Below, in pieces: positions 1 through 64,000 of a DNA stretch of 64,000 bases. Every line of letters begins with the position of its first letter. Within the stretch, counting starts at the first letter, position 1. A program made the position numbers and the translations under genes. This DNA is from Alphaproteobacteria bacterium. GTDB lineage: Bacteria; Pseudomonadota; Alphaproteobacteria; JAEUKQ01. A model generated the notes under the pieces. That model saw only the letters and a program-made list of their open reading frames with translations. It was not told the DNA's origin and made no database searches. The stretch lies in the NCBI GenBank assembly GCA_044227605.1, contig JBGAWJ010000001.1, positions 4,404 through 68,403 on the forward strand. The letters run 5' to 3'.

Positions 1-48
1 TAAAATCCTTCTGTGACATTTTTTTAACTTCAAATCTTTTGGTCAATC

Positions 49-825
49 ATGGCAAAACTATCTGTATCTGCCCCTGTGATCGGAATTCCGGCCTGCATTA
101 AGGAGCTTGAACTAACCCCTTTTCATGCCGTTAACCAAAAATACATTATGGCGGTTATTCAGGGACTGGATGCCATTCCCATAATCATTCCGGCCATGGG
201 CGATGTTTTGCATTTTGATGGATTGTTAACCAAAGTTGACGGATTGCTTTTCCCCGGCAGTATTTCCAATATCCAACCCCACCATTATAAAGGGAATGCA
301 GACAGGCCAGATAGCCCGCAAGATCCCGCCCGTGATTCGACCACCCTTCCTTTGCTACGGGCAGCCATCAACCAAGCCAAGCCCTTCTTATGTATTTGCC
401 GGGGTATGCAAGAACTGAACGTTTCGTTGGGGGGTAGTTTATATCAACAAATTCACCAGGTCAGCGGCAAAATGGACCACCGGGAGGTAGGCGCGACTAC
501 CAAAGAAAAATATATGCCGCGCCATCCCATCCATATTCAAGAGCATAGTATACTGTCTAAAATTTATGCCCAACCTACAGCGAAAGTAAATTCGCTGCAT
601 TGGCAGGGGATTAATCAGTTGGCAGCAGCCTTGCAGATTGAGGCCACCGCCCCAGATGGCATTATTGAAGCAGTATCGGTTAAAAATGCCGCAACCTTCA
701 TGATGGGGGTACAATGGCATCCCGAATATGATCTGGATGACCCCTTATCAAAAGCGATTTTCCAAGCTTTTAAAGCAGCGATCAAGCCAACAGATTCCAA
801 AATGACCAAGGGGAAGGCTGCTTAA
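49..825 (+). CDS. Class I glutamine amidotransferase / gamma-glutamyl-GABA hydrolase family (peptidase C26)
   Basis: The 258-aa ORF carries a catalytic Cys motif LCICRGMQ and a C-terminal GVQWHPE(Y) His motif. Both are typical of the PuuD/C26 family. Confidence 0.7.
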   Translation: MAKLSVSAPVIGIPACIKELELTPFHAVNQKYIMAVIQGLDAIPIIIPAMGDVLHFDGLLTKVDGLLFPGSISNIQPHHYKGNADRPDSPQDPARDSTTLPLLRAAINQAKPFLCICRGMQELNVSLGGSLYQQIHQVSGKMDHREVGATTKEKYMPRHPIHIQEHSILSKIYAQPTAKVNSLHWQGINQLAAALQIEATAPDGIIEAVSVKNAATFMMGVQWHPEYDLDDPLSKAIFQAFKAAIKPTDSKMTKGKAA

Positions 826-843
826 AATACTTGACTTGGTCAG

Positions 844-1680
844 GTGTGTGAGAAAAGAATTTCCACCATTTCAGAAAGTCCCTTGGCCGTGCGAATTACC
901 ACATGGAATGTCAACTCTGTCCGTTTGCGCCTGCCCTTGTTGGCTGCCTATATCCAGCAATCCCAGCCTGATGTCATCTGCCTGCAAGAAACCAAAGTCG
1001 TTGACCAGGCTTTTCCCCAAGAATTTTTCCGGCAACACGGCTATTGCCACCAATTGGTTTCCGGTATGAAAAGTTATAATGGCATGGCCGTCTTATCAAA
1101 AATTCCCTTCCATCCTTATCTTAAAAGATCGTGGTGCGATTTAGAAGATTGCCGACATATTTCGGTAACGCTTGAAAATAATAGGATTATTCATAATTTT
1201 TATGTTCCCGCAGGCGGCGATATTCCCGATTCGGCGGTCAATAAAAAATTTGCCCATAAATTGCAGTTCGTCCAGGAAATGGCCGCTTTTCTTAAAACCA
1301 CCCACCTGCCCAGTGACCCAGTGATTATTTTAGGGGATTTTAATATTGCCCCCTTGCCCCAGGATGTATGGTCCCATCAACAGCTGCTAGGGGTCGTCAG
1401 CCATACTCCCATAGAAACCAATCATCTGGAGAAAGTCCGGGATTCCCTTGCTTGGGTTGATGCCGTTCGCCAGTTTTTTCCAGCTGACCAGAAATTATAT
1501 AGTTGGTGGAGCTACCGGGCGGCTGATTGGCAAAAAAGCAACCGCGGGCGCCGGTTGGATCATATTTGGGTGACCCCGTCTTTAAAGCCTTATCTCCACC
1601 ATGCGGAAATTATTACCCACGCCCGAGGGTGGGCCATTCCTTCCGACCATGTACCCGTCCATATTGATTTGGGGAATTGA
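844..1680 (+). CDS. xth: Exodeoxyribonuclease III (AP endonuclease)
   Basis: The N-terminal ITTWNVNSVRLRL is the canonical ExoIII start, and the C-terminus has the SDHVPV motif. The true start may be the in-frame GTG at 889 rather than the ATG at 844. Confidence 0.85.
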   Translation: MCEKRISTISESPLAVRITTWNVNSVRLRLPLLAAYIQQSQPDVICLQETKVVDQAFPQEFFRQHGYCHQLVSGMKSYNGMAVLSKIPFHPYLKRSWCDLEDCRHISVTLENNRIIHNFYVPAGGDIPDSAVNKKFAHKLQFVQEMAAFLKTTHLPSDPVIILGDFNIAPLPQDVWSHQQLLGVVSHTPIETNHLEKVRDSLAWVDAVRQFFPADQKLYSWWSYRAADWQKSNRGRRLDHIWVTPSLKPYLHHAEIITHARGWAIPSDHVPVHIDLGN

Positions 1681-1690
1681 AGTTGGCTAT

Positions 1691-2386
1691 TTATGCCGCA
1701 TCATAGATAAGTTTGTATTTCCGAGACATTCTATCCATCGCCACATGCAGGGGAACCCCCCCTTGCAGTTTTTGCCTTAGCCTGTAAATGTGGCTTTCCA
1801 CCGTTCGGGTTTCCATATCATGGGCATAACCCCAAATTTCTTTTAGTAAATCCTTACGGTTCAACCCTTCCGGCCGACGATGCAATGCTTTTAAAATGGC
1901 GATTTCTTTTTCTGTTAAATAGACTTTTTGATTGTTTTTTTTACAAAATATATATTGCTGCAAAGGATCAAAAAGATAGAGAGCTGTCTCAATTGGTTTC
2001 CATTCATTATTTTGCAACAGCAACTGTAAATACTCAACCAACTGCTGCAGGCGCAATGGTTTCTGCAACCATTTGATCCCGCCTTGACGATATTCAGCCT
2101 GCCTACCCGTGGTCGCACTGAGGGTAAGGAGTGGGTGATCGGGGCTGGCATGTCTAAAATTTGCCAAAAAATCATCCATAACCCCTGGATCGAAGCCATC
2201 CAGATCCAAAACAATGACCGGATGATGCGGAGGTGGTGGGTATATATCAGATAACTGTTGCGTATAATCAACAGCCATTCCTAATTTATTGGCTAAATCA
2301 GTTTTTAATAATTGGGTTAAAAAAGCATCCTGGCTCACCACAATGATTTGAGCAGGGGTAACTTTGTTATTTTTTACATGGCCCAA
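1691..2386 (-). CDS. OmpR-family response regulator (receiver plus winged helix), no cognate kinase adjacent
   Basis: The receiver region contains the LDLDG phospho-acceptor, a T/S patch and a KP motif. The C-terminal winged helix (EIWGY...RTVESHIYRLRQKL) is OmpR/PhoB-like. The acid pocket reads QD rather than DD. Confidence 0.7.
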   Translation of the reverse strand: MGHVKNNKVTPAQIIVVSQDAFLTQLLKTDLANKLGMAVDYTQQLSDIYPPPPHHPVIVLDLDGFDPGVMDDFLANFRHASPDHPLLTLSATTGRQAEYRQGGIKWLQKPLRLQQLVEYLQLLLQNNEWKPIETALYLFDPLQQYIFCKKNNQKVYLTEKEIAILKALHRRPEGLNRKDLLKEIWGYAHDMETRTVESHIYRLRQKLQGGVPLHVAMDRMSRKYKLIYDAA

Positions 2387-2506
2387 GTTTTTTTCCTTTT
2401 GCTCCCTGCAGTTAATTTTTCTTAACCATTCTCATTGTAATATGTCATATATTATAAAAGTGATTATGAAACAGTGCCAACATTTTCTTTTAAACGATAA
2501 GAACCC

Positions 2507-3622
2507 ATGACTGCGCAAGAACCACGGCCCTACATCTCAGCCTCTGCCCTAACCTATCGTTGCATCAGCGAAATAAAGCGGGGCAATCCTGTTATTTTGC
2601 AGCATTCAGGGGCCGCTTGCTTTTTTATAGCTTTAGACACCTTGTCCGCCGCCGGATGGCGCCCCTTATCAGCCCAATTTCCCTCGGATTGGCGTTTAGT
2701 CCTTAGCCAGCACCGGTTATCCAGCCTGCAACAACAACCGCTTCCCCCTCATCCGTCTAACCAGGCCGTCGTCGTACCTTTACCAACCTGTTCTTATCAA
2801 CAGCTCCGTCAATTATTATCGCTGGATGCTTTACCAACAACCGCTTGCATCTCGCCTAACATTCTTCCTGTGGATATAGCCGAGAAAACCGCTATTTCTT
2901 TGTTAAGGCAAGCTGGGTTAATGCCCATGGGAATCAGCCAATTTTTGCTGGCCGAATCGCTTCCTTTTTATACAGGGAAGTATCATATCCTTTCCTTCAG
3001 TCTGGATCAATTGCAACCCATAGGCTCATCCGACAAAGAAGTGGATTTTGTGGTGGAAACCCCGCTGCCCCTGGCTGCTGCCCAAGAAAGCCGCATTATT
3101 TTATTTAGGGAAAAGGGTGCTGAAACGGAACATATGGCCGTCATTATCGGCAATCCCGATTTCACCCAACCCACGCTTACCCGGATTCATTCATCCTGTC
3201 TAACGGGGGATGTGCTTGGCAGTTTACGCTGTGATTGCGGGTCACAACTGCAACAATCAATTGAATATATGGCAAAACACGGGGGCGGGGTTTTAATTTA
3301 TTTATTACAAGAAGGCCGCAATATAGGTTTGGCCAACAAACTACGCTCCTATCATTTGCAGAACCAAGGCTTGGATACGTTGGCAGCCAATTGGCATTTA
3401 GGGTTTTCGGCGGATGAACGCTCTTTTGAGCTAGCCACCATTTTGCTGAAACATTTGGGGATTTCATCCATCCAACTACTATCCAACAACCCCTTGAAAT
3501 CACAGACCCTGCAAGCAGGCGGGATAAAAATTGACCGGATGGTGCCGATGCTGGGAGACCGCAATCCTTTTAACCAGGATTATTTAAAAACAAAAAAACA
3601 AAAATTAGGACATCATTTGTAA
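2507..3622 (+). CDS. ribA: GTP cyclohydrolase II with a roughly 170-aa N-terminal extension of unknown function
   Basis: The C-terminal 200 aa contain RIHSSCLTGDVLGSLRCDCGSQL (a zinc-binding Cys triad) and the RNIGLANKL...LLSNNP motifs of RibA. The N-terminal part lacks recognisable RibB (DHBP synthase) motifs. Confidence 0.8.
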   Translation: MTAQEPRPYISASALTYRCISEIKRGNPVILQHSGAACFFIALDTLSAAGWRPLSAQFPSDWRLVLSQHRLSSLQQQPLPPHPSNQAVVVPLPTCSYQQLRQLLSLDALPTTACISPNILPVDIAEKTAISLLRQAGLMPMGISQFLLAESLPFYTGKYHILSFSLDQLQPIGSSDKEVDFVVETPLPLAAAQESRIILFREKGAETEHMAVIIGNPDFTQPTLTRIHSSCLTGDVLGSLRCDCGSQLQQSIEYMAKHGGGVLIYLLQEGRNIGLANKLRSYHLQNQGLDTLAANWHLGFSADERSFELATILLKHLGISSIQLLSNNPLKSQTLQAGGIKIDRMVPMLGDRNPFNQDYLKTKKQKLGHHL

Positions 3623-3723
3623 TAGATGCAGATGCTTGACATTATTTTTCTTAAACATGTACCCATAAAAAACGGGGGGGATTTTATTTCTTAGCGCCGA
3701 TTTTGGTGGTTTATCATCCCGAG

Positions 3724-4410
3724 TTATTTGGGGGGACGGGGGCCAAAAATTTTTGTCCCCAACCTTAATTGGGTGGAACCTAAGCGAATCGCGATGGGGT
3801 AATCTTGGCTCATCCCCATACTTAGTTCTTTTAAGCCGCAGCGCTGGGCTAAGCTATATAACAGGCTAAAATGTGGGGCAGGATGTTGATCTGCGGGCGG
3901 GATGGTCATTAATCCTTTCACTTTTAATCCTAAATTTTGGCAGAAAACAACCAATTCTTGGGTTTTTTGTGGCGGAATCCCGCTTTTTTGACCTTCACTT
4001 CCGGTATTCACTTGTACAAAATATTCTTTATGCAGGGATTGTTTCTGTTGTTCTTTGGCTAGCATTTCTGCCAATTTTGGCCGGTCTACACTTTCAATCA
4101 CATCAAACAGGGATAAAGCGGCGGCAACCTTATTGGTTTGTAAAGGGCCAATGAGGTGCAGCCGCAATTTAGGATAGGACGAACGCAAAGTGGGCCATTT
4201 CCCTAAAGCTTCCTGCACATAATTTTCCCCAAATAAATGATGCCCCGCTTCCACTAAGCTCTTGATTATCTCCGCTGGCTGTTGTTTGCCAACCACCAAT
4301 ATTTCGCACGAATCAGCTGAACGACTTGCTTGTATCAATAAGGAATGAATTTCTTGTTGGATTTTTTGGTATGTATCAATCAAGCTATTTGGCATGGCCT
4401 GCTTCATCAT
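3724..4410 (-). CDS. yggS: YggS-family pyridoxal-phosphate homeostasis protein
   Basis: The 228-aa ORF has HLFGENYVQE and other conserved YggS / alanine-racemase N-terminal fold motifs. Confidence 0.85.
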   Translation of the reverse strand: MMKQAMPNSLIDTYQKIQQEIHSLLIQASRSADSCEILVVGKQQPAEIIKSLVEAGHHLFGENYVQEALGKWPTLRSSYPKLRLHLIGPLQTNKVAAALSLFDVIESVDRPKLAEMLAKEQQKQSLHKEYFVQVNTGSEGQKSGIPPQKTQELVVFCQNLGLKVKGLMTIPPADQHPAPHFSLLYSLAQRCGLKELSMGMSQDYPIAIRLGSTQLRLGTKIFGPRPPK

Positions 4411-4461
4411 TCAAAATGTTGGGATAAAAAAAACCTACCTGAAGCCCGTTACCAATAAAAA

Positions 4462-4490
4462 AGAGGGGACAAACCCTGCCCCCTCTTTTC
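4462..4490 (-). terminator. Rho-independent terminator downstream of the porin gene (hairpin AGAGGGG/CCCCTCT flanked by A and T runs)
   Basis: The sequence aaaaAGAGGGGacaaaccctgCCCCCTCTttt read on the minus strand gives a stem followed by TTTTTTATT. It lies 20 to 45 nt after the porin stop codon. Confidence 0.5.
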
Positions 4491-4508
4491 ATCCTAACGA
4501 TATCAAAA

Positions 4509-5618
4509 CTAGAAGCCGATCGTCATACCAAATTGGAAGGTATATGACTTATAGTTATCATTTCCAGCAATCTTTGCCTTATAAACATCATGGGTAACCG
4601 CGCCATCTAAAGTCACGCCAGTCCCTAAAGCATAGGAAGTGGTGATCATATAAACGTCATGGGTATCCTTCTTGGAGACGCCGTCCAAATCATACCAACC
4701 GCGCAGCCAAGTAAAGCCGAACGTGAACGCGTCCATTTTCCATGTACCTGTTAAACCAAAGGTTTTGCTGTCCAAAGTATGGGTATCACCCAAGTTAAAG
4801 CCTTGTTGATAGCCCATGCCCAAGCTTAAATTACCGAAGGTAACCGCCCCACCAAACTGGTAGTAGCTGGCTTTCCCGCTGCCTGTGTTGGTTTCCGGAT
4901 CAAATGCTTTTTCCCAACCGGCATAGGCGCTAACACCAAAGCTGCCGATGGTCACATCATAGGTGGCCCCTAATGACCATTCTCTCGAATCACCAGCATT
5001 GTTAGCATTAAGACCGCCTGCTGAACCATCCGGGAAGTTACTGCCCTGATCTTCCGTATCATCAATCATGTAAGAGGTGGCCACACGGAACCCGCCGAAC
5101 GATGGCGAGAAATAGGCAATCTTGGTTCCCTTATCGTTAATGCTATTGCAAACGTCTGTTGAGTCGCTATTAACTAATTGGTTACCATCTCTCCCCAAAT
5201 TGCTGAAATTCATGGTACCGGCAACGGGGAAGGCATTGGAAGCTGTGCTTAACCCACCGCACAATAACCCAGCAGCGCTGCCAAAGTTACCAATACGGAC
5301 TTCGCCCAAACCGCTCTTTAAATAAGCATAGGTGGCATCGATCTGGTCGCTATGTGTTTGGCCTTCCAACTCAAATTTAACGCCAGCTGTGATCCCGATA
5401 TCCATCGTGAATTCGCCGCTGAAATGAACTTCGGTATTTTGCTTTAAATTGGCGTTGCGACGGCCATCACCTTCGCTATATTTACTATCAGCGGTAAAAC
5501 CGAGGGCCGCATGATAAAAACCAGAAATACCCAATTTTAACGGCTCACCTGCATTAGCAGCCGAGAAGGAAGCCACACTCATCAGCAATGTGCTACCCAA
5601 AAGAATTTTTTTCATCAT
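4509..5618 (-). CDS. Outer-membrane beta-barrel porin (alphaproteobacterial Porin_2 type)
   Basis: The N-terminus has a signal peptide MMKKILLGSTLLMSVASFSAANA. The protein is Gly/Thr/Tyr-rich with alternating amphipathic strands and ends in a C-terminal Phe (TIGF). Confidence 0.75.
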   Translation of the reverse strand: MMKKILLGSTLLMSVASFSAANAGEPLKLGISGFYHAALGFTADSKYSEGDGRRNANLKQNTEVHFSGEFTMDIGITAGVKFELEGQTHSDQIDATYAYLKSGLGEVRIGNFGSAAGLLCGGLSTASNAFPVAGTMNFSNLGRDGNQLVNSDSTDVCNSINDKGTKIAYFSPSFGGFRVATSYMIDDTEDQGSNFPDGSAGGLNANNAGDSREWSLGATYDVTIGSFGVSAYAGWEKAFDPETNTGSGKASYYQFGGAVTFGNLSLGMGYQQGFNLGDTHTLDSKTFGLTGTWKMDAFTFGFTWLRGWYDLDGVSKKDTHDVYMITTSYALGTGVTLDGAVTHDVYKAKIAGNDNYKSYTFQFGMTIGF

Positions 5619-6326
5619 CTTTGGTTTCCCAAGTTAAGAGTTAATTGATTTTAAAAATTTTACCTGAAAAAGTTTTCCCCGGAAGAAAAACGGTATCCCT
5701 GCAAAATTTCCAACAAAAACACAAAGATATATAAATTCTGAAGCCCAGGATGTCGTCTTATTTGTTATATTCCTATTTGCTGATACCAAGCATTTTAGAA
5801 TAAAACGTTAGATATTTCGTGCAAACCCCTGAACAATAAGAAAAGATTGTATCTTTAATGCTTCACAATTTGCTATCCTATCCAGGTAATTGGCAGGGTC
5901 AAGCGTATTTTATGCTGAATCCCACCCGATTATAAGATTTTCTCCCTGCTGTTGCAGTTGTGCAACATTGGCGGATCAATATCTAGTGATTTAGTGATTA
6001 TCAGGGGAAAAAGCTTCCTATTTTTTTCATCATGGCCCGCTAACCAACTGATGATTATTTCATGACAGCCTGGTTACGGGTGTGGCCTTAAGGTTTTTTC
6101 CTGCCCCTGCCGCCATGATCTTGATAAGGTGCCACCGAACCTTATGACACTTATATGGGGCCACCTGGCCAATAAAGGGCGGCAACGCCTAAATTATACC
6201 GGAAAGCTGACCCAATCGGCCGGTTTATTTTGTAAAGGGGTTGATATGTTTCGTAAAAAAATGCTACCACTTCCTATATAATTGTGTATTGTTGCCCTAT
6301 AATATGATTATTTTCAGGAGTATCCG

Positions 6327-6911
6327 ATGTTGACCACCCCTTCTGTCCCGAAAAAGCTTGGCTTAAACACCTCTTTTTCATACCGTGTCTGCACGAAACT
6401 TTTGCTGATTTCTTTCGCCGGTTTTATCCTGGCCAATTGTTCTGCTGGGGATCCCAATGATCCTGGTATCCAAGGGGCGACGGGGGCTGAGCAGCGGCGC
6501 ATCCGCAACGGCGGCAATCAAACGGTTTGGGGCGATGGCGGCTTGAACTTATTTGGCAAAAACGATAAGGGGCCGGTCGTGGTTGAAGGGGTTGGGGTCA
6601 ACAGTTTCCTGTGGCGCGCCTCCCTGGATGCTATTTCCTTTATGCCGCTGGTTTCTGCTGATCCCTTTGGCGGTGTTATTATTACCGATTGGTATAGCAG
6701 CCCCGAGATCCCCAATGAGCGGTTTAAGGTGAATGTGCGGATTTTAACCCGTGATCTGCGGGCAGATGGGATTAGCATTTCCTTATTCCGCCAAACCCGG
6801 ACAAATGCTAATGCCGCATGGGCAGATGCCGTTACCAGCAAAAAGGCTATCCGCGATTTAGAAGATGCGGTTTTGGCACGCGCCCGCGAATTACGAATCG
6901 GCGCCCGTTAA
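6327..6911 (+). CDS. DUF3576-type lipoprotein, syntenic partner upstream of leuS
   Basis: The lipobox LANCS follows a hydrophobic N-terminus. From memory, a DUF3576 protein sits upstream of leuS in many alphaproteobacteria; I could not confirm this by search. Confidence 0.55.
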   Translation: MLTTPSVPKKLGLNTSFSYRVCTKLLLISFAGFILANCSAGDPNDPGIQGATGAEQRRIRNGGNQTVWGDGGLNLFGKNDKGPVVVEGVGVNSFLWRASLDAISFMPLVSADPFGGVIITDWYSSPEIPNERFKVNVRILTRDLRADGISISLFRQTRTNANAAWADAVTSKKAIRDLEDAVLARARELRIGAR

Positions 6912-7092
6912 TTACGTTGCCCGAAAAAGGGTCAGGGTTTTGATTAATCCCCCCCCTTATATTTAAGGCACGGCTTGAATATAATGCTAGGGGCAAGGAT
7001 ATAGGGAACTATGAAAGGGTTGGGTGAATTGGCCTTTTGGACCAGAGGGATTCATAGCGATAGAATGGTTTTATTTGAGAGCGATGGGGCAA

Positions 7093-9627
7093 ATGTCTCG
7101 ATATAATTTCAAGGAAGTTGAACATAAATGGCAAAAACGATGGGAAAGTAAGCGAACTTACCATTGCAACCCAGATGCTTCCCAACCAAAATATTATGTT
7201 CTTGGCATGTTCCCATACCCTTCCGGGCGGATCCATATGGGCCATGTCCGCAATTATATGATTACCGATGTCATTGCCCGTTATAAAAGGGCCTGTGGCT
7301 ATAATGTGTTACATCCCATGGGATGGGACGCTTTTGGCTTGCCCGCGGAAAATGCCGCGATCCAACATAATATTCACCCAGCCCGTTGGACTTATGAAAA
7401 TATTGCCTTAATGCAGGAGCAATTGAAATCGCTGGGATTTTCTTTCGATTGGTCCCGGGAATTAGTCACTTGCCATCCTGACTATTACCGGCATGAGCAA
7501 AAAATGTTTTTGGATTTGTGGGAAAAAGGGCTGGTTTACCGGAAACAATCGGTTGTTAATTGGGATCCCACCGATCAGACGGTTTTAGCGAATGAGCAGG
7601 TGATTGATGGCCGCGGATGGCGTTCCGGGGCGTTAGTTGAAAAACGGTATTTGTGGCAATGGTTCTTTAAAATCACCCATTATACCCAAGAACTTTTGGA
7701 AGGCCTGGATACCTTAGCCGAATGGCCGGAAAAAGTGCGCACGATGCAGCAAAACTGGATCGGTTTATCGCATGGGGCGCTGGTGCAGTTTGCCCTGTGG
7801 CGGCGGCTGGACGTGATTGATGTCTTTACCACTCGCCCCGATACTTTATTTGGCGCTGCCTTTTGTGCCATCTCCGCGAATCACCCCTTAGCGCTTGAGT
7901 TGGCTAAAAGCAACCGTAAGATTGCCGCCTTTTTGGAAGAATGTGCAAAATCTGCGGTGAATGAAGCAACGTTAGAAAAAATGCCTAAAAAAGGTATTGA
8001 TACAGGTTTAAAGGCTATTCATCCCTTGGATCCCCGCATTGAATTACCGGTTTTCATTGCCAATTTTGTCTATATGGATTACGGCACCGGTGCCATTTTT
8101 GGCTGTCCGGCACATGACCAGCGGGATTTGGAATTTGCCAGGCAATATCAATTACCGGTAAAACCCGTTGTTATCCCTGCCTCACATCAAGCGAACAATT
8201 TTCAAATTCAAGATATTGCTTATACAGAAGATGGCATTTTGCAGCATTCTGATTTCCTAAATGGATTGACAGTGGCAGATGCCCAAAAAAAAGTGATTGA
8301 AAGACTAACCCAAATTGGCAAGGGGAAAGCCCTTGATGCTTTCCGGCTGCGTGATTGGGGGGTATCGCGTCAACGGTATTGGGGCTGCCCTATCCCGGTT
8401 ATCCATTGCCCTGATTGCGGTGCAGTGCCGATGGCTTTGGAAGATTTGCCTTTAGTGTTGCCGGAAGATGTCAGTTTTGATCAGCCTGGCAACCCGCTTG
8501 ATCATCATCCCACTTGGAAATATGTGGATTGCCCGCGTTGCGGGAAGTCCGCGCAACGGGAAACCGATACCTTAGATACTTTTGTGGAGTCTTCCTGGTA
8601 TTTTGCTCGTTTTTGTTCCCCCCAATCCTCCGCTTCTTTTCAAGCCGCCGACGCCCGTTACTGGTTGCCGGTCGACCAATATGTGGGTGGCGTTGAACAT
8701 GCGGTCTTGCATTTATTATATGCGCGTTTTTTTACTCGGGCGTTGCGTGATTGCGGTTACTTAACGCTAGATGAGCCCTTCAAAGGTTTATTTACCCAAG
8801 GGATGGTTGTTCACGAAACCTACCGCCATCAACAGGGCCATTGGCTTTTCCCGGGTGAGGTAGAAAAAAAGCCAGGGGGCGAATATATATGCTCAGCAGA
8901 TCAAACACCGGTTACGGTGGGCCGGTCTGAAAAAATGAGCAAATCCAAAAAGAATGTGATCGACCCGACCCAAATCGTCGAGATGTATGGGGCAGATACG
9001 GCCCGTTGGTTTGTGTTATCCGATAGCCCTCCTGACCGTGATTTTGAATGGACAAATGCGGGTGCTGAAGGGGCTTGGCGTTTTATCCAGAAAATATGGC
9101 GGTTACTATCTTTAGTACCTAACCCATCCCCATCAGCTGAACCCATTTCATTATTCCGCCGGACAATCCATAAAACCATTGCTGGCGTCACCGCTGATAT
9201 TGAGGCTTTCCGCTTTAACCGGGCCATCGCGCGCTTGTATGAATTGGTAAATGCCTTCAGTGACAATATCACTAAAAGCGATTTGCAAGAAGGGTTAGAG
9301 ACATTGGCACAACTGATCCAACCTTTTATGCCCCATTTAGCTGAAGAACTGTGGCAGCAATTAGGCCACCGCCAATCCATCATGCAGCAACCCTGGCCAA
9401 AAGCTGACGCGACCCTTATCCAAGAAGAAACCCACGTGATTGCCATCCAGATCAATGGAAAAATGCGCGATACTGTCACGGTGCGCAAAGACATAGCAGA
9501 ACAAGGATTGAAGGAAAAAGCCCTTCTGCAACCCGCCATACAAAAATTTCTTGCCAATCGGCCGGTTAGAAAAATAATTGTTGTGCCGAATCGCTTAATT
9601 AATCTCATGGTTGATGACAACAAATGA
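7093..9627 (+). CDS. leuS: Leucine--tRNA ligase
   Basis: The HMGH ([13 protein letters not shown]) and KMSKS motifs are present, and LeuS similarity runs the full length. I moved the start to the ATG at 7093 ([14 protein letters not shown]), which matches canonical LeuS N-termini better than the track start at 7024. Confidence 0.95.
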
Positions 9628-10142
9628 AGATAGCACGCCCACCGCTGTCACGATTAATCTGTTTCTTGGTTATATCTTTTTTACTTTCTTCCTGCGGTTT
9701 CCGCCCGCTTTATGCCCCTGCCTTAAGCACCGGCAATACGGGCCTTTCCCTATATAATATTGTGGCTATCAAAGGGCTAAAGGATCGCTTGGGACAAGCG
9801 GTTTATACGGAATTATCCCATCAGTTATTATTGGTACCAGCCCCCTCCGACAACCGGTATATTTTATCCATTATATTAAATGAGGCCGAATCAGACCTGG
9901 CCTTGGATAGGCAAGGTCTGATTATTCGTAAGACATACAAGATAACGGCCACTTATCAATTGCAGCTGCAGGGCAGCGATCCTATTCTGCTCAAGGGGGT
10001 GGCCCAGTCAGACACTAATTTCAATTATGTCCTTTCCGGTTATGCAGCTTATATTGCTAAGGAAGAGGCCCAGTTACGCTTAGCGAAAGCACTTGCCTAT
10101 CAGATCCATCAACGCCTCAGCATTTTCCTAACTGCCTCCTAA
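9624..10142 (+). CDS. lptE: LPS-assembly lipoprotein LptE
   Basis: The lipobox [11 protein letters not shown] is present and the size is right. The position in the conserved leuS-lptE-holA operon also supports the call. The start overlaps the leuS stop by 4 nt. Confidence 0.75.
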
Positions 10143-10145
10143 TAT

Positions 10146-11198
10146 ATGAAGATTTCGCCGCAAAAATTTGAAAGCCTGTTATCATCCCCCACATCACCTT
10201 CCCCTTTTTTTGGTTTTGGAGCGATCCTTATTTTCGGCCCAGATCACAGCTCGGTCAGGGACTATAGTGAACGTTGTATCAAAAAACTGCTGGGCACCCC
10301 TCCCGATCCTTTTCGCTTCAATAGTTTCTTTTGGAATAACGTGCAGGAAACGGGTTTATTAATTGCCGATTGTTTACATGAGTTCCCTTTATCCGGTGGC
10401 CAACGGGTCGTGCAGGTGCGGCAAGTTACGGACAGTTTTTTAGCACCCTTAAAAGACATTTTAACCCGTGGCACCCCTGAAAGCTTCCTGTTATTGGAAG
10501 GGGATGATTTGCCTGCCAAATCTACCCTGCGCAAATTTATGGAAATGCACAGACAAACCGGGTTATTAGCGTGTTATCCCTTAGATGAAAAAGAACAAGC
10601 GTATTTCATTGAACGCACCCTGACCGCCCATGCCCTGAAAACCGATAGGGACGGGTTGCTGCTATTGCAGCGTTATTTACCGGCCCACAAACTGGCCATT
10701 GAAAATGAAATTGCCAAATTAGCCCTCTATCTTAGCCCTCATCTTACCCCATCTTCCGTTAACCTACTGACGGTTGATATCATTTCATTATGTTTGGGGG
10801 ATCAAGGTGAGATATCGCTTCATGATTTGGTTTATAGTTTTGCGGGGCAGAACCTAGATAGTTTTTCAACCCATTACACCCGATGTTTGGCGGAAGGGGA
10901 AACGCCGATTTCGATCATTCGGGCCGTTTTACGGCATCTGCAGCAATTTTGGCGCGCCCGGTTGATTATGGACGGGCAACAGCTTCCCCTTGATCAGGCG
11001 GTCATACAATTAAAACCCCCTATATTCTATAAATACCAGGCCGCTTTTTGCCGTCAACTTTCTTTATGGCCATTTGAGCGCTTAATGGCTGCTTTTCTAG
11101 AATTAACTAATTTGGAAATTCGCTGTAAGCAGCCCCATGCACCCGCCTCAGAAATAACTTTCCACCAATTGCTACAAATCATGCAAATAAATAGTTAA
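10146..11198 (+). CDS. holA: DNA polymerase III delta subunit
   Basis: The 350-aa ORF sits in the conserved position after lptE. The delta-subunit-like N-terminus (FGPDHSSVRDY...) and C-terminal helical domain are present. Confidence 0.8.
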   Translation: MKISPQKFESLLSSPTSPSPFFGFGAILIFGPDHSSVRDYSERCIKKLLGTPPDPFRFNSFFWNNVQETGLLIADCLHEFPLSGGQRVVQVRQVTDSFLAPLKDILTRGTPESFLLLEGDDLPAKSTLRKFMEMHRQTGLLACYPLDEKEQAYFIERTLTAHALKTDRDGLLLLQRYLPAHKLAIENEIAKLALYLSPHLTPSSVNLLTVDIISLCLGDQGEISLHDLVYSFAGQNLDSFSTHYTRCLAEGETPISIIRAVLRHLQQFWRARLIMDGQQLPLDQAVIQLKPPIFYKYQAAFCRQLSLWPFERLMAAFLELTNLEIRCKQPHAPASEITFHQLLQIMQINS

Positions 11199-11241
11199 AT
11201 GCCTCCCCTTAGTTTTTGATGCAGCGGGAATGATAAATGAT

Positions 11242-11257
11242 CGTTTCACGTGAAACA
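11242..11257. other. parS: parS centromere-like site (CGTTTCACGTGAAACA, 15/16 match to the TGTTTCACGTGAAACA consensus)
   Basis: The palindromic 16-mer lies in the parB-holA spacer, roughly 740 bp downstream of the parB stop codon. It differs from the universal parS consensus only at position 1. Confidence 0.7.
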
Positions 11258-11994
11258 AAGAACGTTATAGAAGAATGAAGCCGCCATTATTTCACCTTCA
11301 CGTTACAAAACAGCGCCCGGATAAATATTGGCACTGATATAAATTAGGAAAGGGGCTGGCGATAGGGGATTAAAGCGTTGTAAATTAAGGGATGGGATCC
11401 AGTTAAAATTGCTGGGCCAGCAATTTTTACAATGTTTGTCGCTCACGTAACAACCAGGACAACTGCCTGCTTGATGGGGGTCAACGATCATACGGCCCCT
11501 ATCTTTTCTATCGTAAATTGTGCCAATTAATTGTTGAAAAAATGATCGGTGCGGAACTATGGGAAAGGGAGGTATGAATAAGCGGTTATTTTGGCGCTGT
11601 ATGTAAGGGAAACTTTGGTTCTGATGGGTTTAAGCGGTCTTAGGCTTGCTCACACGGGACGCAAAGCCGATGATGCCAAAAGCCCCTTATCCCGGTTATC
11701 CGCAGCTAAATAAGGCCTGACCGCATCGTCTATAGGACGGGTATCACTCTTACAACGTTCTGAATATTTCTAACTTCAATTACTTCCTTATCAATCATAG
11801 TGTATAGTTCTTCGCCGACAAATCCCCCAAAAGAGCTTCAACCTCTTTCTTGAGAAAGGCATCTTCCCCTTCAATCACAGCACCGTTGCCAACCCATTGA
11901 GTATTTTATAAACTACCCTCATATCCCCCAATCTGGCCCCTCATTAAAATTTCCCACATGCTATCTTGGTATCCAAATGCCATCGCCGTTCCTT

Positions 11995-12876
11995 TTAGGC
12001 AGGTGGCAGACTGCTTTTTTGTGCCTGCAGGCGATGGAGGATGGCTTCTAATTCCTGCAAGGTTTTATACCGTAAGGTGAGCATGCCGCCATTACCCTGC
12101 AACGTGATGCGGGCTTTTGCACCCAGCAATGTTGACAAATCTTTCTCCAGCGAAATAATTTCTGCTTGACGGTTTTGCCAACGATTAGCCGCAATGTTTT
12201 TTAAAGCTTTATGGTTTTTGCGGCTTAATTCCTCTGTCTCTCGCACGCTTAAATCTTCCGCAATCACCTGTCTTGCTAAACGCACGGGATCTTTGGCATT
12301 AAGTAGCGCGCGGGCGTGCCCCGCGGATAAATCGCCGCGCGTCAGTAATTCTTTAATTTCCGCGGGTAAATCCAGCAATCGCATCAGGTTGGCAATGTGG
12401 CTGCGGCTTTTCCCAACCATTTCCGCAATTTCTTCCTGTTTTTTGCCGAATTCATGGAGCAGCCGGTGATAGGCTTCCGCTTCTTCCAATGGCAGTAAAT
12501 CCTGGCGTTGCAAATTTTCAACCAGGGCAATTTGTAGGACTTCCTGGTCATTCATTTCCTTGATAACAACCGGTACTTCTTTTAAGGCGGCAATTTTTGC
12601 TGCCCGCCACCGGCGCTCACCCGCAATAATTTCATACTGTCCCGCAAGATTGGGATGTTTCCTGACCAATAAAGGTTGCAAAATCCCATCCTGCCGGATG
12701 GATCCAGCCAATTCATTCAATTGTTCCGGCAGGAATGTCCGCCTTGGCTGTAAGGTACTAGGCTGCAGGGCATCATGGGCCAGTAGCAGGAATGAAGGGG
12801 ATGATGTTTCTTCGCCTTCCACCATATTGCCAAATAAAGCCGCTAACCCGCGCCCTAAATTTCGTTTTTCAACCAT
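11995..12876 (-). CDS. parB: Chromosome partitioning protein ParB (Spo0J)
   Basis: The N-terminal GRGLAALFG and ParB-box motifs are present, and it sits directly downstream of parA. Confidence 0.9.
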   Translation of the reverse strand: MVEKRNLGRGLAALFGNMVEGEETSSPSFLLLAHDALQPSTLQPRRTFLPEQLNELAGSIRQDGILQPLLVRKHPNLAGQYEIIAGERRWRAAKIAALKEVPVVIKEMNDQEVLQIALVENLQRQDLLPLEEAEAYHRLLHEFGKKQEEIAEMVGKSRSHIANLMRLLDLPAEIKELLTRGDLSAGHARALLNAKDPVRLARQVIAEDLSVRETEELSRKNHKALKNIAANRWQNRQAEIISLEKDLSTLLGAKARITLQGNGGMLTLRYKTLQELEAILHRLQAQKSSLPPA

Positions 12877-12894
12877 GATTTTATACCCCAGAAA

Positions 12895-13677
12895 TTAAAT
12901 AACAAGTTTTTCACGGCGCACCATTTCCGCCGCTAATTGGATGTAAGATTGGGCCCCAACGCTTTGATGATCATATAATAATACCGGTTTTCCGTGGGAA
13001 GGGGCTTCCGATATTTTCACGTTACGCGGGATAACCGTTTCATATACCTTATCCCCGAAATATTGGCGCGCATCCCCCGCCACTTGATTACATAAATTAT
13101 TGCGCCGATCATACATGGTCAAGACAATGCCTTGGATCTCAAGCCCCGCATTCAATCCCGCCCGCACCCGTTCAATGGTTTTAATCAGCAAGCTAAGACC
13201 CTCCAGGGCATAAAATTCGCATTGTAAAGGCACCAAAACTTGCGCGGCGGCGACAAACGCGTTTAGGGTTAATAAATTTAAAGAAGGCGGGCAATCAATG
13301 AAAATAATATCAAAAAGCTTCTTGTCTATTTTTTCCAAAGCCATTTGTAACTTATGTTCACGTTTTGGCATTTCCACCAATTCAATTTCCGCCCCCGCTA
13401 ATTTGATCGAGGCTGGAATGATAAAAAGGTCAGGAACCTGGGTGGCTTGGATCAGCGGGGTTGGGTCCTTATCCGCAATCAGCATGTCATAAGTGGACAA
13501 TTGGCGTTTAGTTTGATCAATCGCCAAACCGGTGCTGGCATTTCCCTGGGGATCTAAATCAACCACCAAAATCTTTAAGCCATACGCGGCTAAGGCGGTT
13601 GCCAGATTCACAGCAGTAGTGGTTTTACCAACCCCCCCTTTTTGATTAGCAATCGCAATAATTCTTGGTTTATTCAT
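12895..13677 (-). CDS. parA: Chromosome partitioning ATPase ParA (Soj)
   Basis: A deviant Walker A motif KGGVGKTTT is present. The likely start is the ATG at 13677 (MNKPRIIAIANQKGG); the track ORF extends 13 codons further upstream. Confidence 0.9.
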   Translation of the reverse strand: MNKPRIIAIANQKGGVGKTTTAVNLATALAAYGLKILVVDLDPQGNASTGLAIDQTKRQLSTYDMLIADKDPTPLIQATQVPDLFIIPASIKLAGAEIELVEMPKREHKLQMALEKIDKKLFDIIFIDCPPSLNLLTLNAFVAAAQVLVPLQCEFYALEGLSLLIKTIERVRAGLNAGLEIQGIVLTMYDRRNNLCNQVAGDARQYFGDKVYETVIPRNVKISEAPSHGKPVLLYDHQSVGAQSYIQLAAEMVRREKLVI

Positions 13678-13779
13678 CAGACTGCCTTTACATTCTAGGG
13701 ATATTTTGCCAACCATGGCAATGGCTGGCTTACTTTACTTGCTTTGCCTATTTTAGAATTTTTTGCCTCGGTTTTGATG

Positions 13780-14415
13780 TTAGGCGATTCGCGTTATTTT
13801 TTCAATGATTAAAATCTTGGCTTGCAAATCTGTTAAACTAGGATGGGCTTGATACGAAAAATTCCAGTGCTTTTGCGCCTGTTGGATTTCTTCTTTCCAT
13901 AATTTCCCTTTTAAGAAAACAATTTTGACTTGGTCATGCCATTGATAGCGGCCAAGGTTAAATAATTGATCCAATTTTGCCAACGCCCGGGATGTTACTA
14001 TATCAGTTTTCAGGAATTCAACCGTTTCTATCCGTTGATTACGTACAGTTATTTTTTTTGATGCAATAGCTGCGGTTCCAAACAGCTGATAGGCAACTTC
14101 CTCCAAGAATATTGCTTTGCGCTGGTCCGACTCCACTAAAACAACTTCTGGGACACCCATGATGGCTAAAACCATTCCCGGCAACCCAGCCCCCGATCCC
14201 ATATCGATTATCTTTTGGGGAAGCGCAGGTAATAAGGCCAGGATTTGGCCGCTATCTAAAATATGACGCTCCCACATATCCCCAACCGTTTCCTCTGCAA
14301 TTAAATTCAACCTTTTTTGCCATTGGGCCAGGAGGGTTACATATAATTGCAGGCGCTGAAACGTTTCACGTGAAACATGTAAGAGGGCGGCACATTCTTC
14401 TGCGGTTTTTGTCAT
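13780..14415 (-). CDS. rsmG: 16S rRNA (guanine527-N7)-methyltransferase RsmG (GidB)
   Basis: The N-terminus has LHVSRETFQRLQ and the SAM-binding motif DMGSGAGLPG is present. It occupies the conserved position between mnmG and parA. Confidence 0.9.
   Translation of the reverse strand: MTKTAEECAALLHVSRETFQRLQLYVTLLAQWQKRLNLIAEETVGDMWERHILDSGQILALLPALPQKIIDMGSGAGLPGMVLAIMGVPEVVLVESDQRKAIFLEEVAYQLFGTAAIASKKITVRNQRIETVEFLKTDIVTSRALAKLDQLFNLGRYQWHDQVKIVFLKGKLWKEEIQQAQKHWNFSYQAHPSLTDLQAKILIIEKITRIA
14362..14377. other. parS: Second parS site (identical 16-mer CGTTTCACGTGAAACA) embedded in the 5' coding region of rsmG
   Basis: The 16-mer is identical to the site at 11242. It overlaps the codons for the conserved VSRETF motif of RsmG. 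Confidence 0.65.
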
Positions 14416-14435
14416 GGATCCAAACTTATGATCAA

Positions 14436-16301
14436 TTATGCCGTTTGGGGAACAGGCTTTTTATAGGCATATTTCAATAAAATTGTTAAAGCCGCCGGGG
14501 TGATGCCCGGAATACGCGAGGCGGCCCCAACACTATACGGCTTGGCTTGATTAAGCTTTTTTTGCAGTTCGGCTGACAACCCCGGAATAACTGAAAAATT
14601 CAAGGAGGGTGGCAAAAAAAGTTCTTCATCTTGACGGAATAGCCGGATATCGCTTTCATGCCTTTTCATATAACCGGAATATTTGGCTTCAATTTCTAAT
14701 TGTTCCACAATAGCGTTTGGCACCCCCCCTAGATTGGGAAAAATTTTGCATAATTGCTGCCAATCAACCAGTGATGAAGACAACACATCCAATACAGATC
14801 GTTTAACCCCGTCCGCATTGACGCCCACACCCAAACGTTGCCATTCTGTCGGGGTGGCCGACATTTTTTCAAGTGTTTGCTGCGTGGCCTGTAATTGTTC
14901 CATTTTGGTCATGTAATGCTGCTGGCGAGCAGTGCCCACACACCCTATTTTGATTCCTCGCCCGGTTAACCGGCGATCGGCGTTATCACTGCGCAAATGT
15001 AGGCGATATTCTGCCCGTGAGGTAAACATGCGGTAGGGTTCATTTGTTCCCAAGGTAACCAGGTCATCGATCATGACTCCGATATAGGATTCACTGCGGT
15101 CAAAAATTTCAGGTGCCTTTCCACTGGCCTTATAAGCAGCATTCAATCCGGCCACAATCCCTTGGGCTGCGGCTTCTTCATAGCCCGTCGTTCCGTTGAT
15201 TTGGCCTGCCAAAAACAGGCGGGGCATTTTTTTTGCCTCCAGCCAAGGATATAATTCCTTTGGGTCCACAAAATCATATTCAATGGCATATCCCGGCCTG
15301 ATCACTTTCGCATTGGCTAAACCCGGGATGGTTTTTAACAAAGCCAGCTGCACATCTTCTGGCAGGGACGTGGAAATGCCGTTGGGATAAACGGTATCGT
15401 CATCCAAACCCTCCGGCTCTAAAAATATCTGGTGCCGGGAACGGTCGGCAAAACGCACGACCTTATCTTCAATAGAGGGGCAGTAACGCGGCCCAATGCC
15501 TTCAATTTGCCCAGAATACATGGGGGAGCGATGCAAATTTGTCCGAATAATCGCATGGGTTTCCTCATTCGTGGCGGTTAAATAACAAGGGATTTGTGGG
15601 GTTGTAATAGCCGTGGTTAGATAGGAAAAAGCTGGGATGGGAACATCACCGGGCTGCTTCTCCAAGCCTGACCAATCAATAGTCCGCCCATCTAGTCTGG
15701 GAGGAGTCCCTGTTTTCAATCGCCCTAATTGAAAGCCTGCTCGCTCGAGTGCATTTGAAAGACCTAAAGACGGTTTCTCCCCAACCCGGCCCGCTGGAAT
15801 CTTTTTCTCACCCATATGGATCAGGCCGCGTAAAAACGTACCGGTGGTAATCACCACAGCGCCCGCATAAAGGTTCTTTCCTTCCGCTGTCTGCACACCG
15901 ATGATTTCCTGGTTTTTCTCATCAAATAAAAGATTTTCAACAGATGCCTGGTAAATCTCCAAATTTGCCTGTTCCGCCAAGGCCGATTGCATGGCCGCTC
16001 GGTATAATTTACGGTCGGCCTGCGCCCGCAACCCTCGCACAGCATGCCCTTTACTGGCGTTTAACATACGGAATTGGATGCCTGCTTTGTCAGCCACCCG
16101 TCCCATCAACCCATCTAGCGCATCAATTTCCCTGACCAAATGTCCCTTGCCCAACCCACCAATGGCTGGGTTGCAGGACATCTCCCCAATCGTTGCCTGT
16201 TGGTGGGTCACCAGCAATGTCTTGGCCCCTAAACGAGCCGCCGCCGCCGCCGCTTCACAGCCAGCATGACCACCCCCAATGACGATCACATCTACTTTCA
16301 T
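14436..16301 (-). CDS. mnmG: tRNA uridine-5-carboxymethylaminomethyl modification enzyme MnmG (GidA)
   Basis: The FAD-binding N-terminus [14 protein letters not shown] is present, and the 621-aa protein is GidA-like over its full length. Confidence 0.95.
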
Positions 16302-16360
16302 CTTATAAACCCTACCGTTCTGAAAATTATTCGCCTTATATTAGATACGGATGAATTTGC

Positions 16361-17743
16361 CTACTTGCCAATGCAAAATTCCCTGAAAATAACGTCCAAC
16401 ATCTCTTCGATATGGACCCGCCCGGTGATTTCACCAAGGGCCCTTATGGCCAAGCGAAGATCTTCGGCCATTAATTCTATAGATACGGTCATATCAGCTT
16501 GCTCTAAGCTCAGCAAGCATTTTTCCAATGCTTGGCGGTGGCGGTGGCGGGTAATCAGGGGTGCAGAACCAATTGCTGTTCCTACCATTTTTTCTATTTT
16601 CTGTTTCAAGAAGCCCATAAAATCCGCTAAGCCAGCGCCCGTTTGCAAACTGATAAAAAAAGTATTAGCTGCTGCTGCGATAGGAACAGGGGATGATAGA
16701 TCAATTTTATTGACCAAAAAAATTGTCTCCGAAGTGACTAATTCTAAAATATCCCCGGGTATTTTTGGCCAATCTTGCGCCGAAACCATCAGCAGCTGGA
16801 TATCACTTACCAATGCGTGCTGGCGCGCCCGCCTGACACCTTCCTCTTCAATGCTATCGGTGGTTGGCCGCAACCCCGCCGTATCGGCAATCGTGACCGG
16901 CACCCCCCCGATGTTCAAGGTGGTTTCTACAATATCGCGGGTCGTGCCAGCAATAGGGGAGACGATGGCAACATCCCGCCTTGAAAGCCAGTTAATCAGG
17001 CTTGATTTGCCAGCATTTGGTGGGCCTATGATGGTCAGCACCAATCCTTGCCTGATTCGTTGGCCGCGATTGCCGTCTGCCAGGTGGTTTTTAATCTGGG
17101 TTTGCAAATCAGCTAATTTTTGCTTGACCATGTGGTTTAATTCAGCCGGTAATTCCTCATCAGGAAAATCAATATAAGCTTCGAGGTAAGCCGCCATATG
17201 CACTAAGGCACGCCGCCAAATTTCGTATAATTTTCCTAGTTCCCCTTGATATTGGCGTAAAGCTTGGCGACGCTGGGCTTCCGTTTCCGCGGCAATTAAA
17301 TCGGCCAATCCTTCGACGGCCGTCAAGTCTAATTTTCCATGTTGAAAGGCCCGTTTGGTGAATTCGCCAGCTTCCGCAAGACGGGTTTCAGGAAACTGCT
17401 GTAATTCCTTAATCAATATTTCCACAATGGCGCGGCTGCCATGCACCTGCAATTCCGCCATATCTTCCCCCGTAAAACTGGCAGGGTTGGGAAACCACAA
17501 AACCAAGGCCTCATCCAGGATTTTAGCGGCCAAGTCATTCAGGCTTCCTGAATTATAACCGGCCCTATACAATAAACGCTTATGGGCCGAACGCGCGGGC
17601 GGCAACTCTCTTTGGGTGATTTGGGTTAAGATATCGGCGGTTTTTGGGCCAGAAATACGAATAATGGCAATCGCTGCGGGCAATGACCCGGTCGATAAAG
17701 CAAAAATGGTTTCCGTTAGAGGGAGATCAGCAGGAAGGGACAA
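16361..17743 (-). CDS. mnmE: tRNA modification GTPase MnmE (TrmE)
   Basis: The N-terminus TIFALSTGSLPAAIAIIRISG is canonical. The G domain has GPPNAGKSSL and DTAGLR, and the protein ends in the C-terminal CIGK motif. Confidence 0.95.
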   Translation of the reverse strand: MSLPADLPLTETIFALSTGSLPAAIAIIRISGPKTADILTQITQRELPPARSAHKRLLYRAGYNSGSLNDLAAKILDEALVLWFPNPASFTGEDMAELQVHGSRAIVEILIKELQQFPETRLAEAGEFTKRAFQHGKLDLTAVEGLADLIAAETEAQRRQALRQYQGELGKLYEIWRRALVHMAAYLEAYIDFPDEELPAELNHMVKQKLADLQTQIKNHLADGNRGQRIRQGLVLTIIGPPNAGKSSLINWLSRRDVAIVSPIAGTTRDIVETTLNIGGVPVTIADTAGLRPTTDSIEEEGVRRARQHALVSDIQLLMVSAQDWPKIPGDILELVTSETIFLVNKIDLSSPVPIAAAANTFFISLQTGAGLADFMGFLKQKIEKMVGTAIGSAPLITRHRHRQALEKCLLSLEQADMTVSIELMAEDLRLAIRALGEITGRVHIEEMLDVIFREFCIGK

Positions 17744-18101
17744 GGGGAGATTTATCCGTTGGTTTTAACATCAATCGATCGACAATCTTCCCTTGCAGAA
17801 GGTGGTTTTGGACGATTTCCTCAGCCTCTTCTACCGTTTGGCAATGATACCAAATGCCTTCTGGGTAAACCACCACCACCGGGCCTAACTCACACCGGTC
17901 TAAACAGCCCGCACTGTTAATACGCATATCATCAAGCCCTAATTCCTTAGCGCGCGCCTTCATATAATTTCGCAGTTTTTCCGAACCTTTAACCTTACAT
18001 GAGCCGCGCGCATGATCGGCAGGACGCTCATTGGTGCAAAAAAATACATGATTGCGGTAATAAAGCGGAACAGGTGAAGTTATCTTTTGGGGAGGGTTCA
18101 T
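17727..18101 (-). CDS. Thioredoxin-like (2Fe-2S) ferredoxin-domain protein
   Basis: Cys residues in the FFCTNERP...C...AGCLDRCELGP arrangement are characteristic of thioredoxin-fold 2Fe-2S ferredoxins. The ORF overlaps the mnmE start by 17 nt. Confidence 0.6.
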   Translation of the reverse strand: MNPPQKITSPVPLYYRNHVFFCTNERPADHARGSCKVKGSEKLRNYMKARAKELGLDDMRINSAGCLDRCELGPVVVVYPEGIWYHCQTVEEAEEIVQNHLLQGKIVDRLMLKPTDKSPLVPSC

Positions 18102-18349
18102 TTTTTGGGATCTTTTTTCTGGAAGCTATTGGTAAAATCAGTGAATTTCTTTTGCCATTCCTGCCAATTTTCAGACATTCCGCCCATCCAGCTTTTCAGC
18201 AATTTTTCAGGGCTTGATTCGCTGATGGCTGATAAAAGTTTTTCCTGGATTTCTTTTAAAAGTTCCTGTTGCATAGCACTCACATCCGGCAATCCAACCA
18301 GCCGCCGGATTTCCTCAGGCGGGCATTCAACCTCAATATGAAATTTCAT
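18098..18349 (-). CDS. Hypothetical 83-aa acidic/lysine-rich protein, first gene of the mnmE operon
   Basis: This ORF has an ATGA overlap with the downstream ferredoxin gene. It has no recognisable motif, and coding status is inferred from this operon context. Confidence 0.4.
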   Translation of the reverse strand: MKFHIEVECPPEEIRRLVGLPDVSAMQQELLKEIQEKLLSAISESSPEKLLKSWMGGMSENWQEWQKKFTDFTNSFQKKDPKK

Positions 18350-18562
18350 GTGGCTATTTCCCTTACTGCAAAGGTTATTTTAGGGGGCCTCATTGGGATG
18401 GTACAACTTTTTGGCTTGCCGTCAAATCTTTCGATCAAAGTCTGATGATTCTGTGGGTTGAAGCGAAGAATAATGCGTGCCAGAAACATAAGCTTGCAAA
18501 GACAGCACGCTTATATTTTGTACAAAGCCCACAAGGATATAACTGCTAGCGTAACGCTCCCG

Positions 18563-19819
18563 CTATTGATTCATCGAGGCAAAAAAATCCGCATTGTTTT
18601 TGGTTAGGCGTAATTTATCAAGCAGGAATTCCATGCCATCAATTGCTCCCATCGGCATGAGGATGCGGCGTAAGACCCACATTTTAGAAAGGGTTGCCTT
18701 ATCCACCAACAACTCTTCCTTACGTGTCCCTGATTTGGTAATGTCAATGGCCGGGAACGTCCTTTTATCTGAAAGTTTACGGTCAAGGATAATTTCTGAA
18801 TTTCCTGTACCCTTAAATTCTTCAAAAATAACCTCATCCATCCGGCTGCCAGTATCAATTAAAGCAGTTGCGATGATTGTTAAGGAACCCCCTTCCTCGA
18901 TATTACGAGCCGCGCCGAAAAAGCGTTTGGGGCGTTGCAAGGCATTGGCATCCACACCCCCTGTTAAAACTTTACCGGAAGATGGCACAACCGTATTATA
19001 AGCGCGGGCAAGCCTGGTGATTGAATCAAGCAAAATCACCACGTCCTTTTTATGTTCAACCAACCTTTTGGCTTTTTCAATAACCATTTCAGCAACCTGC
19101 ACATGCCTGGCGGCCGGTTCATCAAAGGTTGAACTGACCACTTCGCCCTTGACCGATCTTGCCATATCCGTCACTTCTTCCGGACGTTCATCAATGAGTA
19201 AAACGATCAAATAACATTCCGGGTGGTTTTGGGCGATGGCATGGGCAATATTTTGCAACATGACGGTTTTGCCGGTTCTTGGCGGCGCAACAATCAGCGC
19301 CCGTTGGCCTTTGCCAAGCGGGGCAATCAGATCCGTGATACGGGTGGTTAAATCCTTACGGTTGGGATTCTCAATTTCGCATTTTAACCGCTCATCGGGA
19401 TAAAGCGGGGTTAAATTATCGAAATTGATCCGGTGGCGGACTTTTTCCGGCTGATCGAAATTGATGGTATTAATTTTCAGCATAGCGAAATAACGCTCGC
19501 CATCATTGGGGGCGCGAATCTGACCCTCCACAACGTCACCAGTCCTTAAGGCAAACCTTTTAATCTGGCTGGGGCTTACATAAATGTCGTCAGGCCCTGG
19601 CAAGTAATTAGCCTCAGGCGAGCGCAAAAACCCAAAACCGTCTTGCAAAACCTCAAGTACGCCATCACCAAAAATAGGGGTGCCATTTTCGGCGGTTTTC
19701 TTTAAAATGCCAAACATAATATCTTGTTTGCGCATGGTGCTGGCATTTTCTATTTGTAATTCTTCAGCAAAAGCTAACAGTTCTGCTGGCGATTTCTTTT
19801 TCAGTTCTTCAAGATTCAT
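18563..19819 (-). CDS. rho: Transcription termination factor Rho
   Basis: The N-terminal domain, RNA-binding domain and RecA-like ATPase with Walker A PPRTGKT are all present over 418 aa. Confidence 0.95.
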
Positions 19820-20020
19820 GAAATTTTAAACTATAACCATTAAGGTGTGTGAAATGATAGTGTCTTTTTTGCCGTTACCAAACTTAGATTATTGATCGTA
19901 TAAATCAACGTAACCGCAAGACGTTTTTGATGGGGGATAACAGATGATATATATTCTTTCACTGCTAGTAGCTGAAAAATAAGGGGATGTCAAAGGGAAA
20001 ATAAGCCATTGCCTGCAAAA

Positions 20021-20452
20021 TCATGAAAATTTGAAAACAGCGCAAATAACGATGCCAATTAACAGCAAAGTTGGTATCTCGTTGACCCGCTTATAGAATC
20101 GAGGGTTATGGCGATTGCGGTCATGGGCAAAATCACGTTGCCAGCGGATACAAAGGATATGCATTAGCTGTAACCCCATTACCAAAGCTAGTTTGACATA
20201 AATCCATAATTCGTACCAATGCTGTCCCAACCATACTAAAGTCCCTCCCAAACCCCAGGTCATGATCATGGCTGGATTGATAATCACTTTTAATAAGCGA
20301 CGTTCCATCACCTTAAATATCTCAGCGGGTTGGTTGGTTGCAAGGAGCGTGGCATGATACGCGAAAAGCCTTGGCAGATACAACATACCTGCCATCCAAG
20401 CAACCACAAAAACCAAATGAAACACTTTAACCCATAAATAAATTTCATCCAT
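20021..20452 (-). CDS. hemJ: Protoporphyrinogen IX oxidase HemJ (UPF0093 / CopD-like membrane protein)
   Basis: The motifs YLWVKVFHLVFVVAWMAGMLYLPRLFAYH are typical of HemJ. I chose the start at the ATG that forms a TGATG overlap with the hemH stop; the track ORF runs 19 codons further. Confidence 0.75.
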   Translation of the reverse strand: MDEIYLWVKVFHLVFVVAWMAGMLYLPRLFAYHATLLATNQPAEIFKVMERRLLKVIINPAMIMTWGLGGTLVWLGQHWYELWIYVKLALVMGLQLMHILCIRWQRDFAHDRNRHNPRFYKRVNEIPTLLLIGIVICAVFKFS

Positions 20453-21519
20453 CACTGGCTCGCTTTCAGCTGGTTGCGTTGGTAGCACCCACTTTTGGAA
20501 GAAGGGCAATGACCTTTCAAAGAACAGTTCGTTATAGATGATTTCGACCGCACGGCCTGTTCCGTTAAATTCGTAAGTCCCTGGATAAATATTTCATCGG
20601 TACCCACGGTCGGTAGCCGTCTGTAAAAAGCGGCACCTGCTTCTAAAGCTAAATCCCGGTACGTGATATCCAGCTCAACCAGCGTTTCTGAATGCTCGGA
20701 TACAAAGGAAATCGGCACAATAACCAACCCTTGATGCTGGTTGCTAAGCTCGCGAATCACATCCTCACTATAAGGCTTGAGCCAAAGGACAGGCCCAACG
20801 CGGCTTTGATAGGTAATTTGCCATTGATCTGGCTGCAACCCTGCTTTTTCCGCTACCGCCGCCGCAGATATGGCAATATGGGTGTCATAGGGGTCACCTT
20901 GCTCCACAATTTTTTGCGGTAAGCCATGGGCAGAAAAAAGGACTCGGTAAGGGATTCCTGGAAAATCCTGCTGCAACTGGACAATTTCTTTTTGTAATGA
21001 TTTGGCCATCACTTCCGTAAAACCAGCCAATTCTGGATAACAACAAATACTGGTTACAGCAGCAGGGTGACCCTGTTTTCTCCACGTTTTTTGCCAATCA
21101 TCTAACGACGACGCGGTGGTGGTGGTCGAAAATTGGGGGTATAGGGGTAGGGCGATGATTTGGTTGGGGTTAAAATTTCTGACTTCTTCCGCCACTTGCT
21201 GGCTAAAGGGGTGCCAGTATCGCATCGAGATAAAAACTTTTACGACATCTTTGGTAAATCTTTGCTGCAGGTGCTTTTCCAGGATTTGTGCTTGTTTTTG
21301 GGTGTTTGCCAAAATCGGGCTGCCTCCGCCCAAATACCTATAGATTTTTTTGGCCTTTTCTTGCCGGCGCCATGTAATAAATTTAGCCAACAAAAACCTA
21401 AGGGGTTGTGGGGCTTTGATAATGGCTTTGTCTGAAAATAAATTATATAAAAAGCCTGTAACCGCTTCTTGGCTATCTGGGCCGCCTAAATTGAATAAAA
21501 TAACCGCTATACGAGCCAT
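20452..21519 (-). CDS. hemH: Ferrochelatase
   Basis: The 355-aa ORF shows ferrochelatase family similarity throughout (for example FSAHGLP, VGPVLWLKPY). Confidence 0.9.
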   Translation of the reverse strand: MARIAVILFNLGGPDSQEAVTGFLYNLFSDKAIIKAPQPLRFLLAKFITWRRQEKAKKIYRYLGGGSPILANTQKQAQILEKHLQQRFTKDVVKVFISMRYWHPFSQQVAEEVRNFNPNQIIALPLYPQFSTTTTASSLDDWQKTWRKQGHPAAVTSICCYPELAGFTEVMAKSLQKEIVQLQQDFPGIPYRVLFSAHGLPQKIVEQGDPYDTHIAISAAAVAEKAGLQPDQWQITYQSRVGPVLWLKPYSEDVIRELSNQHQGLVIVPISFVSEHSETLVELDITYRDLALEAGAAFYRRLPTVGTDEIFIQGLTNLTEQAVRSKSSITNCSLKGHCPSSKSGCYQRNQLKASQ

Positions 21520-22547
21520 TATTTTCCTCTCTTGACCAGTTCAACCAATTGGTAGACATTTTCCAATGGCGTTTGAGGAAGGATGCCGTGGCCTAAATTA
21601 AAGACAAATTTCTCCCTACCCATTGTTTGTATAATATTTTGTACTTCATTTCTTAAATTCTCTGGATCCCCAAGTAAGGTAAACGGATCTAGGTTTCCCT
21701 GGATGACATAAGACCGTTTAGTCGAGGTCTGCAACGATGGTAGGGGAACGGAACTATCTATGCTGATCGCATCTGCTTTTAATTGTTGCATATGGGGTAA
21801 ATAATTCCAATAACCACCTTTTGGAAAAATAATAATGGGTGTTTTAGGAAATTCCTTTTTTATTTCCTGGATAATGTAGGAAGTGGGGTTTATCCCCCAT
21901 TCCTTCATAGCCTCCACTGAGAGCAGTCCTATCCAGCTATCAAAAAGTTGGACTATTTCAACACCTGCCCTAATTTGCTCGGATAAATACCAGATGATTG
22001 CTTCCGACAATGTTTTAATTAATTGTTTAAATATCTGGGGTTTTTGGTAGGCAAGCAACCGCGTGTTAAAAAAATCCTTACTAGAGCCTTGATCAATCAT
22101 ATAGCAAGCCAGTGTCCACGGACAACCTGAAAACCCTATAAGGGTTGTTTCTGCAGGCAATTGGCTTTTGACAAGTTTTACGGTATCAAATATAGGGCTT
22201 AATTTTTCTTTGAACTGCTCCTTTAAAAAGGATAGGGGGTTTTCTATATTTTCAAGGGAGGAAAGCTTAGGGCCCTTGCCTTCCACAAAAGTTACCTCTT
22301 GTCCAAAAGCGTAAGGGATAACCAAAATATCAGAAAATAAGATAGCACCATCAAAACCAAATCTTCTAATGGGTTGTAACGTTGCTTCGGCTGCAAATAC
22401 TGGGTTTAAGCAAAAATCCATGAAATTTTTAGCTTGCCCGCGTAATTTTCTATATTCGGGTAGATATCTGCCAGCTTGCCGCATTAACCATATCGATGGG
22501 CGAGTATTTTCACGGGTAAAAGTTAAAAGTAATTCTTTTTTCATCAT
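21519..22547 (-). CDS. hemE: Uroporphyrinogen decarboxylase
   Basis: The N-terminus PIWLMRQAGRYLPEY is the HemE signature. It is translationally coupled to hemH through a 1-nt overlap. Confidence 0.9.
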   Translation of the reverse strand: MMKKELLLTFTRENTRPSIWLMRQAGRYLPEYRKLRGQAKNFMDFCLNPVFAAEATLQPIRRFGFDGAILFSDILVIPYAFGQEVTFVEGKGPKLSSLENIENPLSFLKEQFKEKLSPIFDTVKLVKSQLPAETTLIGFSGCPWTLACYMIDQGSSKDFFNTRLLAYQKPQIFKQLIKTLSEAIIWYLSEQIRAGVEIVQLFDSWIGLLSVEAMKEWGINPTSYIIQEIKKEFPKTPIIIFPKGGYWNYLPHMQQLKADAISIDSSVPLPSLQTSTKRSYVIQGNLDPFTLLGDPENLRNEVQNIIQTMGREKFVFNLGHGILPQTPLENVYQLVELVKRGK

Positions 22548-22843
22548 TAATATTTATATAAATAATATTAGTATTGGTAGTAGGGGGCTATAAATAGTGG
22601 AAATAAAAATTATTAAAATAGTATCAACAAACTTATCATTAATTTTTTTTATATAATATAGTGGTTAGAATGGATTAGGGAAGGTTTTCCAACTTATCCA
22701 CTAGTTCTATGAAAAAATATCCCCTTGTGAATAGATCAATGAATGAAATGTTAATAAAAGGGAAGAGAAAACAATGCAGGCTATTTATCCACAGTTTGTT
22801 AGAGATGCTAAAAAGGGGTGCTTTAAAGCACCAGGAAAAATAA
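22548..22843. other. oriC: Candidate chromosomal replication origin (oriC): AT-rich unwinding region plus DnaA boxes between hemE and maf
   Basis: The 296-bp intergenic region has a very AT-rich stretch (about 22550..22680). DnaA-box matches sit at 22694..22702 (TTATCCACT, 8/9), 22727..22735 (TGTGAATAG, reverse orientation, 7/9) and 22785..22793 (TTATCCACA, 9/9). Gene strand switches here, and hemE adjacency fits the conserved alphaproteobacterial ori position. Confidence 0.55.
22785..22793 (+). promoter_or_regulatory. Perfect DnaA box TTATCCACA
   Basis: This is an exact 9/9 match to the DnaA-box consensus, inside the hemE-maf intergenic region. Confidence 0.55.
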
Positions 22844-23434
22844 ATGGATAACATCGTTTTGGCATCAAGTAGCAAGATTCGGGCTATTTTACTTAAAAAT
22901 GCCGGGATTAGGTTTAAAGTACAACCGGCGGATATTGATGAAAATAAAGTGCGCCGGGCCATGGCCACCAAGCCAATCCACGCTCAAAAAATCTCTCATA
23001 TACTGGCCTTAGAAAAAGCACGGAACGTCTCCGCGTTGGTAAAAAACAGCTATATTATCGGGGCCGACCAAGTATTGATTGCCCAAGAAAAGATTTTTGA
23101 AAAACCTGGAACTGAGAAAAAGGCCGTGCAACAATTGTTGGAACTTGCGGGTAAAACCCATCAATTGTGGACAAGTTGTGTTGTTGTTAAAGACGGGAAG
23201 GAACGATGGCATTATACCGCCAAAGCCTCGATGAAACTGGCCAGCCTTTCGCCAGCCAGTGTAGAGGGATATATTAAACGTAACCCGCGGGTGGTTGATT
23301 GTGTTGGTTCTTACCAATTGGAGGGGGAGGGGATCCAACTTTTCGAGAAAATTAGAGGTGACTATTTTTCCATTCTTGGATTACCATTGCATCCTTTGAT
23401 CCTTTTCTTAAAAAAAGAACTATTACTAAGATAA
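22844..23434 (+). CDS. maf: Maf-like nucleotide pyrophosphatase (septum formation protein Maf)
   Basis: The N-terminus VLASSSKIRAILLKNAGI and the remaining Maf motifs are present over 196 aa. Confidence 0.85.
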   Translation: MDNIVLASSSKIRAILLKNAGIRFKVQPADIDENKVRRAMATKPIHAQKISHILALEKARNVSALVKNSYIIGADQVLIAQEKIFEKPGTEKKAVQQLLELAGKTHQLWTSCVVVKDGKERWHYTAKASMKLASLSPASVEGYIKRNPRVVDCVGSYQLEGEGIQLFEKIRGDYFSILGLPLHPLILFLKKELLLR

Positions 23435-23455
23435 TAGGGAAAAAATCGGCAAATT

Positions 23456-24073
23456 ATGAAAATATTTGGGTTAACAGGAAATATGGCAACCGGCAAAACC
23501 ACGTTGGCCAAAATTTTACATCAAAAAAAAATTCCTGTTTTTGAAGCAGACAAACAAGTTAAATTTTTACAAAGCCAGTCGCAAGCAATTCGGACGCTTT
23601 TGGCCGAAAAAGGCTTGGTTGCGGATGCAGAAAAGCCAATTCCTTCTAAACAGATGCGGGAATTAATTTTAAAATCCCCCCAACTTTTAAAGGAGTTGGA
23701 AGCCATATATCATCCAGCTGTCCATGTTTTGGAAACAAAATTCATTAGGCAAGCGTATCGGCAACGGCGCAAGGTTATTTTCCTAGATATCCCCTTGTTA
23801 TTTGAGGTTGCAGCGTACCAAGGTCGGTTCGATGCTGTTTTTTTATCCTATGTCCCGCCCTCTATCCAAAAACAACGGGCTTTCAAAAGAAAGAACATGA
23901 CAGTGGAGTGGTTCTCATTCATTACCTCCCGGCAATTACCGTCTAAATGGAAAATGAAATACTCCCAAGCTGTTATCACAACTGGCCTGACTTTAAGGGA
24001 TAGCCGCTGGCAATTCCTTAGTAAATTAAAAGCCTTTTTAAGCCAGAAACCTTCTGATCAAAAACATCCTTAA
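23456..24073 (+). CDS. coaE: Dephospho-CoA kinase
   Basis: The P-loop GLTGNMATGKTT is present, along with CoaE-like FEADK and HPAV motifs. It occupies the conserved maf-coaE-dnaQ position. Confidence 0.8.
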   Translation: MKIFGLTGNMATGKTTLAKILHQKKIPVFEADKQVKFLQSQSQAIRTLLAEKGLVADAEKPIPSKQMRELILKSPQLLKELEAIYHPAVHVLETKFIRQAYRQRRKVIFLDIPLLFEVAAYQGRFDAVFLSYVPPSIQKQRAFKRKNMTVEWFSFITSRQLPSKWKMKYSQAVITTGLTLRDSRWQFLSKLKAFLSQKPSDQKHP

Positions 24074-24083
24074 GGAATGCGAC

Positions 24084-24767
24084 ATGCGTGAAATTATCCT
24101 GGATACCGAAACAACAGGGTTGGATCCGGAAAAAGGGGATCGGGTGATTGAAATTGCTTGCCTGGAGTTGCTTAATCATCTGCCCACGGGACGGTTCCTG
24201 CAATATTACATAAATCCCGAAAGGCTGGTTCCAGCCGATGCAGTGGCTATTCATGGTATTACGAGCGAGTTTCTAGCAGATAAACCGAAATTTCCCGAAA
24301 TAATATCCAGTTTCCTTGATTTTATTGCAGACTCGCCTTTTGTTATCCACAATGCAGACTTTGATATCCGGTTTCTCAATGCAGAATTGACCCGGGTTAA
24401 ACATCCGCCTTTTCCCTTATCCCGCAGCGTGGATACGATCCTATTGGCGCGTCAAAAATTTCCAGGTGCCCCGGCCAGTTTAGATGCCTTATGCCGACGG
24501 TTTAATATTGACACGAGCCACCGGGCAAAACATGGAGCATTGGTGGATTGTCAATTATTGGCCCAAGTTTATTTGGAATTACGGGGGGGAAGACAAAAAG
24601 GTTTTGCCTTGGATTCCCTTGAATCTTCCCATAATTCTTTAACCAAACCACAAGTGCGGAAAAATTTTTCAAGGAAATTAATCATCCCCCCTTCCCCCAA
24701 CGAGGATGCTGATCACCAACATGTCCTGCAAAAATTACGTAAAGCACTATGGTTCCAGCTAAAATAA
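24084..24767 (+). CDS. dnaQ: DNA polymerase III epsilon subunit (3'-5' proofreading exonuclease)
   Basis: Exo I motif LDTETTG is present, followed by the Exo II and III motifs (HNADFD, HGALVDCQLLAQVY). Confidence 0.85.
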   Translation: MREIILDTETTGLDPEKGDRVIEIACLELLNHLPTGRFLQYYINPERLVPADAVAIHGITSEFLADKPKFPEIISSFLDFIADSPFVIHNADFDIRFLNAELTRVKHPPFPLSRSVDTILLARQKFPGAPASLDALCRRFNIDTSHRAKHGALVDCQLLAQVYLELRGGRQKGFALDSLESSHNSLTKPQVRKNFSRKLIIPPSPNEDADHQHVLQKLRKALWFQLK

Positions 24768-24785
24768 TGCTCAATTCTTAATTTT

Positions 24786-25331
24786 TTATTGAATTGAGGC
24801 ACTTTCCGCAGCAGGGTTGCTCAACTGGCGTTGACGTTCCTGGTACAACGCTGCAAAATCGATTGGTTGTAATTGGGGCAACGGAATGACCCCATCCCTT
24901 GAAAGGTTCATAATAATTTGCCTGGCAAAGGGGAATAGCATCCGAGGGGCTTCAATCATCAATAAGGGTTCAATTGCCTCAACCGGCACTGATTGCAAAT
25001 GGAATAAACCAGCATATTCAATTTCTGCTAAGCATTTGAAATTTTCTTGGACAGTAGATTCGATTAAAATCTTCAGGATCACTTCAAAATCGCTGGTGTT
25101 AAATTGTGCAACCCGGATATCAAATTTTATATTCCCCTTGGGTGTTTTAACGCCTTGTTGCAGAATTTCGACCGCATTTGGATTTTCAAAAGATAAATCC
25201 TTCAAATATTGCGAAACTAACGTAAAACTGGGGCCCTTCTTGTCCCTATCAACGCCTTCGACCTTCGATGAAGATGCGGGGGCTGCTTCTTTATCAACGG
25301 CGTTTTTGGGAGCGCGTGAATTTTCTGTCAT
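24786..25331 (-). CDS. secB: Protein-export chaperone SecB
   Basis: The 181-aa ORF contains the SecB core (FTLVSQYLKDLSFENP...) and an acidic C-terminus. Confidence 0.85.
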   Translation of the reverse strand: MTENSRAPKNAVDKEAAPASSSKVEGVDRDKKGPSFTLVSQYLKDLSFENPNAVEILQQGVKTPKGNIKFDIRVAQFNTSDFEVILKILIESTVQENFKCLAEIEYAGLFHLQSVPVEAIEPLLMIEAPRMLFPFARQIIMNLSRDGVIPLPQLQPIDFAALYQERQRQLSNPAAESASIQ

Positions 25332-25599
25332 GTACCATATTCCCTAACAATAATAACTTTACCAAAAGAAGTTTAGCAACCCTTATGCCCGAACCTGTCT
25401 TTTTTAGCAAGTATCTTGAACGATTATTCACCAAACATATTTGGTAAAATACCAAATAAATAAATCCATTGATAGTATTGCTCGGCGGCGGATTTTTGAA
25501 CAATACAATTTGCCTTTTCCACGGTATTTGCTAGAATTATTAAGAGAAGGCGAGTTTTTTTAACCCCTTTATGTTTAATAATTGTGTAGAATAAAATAA

Positions 25600-26283
25600 A
25601 TGACAAATACGGATTGGCTTCAGATTATTATTTTTGCTGCTATCGCCCTATTCTTTTTTTTCCGGCTGCGTAGTGTGTTGGGACAAAAAACCGGCGAAGA
25701 ACATAAGCAGGGTAAGCTATTGACCCCCAAATCCCTAAGGCCCGTGCCCCTAAGGCCGCAGGATCAGATGGCGGTAAAGAATAAAATTGACAGCGATCAA
25801 GAAATCGCTTCTGTGTTGGTCGGGCAAGACCAGGTAGCTGATTTAAAGAAACTGCAAGCTATTTTCCCTGCCTTTCAGCCTAGTTCCTTTTTAAAAGGTG
25901 CTAAAATCGCTTTTGAAGCGGTTTTGCACGCTTACGCCGAAGGGGATACCAAAACACTAAAATCCTTGGTTGATCAAGAAATTTTTGACGCTTTTTCTGG
26001 GTCTATTATTGAGCGCCAAAATAAAGGCCAGCAACAGCAAACCCTGATTGTGGCGATTAATGACGCGAAAATAGAATCAATTAAAATTGAAAACAGTCAA
26101 GCGTTCCTCACGGTTTTGATAATCTCCGAGCAAATTAATACCGTTCGCAACCAAGATGGACAAGTAATTGAGGGGGATGCAACGGCTGTCAGGAACATTC
26201 GCGACCTTTGGACTTTCCGCAAGGATTTGCGTAATATGGATCCGAATTGGCTGTTGGTGGCCACCCATAATGCCGAAGATTAG
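25600..26283 (+). CDS. Tim44-like domain membrane protein (alphaproteobacterial secB neighbour)
   Basis: An N-terminal transmembrane helix and C-terminal Tim44-like fold are present. Divergent pairing with secB is typical of alphaproteobacteria. Confidence 0.6.
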   Translation: MTNTDWLQIIIFAAIALFFFFRLRSVLGQKTGEEHKQGKLLTPKSLRPVPLRPQDQMAVKNKIDSDQEIASVLVGQDQVADLKKLQAIFPAFQPSSFLKGAKIAFEAVLHAYAEGDTKTLKSLVDQEIFDAFSGSIIERQNKGQQQQTLIVAINDAKIESIKIENSQAFLTVLIISEQINTVRNQDGQVIEGDATAVRNIRDLWTFRKDLRNMDPNWLLVATHNAED

Positions 26284-27541
26284 ACGCTTTTTATCGCGCC
26301 ATCCGATTGCCGTCGTCCTTTTTATGTGTCTGCTAGTTTTGGGAACGTGGCTCTGGATTAAGAGCCGGCCGTCATCCGTGCCAATGACTCTTTTACCGCA
26401 AAAAATATGGCTAACCCCTATATCGTTCCAGCAATTGCCGGGTTGGGCGCAGGATAATATTGGGGAAATCATTCCTGCCTTAGAGAATTCTTGCGCAAAA
26501 TATAAAAAACTGGCGCCAGAGCGACCCGTAGGCAATGCCGATTGGCGGATAAAAGTGGCAGATTGGTTACCGCTTTGCCAAGAATTAGGCCTTATAGGTT
26601 CTAGCTTTTCGGATGTTGCAAGATTTCTAGAAAAATGGTTGCAACCCGTTGCTTTACAACCATTCCAAGCCATCCCCGGGCTTTTCACCGGTTATTATGA
26701 GCCAGAAATTCAGGGATCAACGCTTCCTGATGCCAAGCACCAAATTCCTCTTTACCGTGTCCCCGATGATTTGATTATCGTTGATCTCGGTAAATTTCGG
26801 GAAGAATGGAAGAACCAACAAATTATTGGTCGGATTACGGATGGGACGCTTCAACCTTACTATACCCGTGAACAAATCGCCCAAGGCGCCCTAAAAGGCA
26901 AAGGGCAAGAAATTATCTGGCTACAGGATAGGATTGATGGGTTTTTCCTGGAAATTCAGGGATCAGGGGTCATAAGGTTACCGGATAATCAACAGCTCCG
27001 AGTGGGCTATGCTGGCAAAAACGGCCATCCCTACCGGGCGGTTGGTGCCAAATTCATCCAAGACGGAATCCTAACCCGGGAACAGGTCAGTCTGCAGTCC
27101 ATCCGCCAGTGGCTTAGCCGTCATCCGGAACAGCAGCAAAAGTTCATGAATTTTAACCCTAGCTATGTTTTTTTCAACCTTCTGCCCGCTGATATAAAGG
27201 GTGCCATTGGGGCGCAAGGGGTGGTTCTGACGGCTGGCCGCAGTATGGCGGTTGATCCGGCCTATATCCCCTTGGGAACCTTGCTGTGGCTTGATACTAC
27301 TTGGCCATCCGCTCTTAATGGGGCGGAGGGGGGTGGCAGTCCTGTGCCAGAAAGAAAATTGCAACGGTTGATGATTGCCCAGGATACAGGGGGGGCAATT
27401 AAAGGACCGATTCGGGGGGATGTTTTTTGGGGGACGGGTGAGGCTGCAGGGAACATTGCGGGTTATATGAAACAAAACGGTACCTATTATCTGATTGTCC
27501 CTAAAACAGTTTCAATCCCAGCCGAATTAACAGTTAAGTAA
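26270..27541 (+). CDS. mltA: Membrane-bound lytic murein transglycosylase A
   Basis: The MltA domain and a 3D domain (AVDPAYIPLGTLLWLD) are present. I chose the start at ATG 26270 (MPKIRRF), which avoids a long overlap with the upstream gene. Confidence 0.8.
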   Translation: MPKIRRFLSRHPIAVVLFMCLLVLGTWLWIKSRPSSVPMTLLPQKIWLTPISFQQLPGWAQDNIGEIIPALENSCAKYKKLAPERPVGNADWRIKVADWLPLCQELGLIGSSFSDVARFLEKWLQPVALQPFQAIPGLFTGYYEPEIQGSTLPDAKHQIPLYRVPDDLIIVDLGKFREEWKNQQIIGRITDGTLQPYYTREQIAQGALKGKGQEIIWLQDRIDGFFLEIQGSGVIRLPDNQQLRVGYAGKNGHPYRAVGAKFIQDGILTREQVSLQSIRQWLSRHPEQQQKFMNFNPSYVFFNLLPADIKGAIGAQGVVLTAGRSMAVDPAYIPLGTLLWLDTTWPSALNGAEGGGSPVPERKLQRLMIAQDTGGAIKGPIRGDVFWGTGEAAGNIAGYMKQNGTYYLIVPKTVSIPAELTVK

Positions 27542-27595
27542 GCGTATGCCTGGTTACCCACTATGGCCCCAAAGCAATGAGAATAGTTTTTAGAA

Positions 27596-28165
27596 ATGAC
27601 CCAAAGAAAATCAAGCAAATCGATGGTAGCGCTAGATGGCAAGCTTTGGGAACAGGTTATTAAAAATGTCCAGCCCCTTAAAAACAAAAGAATAAAAATT
27701 TTACTAAGCGTTCCCCAAGAAATTCTAGCCCCTCCAATCATTCGTTCCCCAAGAAAAAAACCTATTATTGAAAGACAACCGGTCGTTCGATCGCAGCCTA
27801 ACCCTCAACCTTCCTTATCCGTTGGGGATCTACAGCAATTGGATCGCCGTCTGCAGCAAAAGATGAAGCGGGGCGAATTGACCATTTCTGCGACCTTAGA
27901 TTTGCATGGCTTAACGCAGGATAGAGCGATTATCCGATTAACCTCCTTTCTCAATCAAGCTTACGCCCAGCAAAACCGCTGTGTGTTGGTGATTACCGGT
28001 AAAGGGGCAGGGGGGTTAAAAGCCGGGGTTTTACAGCAGGTTGTACCCCAATGGCTGAATACCCAACCCCTTCGCACCATCATCCTGGCTTTTTGCTACG
28101 CCCAGCGGAATCAAGGGGGGCAAGGGGCTTTATATGTGTTGCTGAAAAGAAATAAACTTTTATAA
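27596..28165 (+). CDS. Smr-domain protein
   Basis: The C-terminal Smr domain reads LDLHGLTQDRAI...VLVITGKG. Confidence 0.7.
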   Translation: MTQRKSSKSMVALDGKLWEQVIKNVQPLKNKRIKILLSVPQEILAPPIIRSPRKKPIIERQPVVRSQPNPQPSLSVGDLQQLDRRLQQKMKRGELTISATLDLHGLTQDRAIIRLTSFLNQAYAQQNRCVLVITGKGAGGLKAGVLQQVVPQWLNTQPLRTIILAFCYAQRNQGGQGALYVLLKRNKLL

Positions 28166-28227
28166 AAAGGTAAGGATGACGAGGAAATGGGTATTCAAAA
28201 AAAATAGATAAACCTGCCAAGCAACAT

Positions 28228-28836
28228 TTGACCCTATATAGCCATCCTGATTCAGGCCATTGTTACAAAGTTAAGTTAATGATGGCAATTGCGGGCTTGG
28301 CCCATGACTATCAAATCATCGATATTAATATCCCGCGGCCGCAAAGGCCGGAGTCTTTTAAAAAACTAGCAAAATTCGGGGAAGTGCCTTTACTAACCGC
28401 TGGTCAACAAGCTTATGTCCAATCCAATGCGATTTTGATGTTTTTAGCAAACCGCACCAAAAAATTTGGGGCAGAGAATGAAATATTGCTGTCAAAAGTA
28501 CGGGAATGGCTATTCTGGGAGGCTAACCGCTTAGGTTTTAGCCTGCCTAATTTGCGCTATGCCCGGCGTTTCGCACCACAAAATTATCCGGCAGGCGCTA
28601 TTTCTTGGATTGAAGGGCGGTATAAAACAGATATTAGCCGTTTAGAAGAAGAATTGGCGGATGGAAGAACTTTCATCACCGGAGAAAAGCTAACAATAGC
28701 TGATTTTTCCCTGTGCGGATACTTATTTTGGGCAGAACAGGCTGAGGTTGATGTACCCCAAAAGGTTCAACAATGGTTGCAACGAATAAGCAAGATTCCA
28801 GGTTGGGGACACCCAGACAGCTTATTGAAAGAATAG
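28228..28836 (+). CDS. Glutathione S-transferase
   Basis: The N-terminal thioredoxin-like GST domain (LYSHPDSGHCYKV, VPLL) and a C-terminal helical domain are present. Confidence 0.75.
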   Translation: MTLYSHPDSGHCYKVKLMMAIAGLAHDYQIIDINIPRPQRPESFKKLAKFGEVPLLTAGQQAYVQSNAILMFLANRTKKFGAENEILLSKVREWLFWEANRLGFSLPNLRYARRFAPQNYPAGAISWIEGRYKTDISRLEEELADGRTFITGEKLTIADFSLCGYLFWAEQAEVDVPQKVQQWLQRISKIPGWGHPDSLLKE

Positions 28837-28891
28837 GCAAGGCCACACAATCTATAAATTGTATTGTGCAGCCTTTATTGTTTTCATGAGC

Positions 28892-30238
28892 CTAAAGGAT
28901 GAATTTGCTAAGGTCGGTGTTTTTCGCAAGTCCGGCAATCCGTTCTTGCACATAGGCATCATCGATGGTAATCGTCGATCCGGCTTGGTCACTGGCTTGG
29001 AAACTGATCTCTTCCAGCAGTTTCTCTAAAACCGTATGGAGGCGACGGGCACCGATATTTTCAACGGTTGAATTGATCATGGCGGCTAAATCCGATAAAC
29101 TATCAATGGCTTCTTCCGTAAAGTGCAAGGTAATATCTTCGGTTTTTAACAAAGCTTTATATTGTTTGATCAAGCTGGTTTCAGGTTCCCGCAGAATGCG
29201 TTTAAAATCATCGCGGCTTAAAGCCTTAAGCTCCACCCGGATCGGCAAACGCCCTTGCAATTCTGGCAATAAATCAGATGGCTTAGCCATATGGAAAGCA
29301 CCTGATGCAATAAATAAAATATGATCGGTTTTAACAGTGCCGTATTTTGTGGGGACTTGCGTACCCTCAATCAATGGTAATAGGTCACGTTGCACCCCCT
29401 CACGGCTGACATCCGCCCCCATCCGCTCGGATCTCGCGCAAATCTTGTCGATTTCGTCGATGAAAACAATGCCGTTTTCCTCAACTGTTTTAATGGCTTC
29501 TTGAACCATTTTTTCCTGATCCAGCAGTTTATCGCTTTCCTCGACAATCAATATTTTATAGCTTTCCGCAACGGTTGTACGACGGGTTTTGGTGCGCCCG
29601 CCCATGGCCTGCCCAAGGATATCATTGAGGTTAAGCATGCCCATGCTGGCCCCGGGCATCCCCGGGATATCAAAGGTCGGCAAGCGGTTGCCCGTATCTT
29701 TCACCTGTATTTCAATTTCTTTTTGGTCGAGTTCGCCTGTCCGTAACATTTTACGGAATTTAGCGCGGGTTTCAGGGGCCGATGATTCCCCAACCAAGGC
29801 ATCCAGAACCCTTTCTTCTGCCATAATTTCAGCTTTACTGGTGACTTCTTTGCGCATGCGTTCGCGTGTTTGGCTTACACTGATTTCTATTAAATCACGG
29901 ATGATCTGCTCGACGTCCCGGCCGACATAACCTATTTCTGTAAATTTGGTTGCCTCAACCTTAATAAAGGGGGCTTGTGCGAGTTTAGCCAAGCGGCGGG
30001 CGATTTCTGTTTTGCCAACCCCTGTAGGGCCTATCATCAGAATGTTTTTTGGCAAGACTTCATCGCGAAGTTCGGCAGGCAATTGTTGGCGCCGCCAGCG
30101 ATTACGCAAGGCGACAGCCACTGCTTTCTTTGCCTCATGCTGGCCGATAATATACCGGTCTAGTTCCGAGACAATCTCCCGTGGGCTGAAATTGGCAGCG
30201 GTGGAGGGGGGATTTGAGGTGGTTAAATGATCGTTCAT
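28892..30238 (-). CDS. hslU: ATP-dependent protease ATPase subunit HslU
   Basis: The Walker A motif [15 protein letters not shown] is present, and the 448-aa protein is HslU-like over its full length. Confidence 0.95.
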
Positions 30239-30810
30239 AAGGTTTCAATCGTAATATTGTTGTTGGTGTACACACATAATTCAGCGGCAATTTTCATCGA
30301 TCTTTTGACGATTTCCAAGGCATCCAGATTTTCAATGGGTAGTAAGGCCTTGGCCGCGGAAATCGCAAAATTCCCGCCTGAGCCGATGCCGATTAACCCG
30401 CCATCCGGCTCCAATACATCGCCAGCCCCCGAAATGATAAAGCTGACATTTTTGTCGGCGACCGCCATCATCGCTTCTAATCTTCTTAAATAGCGGTCGG
30501 TGCGCCAATCTTTAGCCAATTCGACACAAGCCCTGGCCAATTGACCGGGGTGTTTTTCCAATTTGGCCTCTAAACGTTCAAAAAGGGTTAGGGCGTCCGC
30601 CGTTGAACCGGCAAAACCTGCGATAATATCGCCTTTGCCCAGCCTTCTAACTTTGCGAGTTGTGGATTTAATGATAGTTGCCCCAAAAGAAACTTGGCCA
30701 TCGCCCGCGATCACCACTTGCCCATCTTTACGGACGCAAAGGATTGTTGTCCCATGCCAAGTGGCCGCTTGGTTCGTTGGTGATCCTGCTGAAGGGGATC
30801 CTTCGTTCAA
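30235..30810 (-). CDS. hslV: ATP-dependent protease peptidase subunit HslV
   Basis: [21 protein letters not shown] is the HslV active N-terminal region. The annotated ATG at 30846 lies only about 5 nt from the sigma-32 -10 element. I therefore propose a TTG start at 30810, preceded by AGGAG 7 nt upstream. Confidence 0.85.
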
Positions 30811-30850
30811 TTTATTTCTCCTGCTTGATTTGACGGTGGAAAGCATCTTA

Positions 30851-30879
30851 TATATGGGATAGGTTCCTTGAGTAACAAG
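30851..30879 (-). promoter_or_regulatory. Sigma-32 (RpoH)-type heat-shock promoter of hslVU: CTTG-N17-CCCATATA
   Basis: Read on the minus strand the sequence is CTTGttactcaaggaacctatCCCATATA. This matches the alphaproteobacterial RpoH promoter consensus CTTG-N17-CCYATAT. Confidence 0.5.
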
Positions 30880-30949
30880 ATCGTGCCCTGATAAAATATT
30901 TAAGCGGGGTAAAACGGCAGAAGAATAAAATAAAAATAGGGAAGAAAAA

Positions 30950-31324
30950 ATGGCCTATAACCCAGACAATATTTTTGCGAAAATTTTACGTGGCGAAATC
31001 CCTTGCAAAAAGGTTTATGAAAATCAAGATGTGTTGGCATTCTATGATATAAATCCACAGGCCAAAATCCATATCTTGGTGATCCCAAAACAGCCTTATC
31101 AATCCTGGGATGATTTTTCAGCCCATGCCACCCCGCACCAAATGGCGGCGCTCATGCAAGCGGTCGGATTAATTGCTCGGCAATTAGGGTTAAATCAGCA
31201 AGGATATAGGGTTCTAGCTAATAACGGGCAAAATGCCCATCAGGAAATTCCCCATTTTCATCTTCATCTTTTGGGTGGTCATCCACTGGGGCCTATACTG
31301 CAAAAAGGGATAGCAACTAGCTAA
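30950..31324 (+). CDS. HIT-family nucleotide-binding protein
   Basis: The histidine triad HFHLHLLGG is present in a 124-aa protein. Confidence 0.85.
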
Positions 31325-31368
31325 CCATTGAGGGCAACTAGCTGGCTAATCAAGACCAACTTGAATAA

Positions 31369-32901
31369 TCAATCAGCTAATTTGGGTTGGATACGGCGGT
31401 AGCTGAGCGCTTCGGCAATATGGGTGCGTTCAATTCTTTCACATTCCGCTAAATCAGCAATCGTTCGTGCTACCCGTAAGACACGGTGATACCCGCGTGC
31501 CGACAAAGCCATTTTTTCGGCAGCTTTGGTAAGCAAACTTTGCCCATCCGCATCTAAAGCAGCCACTTTTTCCAAGGTATTTAAGTCAAGTTCTGCATTT
31601 GATAGCGGAATAGAGGCCATCGATGCGGGCGACTGGCGTTTTGTTTGCCTTTCCCACGCCTTGGCCACACGCCGACCGATTTGCCCCGAGGATTCCCCCA
31701 CCCGCTCGCTATGTAGGGTTACGGGAGGCAAAGCATTGACTTCAATTGTTAAATCAATCCGGTCCAGAAAAGGCCCAGATATTTTTGACTGATACGATTC
31801 AGCGCATTGGGGCTTTTTGCTGCAAGCCAATTGCGGGTGATCAAAATATCCGCAACGGCAGGGGTTCATGGCGGCAATTAGTTGGAACCTTGCGGGATAG
31901 GTGATGTGGTGGTTGGCGCGCGCAATCGTGATGTTTTTTGTCTCCAGGGGCTGCCTTAAGGAATCCAGAGATTGGCGGGAAAATTCAGGCATTTCATCCA
32001 AAAACAAAACCCCGTTATGGGCCAAAGATACCTCCCCTGGTTTTGCCCGTAAGCCACCGCCCACTAAGGAGGCCATCGACGCGGAGTGATGGGGATCGCG
32101 GAAAGGGCGTTCCTGGATCAGCGATGCTTCAGGCAATTGCCCAGCCAAACTATAAATAATGCTAGTTTCCAAAGCTTCCTGTGCCGATAAAGCAGGTAAT
32201 ATCCCCGGCAATCTTGCAGCCAACATGGACTTTCCTGCCCCGGGCGGGCCGATCAACAAAAGGTTATGATGGCCAGCTGCAGCAATCTCAAGCGCCCGCT
32301 TTGCTGTTTCCTGGCCGCGGATATCGCGGATATCTTTTAATTCCGGCTTGTTTTTAAGGACTTTTGCCGTTGGGGTTGATAAGGGTCTTTCCCCCTTTAA
32401 GCAACCCAGCAAAACAATTAAATTGGGGGCCGCAATAATTTCTGTTGATCCTGCCCAGGCAGCCTCGGCCCCCTGCTGTTCGGGGCAAATTAATGTCAAG
32501 CCGTGCGATGAGGCATGTAAAGCAGCTGCTAAAACACCGTTGATCGGTGATATGCGGCCATCAAGCCCCAATTCCCCGATGGCACAATATTTTTCTAACG
32601 AGATAGCGGGCAATCCATCGATAGCTGCCAGCAATCCCAAAGCAATCGGCAAATCATAGTGGCTACCTTCTTTCATCAAATCGGCAGGCGCCAGATTAAC
32701 AGTGATCCTTTTTCCGGGTAATGCCAACCCTATGGCTTGGAAAGCCGCCCGGACACGCTCACGGCTTTCTGCAATCGCTTTATCGGGTAGGCCTACGATG
32801 GTAAAACTGGGCAGGCCATTGGTTAATTGCACCTGCACTTCAACTGCTTGGGTGTAAAATCCGGAAAAGGCAACTGTTTTAACGGATACACCCATCATCA
32901 A
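31369..32901 (-). CDS. comM: YifB/ComM-family Mg-chelatase-like AAA+ ATPase
   Basis: An N-terminal Lon-like domain precedes an AAA+ core with Walker A GPPGAGKSMLA. The 510-aa length fits the family. Confidence 0.9.
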   Translation of the reverse strand: MMMGVSVKTVAFSGFYTQAVEVQVQLTNGLPSFTIVGLPDKAIAESRERVRAAFQAIGLALPGKRITVNLAPADLMKEGSHYDLPIALGLLAAIDGLPAISLEKYCAIGELGLDGRISPINGVLAAALHASSHGLTLICPEQQGAEAAWAGSTEIIAAPNLIVLLGCLKGERPLSTPTAKVLKNKPELKDIRDIRGQETAKRALEIAAAGHHNLLLIGPPGAGKSMLAARLPGILPALSAQEALETSIIYSLAGQLPEASLIQERPFRDPHHSASMASLVGGGLRAKPGEVSLAHNGVLFLDEMPEFSRQSLDSLRQPLETKNITIARANHHITYPARFQLIAAMNPCRCGYFDHPQLACSKKPQCAESYQSKISGPFLDRIDLTIEVNALPPVTLHSERVGESSGQIGRRVAKAWERQTKRQSPASMASIPLSNAELDLNTLEKVAALDADGQSLLTKAAEKMALSARGYHRVLRVARTIADLAECERIERTHIAEALSYRRIQPKLAD

Positions 32902-33131
32902 TCCTACAAACTAAGGCATTAAGATAATCCTATTGGATCGTAAATTGTAATTAGCAAATCATAAGGAATAATATAGCGTTGAGGGATATATAAAGGTAAT
33001 ATTTTCCTGCATCCGTTAAGGATTAATTTCGTGATCAATTTAATAATCAATATAATAGCTACTCGGTAAATTAAAGCCTAAGATCAAATATTGCCAACCA
33101 GAATTTTAAACAAGCTGACTTATATAACATA

Positions 33132-34094
33132 ATGACCAATGACGCCTCAAGGCCCCATGACCAACCGTTAAAAGCCATTATTTTGATGGGCGGCGGTGTT
33201 TTAATGTTCAGTGTAGCTGATGCTTTGATCAAAGCAATGTCGGGTACTTACCCCATTGGGCAAATTATGACCTTCCGTAATATATTTGCCTGTATCCCCA
33301 TGGCTTTTTATTTTTACCGTACCAGCGGCTTTGCTTTTTTTAAAACCAAACGCCTGGGATTGCAGTTGTTGCGGGGGGTAATCGGCGTTATTTCGATGGC
33401 CAGCATCTTTCTGGCCTTCAAGCTGATGCCTTTGGCGGAAGCGGTGGCATTAACTATGTCTAGCACGATTTTTTTGGCGGCGCTTTCCGGTTTGTTGCTG
33501 GGGGAGGCAGTGGGATGGAAAAGATGGGTTGCAATCTGGGTTGGCTTTATTGGCGTTTTGCTGATCACCCGCCCGGGAAAAAACCTTTTTGACGGTGTTG
33601 CCCTTTTTGCCTTGGCCAGCGCTTTTCTATTTGCCCTATCAATGATTTGCGTGCGCCATTTAAGCAAAACCGATAGTGGGGCCACCACCATCTTTTATTT
33701 TATTTTGGTTTGTTTAATAGGCAGTTTTCTGACCATTCCCTGGCAGTGGATTTCCCCCGATCATATATGGGTGAAACAAGGAATTATTGGCTGGTCTACA
33801 CCCGCTTTAAGGGATGTTGGTATTTTGGCTCTTATTGGGTGTGTAGGGGGGGCTGCCCAGATTGCCATGACCCAGGCGTTCCGTATTGCCCCAGCTTCGG
33901 TGGTAGCGCCCTTTCAATATGCCGATATCCTTTACTCCATTATTTGGGGATATCTTTTCTGGGCGGAGGTGCCTGATTTATATTTGTATGCTGGCGGCAC
34001 CTTGATTACGTTAAGCGGGATTTTTATTGTTAGGCATGAAGTTAAACGCCGACAGACGAATTCCCAAAATAGCGTTGCCAAACCAAATAATTAG
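33132..34094 (+). CDS. DMT-superfamily (EamA) transporter
   Basis: Hydropathy is consistent with about ten transmembrane helices, arranged as two EamA repeats. Confidence 0.7.
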   Translation: MTNDASRPHDQPLKAIILMGGGVLMFSVADALIKAMSGTYPIGQIMTFRNIFACIPMAFYFYRTSGFAFFKTKRLGLQLLRGVIGVISMASIFLAFKLMPLAEAVALTMSSTIFLAALSGLLLGEAVGWKRWVAIWVGFIGVLLITRPGKNLFDGVALFALASAFLFALSMICVRHLSKTDSGATTIFYFILVCLIGSFLTIPWQWISPDHIWVKQGIIGWSTPALRDVGILALIGCVGGAAQIAMTQAFRIAPASVVAPFQYADILYSIIWGYLFWAEVPDLYLYAGGTLITLSGIFIVRHEVKRRQTNSQNSVAKPNN

Positions 34095-35053
34095 CCTTTT
34101 TTCTGTTTTTCGAGGGCGTCCCAGAATATTCTTTCCAAACAAGTGTTGTTGAGCTGATTAATCTGCTGAAACCCTGTGGGCGAGGTAATATTTATTTCGG
34201 TCAGATAGGGGCCGATAATATCAATTCCTGCGAATAGGATGCCTAATTTTTTTAGGGTTGGGCCTATTGCTTGGCAAATATGCAAATCCCGTGCGGAAAG
34301 ATCGGTTTTTGTGGCCCTACCGCCCACATGCAGGTTGGAGCGTGCTTCACCTGATTTAGGGATCCGGTTAACCGCCCCCACCGCTTGGCCATCGATCAGG
34401 ATAACCCTTTTATCGCCCTGCCGGACTTCAGGGATATAGCGTTGGATAACTAGCGGCTCTCTTGATGTGCGGTGATGGACTTCCAACAAAGCATGCAAAT
34501 TTTCATCATCTGCCTTGACGTGAAAAACGCCATATCCCCCATTGCCGTAAAGGGGTTTTATCACAATATCCTGGTGTTTTTGACGAAAAGCCACGATTTC
34601 TGCCGTATCCGCCGTAATCAGGGTAGGTGGGATAAGATCGGGAAATTGTAATAAAAACAATTTTTCTGGGGCATTGCGAACAGTTTTTGGATGATTAAGG
34701 ATCAGCACGGAAGGTGGCAAAAGCTCTAATAAGTGCGTGTTGGTTATGTAGGCCATATCGAAGGGTGGATCTTGGCGGATCAGGATAACGTCAAAATCTT
34801 TTAAGGACAATTTCTGCTTTTTGCCTAATTGGGCATGGGCCCCTTTTTGACGTTGTAAAGTTATCGTATGGCCAAAGGCATAGATTTCACCCTCCAGGAA
34901 ATGCAAGTTGTCAGGGGTGTAATAATACAATTCATGGTTGCGCCGCTGAGCCTCTAGGGCTATCACAAAGCTTGTGTCAGTGTCGATGTTAATGAATTCA
35001 ATGGGATCCATTTGAATGGCGATACGCAAAGAAATGATATCCTCCTGGGTCAA
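34091..35053 (-). CDS. gshB: Glutathione synthetase
   Basis: The 320-aa protein has an ATP-grasp fold and is GshB-like over its full length. Confidence 0.9.
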   Translation of the reverse strand: MTQEDIISLRIAIQMDPIEFINIDTDTSFVIALEAQRRNHELYYYTPDNLHFLEGEIYAFGHTITLQRQKGAHAQLGKKQKLSLKDFDVILIRQDPPFDMAYITNTHLLELLPPSVLILNHPKTVRNAPEKLFLLQFPDLIPPTLITADTAEIVAFRQKHQDIVIKPLYGNGGYGVFHVKADDENLHALLEVHHRTSREPLVIQRYIPEVRQGDKRVILIDGQAVGAVNRIPKSGEARSNLHVGGRATKTDLSARDLHICQAIGPTLKKLGILFAGIDIIGPYLTEINITSPTGFQQINQLNNTCLERIFWDALEKQKKG

Positions 35054-35068
35054 CTAAATTTGACGGTC

Positions 35069-35593
35069 TTACATCCGTTGCAGCAAATTTATTTTACCAA
35101 CCAACCGGTGTTTAACGAAAGCAAGCAAATGAAGCCCGACCAGGCCTATCAAGCAAAAAGCCAGCAAAGCATGGGTATTGCCAAGCTGCTTTATGGTGGC
35201 GGTCATATCGGGAAAGGGAAGGGTCAGACCAAACCATTGGGGGGAAGCCCCGTTACCTACAATAGCTAAATATCCCGTAATCGGGACAATCACCATAAAA
35301 ATATAGAAAAGAGTATGGACCACCCGTGATAAACGTTTTTCCCAATCGCTAAGGCTGGCAACTGCTGTGGGTAGGGGAAATGACCAACGAACAATGAGGC
35401 GCAGCCAAATTAATGCAAAAATACTCAGGCCAAAAGACTGGTGCCAGAAAATAATTGGGTATCCTGCAACCACTGGTTTTTCTTCCAGCATAAAACCCGT
35501 ACCGATCATGGCGACAACCAAAATAGCCATGAGCCAATGTATTAGGCGTAACAAAGGATGGTAGCGAAGAACAGAAGAAGACATGATCATCAC
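35069..35593 (-). CDS. Cytochrome b561-family protein
   Basis: Four transmembrane helices with conserved His residues (HWLMAIL..., HTLFY...) fit the family. Confidence 0.65.
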   Translation of the reverse strand: MMIMSSSVLRYHPLLRLIHWLMAILVVAMIGTGFMLEEKPVVAGYPIIFWHQSFGLSIFALIWLRLIVRWSFPLPTAVASLSDWEKRLSRVVHTLFYIFMVIVPITGYLAIVGNGASPQWFGLTLPFPDMTATIKQLGNTHALLAFCLIGLVGLHLLAFVKHRLVGKINLLQRM

Positions 35594-35630
35594 CTTATTT
35601 TTTAAGAAATCGGGGCAATTGGATTTAATA

Positions 35631-36077
35631 TTAGGAATATATCACTAATTTGGGTATCTGCAAGGGTTGGATAATCGCTAAAACCAAATAAACCGGATAA
35701 TTTTGGTACCGAGGGTGCTTTATTAAAAAAACCTGTAATTGTCTTAATTGTCGCTGGCGTTGCAAGGGGTGATGCGGCCAATTGGCTTTAGCTAAGGATC
35801 TGCGATATTTAACCTCAATAACATATAAATGACGGTTCTTCGTTGCCAATAAATCAATTTCACCTAAATTTGATTGATCGTTGCGGCGGATGATTCTATA
35901 CCCGCTGCCCCATAAATATAGGTAAGTCAAAAACTCGCCATATTGGCCAATCCAGGCTTTTTTCGGCCGTCTGATGAAACGGCACAGTTTTTGGTAAAAA
36001 GAAAAAAATGGCATGCTATTTTTTTTGTAAAAAAAGGGCTTGATTATAAACAATTTTTTTAGGGATATCCAATTCAT
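35631..36077 (-). CDS. yraN: YraN-family (UPF0102) endonuclease
   Basis: The core GEIDLLATKNRHLYVIEVKYRR is present. The N-terminal extent is uncertain, because the annotated 5' end overlaps the rsmI 3' end. Confidence 0.65.
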   Translation of the reverse strand: MNWISLKKLFIIKPFFYKKNSMPFFSFYQKLCRFIRRPKKAWIGQYGEFLTYLYLWGSGYRIIRRNDQSNLGEIDLLATKNRHLYVIEVKYRRSLAKANWPHHPLQRQRQLRQLQVFLIKHPRYQNYPVYLVLAIIQPLQIPKLVIYS

Positions 36078-36900
36078 CAGATATTTTTTTAGCGGCTTCC
36101 TTGACCGACATTAAAGGTAGGTATTGTTGCAGCAAGTTGGCGGCCATGTCTGCTTTTTCTTCGGGGGAAAAAATCAAAGGTTTGGTTAAGTCAATCATCA
36201 CCACAATCTCCCCTTTTACCAACGGATTTTCTTGGTAATAATCAACTAAGTCCTGCAAATCACCCCTTTTTATTCCTTCAAACATTTTGGTTAATTCTCG
36301 CCCGACCGCTGCCGGTTTATTGCCAAAAACCGTTAAACAATCTTTTAAACTATCTTGCAGCCGTTGTGGCGATTCAAAAAAAACCAATGTCGCGCAGATA
36401 GAGGAAAAAGCCTGCAGGAATTTTTGTCTGGCCACCGATCGAGGGGGAGGAAACCCTACAAAAAGAAATTGGTGGGTCGGCAATCCGGAAATGACCAAAC
36501 CGGTCAGCAGGGCTGAAGCACCCGGGATTGCCTGGACGCTAATGCCTTCCAAGATGGCCGCTTGAACCAATTTATAGCCTGGGTCAGAAATAAGGGGGGT
36601 TCCCGAATCACATACGAGTGCCAGTGAATGGCCTTGTTTTAAATGATGGATTAAAAGGGGCTGTATTTTTCCAGCATTATGGTCATGATAAGACTGTAAT
36701 CTTGCTTGTATCCCATAATGATCCAGAAGCTTACGGGTAACCCTTGTATCTTCGCAAGCAATCATATCCGCTTGCTGCAGGGTAAGTAGCCCTCGCAGAC
36801 TGATATCGCTCAAATTGCCAATGGGGGTTGCCACCAGGATCAGCCCCTGCATGCTGGTTTTAATTGAATCAAGACAATGAGGTGGAAGCGATAAAGTCAT
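36016..36900 (-). CDS. rsmI: 16S rRNA (cytidine1402-2'-O)-methyltransferase RsmI
   Basis: The tetrapyrrole-methylase fold is present, with the N-terminus LILVATPIGNLSDIS. Confidence 0.9.
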   Translation of the reverse strand: MTLSLPPHCLDSIKTSMQGLILVATPIGNLSDISLRGLLTLQQADMIACEDTRVTRKLLDHYGIQARLQSYHDHNAGKIQPLLIHHLKQGHSLALVCDSGTPLISDPGYKLVQAAILEGISVQAIPGASALLTGLVISGLPTHQFLFVGFPPPRSVARQKFLQAFSSICATLVFFESPQRLQDSLKDCLTVFGNKPAAVGRELTKMFEGIKRGDLQDLVDYYQENPLVKGEIVVMIDLTKPLIFSPEEKADMAANLLQQYLPLMSVKEAAKKISDELDIPKKIVYNQALFLQKK

Positions 36901-37029
36901 TTGCCAGACAGATGAAAATCGTTTAAAGTGCGTAAAAATTTAGAGTTCGTGAAGATTATGGGTTGCTTAACCTCGCGCTCATTTTTTTCCCAATTGCCTG
37001 GATCTTACATGAAAGATTAAAATTGTCCC

Positions 37030-38304
37030 ATGAAAATTTTTAGCCTGGTTGCCATTGTCGGATTATCGCTGGCCTTAATAAGCTGTCAATCTACGGATTC
37101 CTCGCAGTCTGTGGCACGCAGCGGATCACCCAAGGTAGCTATTTTGCTGCCCCTTACGGGCAAAGATGCGGCTTTGGGCAAAGCGCTTCTCAATGCAGCT
37201 CAGATGGCTGTTTTAGATGAGGGTGGTGCTGATTTTGTCCTTATTATTAAAGACACCAATCAAACAGGGGGCGCAACCCAAGCGTTGCAAGATGCCATGA
37301 AAGAAGGGGCTAGATTGGTGATCGGGCCTGTTTTTGCAGCCCAAGTGCGCGAAATTGCTCCTATTGCCCAAGCTAAAGGTGTTCAGATTATTAGTTTTTC
37401 AAATGATGAAACCCTGGCTAGTCAAGGCGTATTTGTAGGCGGTCTAACCTTGCCGCAACAAATTAACCGAGTTATTGCCTATTCATCAACCCAAGGGATC
37501 AAGAGGATTGCCCTCTTATTGCCTGACAATACGTATGGCCGGGTGGTTGAAAGTTCAGCCAAACAGTCAGCTGACGCAACCGGAGTGGAGATTTTCCAGA
37601 CGGAATTTTATAACCCGGCAAATACCAATCTTTCAGAAACAGTGAAAAGATTAGGGCCGAGTGACCCGGTTCCGTTACTTGACGAAAATACTGAAACTGA
37701 TCCAGACAATTCAGAAACTGGCTTAACGGAAAATCCAGACAATACCGATATTATTGAAGAGCAACAGATATCTGACAATAATCCGCCGCCCGCTTGGATG
37801 CCGCCTTATAAACCCGTGAAAGTGGTAAATTATCAAGCACTGCTAATTGCGGAAGGAGGGGAGAAGTTAATCACCCTCTCATCACTGGCTCCTTACCACG
37901 GTATTGACACGACCCAAGTGAAGCTTTTGGGCACCAACCTTTGGGATGCCCCAGCTTTAAGAAAAGAGACAAGTTTATTGGGGGGATGGTATCCCAGTTA
38001 TTCCCAGGAAGGGCGCGATTCTTTTGAAAAAAGGTACCGTGAAAATTTTAAGGAATCCCCTAATCGCCTAGCAGCTACCGTTTACGACATAGTAGTGTTT
38101 GTCACCCGTTTAGGTGGGAAGCCAGGGGCCGATTTTAGCCGGAATGCAATTATAGGTTTTGGTGAAATGAAGGGGGTAAACGGGATTTTTAGATTTCTGC
38201 CGGACGGTATTGCAGAATACGGCCTGACGGTCTATGAAATTCAACGGCAACGGCTGTTGGTTAAAGATCCTGCTCCTTCCACTCTTATACCATTAACCAA
38301 CTAA
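37030..38304 (+). CDS. Periplasmic ligand-binding (PBP1-fold) lipoprotein, LpoA-like penicillin-binding-protein activator family
   Basis: A lipobox LISCQ is followed by a type-1 periplasmic binding fold. The protein also carries an internal Asp/Asn/Glu-rich low-complexity insert. It lies divergent from rsmI-yraN, as lpoA does in E. coli. Confidence 0.5.
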   Translation: MKIFSLVAIVGLSLALISCQSTDSSQSVARSGSPKVAILLPLTGKDAALGKALLNAAQMAVLDEGGADFVLIIKDTNQTGGATQALQDAMKEGARLVIGPVFAAQVREIAPIAQAKGVQIISFSNDETLASQGVFVGGLTLPQQINRVIAYSSTQGIKRIALLLPDNTYGRVVESSAKQSADATGVEIFQTEFYNPANTNLSETVKRLGPSDPVPLLDENTETDPDNSETGLTENPDNTDIIEEQQISDNNPPPAWMPPYKPVKVVNYQALLIAEGGEKLITLSSLAPYHGIDTTQVKLLGTNLWDAPALRKETSLLGGWYPSYSQEGRDSFEKRYRENFKESPNRLAATVYDIVVFVTRLGGKPGADFSRNAIIGFGEMKGVNGIFRFLPDGIAEYGLTVYEIQRQRLLVKDPAPSTLIPLTN

Positions 38305-39476
38305 GCAGTTAAAAGATAATCAATCAAGGCATTTAACTTCAAACGGCCAAGTTCTGTTGCTTGAATTTTGCTATCCGTGACAGTTAACAATTGCTTTGCT
38401 TGCAATTCACGCAAAGCCTGGCCTGACAGCGAATCCGTCAAATTAATCCCGGTTTCATGGGCGGCTAGGGCTAAATTAATCCCGTCTTCTAGGCGTAACC
38501 CCATCAACACTAACTCTGTACGCCGTTCAAGCGGCGATAAAGGATAGAAGTCTTTGGTCCCATGACCATGTAGTAACAGATGCTGTTGCCAGGTCTCGGG
38601 AATCTTCAGTTGAAAAGACGCATATTTTTGTTGATTTAGTTTGAATCTCCCATGGGCACCGGGGCCAATACCTATATAATCTTGGTAACGCCAATAGGTT
38701 AAATTATGCCGACATTGGGCCCCAGGTTTGGCATAATTGGAAATTTCATAGTGATGGAACCCTTGCCCCTTCATAAAGCTATTGGTCCATTGATAAAAAT
38801 CTGCCGATAATTCCTGATCAGGCATCGGCCATAGGCCTTCCTTGTAATTTTGTGCAAAAACGGTCCCCTGCTCAATAGTCAATTGATATAAGGAAAGATG
38901 AGAGCCAGATAAAGACATGGCTTGGCTTAGTTCGTGTTGCCAATCACCTAGTGTTTGATGGGGAAGGGCATAGATTAAATCAAAGGAATATTTTTTGAAA
39001 TGTTTGGCAGCTAATTCAATGGCTTGAATAGCTTGCCGACTGTCATGATGACGGCCCAGAAATTTTAAATCCCGATCGTTTAATGATTGGATACCTATGG
39101 AAAGGCGATTAATTCCGCTTTGGCGGTAATCAGCGAATTTTTGGCTTTCAACACTAGAGGGGTTGGCTTCTAAGGTAATTTCAATCCCCTGGTCAAACGC
39201 CCAATATTTTTGGGCGGTGGCAATTAGTCCCTCAATCATCGCCGCGGGCATTAAAGACGGTGTACCGCCACCGAAAAAAATACTGGTTAACCGTCGTCCC
39301 CATGTCCGTTTACCATAAAAATCGATTTCGGCTTTAAGGCAGATAAACCATTCTTGCCAATTAACCGTGGCTCTAACATGGCTGTTGAAATCGCAATAAG
39401 GGCATTTGGATACACAAAAGGGCCAGTGGATATAAAGCCCAAAATCTGTGTCTTGTGGGTTAATGGGATAATTCAT
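38301..39476 (-). CDS. hemW: Radical-SAM heme chaperone HemW
   Basis: The CxxxCxxC motif (CVSKCPYCDFNS) and an HemN C-terminal-like domain are present. Confidence 0.85.
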   Translation of the reverse strand: MNYPINPQDTDFGLYIHWPFCVSKCPYCDFNSHVRATVNWQEWFICLKAEIDFYGKRTWGRRLTSIFFGGGTPSLMPAAMIEGLIATAQKYWAFDQGIEITLEANPSSVESQKFADYRQSGINRLSIGIQSLNDRDLKFLGRHHDSRQAIQAIELAAKHFKKYSFDLIYALPHQTLGDWQHELSQAMSLSGSHLSLYQLTIEQGTVFAQNYKEGLWPMPDQELSADFYQWTNSFMKGQGFHHYEISNYAKPGAQCRHNLTYWRYQDYIGIGPGAHGRFKLNQQKYASFQLKIPETWQQHLLLHGHGTKDFYPLSPLERRTELVLMGLRLEDGINLALAAHETGINLTDSLSGQALRELQAKQLLTVTDSKIQATELGRLKLNALIDYLLTA

Positions 39477-39479
39477 TGA

Positions 39480-40115
39480 TTACCCTGATGCAGGCAGGCA
39501 AAATTCTTTAAATTTAGCAAAAGCCTGTGCGCGGTGGCTGATCCTGTTTTTTTGGGTGGGATCCATTTCCCCAAAAGTTTGGGTGCAGTCATCCGGTACA
39601 AACATTGCATCATACCCAAAACCCTTCGTCCCACGGGGAGGCCAGGCCAATCTCCCATCAATCCGGCCCTCAAAGGTGTGATGATATCCATCCGGCCAGG
39701 CAATCGCCAAAACCGAAATAAAAAAAGCCGGGCAACCCGTGATTGCCGTGATGCCTTTTTTCTGCAATGCTTGGTAAACCTTACCCATCGCCACCTTAAA
39801 ATCACGCTTTTCGCCTGCCCACCGGGCAGACAGGACACCCGGGGCGCCGTCCAGTGCGGGGATTACAATCCCTGAATCATCTGCTAAAGAAGGTAATTTG
39901 GAAAGGATTGCGGCTTGATTTGCTTTGATTAGGGCATTTTCCTCAAAAGTCACCCCTGTTTCTTCTGGTTCTGGCAAGCCCAAATCCTTCATCGAATAAA
40001 GCGGACGAAGGGAAAGGGGAAGGATTTCCTGCAGTTCGGCGATTTTTCCTTGGTTATGACTTGCTAAAACCAAAGGGCCTTGCAGCAAATAGCGGGGATG
40101 GGAAGGCCTTTGCAT
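39480..40115 (-). CDS. rdgB: Non-canonical purine NTP pyrophosphatase RdgB (Ham1 family)
   Basis: The N-terminus LVLASHNQGKIAEL is the family signature. The rph-rdgB-hemW arrangement is conserved. Confidence 0.85.
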   Translation of the reverse strand: MQRPSHPRYLLQGPLVLASHNQGKIAELQEILPLSLRPLYSMKDLGLPEPEETGVTFEENALIKANQAAILSKLPSLADDSGIVIPALDGAPGVLSARWAGEKRDFKVAMGKVYQALQKKGITAITGCPAFFISVLAIAWPDGYHHTFEGRIDGRLAWPPRGTKGFGYDAMFVPDDCTQTFGEMDPTQKNRISHRAQAFAKFKEFCLPASG

Positions 40116-40123
40116 GGCGGCTG

Positions 40124-40864
40124 TTATGCTGCCAAAGTTGCTAAAAGTTGTTTTTGCTGTTCCACCAAGGAGCGGGTTGCTTTCTGGGCCAAATCAAGCA
40201 TTTGAATCAGTTGCGGGGGGGTAAATGAATTTTTCTCAGCGGTAGATTGGATTTCAATGATCTCCCCCTTACCATTCAACACAAAATTTGAATCAACTTC
40301 GGCATTGCTGTCTTCTATATATTCTAAATCTAGAATGGGTGTATTCCGGTAAATACCGCAGGAGATGGCTGCAACATAATCTTGCAAAGGGAATTGCTTG
40401 ATCACACCCGTTTTGACCAAACGGGCTAAAGCCTGATGTAAGGCAACATAACCGCCAGTAATGGCTGCCGTGCGGGTTCCACCATCCGCTTGAATAACAT
40501 CACAGTCAATAAAAATTTGCCGCTCGCCTAAGGCAACCAAATTGGTAACGGCCCGCAGAGAACGGCCAATCAGTCGTTGAATTTCCTGTGTGCGCCCGGT
40601 TAATTTCCCACGGCTGGCTTCTCGTTCACTGCGCGTCGCTGTTGCCCGCGGTAACATACCATACTCCCCTGTTACCCAACCCTTGCCGGTATTCCGCAAA
40701 AAACTTGGCAATTGGTTGTCGACAGAAGCGGTACAGAAAACATGCGTATTGCCCAATTGGATAAAACAAGATCCTTCTGCATATTTATTAACGCCAATTT
40801 CCATTTTAACCACACGCATTTGATCGGGCTGGCGGCCAGAAGGACGAAGGGGGATATTAACCAT
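40124..40864 (-). CDS. rph: Ribonuclease PH
   Basis: LRPSGRQPDQMR is the canonical RNase PH N-terminus. I chose the start at ATG 40864 (MVNIPLRPSGR); the track ORF runs 14 codons longer. Confidence 0.9.
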   Translation of the reverse strand: MVNIPLRPSGRQPDQMRVVKMEIGVNKYAEGSCFIQLGNTHVFCTASVDNQLPSFLRNTGKGWVTGEYGMLPRATATRSEREASRGKLTGRTQEIQRLIGRSLRAVTNLVALGERQIFIDCDVIQADGGTRTAAITGGYVALHQALARLVKTGVIKQFPLQDYVAAISCGIYRNTPILDLEYIEDSNAEVDSNFVLNGKGEIIEIQSTAEKNSFTPPQLIQMLDLAQKATRSLVEQQKQLLATLAA

Positions 40865-40947
40865 TATAAATGACTTCCATTGCTTAAAATGCCAAAATAT
40901 TACCACTCTATTTATACATGATATGAAAATAAAATGATAGAGACGTG

Positions 40948-40975
40948 TTGAGAATTTGCAAAATAATCCCTATTT
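40948..40975 (+). promoter_or_regulatory. Possible heat-shock-type promoter upstream of hrcA (TTG-N17-CCCTATTT)
   Basis: The sequence is gTTGagaatttgcaaaataatCCCTATTT, about 70 nt upstream of the hrcA ATG. The -35 element is imperfect (GTTG rather than CTTG). Confidence 0.3.
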
Positions 40976-41043
40976 ACTAAAAACGCATAAACAAATTAAT
41001 TTGAATAAAAATATGCCCAAGAAGGGTTTATACAGTTGAAACG

Positions 41044-42105
41044 ATGGTGATAAAAAACAGAACCAGTATCCACGAGCTTAACCTGAGGTCGCGAGAAATT
41101 TTTCGCCATATTGTGGATACGTATCTTGAAACGGGCGAACCGATAGGTTCAAAGGTTATTTCGAAGCGGGCTAACCTGAATTTGTCGCCAGCTACTATCC
41201 GAAATGTGATGGCAGATTTAGAGGAAGCTGGGTTGCTTTTTGCCCCCCATATTTCTGCTGGCCGAGTGCCCACGGAATTAGGGTTACGATTATTTGTCGA
41301 TGGGCTACTGGAAATTGGCTATTTGGGGGAAGATGAACGCCGCAATATGGAGGAAAAATGTCAAGTGGGGGGGCATAATTTCCCTATTATGCTCGAACAA
41401 GCTATCCAAGCCTTATCAGGGCTTTCCCGTTGCGCCGGATTGGTTGTGGCACCCACCACCGAATATAGGTTGAAGCACATGGAATTCCTAAAGCTTGGGC
41501 CTGATCGTGCCTTGGTGGTCATGGTATCGGAAGACGGGTTAATCGAGAACCGCCTGATTGATTTACCTAAAGGACTGCCGCCAGCTGCACTGGTGGAAGT
41601 AGGAAATTATCTGACTGCGCGTTTGATTAATAAAACGTTGGCGGAAGCAACGGTTGAAATTACCAAAGAATTGGATGATCATCGGACGGAATTGAATTTA
41701 TTGACAGAAAAGGTTATCAAAACGGGGTTGGCTACCTGGGCGGGGACAAAAAATGAGCGTATCCTTATTTTGAGCGGTCAAAGCCATTTACTAGAGGAAG
41801 TAAAAGAATTAGAAGATTTGGAACGGGTTCGCATTTTATTTCAAATGCTTGAGAATAAAGAATCAATGGTTCGCTTGCTCGAAGAATCAAAGAAGGCTAA
41901 ACATGTCCAGATTTTTATAGGTTCTCAAAATGAATTATTTAATTTGGCCGGTTGTTCTTTAATTATCGCCCCTTACCAGAATAACCGGCAACAGGTGATC
42001 GGGGCGGTAGGTGTGATCGGCCCTAGCCGGATAGATTATGCAAGGATTATCCCTATGGTCAATTACACAGCCCAACTGATTGGGCGGTTTTTAACCAAGA
42101 AATAA
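41044..42105 (+). CDS. hrcA: Heat-inducible transcription repressor HrcA
   Basis: An N-terminal winged helix (REIFRHIVDTYLETGEPIGSK) and HrcA C-terminal domain are present over 353 aa. Confidence 0.9.
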   Translation: MVIKNRTSIHELNLRSREIFRHIVDTYLETGEPIGSKVISKRANLNLSPATIRNVMADLEEAGLLFAPHISAGRVPTELGLRLFVDGLLEIGYLGEDERRNMEEKCQVGGHNFPIMLEQAIQALSGLSRCAGLVVAPTTEYRLKHMEFLKLGPDRALVVMVSEDGLIENRLIDLPKGLPPAALVEVGNYLTARLINKTLAEATVEITKELDDHRTELNLLTEKVIKTGLATWAGTKNERILILSGQSHLLEEVKELEDLERVRILFQMLENKESMVRLLEESKKAKHVQIFIGSQNELFNLAGCSLIIAPYQNNRQQVIGAVGVIGPSRIDYARIIPMVNYTAQLIGRFLTKK

Positions 42106-42135
42106 GATATTTTTTATGATGCGAAGGTAGGAAAA

Positions 42136-42810
42136 ATGACAAAGCCTCAACATACGAAATCTTCCGATCAGCCAAAATCTTCGGATCAGCAGGTGTCAAA
42201 GCCTGCTGAAGAAATACAACAACCTCTTCCTGATTCACGCGATAAGAGTGAACAAGAAACATCTGTAACTGCAGACGGATCAGTCTCTCAAGAAGCGCAA
42301 CAAATAGGGTTTTTGGAGCAAAAATTATCTGAAGCAGGTCAAGAGATTGGCCAGTTAAAAGACCAATTATTGCGGACATTGGCGGAAAGCGATAATATCC
42401 GCAAAAGGATGCAGCGCGAAAAAGAGGATAGCCAAAAATTTGCCGTCAGCAATTTTGCCAAGGATTTGATCGCTGTTTATGATAATTTGGAACGAGCTCT
42501 TAAAAACCCCATTGTCACGGAAGACCCGTTAATTAAAAATTTCATTGAAGGGGTGACCATGACAGAACGCCAATTGGCGGCAGTTTTTGAAAAACACCAT
42601 CTGAGACGAATGGTGCCCATAGGTGAAAAATTTGACGGCAACCAGCACCAATCTGTGATGGAGGTACTGTCATCTACCCAACCTCCCGGCACGGTGGCCG
42701 AGGTTTTCCAGGCTGGGTTTTCCCTGCATGATCGTTTGTTACGACCAGCAATTGTAACCGTGGTCAAAGCAGCTTTGAAAGAGGAGGGGGAGGCTAGTAA
42801 AAATAAATAA
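42136..42810 (+). CDS. grpE: Nucleotide exchange factor GrpE
   Basis: The GrpE coiled-coil and C-terminal beta domain are present, and it sits directly downstream of hrcA. The N-terminus contains a KSSDQP tandem repeat. Confidence 0.9.
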   Translation: MTKPQHTKSSDQPKSSDQQVSKPAEEIQQPLPDSRDKSEQETSVTADGSVSQEAQQIGFLEQKLSEAGQEIGQLKDQLLRTLAESDNIRKRMQREKEDSQKFAVSNFAKDLIAVYDNLERALKNPIVTEDPLIKNFIEGVTMTERQLAAVFEKHHLRRMVPIGEKFDGNQHQSVMEVLSSTQPPGTVAEVFQAGFSLHDRLLRPAIVTVVKAALKEEGEASKNK

Positions 42811-42844
42811 GGAAAGATTGCCAAATAATTTTTATTGCAGATAA

Positions 42845-42872
42845 CTTGTAGATTGGCGTAATCATTCTTATA
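42845..42872 (+). promoter_or_regulatory. Sigma-32-type promoter upstream of dnaK: CTTG-N17-CTTATAT
   Basis: The sequence is CTTGtagattggcgtaatcattCTTATAT, about 120 nt upstream of the dnaK ATG. It matches the alphaproteobacterial RpoH consensus CTTG-N17-CYTATNT. Confidence 0.45.
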
Positions 42873-42990
42873 TCTCAACATATTCACCAATAGCTAGTAA
42901 CTATTTAACCATTTATAAATTTATGGGGATTGCCACGAATGCTTCAGATATTAAAGGTTGTGGCTGTAATCTGCCGAGAAGAGAGGGATC

Positions 42991-44910
42991 ATGAGTAAAG
43001 TTATCGGAATTGATTTAGGAACCACCAATTCCTGCGTCGCCATTATGGAAGGCAAAGACACGAAGGTCATCGAAAATACGGAGGGGATACGGACCACCCC
43101 CTCAATTGTTGCTTTTACGGATACGGACGAACGGTTGGTTGGCCAGGCCGCGAAACGGCAAGCGGTAACCAATCCAGAAAATACATTATTTGCGATTAAG
43201 CGGCTTATTGGCCGGCGTTATGATGACGCAATGGTTAAAAAAGATAAGGGTTTAGTTCCTTACAAAATTATTGCGGGGGATAATGGGGATGCTTGGGTTG
43301 AAGCCCGTGGTAAAAAATATTCGCCTTCCCAAGTCAGTGCTTTCATTTTACAAAAAATGAAAGAAACCGCAGAAAATTACTTAGGTGAAAAAGTAACCCA
43401 AGCGGTGATTACGGTACCCGCTTATTTCAATGACTCACAACGCCAAGCCACCAAAGATGCTGGCCGGATTGCCGGTTTAGAGGTTCTGCGTATTATTAAC
43501 GAACCCACCGCGGCAGCCTTAGCGTACGGGCTTGAGAAAAAGGGCAGCGGCATTATTGCTGTTTATGATTTGGGCGGTGGCACCTTTGATATTTCTATAT
43601 TGGAAATCGGTGACGGCGTATTTGAAGTCAAATCAACCAATGGCGATACGTTCCTTGGGGGTGAAGACTTTGACAACCGCATTATGGATTATTTGGCCGA
43701 AGAATTCCGCAAAGAAAACGGGATTGACCTGCGCAAAGACAAGTTGGCTTTACAGCGCCTGAAAGAGGCTTCTGAAAAAGCTAAAATTGAGCTTTCCAGT
43801 GCGATGCAAACAGAGGTCAATCTGCCTTTCATTACGGCGGATAAAAATGGGCCCAAGCATATGAATATCCGTTTAACAAGAGCAAAGCTTGAATCCTTGG
43901 TGGATGAATTTATCCAACGCACCCTGGAGCCTTGCCGGGCTGCTTTAAAAGATGCCGGTTTGAAAGCTTCCGAAATCAATGAGGTTGTTTTGGTCGGCGG
44001 TATGACGCGTATGCCGAAGGTGATTGAAACAGTCCGCAGCTTTTTTGGCCGTGAGCCACACCGGGGTGTTAACCCTGATGAAGTGGTGGCAGTGGGAGCT
44101 GCTATCCAGGGGGCGGTTTTGAAAGGTGAAGTGAAAGATGTATTGTTACTCGATGTAACGCCCCTTTCTTTAGGGATTGAGACATTAGGGGGGGTTTTCA
44201 CTCGGTTAATTGACCGCAATACTACTGTTCCTACCAAACGAAGCCAGATTTTCTCAACGGCAGATGACAGCCAAACCGCTGTTACCATCCGCGTTTTCCA
44301 GGGGGAGCGGGAAATGGCCGCTGATAACAAGCTGCTGGGTCAATTTGATTTGTTAGGGTTGCCCGCAGCCCCAAGGGGGGTTCCGCAGATTGAGGTAACA
44401 TTCGATATTGATGCAAACGGCATTGTCAGCGTTTCGGCAAAAGACAAGGCAACCAATAAAGAGCAGCAAATCCGCATCCAGGCTTCGGGCGGGTTAAATG
44501 AACAAGACATTAAAAAAATGGTTAAAGAGGCCGAGGCTAATGCCAGTGAGGATAAGAAAAAACGGGCGTTAGTTGAAGCACGTAACCAAGCCGAGTCATT
44601 GGTTCATGCCAATGAAAAGATGGTCAAGGATAATGAAGGTAAGATCAGTGCAACCGATAAGGATTCTATCCAAAAAGCTATTGCTTCCTTAAAAGAAGTA
44701 TTGTCAGGAACTGACATCGAGGCGATTAAGTCCCGATCCGAATCATTGGCACAATTGGCCATGAAAATGGGGGAAGCCATGTATCGCTCCCAGCAGCAAA
44801 CATCCGCACCTCAGGACAACAATGAAGGTGAAGGTAAGACGGAAAATGAAGAAAAGGTTGTGGATGCTGATTTTCAAGAAGTCAACAATAACAAACGTAA
44901 AAAACCATAG
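42991..44910 (+). CDS. dnaK: Molecular chaperone DnaK (Hsp70)
   Basis: The N-terminus [13 protein letters not shown] is canonical, and Hsp70 identity runs the full 639 aa. Confidence 0.97.
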
Positions 44911-44971
44911 ATATGTTTCTTCCGCCAGCCTTAAATATTTTTAAGGCTGGTTTTAGATTTTAGGGTAGAAA

Positions 44972-46129
44972 ATGGCCGCAGCTAAACAAGATTATTATGA
45001 AATCCTTGGGGTATCCAAAACGGCAAGTGGCGAGGATTTGAAAAAAGCTTACCGTGTGTTGGCGATGAAACACCATCCCGATCGCAATCCAGGTAATCAG
45101 GCATCAGAACAAAAATTTAAAGAAATCAACGAAGCCTACGATATTCTAAAAGATGAGCAGAAAAGGGCAGCTTATGACCAATTTGGTCATGCAGCCTTCC
45201 AAAATGGGGGGGGGCGTTCGGGACGACCTAACGGACAGGGGGCAGAGGGATTTGGGTTTGCCGGAGGTGGGTTTGCCGATATTTTTAATGAAATGTTTGG
45301 CGATTTTACGGATTCGCGTGCTGGTGGTCGCCAAGCCCGGGGTACGGATCTGCGGTATAATATGGAAATAAGCTTAGAGGAGGCTTTTTCGGGCAAGCAA
45401 GTGACGATCCGCGTGCCGGGATCATCGGTTTGTGATACCTGCCACGGCTCGGGTAGCGAACAGGGTAGTCAACCTGTTACCTGCCCTAGCTGTCGCGGTA
45501 GCGGTAAGCAGCGGGCGGCCCAAGGGTTTTTCACCATTGAGCGTACCTGTCAACAATGTGCGGGTTTAGGAAAAATTATTGAAAAACCATGCCGGGTTTG
45601 CCGGGGGAACGGTACCGTTAAGCGTGAAAAAACCTTGGAAGTCAATATTCCCGCAGGGGTGGAAGATGGCTCTCGTATCCGCTTATCAGGACAGGGGGAA
45701 GCTGGCATGCGTGGCTTACCTGCAGGGGATCTTTATATTTTTGTGAATATCCGGCAACATCCGATTTTTCAGCGGGAAGGGGCAACCATTGAATGCCAGA
45801 TTCCTATCCCTCTGGTAACAGCTGTTCTGGGGGGATCAGTAGATGTGCCAACGGTTGAGGGAAACTGGGGTAAAGTTACCATTCCTGCGGGCACCCAAAG
45901 CGGACAAAAATTTCGTTTGAAAAACAAAGGAATGAGTGTCTTGCGTTCCTCCAACCGTGGGGATATGTATTGTACCGTGGTGACTGAAACGCCCGTCAAT
46001 CTGACCAAGCGCCAGCAAGAGCTTTTAAAGGAATTTACAGAAATTGCTGAAGCTAATCCAAAAAACTATCCAATTATGGAAAAATTTTTAACCAAAGTGA
46101 AAGAATTTTGGAAAAATTTGCGACCCTAG
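44972..46129 (+). CDS. dnaJ: Molecular chaperone DnaJ (Hsp40)
   Basis: A J domain ([13 protein letters not shown]) is followed by a Gly-rich linker and four CxxCxGxG zinc-finger repeats. Confidence 0.95.
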
Positions 46130-46149
46130 TTCCACCTACATGATGTGAG

Positions 46150-46812
46150 TTGATGACAATTCAGGCCAAGCGGTTATTAACGGCACGCGAAATAGAAGAA
46201 ATTTTTAAAATATTTTCTACAGCTAATCCGAAGCCAAAGGGCGAGCTAATTTATCAAAACCCCTACACCTTGTTGATAGCGGTTGTTTTGTCTGCCCAAG
46301 CAACCGATAAAAGCGTTAATAAGGCCACAGCTGCTTTATTTGCGGTCGCAAGCAACCCCCAAGCCATGGTTGCATTAGGTGAGGAGAACCTACGAGAATA
46401 TATTAAAACAATCGGGCTTTATAACAGCAAAGCCAGAAACATCTTGTTGCTGAGTCGGAAATTGCTGACGGATTTTCAAGGAAAAGTGCCCGCAAACCGG
46501 CAACAGCTAGAGGAACTTCCCGGTGTTGGCCGGAAAACCGCCAATGTGGTTCTAAATATTGTTTTTGGGGAACCGACGATTGCCGTTGATACCCATGTTT
46601 TTCGAGTGGCCAATCGCACAGGACTGGCATTAGCAGCGACGCCATCCTTGGTTGAAAAAATGCTTGGGGAAAGGGTGCCGCACGCTTACCAACAATCTGC
46701 CCATCATTGGCTGATTTTGCATGGGCGATATGTTTGTAAAGCCCGCAAGCCAGATTGCCAGACTTGTTCTATTAAAGATATGTGCCAATATCCCGACAAA
46801 ACTGCCAGATAA
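46150..46812 (+). CDS. nth: Endonuclease III
   Basis: A helix-hairpin-helix, the catalytic Lys region and a C-terminal 4Fe-4S cluster (CxxxxxxCxxCxxxxxC) are present. Confidence 0.9.
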   Translation: MMTIQAKRLLTAREIEEIFKIFSTANPKPKGELIYQNPYTLLIAVVLSAQATDKSVNKATAALFAVASNPQAMVALGEENLREYIKTIGLYNSKARNILLLSRKLLTDFQGKVPANRQQLEELPGVGRKTANVVLNIVFGEPTIAVDTHVFRVANRTGLALAATPSLVEKMLGERVPHAYQQSAHHWLILHGRYVCKARKPDCQTCSIKDMCQYPDKTAR

Positions 46813-46848
46813 TCCACAGTCCGGCGGGTTCCAAGGTAGATTGTTTGC

Positions 46849-47226
46849 TTAAATTTTTACTAAGCGCGATAAGCATAAATCCGTATCCGCGGCAATGCCT
46901 GCACGGGAACGGGCGATCACATGAGTGGCTCGCAAGGGCTGCTGATGGGTGCGGGAGTAAAAAAATATGTCAACCACACAATCAGCTTGATGGAATTGCC
47001 ATAATTCAGCTGGGGGATCGGACCTTTTTAAAACGGGGTTGCCGAATAACGCCATAATTTCCTGCGGCGATTTATTAATAATAGCAGCAGAAGTGACTAA
47101 GGCTCCGCCGGGCAAGGGGCTATCCAGGTTTTCAGTCCCGGACTGACACGCAGAAACAGACAGCAAACTGGTTGATAGAAAAACCGCCCGCAACCAGTTT
47201 GGAAATAGGGGATAACCCGCGATCAT
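46849..47226 (-). CDS. Small hypothetical lipoprotein, downstream partner of the bactofilin gene
   Basis: The lipobox LSVSAC is present. The ORF lies 16 nt downstream of the bactofilin gene on the same strand. It has no recognisable domain. Confidence 0.45.
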   Translation of the reverse strand: MIAGYPLFPNWLRAVFLSTSLLSVSACQSGTENLDSPLPGGALVTSAAIINKSPQEIMALFGNPVLKRSDPPAELWQFHQADCVVDIFFYSRTHQQPLRATHVIARSRAGIAADTDLCLSRLVKI

Positions 47227-47241
47227 TACCAGATGCTTAAA

Positions 47242-47910
47242 CTACTGGCCGGACGGGGCTTCGTCAATTTGATAAGCGGGCTGGGTATTGCTTGGGTTAA
47301 CCGACGCATGCTCATACCCATGATGGGGGTTGTCATGTAAATCAGAAAGCAGCTCAAGCTGGCCAGATAATGCCCCTCCTTTTTCCACCTCTAATTGAGC
47401 ATAGCGGATGGAACCCACAACTTTGCCGGTGGAACGTACAGTTAAACGGCCATGAACGGTAATGTCCCCTTCAAACCGCCCACTGATGTCAGCTGTTTCG
47501 ATGTGGGCCGAACCTTTGAAAACCCCAAATTCCGAAATTTCAATACTGCGGCTATCGGTTAAAGAAGCTTCCACCCGACCTTCCACAATCAACCGTTGGC
47601 AAGCCCGGATTTCCCCAGTTAAAACGATATCGCGACCGACAATTAAGCGTTTGCCCTCCGAATCAGCATTCGTTTTTGCTTCGCTGCGGCGTACGGAGAT
47701 AGAGGAGGACATATTTTCGGTATTGATGCCAGGTCTTGCTATCGGCGCAACAGGGCGGTTATTCAAGGCGTTAGCATTCGGCTCGCTACGGTGAGTGGGT
47801 CGATTACTGGTCAGCAGGGAGGGTTCGGGTGAACTTTCCCGTGATGGGGAAGAGGAAACTGTCTCTTTTAAGGGCATCTCACGCTCTTTCTTTTTTCCGA
47901 ACATGGCCAA
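47242..47910 (-). CDS. Bactofilin-family cytoskeletal protein with a Ser/Pro/Asn-rich disordered N-terminus
   Basis: The C-terminal 110 aa show the bactofilin (DUF583) beta-helix repeats: LIVGRDIVLTGEI, VEGRVEASL, ISGRFEGDITV and RLTVRSTGKVVGSI. Confidence 0.75.
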   Translation of the reverse strand: MAMFGKKKEREMPLKETVSSSPSRESSPEPSLLTSNRPTHRSEPNANALNNRPVAPIARPGINTENMSSSISVRRSEAKTNADSEGKRLIVGRDIVLTGEIRACQRLIVEGRVEASLTDSRSIEISEFGVFKGSAHIETADISGRFEGDITVHGRLTVRSTGKVVGSIRYAQLEVEKGGALSGQLELLSDLHDNPHHGYEHASVNPSNTQPAYQIDEAPSGQ

Positions 47911-48072
47911 ATCCTTATACTGTACCTGAAAATAAATATATGTATTGTTCTCTACATACCATAATTATATAAATTGCAACAGAAGTTTTTTAAAGAAAAC
48001 AGCAGCGCCATAGCCTTTCCTGAAATCATCGTTTTTCAGCCTTTTCTACAAGCATGGTGTTTTAGCAACCCG

Positions 48073-48522
48073 TCATGATCTTCTATAACTGATCATCGCA
48101 ACCCCTATCATTGATAAAATAATACCAACGATATTAATAAGGGTTAGCTGTTCCTTAAGCACCCCCAAGCCAACCGCCATTAATATGATATTGATCACTA
48201 CCCCCGTTACCACATTTCCCACACTTAAGTCCCAGCCCTGGCGATACATCAGTAAAAATCCTAACTCCATCAAAATAATAGCCCCGGCAATTCCTAATTG
48301 AACCCAGCCTAACTGTTTCATATGGGTGACCAGGCCTCCTTGGATGGGGAAAAGCAATAAAATGGGAATGCAAATCGCGAGTACAGCCATATAAATAGCG
48401 GTAATAGAGACAAGCGGATTAATGGTTGGCGATATTTTTTTCACAAAGAAGTGATACCCAACCGTGCCAATAATGGCCAGGGCGGCTGATAAATAATATA
48501 AAAAACTACCTTTTTCTGACAT
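48073..48522 (-). CDS. Small EamA-like (half-DMT) membrane protein
   Basis: The 149-aa protein has four or five predicted transmembrane helices in the EamA-like pattern. Confidence 0.5.
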   Translation of the reverse strand: MSEKGSFLYYLSAALAIIGTVGYHFFVKKISPTINPLVSITAIYMAVLAICIPILLLFPIQGGLVTHMKQLGWVQLGIAGAIILMELGFLLMYRQGWDLSVGNVVTGVVINIILMAVGLGVLKEQLTLINIVGIILSMIGVAMISYRRS

Positions 48523-48654
48523 GGGTCATACCTTCAAGAACCGAATAAGCCTGAAATAATAAGGGCATGGATCGCAAACAGCATAGCCAAAATCAATCAA
48601 CCTAAAAAGATCTTTTTTGCATCAGTCACGAAAATAACTTGTACAAGTTTATAA

Positions 48655-49689
48655 TTGATGGCAGAACAAGGGAAGTTTAAGGGGATGGATGAAATGGCTA
48701 ACCACCAGTATGATGTTGTGGCGATTGGCAATGCTATCGTTGATATTCTGGCGCATGTGGAAAGTGTTTTTCTAGATAAGGCGGGACTGAAAAAAGGGGC
48801 CATGACCCTGATTAATGAGGCCCAATCGGATCAATTATATGAATTGATGGGCCCAGCCACCGAAGTTTCCGGCGGTTCTGCCGCCAATACGGCAGCGGGT
48901 TTAGCCTCGCTTGGGGTTCGGACGGCTTTTATTGGCAAGGTGTGTAATGACCAGCTTGGCAATATTTTCCGCCATGATATCCAAACCGCTGGTGTTTATT
49001 TTGGTACCAAAGCCTCAGTCAAGGGGCCATCAACCGCTAGATGTATGGTTTTTGTAACCCCTGATTCTCACCGTACGTTACAGACTTATTTGGGGGCTTG
49101 CGTAACGCTCTCAACAAAAGATGTACCGAAAACTTTAATTGAATCTGCGGCGATCACCTATCTTGAGGGATATTTATGGGATTCACCTTCAGCTGCCGCC
49201 GCCTGCGAACAGGCTATTGATTATGCTAAAAAGAAAGGTAAAAAAGTTTCCCTCAGCCTTTCCGACCCTTATTGCGTTGATAGGCACCGGCAAAAATTCC
49301 AAAAATTGTGCGAGGTTACGGATATCCTTTTCGCCAATGATGCAGAGATTAAAGCTTTGTGGCAAACAGATCAGTTGGCCGCTGCGGTTGAACAAACCAG
49401 GCAACGGGTGTCTTTGGCAGCTATTACCCAAGGATCCAGTGGTTCCTTGATCATTACGAAACAAGAAACCATCCTGGTTAAAGCGGCCCCTGTTCGGGAT
49501 GTTGTTGACACCACCGGTGCAGGTGATTTATATGCAGCAGGATTTTTATATGGTTTTGTTCGGGGATATCCGTTAAAAGATTGTGGGGCAATTGCATCTC
49601 TTACCGCTGCGGAAATTATCAGCCATCTGGGGGCCAGGCCAGCTGTTTCTCTGTCAAAACTTTTAGAAGATTCGCGTATTATTGTATAA
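48655..49689 (+). CDS. PfkB-family carbohydrate/nucleoside kinase (adenosine-kinase-like)
   Basis: The VVAIGNAIVDIL N-terminal motif and the C-terminal DTTGAGDLYAAGF anion-hole motif are present. The true start may be the ATG at 48694. Confidence 0.75.
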   Translation: MMAEQGKFKGMDEMANHQYDVVAIGNAIVDILAHVESVFLDKAGLKKGAMTLINEAQSDQLYELMGPATEVSGGSAANTAAGLASLGVRTAFIGKVCNDQLGNIFRHDIQTAGVYFGTKASVKGPSTARCMVFVTPDSHRTLQTYLGACVTLSTKDVPKTLIESAAITYLEGYLWDSPSAAAACEQAIDYAKKKGKKVSLSLSDPYCVDRHRQKFQKLCEVTDILFANDAEIKALWQTDQLAAAVEQTRQRVSLAAITQGSSGSLIITKQETILVKAAPVRDVVDTTGAGDLYAAGFLYGFVRGYPLKDCGAIASLTAAEIISHLGARPAVSLSKLLEDSRIIV

Positions 49690-49707
49690 CTAACGATTGG
49701 AAAGTGT

Positions 49708-51528
49708 ATGTTACTTAGAAATTTAGCCATTATTGCCCACGTCGATCACGGTAAAACCACCTTAGTTGATCAGTTGTTGCGCCAAAGCGGAACATTTCGC
49801 GCCAACCAGCAAATGGTGGAAAGGGTGATGGATTCGAATGAACTTGAAAAGGAACGCGGTATCACCATTTTGGCCAAATGCACGTCGGTTACTTGGAAAG
49901 GCATTAAGCTGAATATTGTGGATACGCCGGGGCACGCCGATTTCGGTGGAGAAGTTGAGCGTATTTTAAACATGGTGGACGGGGTCGTGGTGTTGGTGGA
50001 TGCCGCTGAAGGGCCTATGCCGCAAACCAAATTTGTAACCATGAAGGCTTTGAAACAAGGGCTGAAGCCAATTGTGGTCATTAACAAGGTGGATCGTCCG
50101 GATGCCCGGGCCCAAGAAGTGCAAAATCTGGTTTTTGATTTGTTTGCCTTACTGGGTGCCACGGATGAGCAACTTGATTTTCCAACCCTTTTCGCGTCTT
50201 CCAAGCAAGGATGGGCCGCACATTCCTTAGATGCCCCCCGCCTAAATCTGGAGCCGCTTTTTGATTTGATTGTCAAACACGTGCCGCCGCCGACCTGCAA
50301 CCCCGATGAAAAATTTGCCATGTTGGCCACAATTATCGAATCAGATCCTTATTTGGGGCGTATTTTAACGGGGCGTATCAATACAGGAAAAGCAAAAGTC
50401 AATATGCCAGTCAAGGCGCTAAGCCCCGATGGAAAGATCATTGAACAAGGACGTCTAACCAAATTATTGGCTTTCCGCGGTGTGGAACGGATCCCAGTTG
50501 AGCAAGCAGTTGCAGGTGATATTATAGCCATTGCGGGGTTAGGGGCACCCACCGTGGCCGATACCATTTGTGATCCCGCTGTTATGACCCCTATTCCAGC
50601 CCAACCCATTGATCCACCGACCTTGTCCATTAATATCAGCGTGAATGATTCACCCCTAGCCGGACGGGAGGGCAATAAGGTTACCAGCCGAGAAATCCGG
50701 GCCAGGCTTTGGAAGGAAGGCGAGGGGAACGTCGCCATTCGCGTCAAGGAATCGGATCAGAAGGATTCGTTTGAGGTTTCTGGACGGGGTGAATTGCAAT
50801 TGGGTGTGTTGATTGAAACCATGCGGCGGGAAGGCTTTGAATTGTCCATCAGCCGACCGAAGGTGATTTATCAGCAAGATCCCGTAACTTCACAACGCTT
50901 GGAGCCGTTTGAAGAAGTATTGGTTGATGTGGACGAAGAATATGCAGGCGTTGTGGTTGAAAAAATTGGAATGCGTCGGGGGGAAATGTCTGACATGCAG
51001 CCATCCGGCAGCGGTAAAACCCGTGTCACCTTCATTGTGCCATCTCGTGGATTGATCGGTTATCATGGCGAATTTATGACCGATACCCGAGGTACGGGTA
51101 TTATGAACAGGTTGTTTCACGGTTATGCGCCTTATAAAGGGGCGATTGGGGGCCGACGCAATGGCGTGTTGATTTCTACTTCTAACGGTAAGGCTGTAAC
51201 CTATGCTTTATGGTATTTGGAAGAACGCGGTATTTTGATGATCCCCCCCGGCGTTGATGTGTATGAGGGGATGATTCTTGGCGAACATTCGCGTGAGAAT
51301 GATTTGGACGTCAACCCGATTAAGGAAAAGCATCTCAGCAACGTTCGCACAACGGCGAAAGAAGAGGCCATTCGCCTAACTCCGCCGCTGATCATGACAT
51401 TAGAAAAAGCGATGTCCTATATCCAAGAAGATGAATTGGTTGAAATCACGCCAAAAAACATCCGCTTGCGCAAAAAATACTTAAACCCTAATGAGCGCAA
51501 GAGGTTCAACAAACAAAACGCGGATTAA
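49708..51528 (+). CDS. typA: Translational GTPase TypA/BipA
   Basis: The N-terminus NLAIIAHVDHGKTTLVD is canonical, and BipA identity runs the full 606 aa. Confidence 0.95.
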   Translation: MLLRNLAIIAHVDHGKTTLVDQLLRQSGTFRANQQMVERVMDSNELEKERGITILAKCTSVTWKGIKLNIVDTPGHADFGGEVERILNMVDGVVVLVDAAEGPMPQTKFVTMKALKQGLKPIVVINKVDRPDARAQEVQNLVFDLFALLGATDEQLDFPTLFASSKQGWAAHSLDAPRLNLEPLFDLIVKHVPPPTCNPDEKFAMLATIIESDPYLGRILTGRINTGKAKVNMPVKALSPDGKIIEQGRLTKLLAFRGVERIPVEQAVAGDIIAIAGLGAPTVADTICDPAVMTPIPAQPIDPPTLSINISVNDSPLAGREGNKVTSREIRARLWKEGEGNVAIRVKESDQKDSFEVSGRGELQLGVLIETMRREGFELSISRPKVIYQQDPVTSQRLEPFEEVLVDVDEEYAGVVVEKIGMRRGEMSDMQPSGSGKTRVTFIVPSRGLIGYHGEFMTDTRGTGIMNRLFHGYAPYKGAIGGRRNGVLISTSNGKAVTYALWYLEERGILMIPPGVDVYEGMILGEHSRENDLDVNPIKEKHLSNVRTTAKEEAIRLTPPLIMTLEKAMSYIQEDELVEITPKNIRLRKKYLNPNERKRFNKQNAD

Positions 51529-52918
51529 TTGCATATTGGAACAAAACCAACATTTGGATTCACCTAAAAAATCTTGGTGGCTGAAAGCCATCGGTCTATA
51601 TACAGACCGGCGCAGTTTTGCCTTGTTATTGCTGGGGGTATCCGCAGGCATGCCGTATTTCCTGTTGCACGGATCCTTAACCGCCTGGTTGCGCGAAGGG
51701 GGTGTAAGTCGGGCAATGATAGGCTATATCAGTGGGGTGGGCGTTTTCTATGGGGTGAAAGTTTTATGGGCCCCCTTGGTGGACCAAATGAAAATCCCCT
51801 TTCTTACCCGGTGGTTGGGAAAGCGGCGCAGCTGGATTTTGCTGTCCCAGATGGGGATTATCAGTGGATTATTATTGATGGTTTGGGGAGCACCTGTTTT
51901 CCCCGGCCCTATGGCACTGGCTCACCCTCAAGACCCCGGCAATTTGACAAATATGGGTCTTGGAAATATGGGGGTGTTTATCCTGGCGGTTTTGTGGGTG
52001 GCCTTTTGGTCAGCCACCCAGGATATTGCCATTGATGCGTACCGGATTGAGGTGGCCGGGGAAGAGTTCCAAGGGGCTCTGGCTTCCAATTACATTTTGG
52101 GCTACCGTATTGCCGGATCTTTGGTGGTAGGGGTGGGGGCTTTTTATTTGGCGGATTTGTTGTCATGGCCGGATGCCTATTTGGCGATGACCGCTTGTTT
52201 CTTGCCAGCTATCCTGGTTGTTTTACTTTCTCACGAGCCGCGGGCTTACTTAACATCTTCTGCAAAGGGGTTTGTTGCCCATATCCACCAGGCTATTTTA
52301 AAGCCTTTTATTGAGTTTTTTCAACGTCAATCTTGGGGTAACGCCCTGGTTGTTTTAGGATTTATTGCCCTTTGCAAGGTCAGTGATATTTTCATGGGGC
52401 CAATGGTCAACCCCCTTTATAAAGATTTGGGGTTCACGAATATCGAAATTGCCAATATTACCAAGGTATATGGCTTCGCGATCACCATATTAGGGGGATT
52501 TATAGCAGGCATTTTAGTAGCGCGCTATTCTGCTAAAAGGTTGTTGTTACCGGCTATCATCTTACTAGCTGTCCCTAACCTAATGTTTATGGTGCTGGCG
52601 GGGCATCCAAAAGATATCCTATTATTGGCTGCAGCCATCAGTGCTGATAATTTTGGCAATGGTCTGGCGGCTACAATTTTAGTTGCTGATTTCTCGGGTC
52701 TGGCTAATAAGGCCTATACGGCGACGCAATATGCTTTATTTAGTTCTTTAATGAACTTACCCGGCACCATCTTAGGTGGATTTTCGGGCTGGTTAACCGA
52801 GCAGGTGGGCTATGGCCTGTTCTTCTTGATTAGTGCTTGCTTGGCATTGCCCGCCTTTTTCTTGGCTTTTATCCTGCAATGGCGTTTCGGTGGCGTTAAA
52901 TCGCCGGGGAAGGCATAA
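51491..52918 (+). CDS. ampG: AmpG-family muropeptide MFS permease
   Basis: The protein has 12 or more transmembrane helices and AmpG-like motifs. The real start is probably an in-frame TTG at 51536, just after the typA stop. The 3' end overlaps the convergent phoB by 23 nt. Confidence 0.8.
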   Translation: MSARGSTNKTRINCILEQNQHLDSPKKSWWLKAIGLYTDRRSFALLLLGVSAGMPYFLLHGSLTAWLREGGVSRAMIGYISGVGVFYGVKVLWAPLVDQMKIPFLTRWLGKRRSWILLSQMGIISGLLLMVWGAPVFPGPMALAHPQDPGNLTNMGLGNMGVFILAVLWVAFWSATQDIAIDAYRIEVAGEEFQGALASNYILGYRIAGSLVVGVGAFYLADLLSWPDAYLAMTACFLPAILVVLLSHEPRAYLTSSAKGFVAHIHQAILKPFIEFFQRQSWGNALVVLGFIALCKVSDIFMGPMVNPLYKDLGFTNIEIANITKVYGFAITILGGFIAGILVARYSAKRLLLPAIILLAVPNLMFMVLAGHPKDILLLAAAISADNFGNGLAATILVADFSGLANKAYTATQYALFSSLMNLPGTILGGFSGWLTEQVGYGLFFLISACLALPAFFLAFILQWRFGGVKSPGKA

Positions 52919-53603
52919 GCTTATCAACCATATACCCAACGGATCGGACAGTACGAATTATATCGGGGTCGTTGGGTTTCTTAGGATTGTATAAAGCATG
53001 CCGCAAGCGCCCGATATGGACATCAACTGTTCGAAGATCGATGTAATGACCCTGGCCCCACACTGCATCCAGTAATTGCTCCCTAGTTAATGGGCGGCCT
53101 TGGTTTAACAGCAAATGTCTTAACAGTTTAAATTCGGTTGGGCTTAATAAAATCAACGCCTGTTCCTGATAAACCTGGTGATGGTCAAGATCAAGGGTTA
53201 AATTGGCATAAAGCAATTGGCTATTTGGGGTTAAATGCAAGCTACGCCTGAGCAGGCTTTTCACCCGGGCCAGCAATTCCTTGGTGCTGAACGGTTTGGT
53301 AATATAATCATCGGCGCCTGTTTCCAACCCGCGCAGCTTGTCATTTTCCTCCGTACGGGCAGTCAAAATAATGATAGGCAATAGATAAAATTGTGGGGAG
53401 CGTCTTAAGATCCTGCAAAGTTCTATGCCAGAAATTTTAGGCACCATCCAATCGGCAATCACCAAGTCGGGTTTCTGTTCACGGATCAATGTTAAGGCAA
53501 TCTCGCCATCTTTCGCTAGGATCGCCTGGTAACCCGAACACTGTAAGGCATATTCTAGGATAGTCATGAGGGCTGGATCATCTTCAACAATCAAAACGGT
53601 CAT
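52896..53603 (-). CDS. phoB: Phosphate regulon response regulator PhoB
   Basis: A receiver domain (LIVEDDPAL..., DLVIADWMVP) is followed by an OmpR-type winged helix. It sits in the conserved position after phoU. Confidence 0.9.
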   Translation of the reverse strand: MTVLIVEDDPALMTILEYALQCSGYQAILAKDGEIALTLIREQKPDLVIADWMVPKISGIELCRILRRSPQFYLLPIIILTARTEENDKLRGLETGADDYITKPFSTKELLARVKSLLRRSLHLTPNSQLLYANLTLDLDHHQVYQEQALILLSPTEFKLLRHLLLNQGRPLTREQLLDAVWGQGHYIDLRTVDVHIGRLRHALYNPKKPNDPDIIRTVRSVGYMVDKLMPSPAI

Positions 53604-53617
53604 CGAAGCAGGCGGGG

Positions 53618-54376
53618 CTATTTGGATGACTCCTTCTTAGAAAGGGTGGATGGGGGGGGAGTCAGGTAAGAGTTGGTAATCGTATGATCGCTTTTAGGGC
53701 GGTCCCCTTTAAGGGGTGATCCATGCACCATAAAATAAATAGTTTCTGCAATATTGGTAGCATGGTCGCCGATCCGCTCAATATTTTTGGCAATAAATAA
53801 TAGGTGGATGCATCCACCGATGGTACGTACATCTTCCATCATGTAAGTCAGAAGCTCCCGGAACACACTGGTATAAAGGGCGTCCACTTCTTCATCCTGC
53901 CGCCAGGCTTGCAGGGCCTGATCGATGTTTTTATTGATATAGGCATCCAACACGTTTTTAACAATTTGTTGGACGGCTTTGCCCATCCGGGCGATGCCTG
54001 TCATAAATTGTCCATTCATCATGGTTTCGGGTAATGCGGGGACACGCTTGGCGACATTGGCCGCATAATCGCCCATTCGTTCCAAATCACTGGAAATTCT
54101 TAAAGACGAGACGACTTCTCGCAAATCTTGGGCCATCGGTTGCCTGAGTGCCAGGATTTTGACAACCAAATTACTAACCATTTGATCGCGCGAGTCAATT
54201 TTTTGGTCTTGCTCAACCACTGCTTTCGCTTGTTTCAAATCATGGGATGCCAAAGCTTCAACCGCCTGTTGTAATTGCGATTCGACCAAAGCGCCCATTT
54301 CAACCAGGATATTGCCCAATTGTTTTAACTGGTCATCAAATGATTTCACAATATGTTCGGGTAAATTTACCATCAT
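53618..54376 (-). CDS. phoU: Phosphate signalling complex protein PhoU
   Basis: Two PhoU repeat domains are present over 252 aa. Confidence 0.9.
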   Translation of the reverse strand: MMVNLPEHIVKSFDDQLKQLGNILVEMGALVESQLQQAVEALASHDLKQAKAVVEQDQKIDSRDQMVSNLVVKILALRQPMAQDLREVVSSLRISSDLERMGDYAANVAKRVPALPETMMNGQFMTGIARMGKAVQQIVKNVLDAYINKNIDQALQAWRQDEEVDALYTSVFRELLTYMMEDVRTIGGCIHLLFIAKNIERIGDHATNIAETIYFMVHGSPLKGDRPKSDHTITNSYLTPPPSTLSKKESSK

Positions 54377-54396
54377 CTTTTCCTTTTTTTATTTTC

Positions 54397-55161
54397 TTAA
54401 CCGAAACGTCCGGTGATATATCCTTGGGTACGCTGATCTTGGGGACTGGTAAAAATTTCATCGGTTGCGCCACTTTCAATCAACTCGCCCAGGTGGAAAA
54501 AAGCGGTTTTTTGAGAAACACGAGCCGCTTGCTGCATGGAGTGGGTTACAATCACGATCGTGAAATTGTGGCATAATTCATCAATCAATTCCTCAACCTT
54601 AGCGGTCGCAATCGGGTCAAGCGCCGAACAGGGTTCATCCATCAAAATAACATTAGGGTTGATAGCAATTGCGCGGGCGATGCAGAGCCGCTGTTGTTGG
54701 CCGCCGGATAGCGACAAGGCTGGTTCTTTCAAACGGTCTTTGACTTCTTTCCATAACCCTGCTTTCTCTAAGCTGGTCGTGACAATTGCATCCAATTGCT
54801 GCCGGTTATTAGTTAATCCATGCAATTTAGGTGCATAGGCAATATTTTCATAAATTGATTTGGGAAAAGGGTTTGGTTTTTGGAAAACCATCCCAACTTT
54901 GGCGCGCAAGGTGACTACATCAATTTGGGGATCATAAATATTGTTGCCATCTAAAAGGATTTCGCCTTGGATGCGGCAACTGGCGATCACATCATTCATC
55001 CGGTTTAAGCACCGCAGGAAAGTGGATTTACCGCAGCCGGAGGGGCCAATTAAAGCCGTCACTTGGGACGGCAGGATATCCAAGGTTACAGACTTAAGGG
55101 CCTGGTTTTCCCCATAATAAACATTTAAATCTTTAACGGTTATCTTCGGTTGGGCTGTCAT
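54397..55161 (-). CDS. pstB: Phosphate ABC transporter ATP-binding protein PstB
   Basis: Walker [10 protein letters not shown] and the ABC signature LSGGQQQRL are present. Confidence 0.95.
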
Positions 55162-55218
55162 AGGTCTCTACTAAACGCCTTATTTTTTTAATAAAAAGTA
55201 AAAAATTCTAGCTTGGGC

Positions 55219-56463
55219 TTACCATTTTTTTTCTACCCGTTGCCGGATGATAATGGCAACCAAGTTCATTAACACCAAAAATAATAACAACACAAAAATA
55301 GCGGCATAGGTTTTTTCAACAAAAGCAGTTTCCTGAAGATCAGACCACATATAAATTTGCGCCGGTAAAACGGTTGCGGGATCGGTGAATTTTGCTGGGA
55401 TATCAACCACGAAAGCGATCATTCCGACCATCATTAAAGGGGCTGTTTCACCTAATGCACGGGCCATCCCTAGAATCGTTCCCGTTAAAACTCCGGGTAA
55501 CGCCAAAGGAAAAACATGATGCCAAACAACTTGGGCCGGGGAAGCGCCAACCGCCAGGGCTGCTTGCCTCACGGAATCGGGAACCGAACGTAGGGCGGCC
55601 CGCGTCGCAATAATAATAACCGGTAGGGTCATTAAGGACAGAACCATTCCTCCAACTAGTGGGGAAGAACGGGGCAGATCAAAAAATCCCAAAAATACAA
55701 CAATTCCCAATAACCCGAATATGATGGAGGGGATGGCGGCTAAATTATTAATATTAATTTCAATGAAGCGGCTTAAGAAATTTTTCTTGGAAAATTCTTC
55801 CAAATATAAGGCCGCTGCTGCCCCAAAAGGCAAAGATAATAATAAGGTAATAATCATGGTTAGGAAAGTGCCTGTGATACTGCCCAAAATACCTGCTTCT
55901 TCCGGTTCACGGCTATCGCCTTTGCTCCAAAACAATTTATCAAGAGAGGTTTTGATCTGTTGCTGTTGTGCCAGTTGTTCCACCCATTGGCGTTGGTTAT
56001 CGCTAAGTTTTGAATCTTTGGGGCCGCTTGTTTGATAATCGTCAACTAGGCTTGATGTGCGCACATCAATAAAAAAAGAAGAGGGCTGGCCTATGGGGGG
56101 CGTTAGGTGGCGCAGTTCATCTGCGGCATGTGGGGATAACAGTTTCATGAGTTCGCGGCGTTCTGAAGATGTTGGGTTGATAGCAAGGTTTTTTTCCAAC
56201 AGTTGGCGAATCATGACCCGGTAATCCGGGCCGGTCCCATCATTGCTGGCTAAGGGCGCTATATCCGTTGTTGTCGTTTCAAGGCTAATATAGGTGTGAA
56301 AAAAAGCTGGCCACGCATGATACATAATATAAGTCAGCAGGAAAAACAAGAAACTGCTGGGTATTGCCAAGCTAACTAACGCCATTATCCTGAAACGGCG
56401 TTCCCCTTTCAAGCGTTGCCGCAATTTTTTCGGGGTTTGGGTCAAGGACAGGGTATTATTCAT
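55219..56463 (-). CDS. pstA: Phosphate ABC transporter permease PstA
   Basis: An ABC permease domain with the EAA-like loop is present, at the long alphaproteobacterial PstA length. Confidence 0.9.
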   Translation of the reverse strand: MNNTLSLTQTPKKLRQRLKGERRFRIMALVSLAIPSSFLFFLLTYIMYHAWPAFFHTYISLETTTTDIAPLASNDGTGPDYRVMIRQLLEKNLAINPTSSERRELMKLLSPHAADELRHLTPPIGQPSSFFIDVRTSSLVDDYQTSGPKDSKLSDNQRQWVEQLAQQQQIKTSLDKLFWSKGDSREPEEAGILGSITGTFLTMIITLLLSLPFGAAAALYLEEFSKKNFLSRFIEININNLAAIPSIIFGLLGIVVFLGFFDLPRSSPLVGGMVLSLMTLPVIIIATRAALRSVPDSVRQAALAVGASPAQVVWHHVFPLALPGVLTGTILGMARALGETAPLMMVGMIAFVVDIPAKFTDPATVLPAQIYMWSDLQETAFVEKTYAAIFVLLLFLVLMNLVAIIIRQRVEKKW

Positions 56464-57838
56464 ATTTTTGCCGGTAGCGCGATAAAATCCATAAAGATAT
56501 AATGTTTAAAGTCAACGTAATCATAAACAGCAATAAACCAAGGGCAAAAGCTGCCAAAGTTTTAGAACTGTTAAATTCTTGATCACCTGTTAAAAGGGTC
56601 GTGATCTGAACGGTGACGGTGGTGACAGATTGAAGTGGGTTAATACTTAAATTGGCCGCTAAGCCCGCGGCCATCACTACGATCATGGTTTCACCGACCG
56701 CGCGCGATACCGCGAGCAATATCCCCCCGATAATCCCAGGCAAAGCAGCAGGGACCAAAACCCGGCAGATGGTTTCTGATTTGGTAGCACCTAATGCATA
56801 AGAACCATCGCGGAGGGAGTTGGGGACTGCCTTTAAAGCATCGTCGCTTAGGGAGGCCACGAAGGGTATAATCATCATTCCCATCACCAATCCAGCCGCT
56901 AAGGCGCTTTCAGCAGCGACATCCAAATTTAAGCTTTCCCCTAATTGACGGATAAGGGGAGCCAGCACGATGGCTGCAAAATACCCGTAAACAACGGTAG
57001 GGATGCCTGCCAATAATTCAAGAACGGGTTTCGTGATTGAGCGCTGCCGCGGTGATAAATATTCGGCCATATAGATAGCCGACATTAAACCCAAGGGGGC
57101 CGCGATAGTGATGGCTATCACGGTGATTAAAGCGGTACCCAAGATAACCGGAATGACCCCGAAACTGCCTGAACTTCCGGTTTGATCTGCTCGAATGGCG
57201 GTTTGTGGGCTCCATTCCGTACCAAACAGGAATTCACCTAAGGGCACACGGTCGAAAAACCGCCAAGCTTCCATTAATAGGGACAAAACAATCCCTAGGG
57301 TAATGGCAATAGCGATGCTGGCGCAAGCCGCCAGCAATATTTTAACCAGTCTTTCCACAGCTGGGCGGGCCCGGAAATCCGTTCTGATATAGTGTTTTGA
57401 CCACCAGCCGCCAATCATGGCACCAATCAACAGTATCATTAGATAGGCATAATGTTCTATCTCTTGCCATTTTTGCAGCAAATGCTGGAATTTATCCCAA
57501 ATATCCTGTGGCACAATGGGCGACATTTGAGAGAAAGAGCTGGTTAAGCTTGATTGCAGAAGGGAATAAAAATCTTGGGGAGTGAGGTTGGTATCTCTAA
57601 AAACATTTTCAGGGATATTAGCAATTGTTTGATGATAGGTAAAATAAGGTAGGAAAATAGAGCTAGCCAAGAGGCACAGAAGACCAATACCGCCTGCCCA
57701 CACTGCAGAATAGAAACCATAATAGGCGGGGCGTGCCGCAAGAACCGAGCCAGTTTTTCGCTGGATCAGGGAAGCTTTTTGGCTTCCCCAATAATAAAAA
57801 GCAACAGCCAGCAAAACCAGCATCGAGAAAAACAGCAC
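56456..57838 (-). CDS. pstC: Phosphate ABC transporter permease PstC
   Basis: The permease domain is PstC-like, and its 3' end overlaps the pstA start by 8 nt. Confidence 0.9.
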   Translation of the reverse strand: MLFFSMLVLLAVAFYYWGSQKASLIQRKTGSVLAARPAYYGFYSAVWAGGIGLLCLLASSIFLPYFTYHQTIANIPENVFRDTNLTPQDFYSLLQSSLTSSFSQMSPIVPQDIWDKFQHLLQKWQEIEHYAYLMILLIGAMIGGWWSKHYIRTDFRARPAVERLVKILLAACASIAIAITLGIVLSLLMEAWRFFDRVPLGEFLFGTEWSPQTAIRADQTGSSGSFGVIPVILGTALITVIAITIAAPLGLMSAIYMAEYLSPRQRSITKPVLELLAGIPTVVYGYFAAIVLAPLIRQLGESLNLDVAAESALAAGLVMGMMIIPFVASLSDDALKAVPNSLRDGSYALGATKSETICRVLVPAALPGIIGGILLAVSRAVGETMIVVMAAGLAANLSINPLQSVTTVTVQITTLLTGDQEFNSSKTLAAFALGLLLFMITLTLNIISLWILSRYRQKYE

Positions 57839-57875
57839 GCCATTCCCTCCGTTTTAGGGGCAAGTATTGTAAGCG

Positions 57876-58892
57876 TTAAGGCCGATAAATCTTCAACTGC
57901 CGAACATTTTGCAATTGTTGTATATGATCCGACCCAGGTAAGGGAATCAAACCTTTATCGGCCAAATATCCCTCTTGCCCGGTCGCTTGGTCGCTAGCAT
58001 ATTCCAGCATAAATTCTTTTAATCCTGGTACAAGCTCAAAATGACCTTTTTTGAAATAAACATACAAAGGACGGGCAATCTTGTAACGCCCGGTGGCAAT
58101 GCTATCAAAATCTGGTTTTACCGCATCAATCGCCAAACCATATAAGATATTCCCATTCTCCTCAAGGAAACTATAGCCGAAAATGCCCAAGGATTTTGGG
58201 TTGGCCTGTAATTTCCGAACGATAAGATTGTCGTTCTCGCCCGCTTCAATAAAAGCGCCGTCTTCCCGCATGGTTTGACAAATATTTTGGCGCTGGTCCG
58301 CGGCTAAAGCAGCAACTTCCTGCAGTTGCATACATCCCTTATCCATTACCAATTCGACAAAAGAATCACGGGTGCCGGAAGTTGGCGGGGGGCCCAAAAC
58401 CTCAATTTTATCATTGGGTAATTGCGGATTAATATCCTTCCAGGTTTTATAGGGATTAGCCACTAATTTTCCGTTGACTGGAACGGTTTTGGCCAACGCC
58501 AGCCACAGTTCCTTGGTGGTTAGTTTGAAGGGTTGATGTTGGTTGGATTGCGCAATAACAATACCATCAAACCCTATTTTCAACTCGATGATTTCGGTGA
58601 CGCCATTTTTGGTGCAAAGCTCGATTTCCGAATCTTTGATCTGTCTTGAGGCATTAACGACGTCGGGATAAGATTCGCCCAAACCTGAACACCATAATTT
58701 GATCCCACCCCCTGTGCCGGTTGATTCAACAATAGGGGTACGAAATTTTGTATTTCGGCCAAAATTTTCGGCAACATTGGTGGTAAAAGGAAAAACGGTG
58801 CTGGAGCCTACAACACGGATCTGATCGCGTGCTTCGGCTATGGTTGCCCAGGATAATAAAGTTATCCCAAGGGCAGTTGATAATATTTTCAT
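57876..58892 (-). CDS. pstS: Phosphate ABC transporter substrate-binding protein PstS
   Basis: A signal peptide MKILSTALGITLLSWATIAEA is followed by a PBP fold. I chose the start at ATG 58892, because the longer track ORF would run through the Pho box. Confidence 0.85.
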   Translation of the reverse strand: MKILSTALGITLLSWATIAEARDQIRVVGSSTVFPFTTNVAENFGRNTKFRTPIVESTGTGGGIKLWCSGLGESYPDVVNASRQIKDSEIELCTKNGVTEIIELKIGFDGIVIAQSNQHQPFKLTTKELWLALAKTVPVNGKLVANPYKTWKDINPQLPNDKIEVLGPPPTSGTRDSFVELVMDKGCMQLQEVAALAADQRQNICQTMREDGAFIEAGENDNLIVRKLQANPKSLGIFGYSFLEENGNILYGLAIDAVKPDFDSIATGRYKIARPLYVYFKKGHFELVPGLKEFMLEYASDQATGQEGYLADKGLIPLPGSDHIQQLQNVRQLKIYRP

Positions 58893-58974
58893 GAGCTTAG
58901 TCCTAACTTTAATAGGGGTTGCAAATATCATTATCAATTCAAATGATAATATCAATGATATTGGCAAATGATTA

Positions 58975-58992
58975 TGACAATTTCATGACAAA
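58975..58992 (-). promoter_or_regulatory. Pho box (PhoB binding site) TTGTCAT-gaaa-TTGTCAT upstream of pstS
   Basis: On the minus strand two 7-bp direct repeats are separated by 4 bp, about 83 nt upstream of the pstS start. This matches the CTGTCAT-N4-CTGTCAT Pho-box architecture. Confidence 0.65.
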
Positions 58993-59005
58993 CGGATTGA
59001 TGCTA

Positions 59006-60409
59006 TTAAACAGCTGGTTTGTTAGGGATGGGTAGGGAAACGACAAAACAACTTCCTTGTTGGGGGCGGCTATATATCTTTAACCGGCCACGATGGCGTT
59101 GAATGATATGGGAAGCTATCGCTAATCCTAACCCTGTTCCTTGAGCATTAGGATTATTATCGGCCCGATAAAAACGTTCGGTAATCCTTGCAAGATCTTC
59201 TTCCGCAATCCCTATTCCTGAATCCACCACTAAAATTTCTAATTCTTTTCCCCCGGCGGCCAATTGGCGATACCTGAAAACCAACCAGATTTTATGGCCA
59301 GGCACACTGTATTTAACGGCGTTATCCAGTAAATTTTCAAACAGGATGTATAATTGTTGGCTATCACCGGATAAGGCAGGCAAATCATCTGTTTTTTCCA
59401 AAAATTCCCCCCCGGGAGGAATAAAATCAAATGGGATAGGCTCACCCCCCAATTGCAGATCAATAGAATATTTATTTAACAATGGTTGCAGATCACCTTG
59501 CACTGTTTCCAGGATAGATGCCAAGGAAACAATGTTTTCTGGATAGCTACTTTCCAGCTGTTCAATCTTGGACAGGAGGAGCAGATCTTTGACTAATTGG
59601 CTCATGCGCCGGACTTGTTGTTGAAATAAAGAAAGAAAAAGCTCTCTTTTTTTAAGATCTTCGGGGAAGTGATCTTGAAGAGTTTCTGCGAGACTAGAAA
59701 TAACGGCTAAAGGCGTTTGTAGTTGATGGCTGGCGTTCGCAACAAAATCTTGATTCTTTTGGATCATTTTTTTAGCAAAAGTCTGATCACGCAGAACAAT
59801 AATAGTAGCCAGAAATTCTGCCAAAGGTAAGGACAATTGTTGTAAGGTAATATTCCAATGCCTAGTTACCGGGATTGTTAAAGAAAATTCCAGGTTTAAA
59901 AATTCGCATTGCTGTTGATTGATTTGATTGATCCCATTTAACAAATCGGGATGACGGATCAGGCCCGCTAACTCAACCCCCACCAAAGATCCGGTGTATC
60001 CCAATGATTTATTAACTTCTGCATTGCTGTAAATGATTCTTTGCTGGGTATTTATGATTAATACTGCCTCTGGCCAGTTCTCAAACAAACGGGTCAAAAG
60101 ATCCAGCAAAAATTTGGCTGTTGGGGAAACAAAAAATGTATTTGATAAAGATTCAGGATTGTGTGCAGGGGAAGGGGATAAATCTAAAATATCATTTTCT
60201 TTTCTTTCTCCCTGCTTCTGCTCCCTAGCGGCGGTCTTTGGACTCAATTGAAAATAGCTAAAAGCGATGATCAGGCAATGGCTTAATAGGAAAACGGAAA
60301 ATCCCCAGCTCTCCAACAATCCTAACCCACGCACTAGCCCTGTTAACAAAACACTGAAAACAAAACTGCGTACGATAAAGGCTAGGGGAAATTTTTTTGA
60401 TCGTATCAT
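59006..60409 (-). CDS. phoR: Phosphate regulon sensor histidine kinase PhoR
   Basis: An N-terminal transmembrane segment and PAS-like region are followed by HisKA (ASHQLQTPL) and an HATPase_c domain with the G-box GTGLGLAI. Confidence 0.85.
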   Translation of the reverse strand: MIRSKKFPLAFIVRSFVFSVLLTGLVRGLGLLESWGFSVFLLSHCLIIAFSYFQLSPKTAAREQKQGERKENDILDLSPSPAHNPESLSNTFFVSPTAKFLLDLLTRLFENWPEAVLIINTQQRIIYSNAEVNKSLGYTGSLVGVELAGLIRHPDLLNGINQINQQQCEFLNLEFSLTIPVTRHWNITLQQLSLPLAEFLATIIVLRDQTFAKKMIQKNQDFVANASHQLQTPLAVISSLAETLQDHFPEDLKKRELFLSLFQQQVRRMSQLVKDLLLLSKIEQLESSYPENIVSLASILETVQGDLQPLLNKYSIDLQLGGEPIPFDFIPPGGEFLEKTDDLPALSGDSQQLYILFENLLDNAVKYSVPGHKIWLVFRYRQLAAGGKELEILVVDSGIGIAEEDLARITERFYRADNNPNAQGTGLGLAIASHIIQRHRGRLKIYSRPQQGSCFVVSLPIPNKPAV

Positions 60410-60614
60410 GCCAACCCATTACCTGCTTAATATAATGTATGTAGCCACATTCGGACAATTGCGATTGGGAAAACTAGTGTGTTTAAAAGAACTTAAAATG
60501 ATACCTTCCCCTCCCTAACATACAAATATTGTTTTGTTGATATAAATATAGTACAGTCAGGCAAGCTTTGCTTGTTCCGAATGTAGTGACAACCAATTAA
60601 AAAGGATCTTATCC

Positions 60615-61520
60615 ATGAATTTCTTCCATAATCGCTTCACGCAAGCTTTGATGGGTGCAACTTTGTTATCCGGCGTTGCCTTGTCCCAGCTTTCAGCCCA
60701 ACAATATCGCCCTTGGGATGAGAATACGAACAATTTACAAGGGATGTTTAACGAACTGAAGCAAATGATACGGGAAGCGGACCGTGCCAATGCGGCTGAC
60801 CCCGCTTTCTTAGATGATTTGAGTGATTTTGTGCAACGCTATGAAAAATTGTCAACAGACAATCCTAATCCGCCAGCCTCGGGGTGGTCGCGCATTATTT
60901 TGTCGGATAATTTCCGCGATGGTGACTTCACCCGGAACCCAGCTTGGATGGTAAAATCAGGCAATTGGCGGATTGATACCAATGGCAGTAACCTTGGCTT
61001 GCGTTCATCGGTTTATTCAGCTTTTGCGGGTAACAGCCAGAATGTCGCACAAGCCTTATTAGGGGCCTTGTTCCAACAACCGGGCCAGCAAAATGTGGCC
61101 GCACAAGTTGCCCAAATTGGGATTGTCTCAAATATCCCCAATGCCTTCCAATTGAAAGTGGAATTTAACTCGCGTGCTGCAGGCGGCAGGATCGACTTTG
61201 TTGTCACCAATGCCCAAAGTTTTGCATCCTACGTTGTATCCTACACCCCTGGTTCTAATAACGGGATACAATTGCTGAAGGTTACCAACAGAGGGACAAC
61301 TATTCTGGCTTCATCCAGCAGCAATATTGGTTTGGAAGATGGTAAGTATCATATCATTGAATTGAACCGCGATGGCCGTGGCGCTATGAATCTGCTGGTT
61401 GACAACAGGGTAGTGGCGCGCAGCAACGATAATAGTCTGAACCGCGGTTTCAATAATTTTACGGTTGTTAACGGTGGTGGCACATACTGGATTAAATCCG
61501 TGACCATCAATGGGCAGTAA
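60615..61520 (+). CDS. Secreted hypothetical protein (Asn/Gly/Ser-rich, probable all-beta jelly-roll/lectin-like fold)
   Basis: A signal peptide with a likely cleavage after LSA is followed by a mature protein with no recognisable catalytic motif. A strong terminator follows. Coding status is inferred from length and codon usage. Confidence 0.5.
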   Translation: MNFFHNRFTQALMGATLLSGVALSQLSAQQYRPWDENTNNLQGMFNELKQMIREADRANAADPAFLDDLSDFVQRYEKLSTDNPNPPASGWSRIILSDNFRDGDFTRNPAWMVKSGNWRIDTNGSNLGLRSSVYSAFAGNSQNVAQALLGALFQQPGQQNVAAQVAQIGIVSNIPNAFQLKVEFNSRAAGGRIDFVVTNAQSFASYVVSYTPGSNNGIQLLKVTNRGTTILASSSSNIGLEDGKYHIIELNRDGRGAMNLLVDNRVVARSNDNSLNRGFNNFTVVNGGGTYWIKSVTINGQ

Positions 61521-61552
61521 GATTTAAAAGTTGATTGATGATGTAGGATCGA

Positions 61553-61590
61553 ATGGCCTGCTACTTCCCAGCAGGCCATTTTTATTTTAT
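61553..61590 (+). terminator. Rho-independent terminator (AATGGCCTGCT-loop-AGCAGGCCATT followed by TTTTTATTTT)
   Basis: An 11-bp perfect stem with a 7-nt loop and a T-run begins 33 nt after the stop codon of the secreted-protein gene. Confidence 0.75.
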
Positions 61591-61778
61591 AGATGATTTT
61601 TTTCTTTCTTGATATAAAAGAAAAACCCCGATCACCCTTCAATTATGGGTTGTGTTGTTGGGTAGTTTGATCAAGAATTATCACGTGAAAACAAGGATGA
61701 TTAATCCCCTTGATTCTGCTATCAAAAGCTTGCGCATCTTTAAAAGAAAACCCCCTTTTGTGGTGAAGAATAAGCGTC

Positions 61779-64000
61779 ATGGTTGACTCAGATCATAAAA
61801 ATCCTACCACCCCGGCTTTGGCCCAATATCTGGATATTAAAAACCAGCATCAGGATAGTTTGGTATTTTATCGCTTGGGTGATTTTTATGAATTGTTTTT
61901 TGAAGATGCCATTCAAGCATCTAAAATTTTAGGCTTGGTGTTAACGAAAAGGGGCCAATATCAGGGACAGGACGTCCCTATGTGCGGGGTGCCTGCCCAT
62001 GCGGCTGAAAATTATTTGGCAAAATTAATTCAAAACGGTCGCAAGGTTGCTATTTGCGAACAAATGGAAGAGGCTGAGCAAGTTAAAAAAAGAGAGGGTA
62101 AAAACATCATCCAACGCCGGGTTGTACGAATTATGACGCCTGGGACTCTGACGGAAGAAAACTTATTAAACAACAAAAGATATAATTATTTGGCTGCTTT
62201 ATGTATAGAAAATGGGTTGATGGCGGGGGCTTGGATCGATTTGTCAACCGCTGATTTTTATACCGCCGAAATACCCATGGGCCAATTATTATCGTGGCTT
62301 GAGCGCTTATCCCCCAGGGAATTACTGATATCCGATGAAAATGCGGAAATGGTGATCAGCACTTTATTGCCGGAGTGGCGTAAAATCGTCTCTATTCGTC
62401 CCCAAGATCGGTTTGATCCTAAGGGTGCTAGGCAACGCTTGCAGAAAGTCTATGATATTCAATCTTTAGAAGGATTGGGGTCGTTCAATCCGAATGAAAT
62501 TGCGGCCGCAGGGGCCTTAATGGAATATATTGAATTGACCCAACAGGGCAGAATTCCTTTATTAAAACCCTTAAAGCGGGTGTTCGGCAACGAGATCATG
62601 GAAATAGATGCCTTCACGTGGCGTAGTTTGGAAATTGACCGCACCCAATCCAATCATTATGAGGGTAGTTTGCTGCAAGTGATCGACCGTACCAGCAGCG
62701 CGGCGGGATCACGTTCTTTATCAGCTTGGCTGGCCTATCCCTTGACAGACACAGCCAAAATCATCAGCCGGCAAGAAATGGTTGAATTTCTGGTCATTCA
62801 AGGACAAGCAAGGATCGACACCCAAAAGAAACTGGCTAAAATACCGGATTTGCAACGGGCTTTATCTAGGCTGATGATGGGGCGGGGCAGTCCCAGGGAT
62901 TTGGGGGCAATTCATTCGGGCTTGCAACAGGCAACGGCTATTAAAGAAAATCTTTCCCCGATATCGATGTTGCCCAAGGCTTTTAAAGGGTTGTTGGCGG
63001 AGCTTGGTTATCATCAACCGTTGATTGAGCGGCTTGCTAAAGCGCTGACAACCACTTTGCCCTTAGATGCCAAAGAAGGGGGGTTTATTGTTGCCGGATA
63101 TCATCAGGAATTAGATAAATGGCGTCATTTGAGGGATGATTCGCGCCAGGAAATTGCGGTTCTGGAAAACCAATATCGTGGGTTGACCGGCCTAACTAGC
63201 CTGAAAATCAAATATAACAATATTTTAGGGTATTATATCGAAACCACCACCGCCCAATCGCCGAAATTATTTGATTACCCGGATAAAACTTTTATTCACC
63301 GGCAGACAATGGCTGGTGCTGTCCGTTTCGTAACCACCGTGCTGAGTGAGTTGCAGCAGAAAATTTTTCAAGCCGCCGATAAAGCCTTAGCGTTGGAATT
63401 ATTGTTGTTCCAAGATTTGGTACAAGAAGTTAAGACGCAAGCGGCGATGATCCAGAAAACAGCCGATGCTTTGGCGCATATCGATGTCATTGCTGCCCTT
63501 GCCGTGCTTGCGGTGGAACAGGGTTATTGTCGCCCGCTGGTCGATCATAGCCTGCATTTTGATATCAAAGGGGGACGTCATCCGGTTGTTGAATATGCTT
63601 TGATGAAGGAGAGTAAATCCTTCATTGCCAATGATTGCAACCTAAGTGCCGGGCAACAATTATGGCTGATTACCGGACCCAATATGGCTGGCAAATCAAC
63701 GTATTTGCGGCAAAATGCCTTGATTGCTATTTTGGCACAAATTGGCTCATTTGTACCAGCCATGCAGGCAAAAATCGGTGTTGTCGATAAATTGTTCAGC
63801 CGGGTTGGTGCAGCGGATGATTTGGCTCGCGGCCAATCAACCTTTATGGTGGAGATGTTGGAGACGGCTGCCATCCTTAACCAGGCGACCGACCGTTCTT
63901 TGGTTATTTTGGATGAAATTGGCCGCGGCACCTCAACTTTTGATGGGTTGGCGATTGCTTGGGCGGTTTTGGAACATCTGCATGATACGCTTAAAAGCCG
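61779..64000 (+). CDS. mutS: DNA mismatch repair protein MutS (5' partial, continues beyond the window)
   Basis: The N-terminal mismatch-binding domain reads TPALAQYLDIKNQHQDSLVFYRLGDFYELFFEDA, and the Walker A GPNMAGKST lies near 63680. No stop codon occurs before the window end. Confidence 0.9.
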   Translation, partial: MVDSDHKNPTTPALAQYLDIKNQHQDSLVFYRLGDFYELFFEDAIQASKILGLVLTKRGQYQGQDVPMCGVPAHAAENYLAKLIQNGRKVAICEQMEEAEQVKKREGKNIIQRRVVRIMTPGTLTEENLLNNKRYNYLAALCIENGLMAGAWIDLSTADFYTAEIPMGQLLSWLERLSPRELLISDENAEMVISTLLPEWRKIVSIRPQDRFDPKGARQRLQKVYDIQSLEGLGSFNPNEIAAAGALMEYIELTQQGRIPLLKPLKRVFGNEIMEIDAFTWRSLEIDRTQSNHYEGSLLQVIDRTSSAAGSRSLSAWLAYPLTDTAKIISRQEMVEFLVIQGQARIDTQKKLAKIPDLQRALSRLMMGRGSPRDLGAIHSGLQQATAIKENLSPISMLPKAFKGLLAELGYHQPLIERLAKALTTTLPLDAKEGGFIVAGYHQELDKWRHLRDDSRQEIAVLENQYRGLTGLTSLKIKYNNILGYYIETTTAQSPKLFDYPDKTFIHRQTMAGAVRFVTTVLSELQQKIFQAADKALALELLLFQDLVQEVKTQAAMIQKTADALAHIDVIAALAVLAVEQGYCRPLVDHSLHFDIKGGRHPVVEYALMKESKSFIANDCNLSAGQQLWLITGPNMAGKSTYLRQNALIAILAQIGSFVPAMQAKIGVVDKLFSRVGAADDLARGQSTFMVEMLETAAILNQATDRSLVILDEIGRGTSTFDGLAIAWAVLEHLHDTLKS

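Follow-up and report, generated by a model that had tools for sequence, protein, structure and literature searches.

Two predicted parS sites flank rsmG-parA-parB in an alphaproteobacterial contig, one of them written in the N-terminal codons of rsmG

Introduction

In Bacillus subtilis, parS is reportedly found within spo0J (parB), with TGTTNCACGTGAAACA as its canonical consensus. The locus described here resembles that system in having a palindrome of 16 bp that follows the same consensus, is placed in coding sequence beside the par genes and, in B. subtilis, nucleates the spreading of ParB. It differs from it in the host gene (rsmG here, parB there), in the phylum and in the number of sites, 8-10 being distributed over the origin-proximal region of B. 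subtilis.

A nearer point of comparison is Caulobacter crescentus, which is alphaproteobacterial like the bacterium studied here, has the same parAB gene neighbourhood and carries its parS sites ~8 kb from ori (Toro 2008; Tran et al. 2018, PMC5815017). Some of these sites are located inside genes that cannot be disrupted (PMC5815017), and Caulobacter ParB (structure 6T1F) is the best match, among solved structures, to the ParB of our locus, with identical DNA-contact residues. In contrast, Caulobacter has seven candidate sites (five of them strong) over ~10 kb, whereas the present locus has two in 64 kb, known from sequence. Another alphaproteobacterium, Hyphomonas neptunium, for which two chromosomal parS sites are tabulated with TGTTTCACGTGAAACA (PMC7022226), likewise has just two near-consensus sites.

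Here, we analyzed a window of 64 kb (the whole stretch of DNA under study) from an uncultured Rhodospirillaceae-like alphaproteobacterium. In this window, an earlier note had read two identical 16-mers as parS sites bracketing parAB. Each testable part of this reading held, including the ParB and ParA partners, the contact residues of ParB, the constraint on the sites, their joint loss in a relative and the proximity of a putative oriC.

Results

Two copies of a parS-like 16-mer

The 16-mer CGTTTCACGTGAAACA occurs exactly twice in the 64-kb window, on the plus strand, at 11242-11257 (site 1) and 14362-14377 (site 2), where the earlier note had placed it, and dinucleotide shuffles of the window gave no match to it. 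When the window was scanned for the consensus TGTTTCACGTGAAACA with up to three mismatches, these two positions were the only ones returned. The match of 15 positions out of 16 that had been put forward is correct, because each site carries a single mismatch to TGTTTCACGTGAAACA, at an outer position in both cases. Measured against tGTTtCAcGTGAAAca, the 16-bp inverted repeat of chromosomal parS (ParABS type Ia centromere), the two copies likewise agree at 15 of 16 positions. Their description as perfect palindromes stands for the inner 14 bp, GTTTCACGTGAAAC, and fails for the outer pair, which is C...A.

The two sites are spaced by 3,120 nt from start to start and flank rsmG-parA-parB, all three on the minus strand. 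Site 1 is non-coding, as proposed, and reads CGTTTCACGTGAAACA on the plus strand and, in the parB sense, TGTTTCACGTGAAACG. Its position is 738 nt 3' of the parB stop codon and 44 nt 3' of the stop codon of a convergent ORF (10146-11198), which has no Pfam match and might be holA-like, judging only by its position after leuS-lptE. Site 2, the same 16-mer, is inside rsmG and was rightly assigned to its first 20 codons, over VSRET: it spans the third base of the H13 codon and the codons V14, S15, R16, E17 and T18, the coding strand reading caT GTT TCA CGT GAA ACG ttt for H13 V14 S15 R16 E17 T18 F19. The distances of 2.4 kb and 0.1 kb initially given between the sites and the ends of the parAB operon have to be replaced: site 2 precedes the parA start codon by 685 nt (ATG at 13677) or 646 nt (ATG at 13716), and site 1 is 738 nt from the parB stop codon. 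The sequences on either side of one copy are unrelated to those around the other, so no duplication extends beyond the 16 bp.

The par genes, their neighbourhood and the putative origin

The gene parB (11995..12876, minus strand) encodes a chromosomal ParB/Spo0J CTPase clamp with the three Pfam domains ParB_N, HTH_ParB and ParB_C. Among solved structures, it is matched best by Caulobacter ParB (6T1F, E=1.8e-64), and the alignment is gap-free across the DNA-binding region. All the parS-contacting residues known from Caulobacter ParB are conserved, Q147, G155, K156, S157, R158, N163, G186 and R189 corresponding to Caulobacter Q162, G170, K171, S172, R173, N178, G201 and R204, and the GERRxRA motif is present as GERRWRA. 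The numbering and the roles of these residues are those of the Caulobacter ParB co-crystal, in which R173 and G201 form the pair specific for parS (PMC7383237); R158 and G186 are their equivalents here. At Caulobacter positions 179 and 184, the protein has L and D, not the Noc-type lysines. This ParB is predicted to load at both sites.

Its partner gene parA (12895..13677, minus strand; a second possible start codon, ATG, is at 13716) precedes parB by 18 nt and codes for a Walker-type partition ATPase (Pfam AAA_31, CbiA and MipZ/ParA). In relatives, the gene is called at 260 aa in L001 and L093 and at 273 aa in L089 and L090. The host gene of site 2, rsmG (gidB; 13780..14415, minus strand), encodes the 16S rRNA m7G527 methyltransferase (Pfam GidB, E=3.5e-38); the GidB match covers residues 20-199 only, so that VSRET (residues 14-18) falls outside it. 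The next genes are mnmG (14436-16301, minus strand; Pfam GIDA) and mnmE (16361-17743, minus strand; Pfam TrmE/MnmE), and the order mnmE-mnmG-rsmG-parA-parB is found in nearly all of the 80 loci that served for comparison.

Regarding the origin of replication, the AT-rich spacer between hemE and maf (22548..22843), which has two matches to the DnaA box (22694 and 22785), is likely oriC, and both the cumulative GC-skew minimum and a dip in GC content fall at ~21-24 kb. This putative oriC is 8.2-8.5 kb from site 2, which fits the ~8.4 kb proposed earlier for the nearer of the two sites.

Codon constraint in rsmG across Alphaproteobacteria

The comparison set comprised 80 alphaproteobacterial species with a GC content at the locus ranging from 29 to 74%. 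RsmG has VSRET encoded in 59 of them, and V-S-R-E is written as GTT TCA CGT GAA in 58 of these 59 loci versus 0.20 expected from local codon usage. Codon by codon, GTT, TCA and CGT are used in all 59 loci, GAA in 58 and ACA in 46; GSGAGxPG, an invariant RsmG motif taken as a control, uses all synonymous codons. Such codon usage argues that the rsmG site is under constraint at the DNA level and agrees with the dual constraint, coding and ParB-binding, that had been suggested for this copy.

Loci devoid of parS in rsmG have VSRET replaced by unrelated residues. Variant lineages were also found, with VPRET encoded by GTTCCACGTG (L019), VSHET by a CACATG-containing word (L021 and L028) and VSRES by one containing GAATCA (L081). 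The variant parS that a lineage has in rsmG recurs at other sites of the same locus, and the residues of RsmG follow. Across the 80 loci, the parS word is present around parAB in either orientation and in coding as well as non-coding contexts. A parS downstream of parB, the position of site 1, is found in only 3 of the 80 loci compared; most often, the second site comes just after the mnmE stop codon (~48 of 80). This position is empty here, and no decayed parS was found when the mnmE-mnmG spacer was searched as the commonest second position of other Alphaproteobacteria.

Close relatives and a natural loss

Related genomes, to which the earlier note had pointed for comparison, keep the rsmG word in most Alphaproteobacteria, whatever their codon preference, and site 1 is invariant among close relatives. 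Site 2 is present in all the conspecific contigs that cover it (L001-L006 and L089-L095), and site 1 is unchanged in six contigs (L089, L090 and L092-L095) that are 90-94% identical. Together with a few flanking bases, site 1 is fixed across seven sequences, in a spacer that shows substitutions and large indels nearby; this is only modest evidence, as these relatives are shallowly diverged.

In the relative L087, nucleotide identity is ~77% on both flanks and RsmG identity is 75%. The stretch running from parA to site 1 has given way to unrelated AT-rich DNA in this relative, no canonical parAB is present at the locus and RsmG reads VSPET (GTTTCCCCTGAAAC); no parS was found at up to three mismatches in its 20.6 kb. 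Both sites have been lost in L087 along with the canonical parAB at this locus.

Discussion

Function of the two sites

We predict from sequence, with a probability of roughly 0.88, that the two 16-mers function as parS centromere sites of the chromosome, and they appear to be ordinary ones. According to established ParABS biology, ParB dimers would recognize the GTTTCACGTGAAAC palindrome by their helix-turn-helix domain and, on binding CTP, form closed clamps that slide onto the flanking DNA. With the sites 3.1 kb apart, a single continuous ParB-coated zone would be formed, reaching approximately from mnmG as far as the ORF past parB and lying ~8-11.5 kb from oriC. This zone would be segregated by ParA and would probably also load SMC. 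A role in ParB binding, spreading and segregation is proposed for both sites.

Among the other explanations, it is unlikely that the two sites are parS-like but minor or vestigial, with the working centromere elsewhere and the rsmG copy kept because any change would alter RsmG. The scan covered 64 kb of the genome, two of the seven candidate sites of Caulobacter bind weakly (PMC5815017) and the usual site after mnmE is absent here, all of which could be invoked for such a view. However, inertia cannot, at 60-74% GC, explain synonymous positions that are fixed over 59 species, nor would it account for a non-coding site 1 that survives the indels of its spacer. Moreover, both sites are decayed in L087, which is without the canonical parAB at the locus, and the perfect 14-bp core is of at least the quality of the strong Caulobacter sites (PMC7022226).

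A different role altogether, either as an mRNA or terminator hairpin or as the operator of another CACGTG-binding regulator of rsmG-parAB, is very improbable. A 14-nt palindrome could fold as a short hairpin and site 1 comes 44 nt after a stop codon, but no T-tract follows either copy, and a promoter and terminator scan of 11100-16500, in which counts were not above those of shuffles, called neither parS a terminator. What is conserved is the sequence and not the pairing, the CACATG-type variants breaking the symmetry without compensation, and the word recurs around parAB in both orientations, whether coding or non-coding. Rfam gave no match at gathering thresholds over the whole window nor at E<=1 over 11150-12050, and a tRNA scan was empty; an RNA gene therefore explains neither the palindromes nor the spacer downstream of parB. 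Least credible of all is coincidence, that is a chance encoding of VSRET in rsmG with an intergenic copy arisen by chance or as a duplicated fragment, since, although GTT, TCA, CGT and GAA are not rare in this genome of 45% GC (joint local expectation, 0.011), it is effectively refuted by the 58 of 59 loci against 0.20 expected next to a control motif with free codon choice, and is further opposed by shuffles that never yielded the exact 16-mer, by unrelated flanks without duplication beyond 16 bp and by the location of VSRET outside the Pfam GidB match and its replacement in loci without parS there.

Implications of a parS embedded in rsmG

Reading the two sites as functional parS annotates the centromere of this uncultured Rhodospirillaceae-like alphaproteobacterium and gives its origin-proximal region an anchor. 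The by-product of the comparison is more interesting, the N-terminal codons of rsmG appearing to be a class-wide embedded parS whose synonymous sites are essentially frozen. We lean toward the view that the near-invariant VSRET motif of alphaproteobacterial RsmG mirrors, in translation, a centromere and is not a requirement of the enzyme, and that parS has been there since early in the class. A parS placed in these codons would dictate the amino acids of the RsmG N-terminus along with the choice of codons. As the parS dialect drifts, the residues of RsmG would follow, to VPRET, VSHET, VSCET or VSRES, and with the loss of ParB from the locus the motif would be released, as in the VSPET of L087. 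If true, this would be among the oldest and most widespread overlapping codes for a protein and a DNA site in bacteria. We found no publication on parS inside gidB/rsmG or on its overlap with VSRET in a literature search that was incomplete, and specialists may know of it.

In alphaproteobacterial MAGs, the parS embedded in rsmG could be used at no cost, and without any alignment, to locate the centromere and ori region, and it could also act as a natural reporter of lineage-specific changes in ParB specificity. It is also a caution that a conserved protein motif need not mean a constraint at the protein level.

The spacer downstream of parB

The spacer of 737 nt that separates site 1 from the parB stop codon (11258..11994) contains no convincing gene, its sole ORF being of 62 aa, and is expected to lie inside the predicted ParB spreading zone. 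A repeat search in this spacer returned short two-copy repeats at chance level only; one of these, a weak echo (TTCACGTTAC) at a distance of 52 nt from site 1, is not regarded as a half-site. Positions 11359-11634 are unalignable to the spacer of any relative, the equivalent spacer being highly indel-prone and ranging from 301 to 882 nt among relatives.

Two Putative parS Sites Around parAB

The analysis supports the view, proposed in the earlier note, that two identical 16-mers are parS sites for the ParB encoded between them. An exact search confirmed that CGTTTCACGTGAAACA is present in exactly two copies in the window, at 11242-11257 (site 1) and 14362-14377 (site 2), 3,120 nt apart, and none of 100 dinucleotide-preserving shuffles of the window gave any match to it. 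With up to three mismatches, the parS consensus TGTTTCACGTGAAACA is matched only at these two places in 64 kb, with one mismatch each, in agreement with the 15 of 16 positions first claimed. Their description as perfect palindromes was slightly overstated: it holds for the inner 14 bp, GTTTCACGTGAAAC, but the outer pair C...A is not paired. Since the flanking DNA of the two copies is unrelated, the 16-mers are not part of a larger duplication.

From ORF calls and Pfam scans, the plus strand carries leuS (7024-9627), an lptE-like gene (9624-10142) and an ORF without a Pfam hit (10146-11198), and the minus strand parB (11995-12876), parA (12895-13677, alternative ATG at 13716), rsmG (13780-14415), mnmG (14436-16301) and mnmE (16361-17743). 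Site 1 is, as proposed, non-coding and downstream of parB, 738 nt past its stop and 44 nt past that of the convergent ORF. Site 2 does overlap early rsmG codons, the coding strand reading caT GTT TCA CGT GAA ACG ttt (H13 V14 S15 R16 E17 T18 F19). The distances to the ends of the parAB operon, given as 2.4 kb and 0.1 kb, had to be corrected, to about 0.65-0.69 kb upstream of parA for site 2 and 0.74 kb downstream of parB for site 1.

The window ParB contains ParB_N, HTH_ParB and ParB_C domains (Pfam) as well as the GERRWRA box, and its closest solved structure is Caulobacter crescentus ParB (6T1F, E=1.8e-64), with which it aligns without gaps over the DNA-binding domain. Among the parS-contacting residues of Caulobacter ParB (Jalal et al., PMC7383237), Q162, G170, K171, S172, N178 and R204 are conserved as Q147, G155, K156, S157, N163 and R189, as are the parS-specific R173 and G201 (R158 and G186), which are absolutely conserved in ParB. 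At the variable positions T179 and A184, the window protein has L164 and D169, neither being the Noc-type lysine. Judged by its sequence alone, it should read canonical parS.

Constraint on the rsmG Site

In the rsmG loci of 80 alphaproteobacterial species (locus GC 29 to 74%), VSRET is encoded at the rsmG position in 59. These loci use GTT (59/59), TCA (59/59), CGT (59/59), GAA (58/59) and ACA (46/59), and the preceding codon mostly ends in T, thereby completing the 16-mer. GTT-TCA-CGT-GAA was thus observed in 58 loci, whereas the codon usage of the mnmE, mnmG, rsmG, parA and parB genes at each locus predicts 0.20; as a control, the codons of the invariant SAM-binding motif GSGAGxPG in rsmG vary freely over all synonymous choices. 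VSRET is N-terminal to the Pfam GidB match (residues 20-199), and loci without parS at this position have unrelated residues (VSSQT, VSDDA, LSSSQ) or a shorter N-terminus. Moreover, variants of the site alter the protein: GTTCCACGTG gives VPRET (L019), CACATG gives VSHET (L021, L028), CATGTG gives VSCET and GAATCA gives VSRES (L081). Taken together, codon freezing, the GSGAGxPG control and the protein-altering variants argue that the constraint acts on the DNA word and that the amino-acid motif follows from it, in line with the dual coding and ParB-binding constraint first suggested.

Counted with at most one mismatch in the same 80 loci, parS recurs at rsmG codons 13-18 (about 56 loci), immediately past the mnmE stop codon or ahead of mnmG (about 48), inside mnmG around residues 460-479 (about 9), at the mnmG C-terminus or in the mnmG-rsmG spacer (about 8), inside rsmG around residues 106-112 (4) and downstream of parB (3; L028, L042, L059). 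As some of these fixed places are intragenic, several further dual-coding centromere sites seem to exist besides rsmG codons 13-18. In some loci, the site at the mnmG C-terminus is translated as FHVK. Of these positions, the window uses the universal one in rsmG and the rarer one after parB in place of the common one after mnmE, which was looked for in the window and not found. Lineage-specific dialects occur among L019, L021, L028, L024, L060, L066, L072 and L081, each variant recurring at all sites of its locus: TGTTCCACGTGAAACA in Marinicaulis (L019), TGTTTCACATGAAACA in L021 and L028, and TGTTTCACGTGAATCA in Filomicrobium, Stappia, Microbaculum, Pseudovibrio and Cohaesibacter. Such locus-wide dialects suggest that ParB specificity co-evolves with its sites.

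Among the alternatives, only one retains some plausibility, namely that both sites are minor and the main centromere lies outside the window; the strength of the constraint disfavours it. A role of the palindromes as RNA hairpins or terminators is unlikely: the inner 14 bp could pair, but a T-tract is lacking, the terminator scan picked out neither site, no Rfam match was found, and it is the sequence that is conserved and not the pairing, with asymmetric variants lacking compensation. Pure coding coincidence at the rsmG copy is excluded by the 58 loci observed vs 0.20 expected and by the free codon choice of the control motif.

Relatives With and Without the Sites

The closest distinct relative (L087) has an RsmG 75% identical to that of the window, and between hemE and leuS its flanking DNA on either side shows about 77% identity. 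Window 11178-13793 (parA, parB, spacer and site 1) is replaced there, at L087:10623-13466, by an unrelated AT-rich stretch of 2.8 kb that is rich in repeats. It comprises about 1 kb of non-coding sequence with ~50-nt imperfect repeats (11090-11630), a small ParA-like ATPase (208 aa, 27% identical) and a protein of 97 aa for which no Pfam family is recorded. This segment has the appearance of a plasmid-type (type Ib-like) partition cassette that has displaced the chromosomal par genes at this locus. The RsmG of L087 reads VSPET (GTT TCC CCT GAA ACT), the palindrome core differing at two positions, and no parS with up to three mismatches was found in the locus. No ParB homologue was found in the 20.6 kb compared, although one may be encoded elsewhere in the genome. 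The sites are absent where the locus is without canonical parAB, as a ParB-imposed constraint would predict.

In related strains or species with 90-94% nucleotide identity (L089-L095), including the NCBI MAG GCA_016722635.1 (L093), labelled "Rhodospirillaceae bacterium", both positions are kept in the contigs covering them: the rsmG site in all, and site 1, just beyond the convergent ORF and in the same orientation, in every contig reaching past parB. In a 171-column alignment, the longest invariant block is the 16-mer with a few flanking bases; because divergence is shallow, this conservation of site 1 is supportive rather than decisive. The parB-to-site spacer varies from 301 nt (L093) to 796 nt (window) and 882 nt (L090, L094), with two extra small ORFs (100 and 98 aa) in L092, and none of the relatives aligned has an equivalent of window 11359-11634. 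Window 11258-11994 is an indel hot spot among these strains, and no RNA family or convincing ORF was found in it. In L093, the rsmG site (L093:2488-2503) matches TGTTTCACGTGAAACA at all 16 positions, T18 being encoded by ACA and not ACG, a synonymous difference that shifts the site onto the consensus.

Origin Proximity and Proposed Mechanism

Between hemE (21519-22547, minus strand) and maf (22844-23434, plus strand), an AT-rich spacer of 296 nt (22548-22843) has two matches to the DnaA box, at 22694 (TTATCCACT) and 22785 (TTATCCACA). Both the minimum of the cumulative GC skew and a dip in GC content to 0.39 fall at about 21-24 kb. Alphaproteobacteria usually have their origin next to hemE, and this spacer is probably oriC. 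The rsmG site lies 8.2-8.5 kb from it, consistent with the ~8.4 kb proposed, and Caulobacter parS sites are similarly about 8 kb from ori (PMC5815017).

By analogy with established ParABS biology, each palindrome would serve as a loading site for ParB dimers, which would bind CTP, form closed clamps and slide outward. As spreading from a single site extends about 2 kb for Caulobacter ParB (PMC5815017) and the sites are 3.1 kb apart, the two are predicted to form an uninterrupted zone of some 7 kb that takes in the 3' part of mnmG, rsmG, parA, parB, the spacer and the last part of the convergent ORF. The genes in this predicted zone are transcribed away from ori, co-directionally with replication. 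ParA would act on the ParB complex, leading to segregation of the origin region, and SMC is likely loaded at the same zone.

Sites of this kind, intragenic ones included, are textbook knowledge; Bacillus subtilis, for example, carries one within spo0J. The window locus adds an ordinary example from an uncultured lineage, the nearest named relatives of its RsmG and ParB being only about 45-55% identical. No description of the class-wide parS/VSRET overlap was found in the literature searched, which did not cover the survey of Livny et al. (2007), and we claim no priority for it; the frozen codons of the rsmG centromere are a neat side result of the comparison.

Two conserved ORFs of the region have no Pfam match at E<=0.001. 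One (17727-18101, minus strand) encodes a cysteine-rich protein of 124 aa and overlaps the mnmE start by 17 nt. The other, the convergent ORF 10146-11198 (350 aa), is also present in L087, L090, L093 and L094 and, by synteny, would occupy the holA position after leuS-lptE.

Follow-up and report, generated by a model that had tools for sequence, protein, structure and literature searches.

An intergenic gap of 296 bp (22548..22843; GC 27%; no strand assigned), here described as a predicted chromosomal replication origin (oriC), separates the hemE and maf genes of an uncultured alphaproteobacterium. It lies within a stretch of 64 kb that was analysed as a whole and that we call the window. The left boundary gene is hemE, encoding uroporphyrinogen decarboxylase (21519..22547, minus strand; TIGR01464, 381 bits, E=5e-114), and the right boundary gene is maf (22844..23434, plus strand). 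The first-pass annotation of this DNA had described a non-coding gap of 296 bp between these two genes, and its coordinates proved to be exact.

To the left of the gap, the minus strand carries a block of 11 supported genes: parB, parA, rsmG (gidB), mnmG (gidA), mnmE, a ferredoxin-like gene, a DUF6489 gene, rho, hemJ, hemH, and hemE. The strand of this block had been read correctly at first pass, whereas the count of 13 genes from hemE to parB was too high. The gidA-gidB-parA-parB cluster reported there is indeed present, with mnmG, rsmG, parA, and parB all annotated left of hemE, and the partition genes parB-parA (11995..13716, minus strand) are 9-10.5 kb from the gap. Left of parB, on the plus strand, are holA, a 172-aa ORF without a family match, and leuS. 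The interval between holA and parB (11199..11994, ~800 bp) has no convincing ORF; within it are a parS site and five matches to the DnaA box at 2 mismatches or fewer, one of which (TTATCCGCA at 11696) has a single mismatch.

To the right of the gap, the maf-coaE-dnaQ cluster (22844..24767) is on the plus strand, as had been noted, and is followed by secB on the minus strand and then by tim44-like, mltA, and smr genes. Outside the hemE-parB block and the maf-coaE-dnaQ cluster, gene orientation is mixed on both sides, so that the earlier argument from co-orientation of genes with diverging replication forks holds locally only. Neither dnaA nor dnaN was found among the ~50 annotated ORFs of the 64-kb window, and none of its unannotated ORFs reaches the typical length of DnaA (about 450-520 aa).

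The least stable DNA of the window

In a sliding-window scan, the lowest-GC segments of 100, 130, and 296 bp in the 64 kb all fall at the hemE-maf gap, with GC dropping to 16% across the 130 bp of 22530..22659, the lowest in the 64 kb. The two least stable 30-bp duplexes of the 64 kb are also found here, at 22546..22576 and 22630..22660 (-26.3 and -27.7 kcal/mol). Set against a window-wide mean for 30-bp duplexes of -41.1 kcal/mol (sd 3.6), both of these minima are lower in stability by more than 3.7 sd. An AT-rich stretch of ~130 bp had been remarked upon before, and the feature is stronger than was claimed, comprising both the lowest GC and the least stable DNA of the 64 kb.

This DNA forms two AT-rich, low-stability segments, each a candidate DNA unwinding element. 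The first (22530..22583) contains the 30-mer at 22546..22576 and overlaps the hemE start codon, and the second (22590..22662) contains the 30-mer at 22630..22660 together with a conserved TTTTTTATATAATATA. Among five relatives, the columns of 22548..22587 are 80-90% invariant. The gap thus offers what would be expected of an oriC in this respect: an AT-rich candidate unwinding element (22546..22660) beside a set of DnaA boxes.

A cluster of DnaA boxes

Four DnaA boxes occupy conserved positions in the gap. Boxes were scored against the Escherichia coli consensus, TTATCCACA, which may differ from the specificity of the DnaA of the host lineage itself. Box 1 (TTATCCACT, 22694..22702, plus strand) has 1 mismatch and reads TTATCCAC[T/C] in the relatives L003, L004, L005, and L007. 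Box 2 (CTATTCACA, 22726..22734) and box 3 (TTATTAACA, 22749..22757) are both on the minus strand with 2 mismatches, and both keep their register in relatives. Box 4 (22785..22793, plus strand) is a perfect TTATCCACA and is invariant, flanks included, in five relatives. The boxes, starting at 22694, 22726, 22749, and 22785, are thus oriented + - - +, with two of the four within one mismatch of the consensus in this genome. On the plus strand, box 2 is preceded by an invariant A-tract and TATCCCCT. Three boxes, including the perfect one at 22785, had been listed at first pass; the perfect box stands, and the number of conserved positions rises to four.

Across the whole window, matches with at most 1 mismatch are at chance level (18 observed, 16.9 expected), so that a lone perfect box means little. 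It is the concentration of boxes that distinguishes the gap, which holds 2 of those 18 matches and, at the looser limit of 2 mismatches, 5 matches. Its weighted DnaA-box score is 8 where 1.5 is expected (p=0.0008, the same value being obtained from a mononucleotide and from a first-order Markov null), and the top-scoring 296-bp sliding window of the 64 kb starts at 22556. Ranked first among the 18 intergenic gaps of at least 80 bp, it is the sole one with two matches at 1 mismatch or fewer. The gap therefore carries the four or so boxes in excess of chance that typify an oriC, and the scan for DnaA boxes and an unwinding element, which had been suggested as a check on the first reading, finds it to be the best of the 64 kb for both.

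Two other places in the window were considered and set aside. The only other perfect TTATCCACA (24343..24351) is inside dnaQ, in the codons for residues V-I-H-N of a conserved exonuclease motif. Relatives have synonymous codons there, CAT or ATT, which marks this box as a coding coincidence. A cluster of boxes at 40.7-41.0 kb, around the divergent rph|hrcA gap, consists of matches that are mostly in coding DNA, and the gap itself scores 2. Around rph|hrcA (40700..41100), weak DnaA-box matches (at most 2 mismatches) occur together with AT-rich DNA, and a search upstream of hrcA that allowed 3 mismatches gave no CIRCE operator.

Selection on the gap in related genomes

Relatives were gathered by HemE searches, at protein identities of 96% (L003), 91% (L004), 89% (L005), 76% (L007), 62% (L008 and L009), and 60% (L001). 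All are uncultured alphaproteobacteria, one of them labelled Rhodospirillaceae; a scan of species-representative genomes returned a single relative, at 60% identity. The layout hemE|gap|maf-coaE-dnaQ-secB-tim44-mltA is common to all of these relatives, with gaps of 257-302 bp.

Compared with L007, the gap is 72% identical with two small indels totalling 6 gap columns, whereas fourfold-degenerate sites are 34% identical in hemE and 52% identical in maf, which makes the gap about as constrained as coding DNA. Judging from these alignments, the gap is under purifying selection and its box positions are more conserved than the remainder, 31 of 36 box columns being invariant versus 168 of 260 in the rest of the gap (Fisher p=0.006).

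The four boxes are in register in L003, L004, L005, and L007, that is, down to 76% HemE identity. Across relatives box 2 reads CTAT[T/C]CACA, and in L007, L008, and L001 it is CTATCCACA, with 1 mismatch. Box 3 is TTATCAACA in L004 and L005 and ATATCCACA in L007, substitutions that run toward the consensus. The weak boxes 2 and 3 are hence nearer the consensus in relatives than in this genome. Box 4 aligns with TTATTCACA in L008 and L001. At ~60% HemE identity these two gaps can barely be aligned with that of the window and their boxes are arranged differently, with 4 boxes in L008 and 5 in L001 at 1 mismatch or fewer (p<0.0003). Few anchors survive across both clades; among them are GTAGTAG, the A-tract, and box 4.

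More distant genomes also have boxes beside hemE. Nisaea (L010) has 5 in its hemE-DUF299 gap (p<0.001). In two very AT-rich lineages, copies of TTATTAACA are found upstream of hemE, six in L012 (3140..3408) and two in L011 (3741..4000); this sequence, the same as that of box 3 in the window, is apparently a lineage-specific DnaA-box variant in those genomes. In both, bolA takes the place of maf beside hemE. A box cluster is thus kept in relatives, in register in L003, L004, L005, and L007 and independently in L008, L001, L010, and L012. Turnover of box sequences with the cluster always retained in the gap is what selection for DnaA binding predicts.

Could the conservation instead reflect a small protein, or a structured RNA such as a leader or small RNA? 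High sequence conservation would suit either product, and two elements might be read as such: a 44-aa ORF (22709..22843) that ends exactly at the maf start codon, and a terminator-like hairpin (22817..22832). The ATG of the ORF is missing in L004, L005, and L007, however, so that 22709..22843 is not a gene, and the hairpin falls where the gap is least conserved and is lost in L004 and L005. In addition, an Rfam search of the gap gave no match, whether at the gathering threshold or with the limit relaxed to E<=1, and the covariation term from RNAalifold was unfavourable (+2.08), with almost no compensatory pairs. We consider an RNA or a small protein hardly credible as the explanation.

Replication polarity and partition sites

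Within the 64-kb window, the cumulative G-C curve has its minimum at 21106, 1.4 kb left of the gap, in a flat valley spanning 18-26 kb. Third-codon-position skew is negative on the left in both plus- and minus-strand genes (-0.036 and -0.057) and positive on the right in both (+0.090 and +0.046). The sign follows the side on both gene strands, so gene orientation does not account for the change. The window thus contains a switch from negative to positive skew, the direction in which skew should turn at an origin and not at a terminus.

The breadth of the valley bears on whether the origin is nearby with its functional core elsewhere, in another intergenic region or in an extension reaching far into the flanking genes. 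Such a displacement would be compatible with the skew minimum at 21106, with the AT-rich tract that enters the first hemE codons, and with the Cori of Caulobacter, which overlaps a neighbouring ORF. Against it, the other gaps between 18 and 26 kb have low box scores (0 for 18350..18562, 1 for 19820..20020, and 3 for 25332..25599, versus 8 for the hemE-maf gap), and the perfect box in dnaQ (24343) is not kept by relatives. A core outside the gap is, in our view, very unlikely.

Two identical parS sites (CGTTTCACGTGAAACA, each a 15/16 match) were found where 0.22 would be expected in the window. One (11242..11257) is in the gap downstream of parB and holA, 11.3 kb from the hemE-maf gap, and the other (14362..14377) is inside the 5' part of rsmG, 8.2 kb away, so that the sites bracket parAB. 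The association of parS and parAB within about 10 kb, as at Caulobacter-type origins, is thereby present here.

Taken on its sequence features, we propose that the hemE-maf gap is very probably the DnaA-dependent chromosomal replication origin (oriC) of this uncultured alphaproteobacterium. The first-pass annotation had called the gap a probable origin, and box enrichment, duplex instability, conservation, the skew switch, parS/parAB, and synteny all speak for that assignment. One alternative deserves consideration. The gap must also hold the promoters of hemE and maf, which could explain part of its conservation, and DnaA boxes are also found in DnaA-regulated promoters. The gap might then be only a divergent hemE/maf promoter region, with DnaA acting as a transcription factor or the boxes being incidental, and with the origin elsewhere, for example beside dnaA. 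Both the need to place two promoters here and the chance-level frequency of boxes across the window agree with this, as do the absence of dnaA from the window and the two matches of a sigma-70 promoter scan of the gap, a number that shuffles also give. A promoter region alone, however, leaves unexplained the strand-independent switch in GC skew, the proximity of parS/parAB, the presence of the least stable DNA in 64 kb, and the retention of 4-6 boxes in this gap by every lineage despite turnover. Moreover, the mapped and predicted origins of alphaproteobacteria adjoin hemE, not dnaA. We therefore regard a promoter without an origin as improbable.

Discussion

In light of the hemE-maf gap being a predicted oriC, how might it work? 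Characterised origins serve as the model from which we infer that DnaA binds here, where the duplex unwinds, and that replication initiates. DnaA would bind the four conserved boxes, which occupy the right two-thirds of the gap (22694..22793), and the resulting DnaA oligomer would open the adjacent unstable AT-rich DNA of the left third (about 22530..22662), with a block of TAG repeats and a GC cluster (22569..22588) possibly supplying single-strand contacts for DnaA. Forks would then depart bidirectionally, and ParAB-parS, 8-11 kb to the left, would segregate the new origin copies.

The best characterised counterpart is the Cori of Caulobacter, which has been mapped experimentally beside hemE and overlaps a DUF299 ORF (PMC6393856). 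The locus described here resembles that of Caulobacter crescentus in being directly upstream of hemE, in having its AT-rich DNA on the hemE side, and in carrying several DnaA boxes. The flanks are also alike, with maf-coaE-dnaQ on one side and, beyond hemE on the other, rho, mnmE, gidA, gidB, and parAB (preceded here by hemH). There are, however, clear differences. The boxes here are near the E. coli consensus, whereas Caulobacter has weak G and W boxes. The 296-bp gap overlaps no ORF, save for the AT-rich tract that enters the first hemE codons. In place of the DUF299/COG1806 gene (CC0001, yqfL), which is missing, maf forms the boundary. The same substitution of maf is seen in L001, L003-L005, and L007-L009; Nisaea (L010) does carry a DUF299 gene (PF03618) at the gap.

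The regulatory sites of Cori were likewise sought and not found. There are 0 CtrA sites (TTAA-N7-TTAA) in the 64-kb window versus 3.5 expected, and the gaps of relatives have none, giving only one-mismatch matches that are not conserved. The canonical IHF site (WATCAANNNNTTR) is absent from all 8 gaps examined. GANTC, the CcrM site, is also absent from all 8, which is weak evidence since only about 0.5 is expected in the gap of the window.

Other hemE-linked origins have been predicted. In Azospirillum, Ori-Finder/DoriC places oriC in the yqfL-hemE gap with six boxes, with parAB ~12 kb away and two 16-bp palindromic parS sites ~10-12 kb away (bioRxiv 10.64898/2026.09.14.751567). Like it, the present locus is linked to hemE, has boxes of mixed orientation, and has parAB and two parS sites at a similar distance (here 8.2 and 11.3 kb); it differs in having maf rather than yqfL (DUF299) as boundary, four conserved boxes rather than six, and a much more AT-rich genome. 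The origins predicted for Rickettsia, Wolbachia, Ehrlichia, and Anaplasma also have hemE as a boundary gene (PMC1914354). These share with our locus the hemE boundary, boxes in AT-rich DNA, scarce or absent CtrA sites, and conservation among close relatives only (PMC1914354). Their partner gene, by contrast, is a COG1806 or CBS-domain gene, and the predictions draw on sites for IHF and CtrA, neither of which occurs here. The earlier statement that the origin is directly upstream of hemE in Caulobacter and in many other alphaproteobacteria accords with the mapped Cori and with the predicted Rickettsiales and Azospirillum origins.

From its sequence and setting, then, we classify the locus as a predicted hemE-linked alphaproteobacterial oriC that is not a Caulobacter-style Cori in its regulatory features. 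Caulobacter, Rickettsia, and Azospirillum already provide examples of this origin type; the position is one where a specialist would look for an origin, and no new question is opened by finding it. Its value is twofold. As a predicted origin, the locus sets the start of replication, and with it coordinate zero, the layout of the replichores, and the interpretation of strand bias, for a poorly sampled lineage of uncultured alphaproteobacteria. It is also a comparative data point: the hemE-linked position is kept where the CtrA, CcrM, and IHF motifs and the DUF299 boundary gene are absent, which supports hemE linkage as ancestral and CtrA control as a lineage-specific addition.

The two AT-rich segments are separated by the block at 22569..22588, which is conserved and reads, on the plus strand, TAG TAT TGG TAG TAG followed by GGGGC. 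Read 3' to 5' it gives GAT GAT GGT TAT GAT, and it is thus a DnaA-trio-like array (3'-GAT-5' repeats) with a GC cluster, in the orientation given by the trio rule of Table S2 of PMC8287927. Its core, GTAGTAG (22577..22583), is about 30 bp from the hemE start and is invariant in both clades; in the 64 kb this heptamer is rare, occurring twice, both times on the plus strand. Its role might be that of a DnaA-trio-like element or of a signal for hemE expression.

Comparison with the basal unwinding system (BUS), a DnaA box with DnaA-trios, of Bacillus subtilis and others (PMC8287927, PMC6669920) shows the same ingredients: AT-rich DNA, trios, and a GC spacer, which occur here in that order at the edge of the least stable DNA. 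The difference is in the box, since the correctly oriented one 12 bp from the trio block (AGTGGAAAT), with its 3-4 mismatches, is not conserved. According to the published rule, the box may have no more than 2 mismatches and must be correctly oriented, with three or more NAN trios 0-16 bp away. As a strict BUS the block fails, the neighbouring AGTGGAAAT having 3 mismatches. Formally the rule is satisfied only at box 2, in every relative, with trios that are A-rich and not GAT-like; since 52% of shuffled gaps also pass, this match was discarded as evidence. More tentatively, and on balance doubtfully, the lineage may use a pared-down, CtrA-independent hemE origin, a 296-bp module with near-consensus boxes in which a TAG-repeat and GC-cluster element, uncoupled from an adjacent strong box, would direct unwinding. 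If true, this arrangement falls outside the current box-proximal model of the BUS.

Two further observations concern the wider sequence and the expression of hemE. GANTC is under-represented throughout the window (115 sites versus 172 +/- 12 expected), a scarcity that may be due to a methyltransferase specific for GANTC, such as CcrM, or to a restriction system. The hemE gene has no recognisable Shine-Dalgarno sequence, and on its coding strand a TATAAA(T) hexamer ends 5 nt before the ATG. Its mRNA might be leaderless and transcribed from inside the predicted origin; in Caulobacter, similarly, a hemE promoter is located within Cori.
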